Shown: piece after piece, positions 1 through 14,238 of the stretch
How positions within the stretch are numbered: position 1 is the stretch's first letter
How the letters are laid out: each line of letters starts with the position of its first letter
DNA from: Nitrospira japonica
Lineage (GTDB): Bacteria; Nitrospirota; Thermodesulfovibrionia; Thermodesulfovibrionales; SM23-35
DNA length: 14,238 nt
Assembly (NCBI GenBank): GCA_020725385.1
Contig: DYFC01000027.1
Coordinates: forward strand, 1-14,238
Reading direction: 5' to 3'
Notes under the pieces: model-generated
Told to the model about the DNA's origin: nothing
What the model saw: only the letters and a program-made list of their open reading frames with translations
Database searches by the model: none
Program-made: the position numbers and the translations under genes

Positions 1-1
1 T

Positions 2-2590
2 AACCATTTTCATAATCCTTTAAAATCATCTGAAGAATGGGAAGATGCGGGATTAAACGATACTGTTCTTGGAATATCTTACACTGGACAATCACAGGTG
101 CTATGGGCACAGAATCCAAATCAAAATATTGGAGGTAAGTGGTCATGGAAAGATGCACGAAGATATTTCTATATTGCATTAACAGGCAGAGACATTGATG
201 GCAGAGAAATAGCAAGAACAAAACAAGAGAGAGACTCATACTATGCATATACATTCAGGGCAATAGGTCAATTAATGCATCTTGTGCAAGATGCCTCTGT
301 TCCTGAGCATGTAAGAAATGATATTCATCTTTTGCCAGCATATGAGGCTAAGATAGAAGAATTTAGAACTAAGAAAGAAAAATATGATTATTTATGGGAT
401 AGATTATTTAAGAATCCTATCACATTTGATGAATCAATATTAAATATTTCTTCAACAAACCCATCTGCTCCTGTGACTATTTCTCGAATAGTTGATACGG
501 ATAAATACACAGGTAGCAATCCAGATATTACAAAAACCATATATGTTGATCTTCAACCTGCTCAACAGACTGTAGGTATATCTGAATACACCAATGCAAA
601 TTTTCTCAGTAAGGATACAATGTTTGAAAGAGATACTTTACATAATTTCTCTTTCCCTCGAACTATTGATACAATTTTATGGACTGATAGTAATAATCGG
701 AAATATTTCAGAAAAACTGGAAGCGGTGATACTATAAATCATTTAGCAATCACAAGCCTTATGTATTTTTATAGATGGAGATATTTTCCGCAATATGAAG
801 AATATCTTCCTGTTTCATTGGATGATGAATGCTATAAAGACTATGCATCTTTGCTAATTCCCCGAGCAGTTGGATATTCTGCGGGGTTACTGAATTATTT
901 TTTCAGAGGGAATATGGAGGGGTCCTATGTTAAAGAGCAAAGGGATGCCGGAGGAAACATCACAGGGATAACAATAAGAGTCACAAACCTTACAGTTGAT
1001 GAAACAATGAAAGGCAATTTAATGGTGGCTTATAGATATAAATTACAGGGCGAAACAGAATATACCTACGGACTTTCTAATATAATTACAAATATTGTTT
1101 TACCTTATCTTGATAGGGGAACATATACCTTTAATTTTCCTTCTTCAATATCTTCCAGAGCCTCTGAGAAACAGTACACTCTTGTATTCAGGGGAACACT
1201 TGGTAAAGAAGAAGGTGCAGTAATTGGTAAAGTTATAGGCATGATGACCACCCGTACAGTTGGACTTATCAATACATCGGGAGGAGACTCATATGGATTA
1301 TCACTAGCGGGAAGGGGCGGCAATGTAACTATACAGGCAGATGCAGTGATTCAACCTGTTAATGCCACAGGGTCTTTAATAGTTCCTGCTGGTACTACAG
1401 TGGCACTTTCAGGGATTCATGAGTATGTAACAATTCAGATAGATGGGACAGTGCAAGCAACGGGTTCTTTAACTCTAAGAACGTCAAACGGATTTTTCCT
1501 TAACGAAGGCGGACTCATAAGAGTGGAAAATGGTAAAAACGGTGGCACATTGATAGTTGAAAGCGAATGGATTGTGAAACTTGATGGTGTGATAGACACA
1601 TCTGGAAAGAATGCTGATTCAGAAGGTGGAGGAAACGGAGGCAATGTAACTATCAAGACCTCATATCCGATATTATTACAAGTTCCAACGATAGTAACAA
1701 GGGGTGGAGATGCAGATGAAGCTGCTATACATAGGGACCAAATATTAAGCAAAGGAGGCAGAGGTGGTGATGTTACCATCACTTCTATCAATGCCGATAT
1801 AATATTAGCTGGTGGTCCACCTCCAATTGATACATTACCTTTACCTCCACCATACAATCTGGGGAGCTTTGGGAAGACAAAACCTGATCCTGGAGAGAGA
1901 GTAGCTTTAAATAAAGCGATATATAATCCTGGCGAACAGATTGGTTTTAATAGAGGGATACTCACTTCAGGAGGTATGGGCGGTTCAGGACTTCTTGATA
2001 ATTGTTCTAACAATAACGGTGGTGAAGGTGGAGATGGAGGGGATATTTTTATAAGCACACAAAATGGAATTATCACGTTTAAGGACATTGACATTATAAC
2101 AGGGGCAGATGTCGAGACAGTTGTATCAACGATTTTTATTCCAGAGACAGGAGTGCAAAATATATATTATGCTTCAACAGGTTCACTTGGAGGAAAAGGA
2201 GTATCTGGAGGATGTGAAAGTAGCGGGAATGGTGGAAAAGGAGGCAATGCAGGCTCGATCACAGTTTTAGGGACAATACAGCCAGCACCAGCAAGATTTT
2301 TTAATGTAGGCGGACCTGATAATAATGGTTATATCGTTGGATTTAGTGATGGACAGAGGCGGCCTTATTATAATGACTATTATGAGGATTTTCTCATAGG
2401 CAGGACAATCCAGGCTGAAAGCGCAGATGGTTCTTTACTTTATCGTCTAAGGGTAGATTTTGCAGGTAATGCACTGGCAGGTTCAGGCGGTATCCCTGGC
2501 GGCTCAGTATTGTCAGGTTTCCCCGGGTTCTTCGGGTATCAGGGACAAGGTGGAACAATTTCCGGTCTGCTACCTATAACATTAAATTAA
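2..2590 (+). CDS. Large, probably secreted protein (5'-truncated by the window): Zn-dependent phospholipase C/S1-P1 nuclease-like domain, Ig-like linker, Gly-rich repeat C-terminal region
   Basis: The frame is open from base 2 (NHFHNPLKSSEEWEDAGLNDTVLGISYTGQSQVLWAQ), so the GTG at 98 is not the true start. Motifs NHFHNP, GQLMHLVQDASVPEH and IH...YE parallel the Zn ligands of Bacillus PC-PLC (HFYDP, HYLGD...PMH, HSKYE). The C-terminal half has about 5 repeats of I-x-T-S/R-G-G...GG-x-GG-[ND]-V-T-I. Confidence 0.65.
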   Translation, partial: NHFHNPLKSSEEWEDAGLNDTVLGISYTGQSQVLWAQNPNQNIGGKWSWKDARRYFYIALTGRDIDGREIARTKQERDSYYAYTFRAIGQLMHLVQDASVPEHVRNDIHLLPAYEAKIEEFRTKKEKYDYLWDRLFKNPITFDESILNISSTNPSAPVTISRIVDTDKYTGSNPDITKTIYVDLQPAQQTVGISEYTNANFLSKDTMFERDTLHNFSFPRTIDTILWTDSNNRKYFRKTGSGDTINHLAITSLMYFYRWRYFPQYEEYLPVSLDDECYKDYASLLIPRAVGYSAGLLNYFFRGNMEGSYVKEQRDAGGNITGITIRVTNLTVDETMKGNLMVAYRYKLQGETEYTYGLSNIITNIVLPYLDRGTYTFNFPSSISSRASEKQYTLVFRGTLGKEEGAVIGKVIGMMTTRTVGLINTSGGDSYGLSLAGRGGNVTIQADAVIQPVNATGSLIVPAGTTVALSGIHEYVTIQIDGTVQATGSLTLRTSNGFFLNEGGLIRVENGKNGGTLIVESEWIVKLDGVIDTSGKNADSEGGGNGGNVTIKTSYPILLQVPTIVTRGGDADEAAIHRDQILSKGGRGGDVTITSINADIILAGGPPPIDTLPLPPPYNLGSFGKTKPDPGERVALNKAIYNPGEQIGFNRGILTSGGMGGSGLLDNCSNNNGGEGGDGGDIFISTQNGIITFKDIDIITGADVETVVSTIFIPETGVQNIYYASTGSLGGKGVSGGCESSGNGGKGGNAGSITVLGTIQPAPARFFNVGGPDNNGYIVGFSDGQRRPYYNDYYEDFLIGRTIQAESADGSLLYRLRVDFAGNALAGSGGIPGGSVLSGFPGFFGYQGQGGTISGLLPITLN

Positions 2591-2633
2591 CCCAAAAATT
2601 CAGACAATGTCTTAACGCCTCTTAAATACTGTG

Positions 2634-2658
2634 GATGCTGAAACAAGTTCAGCATGAC
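2634..2658. repeat. REP-like palindrome copy 1 (GATGCTGAAACAAGTTCAGCATGAC)
   Basis: Perfect 8-bp stem ATGCTGAA/TTCAGCAT (2635-2642/2648-2655) with an ACAAG loop and a TGAC tail. Confidence 0.8.
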
Positions 2659-2680
2659 AATTTTTAAAACCTTAAAAATC

Positions 2681-2732
2681 GTCATCATAAAACATGCCCT
2701 AAACTTGTTTAGGGGTAGATTCAGAATTTACA
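2681..2732. repeat. Inverted, nested REP-like copy 2
   Basis: Starts with GTCAT and contains the hairpin CCCTAAA-CTTG-TTTAGGG (2697-2714), whose reverse complement carries the same AAACAAGTT core. TTCAGAATTTACA (2720-2732) matches the reverse complement of TGTGGATGCTGAA (2630-2642) at 10/13. Confidence 0.65.
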
Positions 2733-2832
2733 ACTGCATTTTTCAGATTAATGTTTTGAAGGGTTACTGTTATAATCAAGCACATTACAATTTATTTGGA
2801 TTATATAAGATACTAAACATAGAGAATAAACC

Positions 2833-2857
2833 ATTTCTTGAAACAAGCTCGGGGAAT
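2833..2857. repeat. Degenerate REP-like copy 3 (ATTTCTTGAAACAAGCTCGGGGAAT)
   Basis: Same TGAAACAAG core. A 9-bp stem is possible with three G-T/U pairs around the ACAAG loop. Confidence 0.5.
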
Positions 2858-2864
2858 ATGAATA

Positions 2865-2900
2865 TTAAAAAAACATTCTATTTTAGATTATAATAATCTA
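2865..2900 (+). promoter_or_regulatory. Putative sigma70 promoter for def, probably leaderless, overlapped by a 7-3-7 inverted repeat
   Basis: Perfect TATAAT at 2889-2894, 5 nt before the ATG at 2900. Weak -35 TTAAAA at 2865-2870. No Shine-Dalgarno. Inverted repeat TAGATTA-TAA-TAATCTA at 2884-2900. Confidence 0.5.
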
Positions 2901-3415
2901 TGGCGTTACTTGAAATTAAAAAATATCCTGACAAAATTTTAAAACAAAAGACAAAAGAATTATCGAATATTGATGGAGATACACAGAAACTTATTGATGA
3001 TATGCTCGAAACAATGCATAGAGTCAGAGGACTCGGGCTTGCAGCCAACCAGGTTGGAGTATCTCAGAAGTTATGTGTCATTGACCTGAGCTTAAAAGAA
3101 GATAATAAGATACCTCTTATAATTCTCATAAATCCTGTTATAGTTGAAACAGATGGCTCGGTTGATGCGGAAGAAGGATGTCTGAGTCTGCCCGGTTATA
3201 TGTCTTCGATAAAAAGGGCAGAGAAAGTATTTGTGAAAGGCTTGAATCGAGATGGCAAACCAATTGAACTCGAGGGGACAGGACTTCTTGCCCGGGCATT
3301 ACAGCATGAGATTGACCATCTTGAAGGTATGTTAATGTTCGACAGAATGAGTCCTATTAAAAGAGAATTTTTTAAAAGAAAATATTTGAGAGATATAAAA
3401 AAAATTAAAGACTGA
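2900..3415 (+). CDS. def: Peptide deformylase
   Basis: All three PDF motifs are present (GLGLAANQVG, EGCLS, QHEIDHLEG) and the gene is adjacent to fmt. Confidence 0.98.
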   Translation: MALLEIKKYPDKILKQKTKELSNIDGDTQKLIDDMLETMHRVRGLGLAANQVGVSQKLCVIDLSLKEDNKIPLIILINPVIVETDGSVDAEEGCLSLPGYMSSIKRAEKVFVKGLNRDGKPIELEGTGLLARALQHEIDHLEGMLMFDRMSPIKREFFKRKYLRDIKKIKD

Positions 3416-3460
3416 AAAATAATTCCATGTTCTGTTCTTATTCGTAGTTTTTTAAATATT

Positions 3461-4384
3461 ATGCAAATCGTATTTTTTGGCACTCCACAATTCGCTATAC
3501 CATCTCTTAAAGCACTTATTGCTTCAGGCAATAAAGTGCTTGCGGTAGTAACTCAATCCGACAAGAGAAGAGGACGGTTAGGGAATCCTTCTCCTCCACC
3601 GGTTAAAGAACTTGCAGTAAGTGAAAATATCAAGGTGTTACAACCCGAAAAAATAAATTCTCCCTTATTTATTGAGGAATTATCTCGCCTTGAGCCTGAT
3701 ATAATTGTAGTTGTAGCTTACGGAAAAATATTGCCTCCCCGGATACTGAATCTTCCACGCCTTGGATGTATTAATGTACATGCATCTATACTTCCTAAAT
3801 ATAGAGGTGCTGCACCAATTCAGTGGGCGATTATAAATGGAGAAAAAGAAACCGGTGTAACCACAATGTTAATGGATGAAGGACTCGATACAGGTGATAT
3901 TTTTCTTCAGGAACGCATTAAAATCGAAGAAGAAGATAATTCAGAAACTCTTGCAAAAAAGCTCTCTGAATTAGGGGCATCATTATTAATAAAAACCATT
4001 GAAGGTCTTGATTTAGGCAATCTAAACCCTGTTCCACAACATGGTACACCTTCTTATGCTCCTGTACTTAAAAAAGAAGACGGAAGAATAAACTGGAATA
4101 TGATTGCTACTGATATATGGAATTTTGTGCGCGGCATGTATCCATGGCCTGGAGCTTTTACCAATTTGAACACGGAAAGATTAAAGATAATAAATGTAAA
4201 ACCTATTCAAGGACAGGGCATTCCCGGCAGGATTGAAAGTATTTCAAATAAACTTATTATCGGTACAGGAAATGGTTTAATCGAAATTATTGAGATTCAA
4301 CCTGAAGGGAAAAGAATAATGAATGCAAAAGAATTTATTATTGGAAGAAGACTGAAAGAAGGCGACTTTTTTGGCAATTATTAA
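3461..4384 (+). CDS. fmt: Methionyl-tRNA formyltransferase
   Basis: Motifs FFGTPQFA, VVAYGKILP, INVHASILPKYRGAAPIQWAI, MDEGLDTGD and PWPGAFT; 307 aa; follows def. Confidence 0.98.
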   Translation: MQIVFFGTPQFAIPSLKALIASGNKVLAVVTQSDKRRGRLGNPSPPPVKELAVSENIKVLQPEKINSPLFIEELSRLEPDIIVVVAYGKILPPRILNLPRLGCINVHASILPKYRGAAPIQWAIINGEKETGVTTMLMDEGLDTGDIFLQERIKIEEEDNSETLAKKLSELGASLLIKTIEGLDLGNLNPVPQHGTPSYAPVLKKEDGRINWNMIATDIWNFVRGMYPWPGAFTNLNTERLKIINVKPIQGQGIPGRIESISNKLIIGTGNGLIEIIEIQPEGKRIMNAKEFIIGRRLKEGDFFGNY

Positions 4385-4901
4385 GATTGCAAGGGGATTT
4401 ACACTTAAAATTCTTTACCCTCTTTTTATGCTGGCAGGTTCATTTATAAAGAGTAAAAAAGAGAGCTATCAGAATTTTATCATCGGGCTTAATAACGAAC
4501 TTGTAATAAAAGAAAAGCCATTACCAAAAAAAATACTCCTTCTTCTTCCTCATTGCCTTCAAATTAATGAGTGTGATATAAGATTGACGTATAATATAAA
4601 CAATTGTAAACGCTGCGGCAAATGCCCGATAAAGGATCTGATTTATTTGGCTGAAGGAAGCGGCCTTGAAATTTTTATTGCAACAGGAGGATCATTGGCA
4701 AGAAGAATAATTCATGATGTCAAACCCGAGGCTGTTATTGCAGTAGCATGTGAAAATGATTTAAGCAGTGGCATTGCGGATATTTATCCAATGCCTGTTA
4801 TCGGTATCCCGAACGAAAGACCATTCGGACCGTGTATAAACACAAGGGTAAATATTGAAAAAATAAAGGAAGCTGTGAGGTTTTTTGCGCGGAAACAATG
4901 A
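4371..4901 (+). CDS. DUF116 family Cys-rich protein
   Basis: Motifs LLLPHCLQ...C, NCKRCGKC, ATGGSLAR, AVACENDL..G and NERPFGPCINT. This family typically lies after fmt. TTG start overlaps fmt by 14 nt, so the start is uncertain. Confidence 0.85.
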   Translation: MAIIKIARGFTLKILYPLFMLAGSFIKSKKESYQNFIIGLNNELVIKEKPLPKKILLLLPHCLQINECDIRLTYNINNCKRCGKCPIKDLIYLAEGSGLEIFIATGGSLARRIIHDVKPEAVIAVACENDLSSGIADIYPMPVIGIPNERPFGPCINTRVNIEKIKEAVRFFARKQ

Positions 4902-5590
4902 AGAAAGAAATTAGCAAGCTATTAAGTTTTCCATTGTATATATTTTCATTTATATTGCTCGGGCTTTTTTTTGGCTTTATTACATTTAAAATATTAAGTT
5001 TTAGTAGAACCGTGGAGGTGCCGGAACTTAGGGGCAAAAGTCTTGTTGAAGCAAATAAATTTCTAAATGATGCCGGATTGTATTTAAAGATAGAAGGAGA
5101 AGATTATGATTCCGAAATTCCCCAGGGTCGAATAATCAAACAGGATGTGCCTCCAGGGAATAAAGTCAAAGAGCGTAGAGGTATAAAGGTTTTAATAAGC
5201 AAGGGTCCACGAATCAACTCTGTTCCATTGCTTGTAAATGAAACCATTGGAAATGCTGAATCCCTGCTTACCAGCAAAGGACTCAAATTTGGAAAAATAA
5301 TCGCGGTACATTCGGATGTTGTTGAAAAAGATCTTATAATAGCCCAGCGACCAGAACCAAATGATCCTGTCAGCGATACAATTACGGTAATTGTAAGTAT
5401 GGGACCTTATGAAAAAATATATTTTTGTCCAAATTTCAAAGGGATGACAATTGAACAGGCAAAATTTCTTATAACAAAACTTAATTTAAAACTTATAATA
5501 AACGGTGAAGGAGAAATTGTAGAATCACAAAATCCCGAGCCGGGAAGACAAATAAAAAGTGGTGACACAATTTACTTGAAGCTTATCTAA
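4898..5590 (+). CDS. Membrane-anchored PASTA domain protein (three PASTA repeats, no kinase domain)
   Basis: N-terminal transmembrane helix. Repeats VEVPELRGKSLVEA...IIKQDVPPG, VPLLVNETIGNA...IIAQRPEP and CPNFKGMTIEQA...VESQNPEPG. ATGA overlap with the DUF116 gene. Confidence 0.88.
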   Translation: MKKEISKLLSFPLYIFSFILLGLFFGFITFKILSFSRTVEVPELRGKSLVEANKFLNDAGLYLKIEGEDYDSEIPQGRIIKQDVPPGNKVKERRGIKVLISKGPRINSVPLLVNETIGNAESLLTSKGLKFGKIIAVHSDVVEKDLIIAQRPEPNDPVSDTITVIVSMGPYEKIYFCPNFKGMTIEQAKFLITKLNLKLIINGEGEIVESQNPEPGRQIKSGDTIYLKLI

Positions 5591-5632
5591 GTTTATATTT
5601 ATTATATATTCTGAAAAAAATACGGGGGTAAT

Positions 5633-6292
5633 ATGTTAAAGATAGCTCCTTCAATTCTGTCTGCCGATTTCTTAAGACTCGGAGATGATATAAAAGCTGC
5701 TGAGATCGCTGGCGCTGATTTATTGCATATAGATGTAATGGATGGACATTTTGTTCCTAATATTACAATCGGGCCTGCTATAGTTGAAGCAATAGATAAG
5801 GTTACTAAATTACCTCTGGATGTACATCTTATGATTGAAAATCCTGAAAAGTATATTCAAGATTTCATAGATGCCGGTGCCGATTACTTAACAATACACT
5901 ATGAAGCTTCTATACATTTACACAGAACAATTCAGTATATCAAAGGGAAAGGAATTAAAGCAGGGGTATCTTTAAATCCTTCAACTACTATTAATAGTCT
6001 GGAGGAAGTCATTAATGATATTGACATGGTTCTAATAATGTCGGTTAATCCGGGGTTTGGTGGCCAGAAATATATTCAAAAATCTACCGATAAGATTAAA
6101 AGATTAAAAAACCTTATAACCGAAAAGGGTTCAAATGCTTTAATAGAAGTTGATGGAGGAATAGGAATCGATAACGCTTTAGAAGTAATTTCATCTGGTG
6201 CTGATATTCTTGTAATGGGTTCGGCATTTTTCAACTCAGGAGACTATGAAACATTTGTCAAAAAAATCAGAAATATCGCAGACAACAGATAA
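5633..6292 (+). CDS. rpe: Ribulose-phosphate 3-epimerase
   Basis: Motifs IAPSILSAD, HIDVMDGHFVPN, DVHLM, MSVNPGFGGQ and EVDGGI. GGGGG Shine-Dalgarno-like sequence upstream. Confidence 0.98.
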   Translation: MLKIAPSILSADFLRLGDDIKAAEIAGADLLHIDVMDGHFVPNITIGPAIVEAIDKVTKLPLDVHLMIENPEKYIQDFIDAGADYLTIHYEASIHLHRTIQYIKGKGIKAGVSLNPSTTINSLEEVINDIDMVLIMSVNPGFGGQKYIQKSTDKIKRLKNLITEKGSNALIEVDGGIGIDNALEVISSGADILVMGSAFFNSGDYETFVKKIRNIADNR

Positions 6293-7358
6293 AATCTTTA
6301 ACAAAGCAGAATCATTAAGAAAAAATTGTCTATACAAAGAATCTCTTGTTTTTTTTAAGAAGGCTTTAAAGAAATACATATTTCTAAATGATACTGCAAA
6401 CATATTTCGTTCCTATGCAGCAATTGGTGATGTTTACAGGATGATAGGCAATTTCAACCTTGCTGCGGACAACTATCTTGCAGCAATTAATATTTCTAAT
6501 TCTGAAGATTGTGCTGTCATGAAAGCTGATGCCGGTGTTGGTTTGGGGCTCTCCATGCGTGCTCTCGGAAACTGGAAAGATGCCCTTTTTCATTTAAATA
6601 GATCCAAAAAATATTATAGAAAGAATAATGATACCGAAGGTCTTGCTTTTACCCTTTGGGCTGAAGCCGGAACATACAGAATAAAAGGAGATATTAAAAA
6701 AGCAATTAACACTTTCTTAGAATCCATGAAATTGTTTGAATCTTTAAAAGATATGCATGGTACAGGATATTGCATGTGCGGGCTCGGTGGAACTTCAAGG
6801 GTTGCAGGCAATTTTTCGGATTCATTGAAATATTACAAAGCTGCCAACAGGATATTCATGAAATTAAAAGATAAATTTGGAATTGCTTATTCATATTGCG
6901 GAATTGGTAACGCATATAGAATGTTATCAGATTTTAAAAAATCGTTTGCATTTTTCAGAAAAGCTTCAAAAACATATGAAAAAATAGGGGATATTGTTAG
7001 TTATTCTTATACGCTATGGGGAATTGGAACATCACATAAGATGATCGGGAATTACGAAGAAGCAAATGGATTTTTCAATAAAGCTATTCTGAATTTTAAA
7101 AAGACAAAAGATCCGCGTGGTATGATTTACTGTAAACTTGCTAAAGGAGAACTATCTTTGCTGAACGGAAGAACACTTCTGGCTAATAAATATATTGAAA
7201 GAGCATTAAATGATGCGATTAGATATAAATTTGCTATAGAAAAATGTTATGCAAATACATTAAAATCTATACTTACAAAAGGCAATGTAAATTTATCCTG
7301 TTATAAAAATCTTGGTATCGAACTTAATTTGAGAGAAATACCGCTCAATATACCTTAA
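6246..7358 (+). CDS. Tetratricopeptide repeat protein (about 40-aa MalT-like TPR units)
   Basis: Recurring units such as G.AY.YCGIGNAYR...F..S..F..A...Y..I.D at ~40-aa spacing. AGGAG at 6238-6242 precedes the ATG. Overlaps rpe by 47 nt. Confidence 0.85.
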   Translation: MKHLSKKSEISQTTDKIFNKAESLRKNCLYKESLVFFKKALKKYIFLNDTANIFRSYAAIGDVYRMIGNFNLAADNYLAAINISNSEDCAVMKADAGVGLGLSMRALGNWKDALFHLNRSKKYYRKNNDTEGLAFTLWAEAGTYRIKGDIKKAINTFLESMKLFESLKDMHGTGYCMCGLGGTSRVAGNFSDSLKYYKAANRIFMKLKDKFGIAYSYCGIGNAYRMLSDFKKSFAFFRKASKTYEKIGDIVSYSYTLWGIGTSHKMIGNYEEANGFFNKAILNFKKTKDPRGMIYCKLAKGELSLLNGRTLLANKYIERALNDAIRYKFAIEKCYANTLKSILTKGNVNLSCYKNLGIELNLREIPLNIP

Positions 7359-7373
7359 TTTATCGGGAGTTTT

Positions 7374-7913
7374 ATGGGGGTTTTAAATATACCTAATACA
7401 CTTACTGTTGCACGTATTTTGATTATTCCAGTTTTTATTACTTCTATAATATATAAGCGTTACAATTATTCTTTATATTTGTTTATAATCGCTGCCCTTA
7501 CCGATTTATTTGACGGACTTTTCGCCCGTCTGACAAATCAGAAAACCGAACTGGGTACATTCCTTGACCCTATTGCGGATAAATTTCTTCTTGTCACATC
7601 TTTTATAATTTTTACTGTTTATGGCTGGATTCCAAAGTGGCTTACAATAATAGTTATTAGCAGGGATGTAATAGTTATAACAGGATGGTTAATTATTTAT
7701 TTTACTTCAGGAATCTCAAGGGTTGAGCCATCAATTATTGGAAAAGCAACTATATGGTTTCAGAGTTTGCTCATTGCATATATATTAATAGATGTTAATA
7801 TTCCACTTTCTGAAGGATTTCCTGAATTATTTTTCATAATAACAGCTTGTGTCACCATAATATCCGGACTTGATTATATTTACAAAGGTTTGAAATTAAC
7901 ACATGCGGTCTGA
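7374..7913 (+). CDS. pgsA: CDP-alcohol phosphatidyltransferase (PgsA-like)
   Basis: NIPNTLTVAR plus the family motif DLFDGLFAR-x7-GTFLDPIADK; multiple transmembrane segments; GGGAG Shine-Dalgarno at 7365-7369. The exact substrate cannot be determined from sequence. Confidence 0.8.
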   Translation: MGVLNIPNTLTVARILIIPVFITSIIYKRYNYSLYLFIIAALTDLFDGLFARLTNQKTELGTFLDPIADKFLLVTSFIIFTVYGWIPKWLTIIVISRDVIVITGWLIIYFTSGISRVEPSIIGKATIWFQSLLIAYILIDVNIPLSEGFPELFFIITACVTIISGLDYIYKGLKLTHAV

Positions 7914-9198
7914 AACCGGTATCGAAATAAGTAAAATAGAAAGCAATAGCCTTGCCGAACAAGCCGGAATGCAACCGGGAGATATTATATTGTCTATAAA
8001 TTCACATCCACTAAGAGATCCGGTTGATTTCATGTATTACAGTTCAGATGATATTTTAAATATTGAAGTTAAACGTAATGAGAAGATACAAATTGTCACA
8101 GTAAAGAGGAGAGACGAAATAGGATTTGGAATAGAATTCAAACCTTTTAAAGTTCGAACATGCAGAAATAATTGCATTTTTTGTTTTGTCAAACAACTCC
8201 CGAAAGGATTAAGAAAGACTTTATATGTAAAGGATGAAGATTATAGATTATCCTTTCTCTATGGTAACTATATTACACTATCGAATATTACCAAAGAAGA
8301 TAAAAAACGTATAGTCGAGCAGAGATTAAGCCCTCTATATATTTCCGTTCATTCTACTAACAAAGGGCTCAGAAACAAACTTATCGGGAATCCTAAAGGA
8401 CCCGATATAATGAAAGAATTAAAATTTTTTGCTGATAATAAAATACGTTTCAATGCTCAAATTGTTCTTTGTCCAGGCTATAATGATGGCAGAGAATTAC
8501 ATCAGACTATTAATAATCTATTTAGATTCTATCCCTATCTTCTGTCTATAGCTGTTGTGCCGGTCGGTTTAACAGTATATCATAAACAGAATCTTAATCC
8601 TGTACAAAAGGCAGATGCTGAAAATGCTCTGAAAACAATCGAATATTTTCAAAGAAGGTTTGTAAAAAAACATGGTAACCCAATAGTCTATGGTGCTGAC
8701 GAACTATATTTAAAAGCCGGAATCCCTTTTCCTCCATTAAAAGAATATAGGGAACTATATCAGCTTGAAAATGGTGTTGGCATGTTACCACTATTTCTTA
8801 ATCAAGTAAAAAAGCTTAAAATAAACAGAACATTTATTCCAAAGAAGAAGTTTCTTACTTTTACAGGAACATCTTTTTATCCTTTCCTTAATAAATTTGT
8901 TGAAAGACTTAATGAGAAAGAGAAGATTTCTATCGATTTACTGGAAGTAGAGAACAGATTTTTTGGCCCTTCAATTACTGTGGCAGGATTGATTTCCGGA
9001 AGGGATATTATCAAATCAATTCTGGATAGAACGGATGGATATGATAAAATATTTGTGCCGGATGTAACTTTAAATTCTGAAGATAAGTTTCTTGACGATG
9101 TTACTTTAAGTGATCTTAAAGAAGCTACCGGAATACCTGCAGTAAAAATACCTTCAACTCCTGAAGGATTGGTGGAAAATATTTTTAATGCAGTATAA
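7903..9198 (+). CDS. PDZ-domain/DUF512 putative radical-SAM Fe-S oxidoreductase
   Basis: N-terminal PDZ-like segment (SLAEQAGMQPGDIILSIN), CxxxCxxC motif (CRNNCIFC), LYVKDEDYRLSFLYGNYITL, AVVPVGLT, QLENGVG and NRFFG..ITVAGL. Confidence 0.92.
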   Translation: MRSETGIEISKIESNSLAEQAGMQPGDIILSINSHPLRDPVDFMYYSSDDILNIEVKRNEKIQIVTVKRRDEIGFGIEFKPFKVRTCRNNCIFCFVKQLPKGLRKTLYVKDEDYRLSFLYGNYITLSNITKEDKKRIVEQRLSPLYISVHSTNKGLRNKLIGNPKGPDIMKELKFFADNKIRFNAQIVLCPGYNDGRELHQTINNLFRFYPYLLSIAVVPVGLTVYHKQNLNPVQKADAENALKTIEYFQRRFVKKHGNPIVYGADELYLKAGIPFPPLKEYRELYQLENGVGMLPLFLNQVKKLKINRTFIPKKKFLTFTGTSFYPFLNKFVERLNEKEKISIDLLEVENRFFGPSITVAGLISGRDIIKSILDRTDGYDKIFVPDVTLNSEDKFLDDVTLSDLKEATGIPAVKIPSTPEGLVENIFNAV

Positions 9199-9208
9199 CG
9201 TATTGATT
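9196..9208 (-). promoter_or_regulatory. IHF consensus site
   Basis: Reverse complement AATCAATACGTTA fully matches WATCAANNNNTTR and lies ~35 bp upstream of the sigma54 site. A 1-mismatch copy, AAACAATAGGTTA, is at 9307-9319. The AT-rich context raises the chance of random matches. Confidence 0.4.
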
Positions 9209-9242
9209 AATATTAAACAAATTAAGTTTCTTAGACAATTTT

Positions 9243-9259
9243 CTGGCATAAACATTGCT
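9243..9259 (+). promoter_or_regulatory. Sigma54 (RpoN) -24/-12 promoter
   Basis: CTGGCATAAACATTGCT has exact GG-N10-GC spacing and matches YTGGCAY-N5-TTGCW. It is oriented toward the lytic transglycosylase gene. Confidence 0.7.
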
Positions 9260-9369
9260 TAATATAATAAAAGCATTTATTTTAATCAATTTTAAATTTG
9301 TAATAAAAACAATAGGTTATAGTGTTAGGTTTAGAATATGATAAAGGAAAGTGTTTTAATTTTTACAAG

Positions 9370-9392
9370 AATGTGGAAAAATTTTCCACATT
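9370..9392. promoter_or_regulatory. Perfect 11-1-11 palindrome made of two inverted DnaA-box-like nonamers
   Basis: AATGTGGAAAA-A-TTTTCCACATT. Each arm contains TTTTCCACA, which matches TTWTNCACA. It ends 21 bp upstream of a -35 box. Confidence 0.6.
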
Positions 9393-9413
9393 TTTTTGGA
9401 AAAAGTAAAAAAG

Positions 9414-9450
9414 TTGACAGAAAATAGTGTGAATGATAATATTTTTAATA
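9414..9450 (+). promoter_or_regulatory. Sigma70 promoter giving a probable leaderless transcript
   Basis: TTGACA at 9414-9419, a 17-bp spacer containing the extended TG (9434-9435), TAATAT at 9437-9442, then the ATG at 9450 after 7 nt. No Shine-Dalgarno. Confidence 0.7.
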
Positions 9451-10196
9451 TGAAATTTATTATATCTGCTTTAATTATTTTTATTTTTACATCGTCAATC
9501 AGTTATGCTGACATTTATAAATATATTGATGAAAACGGTGTAATCTGTTATACAGACCTGCCTATAAACAAAAAAGCTGATAGAATCCATAAAGATAAAC
9601 AGAAAACTACCGATGAATCATTGGCACAGGAAAAGGCACAAAGCAGAAACAGATCCAATAGTGTGCGGACTGCTGAATACCATGAAATAATTCATGAGAA
9701 AGCAAATGCATATAATATTGACCCTTCACTTGTTAAAGCTGTTATTAAAACCGAATCAAATTATAATAGCAGGGCTATTTCCAGAAAAGGTGCGATGGGT
9801 CTAATGCAATTAATGCCATCTACTGCAAATGATCTTAATGTGCATAATCCCTTTGATCCCGAAGAAAATATAGAGGGCGGGATAAAATATCTCAAATATC
9901 TACTAGAGAAGTTCAACGGAAACCTTACGCTTGCACTCGCTGCATATAACGCAGGTCCGAAGAGGGTTGAAAAATATGGATATGTACCTCCGATTACAGA
10001 AACAAAACAATATGTTAACAAAGTCCTTTCCTTATATAATGGACCAACACAATATCAGGTCGAAAATTCAGGCAATCCGGATACACAGGATAAAAAAGTA
10101 AAAAAACCCGATCCTATTTATAAAGTAGTACTTGATGATGGAACGATTATGTTTACAAATTCAACTTTCTTTTCGAAATATCCTAATAAACTGTAA
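9450..10196 (+). CDS. Secreted lytic murein transglycosylase (DUF4124 + SLT domain)
   Basis: The ATG at 9450 gives the signal peptide MKFIISALIIFIFTSSISYA/DIYKYIDENG, preferred over the TTG at 9396. SLT motifs AVIKTES, SRKGAMGLMQLMP, AAYNAGP and ETKQYV. Confidence 0.92.
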   Translation: MKFIISALIIFIFTSSISYADIYKYIDENGVICYTDLPINKKADRIHKDKQKTTDESLAQEKAQSRNRSNSVRTAEYHEIIHEKANAYNIDPSLVKAVIKTESNYNSRAISRKGAMGLMQLMPSTANDLNVHNPFDPEENIEGGIKYLKYLLEKFNGNLTLALAAYNAGPKRVEKYGYVPPITETKQYVNKVLSLYNGPTQYQVENSGNPDTQDKKVKKPDPIYKVVLDDGTIMFTNSTFFSKYPNKL

Positions 10197-11183
10197 ATGC
10201 CCCCAAACAATTTAAAGCTTGTTGAAAAAATCATAAAACTTAAAGAAAAAAGAAATGCAATAATTCTTGCCCATAATTATCAACGTGACGAAGTTCAGGA
10301 AATAGCAGATTTTACAGGAGACTCTCTTGAACTTTCAAGAACCGCATCCGAGATTAAATGTGATGTGATTGTTTTTGCGGGTGTAAACTTTATGGCTGAG
10401 AGCGCATCAATTCTAAATCCTGATAAGACGGTACTTCTTACAGAAAAAAACGCTGGCTGCCCCATGGCCGATATGATACATGTTGATACGCCGCGCATTG
10501 AAAGAAAAAGCTTTCCGGGGTTTAAAAATCCGCCTCCTTTTATATTTCCCGCATATTATACACTTAGAGATATTCAGGCAAAATATCCGGATGCACCTGT
10601 GGTCTCTTATGTAAACACTACCGCTGATATTAAAGCCGAAAGTTTTATCTGTTGTACTTCGGCTAATATAATTAAAGTCATTGAATCACTTCCGGACGAA
10701 ATTATTATATCGGTTCCTGATAGAAATCTTTCAGCCTGGGCACAAAAACATACGAAGAAAAAAATTATTTCATGGGATGGATTCTGTCATGTACATGAAA
10801 GAGTAACTGTGGATGATATAAGCAGGGCAAGAAAAGAGCATCCGAAAGCATTAATAATGGCACATCCTGAATGCAGACTTGATGTTCTTGAGATGGCTGA
10901 CTGTGTAACAAGCACTTCAGGAATGTTACGATATGCAAAGTCTTCTTCTGAAAAAGAATTTGTTGTTGGCACCGAAATTGGTTTAATGTACCGTTTAAGG
11001 AAGGAAAACCCTGATAAAACATTCTATCCACTCAGAAAAGATATGATTTGTCCTAATATGAAAATGACAACATTACAAAGTGTTTATAGGGCTTTGAGTG
11101 AAAATACTTTCGTTGTTAAGGTGCCCGAATATATTCGTATTCCTGCCCAAAAAGCCCTTGATAGGATGCTCGAAGTAAGTTAA
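10197..11183 (+). CDS. nadA: Quinolinate synthase A
   Basis: Motifs AHNYQ, GDSLELS, GVNFMAE, AGCPMAD, YVNT, CCTSAN, GFCHVH, AHPEC, GTEIG and CPNMK. All three [4Fe-4S] Cys ligands are present. Confidence 0.97.
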   Translation: MPPNNLKLVEKIIKLKEKRNAIILAHNYQRDEVQEIADFTGDSLELSRTASEIKCDVIVFAGVNFMAESASILNPDKTVLLTEKNAGCPMADMIHVDTPRIERKSFPGFKNPPPFIFPAYYTLRDIQAKYPDAPVVSYVNTTADIKAESFICCTSANIIKVIESLPDEIIISVPDRNLSAWAQKHTKKKIISWDGFCHVHERVTVDDISRARKEHPKALIMAHPECRLDVLEMADCVTSTSGMLRYAKSSSEKEFVVGTEIGLMYRLRKENPDKTFYPLRKDMICPNMKMTTLQSVYRALSENTFVVKVPEYIRIPAQKALDRMLEVS

Positions 11184-11211
11184 CCCGAAAGATGCGGGCA
11201 TTGCTCAAAAA
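11180..11211 (+). repeat. Dispersed TTAACCC repeat copy overlapping the nadA stop codon
   Basis: TTAACCCGAAAGATGCGGGCATTGCTCAAAAA. Bases 11183-11211 match 14181-14209 at 23/29 without gaps. Confidence 0.7.
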
Positions 11212-11252
11212 AATTTTAGGCAACTTTTCAATATTACATGAAAGGAATGGTT

Positions 11253-12797
11253 ATGAAATATAAGCATATATTTTTATCTATCTGCACAATAATTTTAGCT
11301 TTATTCTTACTTTCCACTTCGTTTGCTGAAATTAAGGAAATACGAATTTTGCATATTAATGACTTTCATGGATTTGCCGAACCTTACAAACCATTTGGTT
11401 CTAATGAATATTTAGGAGGAGTTGCTTTTCTTGCATCAAAAATAAATTCTTTAAGGAATGAAAAACCTACACTATTAATAGCTGCAGGAGATATGATTTA
11501 TGGAAATAATTGGACTAATCTGTTTTATGGCGAATCTGTAGTTGAATTAATGAATATAATGAAGTTTGATGCCATGGTTGTCGGAAATCATGAATTTGAT
11601 TTTGGGCAGGAAATTCTAAAGAAAAGAATATCCGGAGCTTCATTCCCCGTACTTGGAGCGAATATTGAAGGAATTGAATCATTAAAACCATATATAATTA
11701 AAAATATCTCGGGAATTAATGTTGGAATTATTGGAGTTATAACAGAAGATACACCTGAATCAACTCACCCCCGAAACGTAACAGGTTTGGGATTTAAGCC
11801 TGCTACGGAAACTATATCAAGATATTTAAATGAGATTAGAGCAAAGGTTGATATAGTTATTGTGCTTTCCCACCTTGGATATTACAGTGACAGGAAAATT
11901 GTTAAACAAATTAATGGAATAGATTTAATTGTCGGCGGACATTCACATACAAAAGTTACAAATCCTGTAAAAATAAATAATACTTTAATTGTTCAAGCAT
12001 GGGAATATGCCAAAGCACTTGGTGTTGTTGATATTACTTTTGAAGATGGAAAGATTATTAATTCAATAGGCTATCTCGAAGAAATTAAGCCAATTTCCGG
12101 TCAGGAAAATAAAGAAGTTCAGGATATAGTTGAAAAATATAAAAGAAGAGTTGATGAAATTCTTGATAGAACAATAGGTATAGCTTTAACAGATCTTGAT
12201 GGTGAAAATGTAAGAAAAGACGAAACAAATCTTGGTAATTTCATTGCTGATATTATTAAAGAAACATCCGGAGCAGATGTGGCGTTACTCAATGCCGGGA
12301 CAATACGAACAGGGATTAAAAAAGGAGAGATAAAAGTTAAGCATGTTTATTCAGTATTGCCTTTTGATAATTATATTGTTGCTATAAAACTAACAGGCAG
12401 ACAAATTAGAGAAGCATTAGAACACGGGATATCTGCGGTTGAAAAAAATGAAGGAAGATTCCCACAAATTTCGGGTATGTCTTTTAAATATAACCCGGAA
12501 GCCAATTTCGGAGAAAAAGTCACTTTTATAAACATATCAGGCAACCCCATTGATATGGATAAAGAATATTCTGTGGCAACCAATGATTTTCTTGTTGCAG
12601 GTGGTGATGGTTATAAGGTTTTTGGAAAGGTTCTCAAATCATCAAAAGATTTATCAATTACAGGTGGCGCAATTAAAAGTGAAAAACTTATCTATAATGA
12701 GCCCGGAAAGTGGCTCAGGGATATTGTGGTTGAGTATATAATGAAAAAAGGTGAAATTCAACCTATGAAGGAAGGTAGAATTATTTCAACAAAATAA
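11253..12797 (+). CDS. Periplasmic 5'-nucleotidase/UDP-sugar hydrolase (UshA/NadN-like metallophosphoesterase plus C-terminal domain)
   Basis: Signal peptide and motifs HINDFHG, AGD, GNHEFD, LSHLG, GGHSHT, NAGTIR, GRFPQISG and NDFLVAGGDGY. Start 11253 is favoured by AAAGGA at 11241-11246; alternatives are 11238 and 11247. Confidence 0.93.
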   Translation: MKYKHIFLSICTIILALFLLSTSFAEIKEIRILHINDFHGFAEPYKPFGSNEYLGGVAFLASKINSLRNEKPTLLIAAGDMIYGNNWTNLFYGESVVELMNIMKFDAMVVGNHEFDFGQEILKKRISGASFPVLGANIEGIESLKPYIIKNISGINVGIIGVITEDTPESTHPRNVTGLGFKPATETISRYLNEIRAKVDIVIVLSHLGYYSDRKIVKQINGIDLIVGGHSHTKVTNPVKINNTLIVQAWEYAKALGVVDITFEDGKIINSIGYLEEIKPISGQENKEVQDIVEKYKRRVDEILDRTIGIALTDLDGENVRKDETNLGNFIADIIKETSGADVALLNAGTIRTGIKKGEIKVKHVYSVLPFDNYIVAIKLTGRQIREALEHGISAVEKNEGRFPQISGMSFKYNPEANFGEKVTFINISGNPIDMDKEYSVATNDFLVAGGDGYKVFGKVLKSSKDLSITGGAIKSEKLIYNEPGKWLRDIVVEYIMKKGEIQPMKEGRIISTK

Positions 12798-12798
12798 G

Positions 12799-12993
12799 AT
12801 GATAGTTTATGTTAATAACAAAGCAGTAGAAATAATTCATGGCATGAAAGTCAGACATGCATTAATAAGTGCAGAAATTCTTAAAGAAGGTATTTCAATC
12901 AAATCTATAACTGATGAATGGGGAAATGAAGTTGGTATGGATGGAGAACTTTCAGAGGGTGATAAAATATTTGTTAATATAGAAGTTCAATGA
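12799..12993 (+). CDS. Small putative beta-grasp (ThiS/MoaD/TGS-like) protein without C-terminal GG
   Basis: 64 aa, filling the gap exactly (1 nt after the nucleotidase stop, ATGA overlap downstream). The pattern MIVYVNNKAVEI..GMKVRHAL...LSEGDKIFV resembles ThiS-like strands and the L-x-[DE]-G-D-x-I motif. Confidence 0.65.
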   Translation: MIVYVNNKAVEIIHGMKVRHALISAEILKEGISIKSITDEWGNEVGMDGELSEGDKIFVNIEVQ

Positions 12994-14111
12994 ATTTGCT
13001 TGAAAAGAAAATTAAAGAACTAATACATCAAAAAAGCCATATAACTTTTGAAACCTTTATGCAAATGGCTCTTTATGAGCCTGAATTAGGTTATTATTCT
13101 TCTGATCGAATAAAAATTGGTAAAGAGGGAGATTACTACACAAGCCAGCATCTTCATCCTGCCTTCGGCGCAATGCTCGGAAAGCAACTTATTGAAATGT
13201 GGAAATTTATGGGCAAACCTTCCACCTTTTATTCTGTAGAACAGGGCGCAGGTGAAGGCTATATGTGCAATGACATACTTAATTATCTTAAAGATAAAGA
13301 AATATATGATGCACTTAAATACATAATAGTTGAGCCTCACCCTTTCATGGAACAAAAACAAAAAAATTTACTCAAGAGGTTTAGTAATAAAATCGCATGG
13401 ACTGCATCACTTAAAGAACTTAAAAATATAAATGGCTGTATATTATCTAATGAGCTTTTAGATGCTTTTCCTGTCCACTTAGTCGAGATGGAAAATGAAT
13501 TAAAAGAAATTTATATTACCCTTAAGGGAGATAATAATTTCATAGAAATTAAGGATATACCATCTTCTGATGATCTAAACAAATATTTAGATGAATTTTC
13601 TATTTCATTGCCTTATGGATATAGAACCGAAATTAATTTAAAAATAAAAGACTGGATTAAAGAAGTTAATGAAGTACTTGCTGAAGGATTTATATTGACA
13701 ATTGATTATGGTTATCCTTCCTGTGAATATTATAGCGAGGAGAGAAATAGAGGGACATTGATGTGTTATTACCGGCATCAGTTTACCGAAAATCCTTACA
13801 TAAATATTGGAAATCAAGACATTACAGCTCATGTAAATTTCTCTTCTGTTAAAAAATATGGTGAGGAATTTGGAATTGAGACAATTGGCTTTGCTAATCA
13901 AGGAGCTTATCTTGTCTCACTTGGAATTGACCAGATTATTTCTGAATTATACCGGAATTCAAAAGATTATCTTTTTGAGGTAGCTAAAATAAAACGTCTG
14001 ATTCTTCCGGGCACTATAGGTGAAACGCATAAAGTAATGATACAGTATAAGGGAGAAGGGGTTCCTGTACTGAAAGGTTTCTCGATAAAAAATCAGATAA
14101 ACAAACTTTAA
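12990..14111 (+). CDS. SAM-dependent methyltransferase, NDUFAF7/MidA (DUF185) family
   Basis: Motifs FMQMALYEPELGYY, GDYYTS, VEQGAGEG, SNELLDAFPVH, IDYG, GTLMCYYRH and QDITAHVNF. Confidence 0.92.
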   Translation: MNLLEKKIKELIHQKSHITFETFMQMALYEPELGYYSSDRIKIGKEGDYYTSQHLHPAFGAMLGKQLIEMWKFMGKPSTFYSVEQGAGEGYMCNDILNYLKDKEIYDALKYIIVEPHPFMEQKQKNLLKRFSNKIAWTASLKELKNINGCILSNELLDAFPVHLVEMENELKEIYITLKGDNNFIEIKDIPSSDDLNKYLDEFSISLPYGYRTEINLKIKDWIKEVNEVLAEGFILTIDYGYPSCEYYSEERNRGTLMCYYRHQFTENPYINIGNQDITAHVNFSSVKKYGEEFGIETIGFANQGAYLVSLGIDQIISELYRNSKDYLFEVAKIKRLILPGTIGETHKVMIQYKGEGVPVLKGFSIKNQINKL

Positions 14112-14126
14112 CCCGAAAAATACATA
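14108..14126 (+). repeat. Dispersed TTAACCC repeat copy overlapping the methyltransferase stop codon
   Basis: TTAACCCGAAAAATACATA, 17/19 to the consensus TTAACCCGAAAAATGCAGA. Confidence 0.6.
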
Positions 14127-14155
14127 ACATAAATTATAAAAAGCAAACCGCACAC

Positions 14156-14183
14156 TTTACGTTTTACGTGTTTACGCTTTACC
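14156..14183 (+). repeat. Short tandem TTTACG repeat (4 copies, period 7-8)
   Basis: TTTACG at 14156, 14163 and 14171, and TTTACC at 14178. Confidence 0.7.
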
Positions 14184-14209
14184 CAAATAATGCAGACGTT
14201 GCTCAAAAA
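14178..14209 (+). repeat. Dispersed repeat copy (TTTACCCAAATAATGCAGACGTTGCTCAAAAA)
   Basis: Direct repeat of 11183-11211 (23/29) and related to 2587-2605. Confidence 0.7.
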
Positions 14210-14238
14210 TTTATTTAACTCGATGATTTTTATATCAA

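Follow-up and report, generated by a model that had tools for sequence, protein, structure and literature searches.

The window analysed here, a 14,238-nt stretch of a Nitrospira japonica contig, raises the question of why a single sequence motif falls exactly on the TAA stop codons of three unrelated genes. The motif is very probably a TTAA target-site duplication joined to a 14-17-nt terminal repeat (TIR), CCCGAAAAATGCAG(TT), that is shared by an IS1380-family insertion sequence (IS) and several MITE families. Its overlap with stop codons follows from the presence of TAA within TTAA, and such elements are an ordinary kind of selfish DNA.

Motif copies at gene ends

The original prediction listed five copies of the motif, three of them holding TAA stops and one of them inverted. 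All five were confirmed by the sequence and the ORF calls.

2587, + strand: motif copy TTAACCCAAAAATTCAGAC, read from the sequence; its TTAA holds the ORF1 stop
11180, + strand: motif copy TTAACCCGAAAGATGCGGGC, read from the sequence; its TTAA holds the nadA stop
14108, + strand: motif copy TTAACCCGAAAAATACATA, read from the sequence; its TTAA holds the stop of the Methyltransf_28 gene
14178, + strand: motif copy TTTACCCAAATAATGCAGAC, read from the sequence; its flank is TTTA, not TTAA
2751-2734, - strand: inverted motif copy TTAATCTGAAAAATGCAG, matching the consensus at 16/18 positions

The TAA lies inside the motif for the window's ORFs ending at 2590, 11183 and 14111. Pfam assigned the nadA product to NadA (PF02445) and the gene ending at 14111 to Methyltransf_28 (PF02636), and returned no match for ORF1. 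Three matches to a 20-mer consensus with up to 3 mismatches were found in the window against 0.01 expected, and none of 200 shuffles of the window attained this number.

The copies at 2587 and 2751 are opposite ends of a single 165-bp element with a left TIR of CCCAAAAATTCAGAC, one base shorter than the consensus, and a right TIR (minus strand) of TCTGAAAAATGCAGTTG. This element has relatives on other contigs (e.g. C27:47349-47515, 72% over 168 nt). The copies at 11180 and 14178 are similar over 32 nt, and the latter is the start of a 184-bp repeat, MITE-A, with 95% identity over 61 nt (14178..14238) up to the point where the contig ends within the repeat. Sigma-54 and sigma-70 promoter readings, and hairpin readings, all made by eye, were dropped given this family structure. 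The elements of the window are as follows.

2587..2590, + strand: left TTAA target-site duplication; TAA at 2588-2590 is the ORF1 stop
2591..2747, + strand: body of an old 165-bp MITE (165 bp with its TTAA flanks), recognised by its TIRs and by related copies elsewhere
2748..2751, + strand: right TTAA target-site duplication of the 165-bp MITE
11180..11183, + strand: TTAA with the nadA stop TAA
11184..11211, + strand: solo remnant of a MITE-A left end, CCCGAAAGATGCGGGCATTGCTCAAAAA
14108..14111, + strand: TTAA with the Methyltransf_28 stop TAA
14112..14124, + strand: TIR remnant CCCGAAAAATACA, differing from the TIR consensus at 1 position
14178..14238, + strand: TTTA flank (14178-14181), followed by the left-end 57 nt of the 184-bp MITE-A

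Repeat families and an IS1380-family transposase

The window's own genome (G000, 2.46 Mb, 142 contig ends) contained 35 exact, 40 one-mismatch and 167 two-mismatch occurrences of ACCC[GA]AA[AT]AATGCA. The 13-mer without the A occurred 37 times exactly and 61 times with one mismatch, compared with 0 and 5 for a reversed control. Several unrelated internal sequences are headed by the motif in this genome. MITE-A measures 184 bp with its flanks included, and complete copies with TTAA on both sides lie at C53:81254-81437 and C10:86122-86305. Of the 142 contig ends, 31 fall within this repeat, the end of the window among them, which explains the fragmented assembly. TTAA/TTAA flanks were also seen at two sites on C13, and there are TTAA-flanked TIR-TIR palindromes of 22 bp (e.g. 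C13:41226-41255). These families are shorter than ~300 bp, have no transposase ORF, share TIRs with an autonomous element, duplicate their target site and are multi-copy and variably present, as in MITEs.

Broken copies of an IS1380-type IS were detected at contig ends of the same genome. One of them (C17:1-195) encodes 65 C-terminal residues that are 63% identical to the transposase of a same-family genome, G006, and has its right end at C17:326. Further right ends lie at C33:22279 and C68:11508, and C45:34093 and the terminus of C8 hold left ends; each of these ends adjoins TTAA. No complete transposase gene was found in the assembly (PF01609 and PF13612, 0 matches; NF033539, none at E <= 1e-10), and the existence of an active autonomous copy in this genome would therefore be deduced from the IS fragments. 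TIR pairs at IS-like spacing were considered as further IS copies and rejected, with only cellular genes found between unrelated solo ends (e.g. C45:768-1886, C26:5730-6746). Many old copies have indels at their tips and identical 4-bp flanks were present in only 6 of 45 candidate paired elements. Because the copies in this genome are degraded in these ways, clean evidence for the duplication comes from relatives.

Paired ends and a transposase with matching termini, which the earlier suggestion was to look for, are present in G006, which carries 18 copies (86.8-100% identical) of a 1621-bp element with these ends. Its TIR is ~16 nt and its single 461-aa ORF matched the model 'IS1380 family transposase' (NF033539) with 205 bits, above the cut-off of 180, and PF13701 with 95 bits. 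The 4-bp flanks were TTAA/TTAA in 13 copies, TTAT/TTAT in two, and CTAA/CTAA, TCAA/TCAA and ATAA/TTAA in one each, so that flanks co-vary on both sides except in the last, unequal copy. In three other MAG records, elements closely related to the IS have TTAA/TTAA flanks, and one in a fourth record, with a single end within the locus, has TTAT. The same CCCRAAWAATGCAG tips are present on the MITEs, the G006 IS and the IS ends of the window's genome, with MITE-A resembling this IS over its initial ~16 nt and not further inward. The exact 17-mer was found in 15 of 18 other same-family genomes and in 2 of 12 genomes from other families of the order, with no occurrence of the control pattern in any. 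A second, more canonical IS1380 group in G006 and G009 (410 bits) likewise has tips of CCC...GGG; its flanks read YTAR and agree between the two sides in three of five copies. The common termini, the linked transposase and the repeat families bear out the proposal of an abundant MITE/IS family at TTAA.

Two other assignments of the ends were weighed, an IS982-type element and an IS630/Tc1-mariner-type element with a TA duplication and ACCC...GGGT ends, and we regard membership in either as highly improbable. TTAACCC can also be read as T-TA-ACCC, and an IS630-family transposase (NF033545, 106.8 bits) lies between MITE-A-like left and right ends in G006. However, three copies of it share only positions 125-1411 of the inter-end region and differ at the ends, and so this IS630 element is nested in a MITE-A-like copy. 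The variant flanks (TTAT twice, CTAA, TCAA) vary as 4-mers and match on both sides outside the central TA, contrary to the prediction of a 2-bp duplication, and the motif was absent from all 10 other DDE_3 loci fetched (L011-L020). The earlier likening of the termini to IS982 was mistaken, since PF13612 had no match in the window's genome (the control matched in 3 of 14 genomes) and the transposase between the ends is of the IS1380 type. IS4 and IS5 partners in this genome were likewise discarded, with PF13612 and PF01609 both without a match. As for a PF01609 partner elsewhere, these ends were present in none of the 10 best loci, and single-end two-mismatch matches at L003 and L005 were taken as chance.

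With an IS1380-family element as the source of the ends, the DDE transposase would bind to the terminal repeat of 14-17 nt and cleave the DNA at the CCC/GGG tips. Integration into TTAA would then duplicate these four bases. Non-coding MITEs with the same CCCRAAWAATGCAG ends would be mobilised in trans. TAA can be read on either strand of TTAA, so every gene whose last bases are T-TAA would be a possible target, and as the duplication restores the stop, the protein would be unchanged. Copies and decayed solo ends at such sites would then persist, resembling a motif on stops. The pattern at the stops of unrelated genes is thereby explained as the trace left by a transposon family that inserts at TTAA.

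Comparison with IS1380, piggyBac and other MITEs

Members of the IS1380 family, such as IS1380, ISEcp1 and ISPme1, are ~1.5-2 kb long, with one ORF, short TIRs beginning with CC and direct repeats of 4-5 bp; ISEcp1 makes 5-bp repeats. The G006 element resembles them in its length (~1.6 kb), single ORF, CC-starting TIRs, 4-bp duplication and above-cut-off model match. It differs from the family in that the clade studied here strongly prefers TTAA (13 of 18 G006 copies) and has given rise to several MITE families in MAGs that, by their record titles, belong to one Thermodesulfovibrionales-type family. The literature search found no paper linking an IS1380-family element to a TTAA target or preference, and the excerpts consulted of PMC9330008 describe only IS1380 promoters and gene capture.

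Eukaryotic parallels were also considered. PiggyBac duplicates a TTAA target and has CCC...GGG tips, and the G006 element is alike in both, adding a bacterial lineage whose IS1380-type elements match piggyBac in target and tip sequence. No piggyBac-type transposase family, for which we take the Pfam family to be DDE_Tnp_1_7, was found in the G006 ORF, where a Pfam scan at E <= 0.01 gave only PF13701 and PF01609. A sequence comparison of the G006 transposase with PDB chains gave no match at E <= 10. Excerpts of two reports name IS1380-like elements as the prokaryotic counterpart of piggyBac (PMC5718144; bioRxiv 10.1101/2021.09.26.461848), and piggyBac trees, in an excerpt of a third, take IS1380 transposases as outgroup (PMC10140906). 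The earlier description of the ends as piggyBac-type was therefore apt, IS1380 being, in the excerpted text, a recognised bacterial relative of piggyBac (PMC5718144). If the shared features reflect common descent and not convergence, TTAA-specific integration, and perhaps seamless excision, would predate the split of bacterial IS1380 and eukaryotic piggyBac, which we consider possible but doubtful. On that reading these small elements would serve as a tractable bacterial model for such integration, and the MITEs would also provide a recurrent, protein-neutral means to put mobile hairpins right behind genes.

Correia elements in Neisseria and RUP in Streptococcus pneumoniae are short, TIR-bounded, multi-copy MITEs with a TA duplication and IS630-type or unknown transposases. 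The MITEs described here are like them in being short, non-coding, TIR-bounded, multi-copy and mostly intergenic, with some adjoining genes, but have a 4-bp duplication and an IS1380-type partner.

Stop codons in relatives and across the genome

Orthologous stops were compared among members of the genus (G000-G005, with G005 the sister species). At the nadA stop, the comparison of empty sites that had been suggested yielded an empty site in G001 (AGT TAA GAG) and a complete MITE with TTAA/TTAA flanks in G004. The empty site reads TTAA and fits a site never filled as well as an excised one. The remnant at 11184..11211 is common to the window's genome and the sister species and marks a change of gene downstream of nadA. 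In G000, G005, G001 and G004 alike, nadA has a frame of 328 codons, regardless of whether an element occupies the site, in line with the expectation that insertion is harmless to the protein. The methyltransferase stop is filled only in the window's genome and the sister species, where the corresponding TTAA is joined to a MITE-A right end. In the remaining four members of the genus the gene stops without TTAA (TGA in G001 and G004, TAG in G003, ATAA in G002), and no TIR was present at the gene end in any of them. No ORF1 ortholog was found among the 12 relatives searched, and neither of the two complete internal MITE-A copies had a clean empty site: the C53 flanks had no usable match in G005, G001, G004 or G002, and at the C10 site in G005 the same TTAA bears an older, decayed end.

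This variation among relatives bears on the alternative raised with the original prediction, that selection, and not spread by transposition, maintains the motif as a conserved 3'-UTR signal acting in termination, processing or protein binding. Copies do lie at gene ends, the 165-bp element has terminator-like hairpins at 2635-2655 (+) and 2714-2697 (-), and the TTAA-flanked palindromes of 22 bp could be read in the same way. However, orthologous stops differ between species in motif presence, 18 elements with target duplications have a transposase gene enclosed by the motif, and near-identical copies break the contig ends noted above. Terminator-like sites are also not commoner in the window than in shuffles (8 vs 7.2), and Rfam gave 0 matches at the gathering threshold over the entire window. 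A regulatory origin is thus unsupported and, in our judgement, very improbable, although some copies may serve secondarily as terminators. For annotators, this is a caution against taking such ends for regulatory signals.

A scan that needed an intact TTAA was used to measure stop-codon overlap across the genome. In non-coding DNA there were 96 TIR ends flanked by TTAA, and 18 of them adjoined an open frame 100 codons or more in length; among comparable TTAA sites the share was 3.6% (275 of 7703; odds ratio 6.6, Fisher p = 6e-9). Column-shuffled patterns gave only ~3 matches by chance. The expected stop-codon bias was therefore present as an overall excess. Such an excess would be predicted if the transposase or a host factor actively steered elements specifically to gene ends or stop codons and not to TTAA in general, as might the repeated filling of the nadA stop, where G000/G005 and G004 have elements in opposite orientations and G011 has an old one. 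However, stop overlap for ends with 0, 1, 2 and 3 mismatches was 1/23, 3/18, 5/26 and 9/29, so that the excess grows with divergence and the least-diverged copies are at the background rate. Old copies at stops are moreover over-counted, because a stop keeps its TTAA while neutral DNA loses it and the scan needs it. Active steering is accordingly unlikely, and we read the excess as TTAA targeting plus survival and not as stop-codon targeting, with selection or survival its probable cause. The family thus offers a worked case of a stop-codon excess in diverged copies that is absent from the least-diverged ones. When the count was restricted to called genes and to TIRs with no more than one mismatch, 5 of 97 ends lay on a stop; 4.6% was expected (p = 0.46).

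Motif copies and repeat families of the genome

Copies of the TTAACCC motif had been predicted at 2587, 11180, 14108 and 14178, with an inverted copy at 2751-2734, and all five were found. The stops of three genes also lie in the motif as proposed: the ORFs terminate at 2590, 11183 and 14111, which places each TAA inside TTAACCC.

Genes with the motif on the stop codon
2-2590, + strand: ORF1, open at the contig start, at least 862 codons
ending at 11183: NadA gene (Pfam assignment)
ending at 14111: gene for a Methyltransf_28 protein (Pfam assignment)

In Pfam, ORF1 had no match at E <= 1e-4, and its last 333 residues found no relatives or orthologues in 12 related genomes. It holds short glycine-rich DNA repeats (repeat family D3). 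The window is the entire contig C22 of a 2.46 Mb assembly (71 contigs, 34.7% G+C), and its remaining genes are housekeeping genes (def, fmt, rpe and genes for a PASTA protein, a CDP-alcohol transferase, a radical-SAM/DUF512 protein, an SLT transglycosylase and a 5'-nucleotidase).

With up to three mismatches allowed, the 20-mer motif consensus occurred three times in the window against 0.01 expected, and the likeness between the 11180 and 14178 copies spans 32 nt, not 19. Across the window's own genome (G000), the pattern ACCC[GA]AA[AT]AATGCA gave 35 exact, 40 one-mismatch and 167 two-mismatch matches, while the 13-mer from CCC gave 37 exact and 61 one-mismatch matches compared with 0 and 5 for the reversed control. 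Several different sequences in G000 begin with the motif. The ends of MITE-A, one of these sequences and a 184-bp gene-less element, are inverted repeats of each other (terminal inverted repeats, TIRs) though they resemble two families, and its right end carries a second, degraded tandem copy of the terminal 14 nt. Of the 142 contig ends of G000, 31 fall within MITE-A, including the window's own end (14178-14238), indicating that this repeat family explains to a large extent why the assembly is fragmented. The 2587 and 2751 copies bound a single older element of 165 bp, to which copies on other contigs are related. Elements of 22 bp, which consist of two abutting TIRs (CCCGAAAAATG followed directly by CATTTTTCGGG) flanked by TTAA, could be MITEs reduced to a minimum or could have arisen by internal deletion.

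Gene-less elements in G000
C53:81254-81437: complete MITE-A, 184 bp, TTAA on both sides
C10:86122-86305: complete MITE-A, 184 bp, TTAA on both sides
C13:41226-41255, C13:15501-15530, C19:17172-17201 and others: 22-bp TIR-TIR palindromes

Candidate parent element and target-site duplication

The exact 17-mer TTAACCCRAAWAATGCA was present in 15 of 18 other same-family genomes and in 2 of 12 genomes from the order's other families, with 0 matches to a control pattern in all 31 genomes. Neither PF13612 (IS982) nor PF01609 had a match in G000, and the suggested resemblance to IS982 ends was not apt. In G006, a same-family genome assembled in four contigs, three of eight motif matches lay ~550 bp from a PF01609 match. 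Together with 13 further ones, these copies gave a set of 18, with 86.8-100% identity, of an element 1621 bp long and bounded by CCCAAAAARTGCAGTTGACC... and ...GCA(C/T)TTTTCGGG. Its 461-aa ORF scored 205 bits against NF033539 'IS1380 family transposase' (cut-off 180) and 95 bits against PF13701. An IS630-family gene between MITE-A-like ends in G006 (L024, G006:C2:318300-321300; NF033545, 106.8 bits) was considered as parent and rejected: the three IS630 copies in G006 are alike in the interior only and have different ends, which indicates that IS630 is nested in the MITE. This nesting makes the MITE ends at L024 resemble IS630 ends at first sight.

In a tblastn search of G000, 65 residues from the C terminus of the G006 transposase matched C17:1-195 at 63% identity; a right end comes next, at C17:326.

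Further ends of the IS1380-family insertion sequence (IS) in G000
C33:22279 and C68:11508: right ends
C45:34093 and the end of C8: left ends

The ends on C17, C33, C68, C45 and C8 all adjoin TTAA and all lie near contig ends, indicating that G000 carries IS copies of its own that the assembly collapsed. The two ends of the G000 IS have 17 nt in common, CCCGAAAAATGCAGTTA, identical to the motif consensus. By transposase and architecture, the motif element belongs to the IS1380 family and has MITE derivatives, and the motif elements are ordinary selfish DNA. At C33:22230-22300 the IS right end adjoins the end of another MITE with one TTAA in common (...TTTTTCGGG TTAA CCCGAAAAATGCAG...), so that the flank of one element was reused as the target of the other; nesting at C10:86122-86340 is similar.

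TTAACCC can be parsed as TA + ACCC or as TTAA + CCC. The 4-bp flanks of the 18 G006 copies were TTAA/TTAA (13), TTAT/TTAT (2), CTAA/CTAA (1), TCAA/TCAA (1) and ATAA/TTAA (1); in four of the five deviating copies the variant 4-mer was identical left and right. A 2-bp duplication (TA + ACCC) does not predict matching changes at flank positions 1 and 4 and was rejected. Close IS relatives in three other MAG records had TTAA/TTAA flanks and a fourth had TTAT (single end within the locus). Together, these flanks indicate that the element is CCC...GGG with a 4-bp duplication and a preference for TTAA. G006 (L104, L115, L121, L125) and genome G009 (L103) also hold another, more canonical group of IS1380 elements of about 1657 bp, scoring 410 bits against NF033539. 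This second group has CCC...GGG tips (CCCACATAATTCAT...) and YTAR flanks. Left and right flanks agree in three of five copies and differ in two (TTAG/CTAA, CTAG/CTAA), where copies may have recombined with each other. The like tips and flanks of this group indicate that the architecture is shared across the family and that the strong preference for TTAA is particular to the clade.

A TTAA duplication and CCC/GGG tips are also features of piggyBac, and because both are matched here the piggyBac-type resemblance in the original prediction was apt and the parallel is a neat one. Passages in PMC5718144 and bioRxiv 10.1101/2021.09.26.461848 describe IS1380-like elements as the prokaryotic counterpart of piggyBac, and part of PMC10140906 uses them as outgroup in piggyBac trees. 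The G006 IS1380 transposase had no piggyBac-type Pfam match at E <= 0.01; it also had no sequence match in PDB. No paper linking IS1380 elements to TTAA was found among those searched, and ISfinder family tables may already list such targets.

Orthologous stop sites

The 3' end of nadA is AGT TAA in the four genus members where the gene was found. Comparison of orthologous sites, as originally proposed, yielded an empty stop in G001 (AGT TAA GAG..., without TIR) and a filled one in G004, where a complete element of ~180 bp with TTAA/TTAA flanks is followed by the gene that lies downstream of nadA in the other genera under comparison. The main reading of the motif as mobile MITE or IS ends was therefore right, given the IS1380 transposase between motif ends, the 4-bp duplications and these filled and empty sites. 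G000 and its sister species G005 have a common left-end remnant at the nadA stop, and the 5'-nucleotidase gene takes the downstream place instead. In G000, G005, G001 and G004 alike, the nadA frame has 328 codons, which indicates that the insertion leaves the protein unaltered. A degraded element lies behind the TGA stop of nadA in G011, from another genus; in the remaining six same-family genomes compared, nadA stop codons do not form TTAA and no TIR was present. The methyltransferase stop (CTT TAA) is filled in G000 and G005 only. Two complete internal MITE-A copies tried in G000 gave no clean empty sites.

The protein encoded after nadA in G004 and most other genera begins ...AERRI.EA..NGEFD.L..., and the change of downstream gene coincides with the TIR remnant (window 11184-11240; L045 in G004, L043 in G005). 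This coincidence suggests a rearrangement at the element.

Stop-codon overlap and hairpins

Crude ORF calling with a minimum of 100 aa covered 88.9% of G000 with 2060 ORFs, of which 1282 have a TAA stop, preceded by T in 414. When TIRs with up to one mismatch were taken whatever their flank, 5 of the 97 ends coincided exactly with a called stop; the expectation per end was 4.6% (P=0.46). As background, every TTAA in either orientation followed by 13 non-coding bases was taken (n=7703), and 275 (3.6%) closed an open frame of at least 100 codons. Such a frame was closed by 18 of 96 TTAA sites followed by a TIR with at most three mismatches (odds ratio 6.6, P=8e-9) and by 9 of 67 with at most two (P=6e-4). 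Column-shuffled patterns gave 0.27 matches at two mismatches and 2.6 at three, indicating that the degenerate matches are mostly real remnants. The share on stops at 0, 1, 2 and 3 mismatches was 1/23, 3/18, 5/26 and 9/29, a marginal trend; exact-TIR copies occur on stops at the background rate and the excess is confined to decayed copies. Insertions at a stop would be harmless and retained, and the stop codon would keep TTAA intact, so that old copies there would still meet the scan's TTAA requirement. Given the crude gene calling and the marginal trend, we only infer that the pattern reflects TTAA targeting together with survival and ascertainment, not stop-codon targeting. The overlap itself is clearly explained by the element family.

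With respect to a regulatory role, no Rfam family matched the window, and its terminator-like sites were not above shuffles (8 vs 7.2).

Terminator-like hairpins in the 165-bp MITE
2635-2655, + strand: ATGCTGAAACAAGTTCAGCAT, 45 nt behind the ORF1 stop
2714-2697, - strand: CCCTAAACAAGTTTAGGG

The CTGAAACAAGTTCAG hairpin core was found again in other copies of this MITE's family, and some copies may be used secondarily as terminators.
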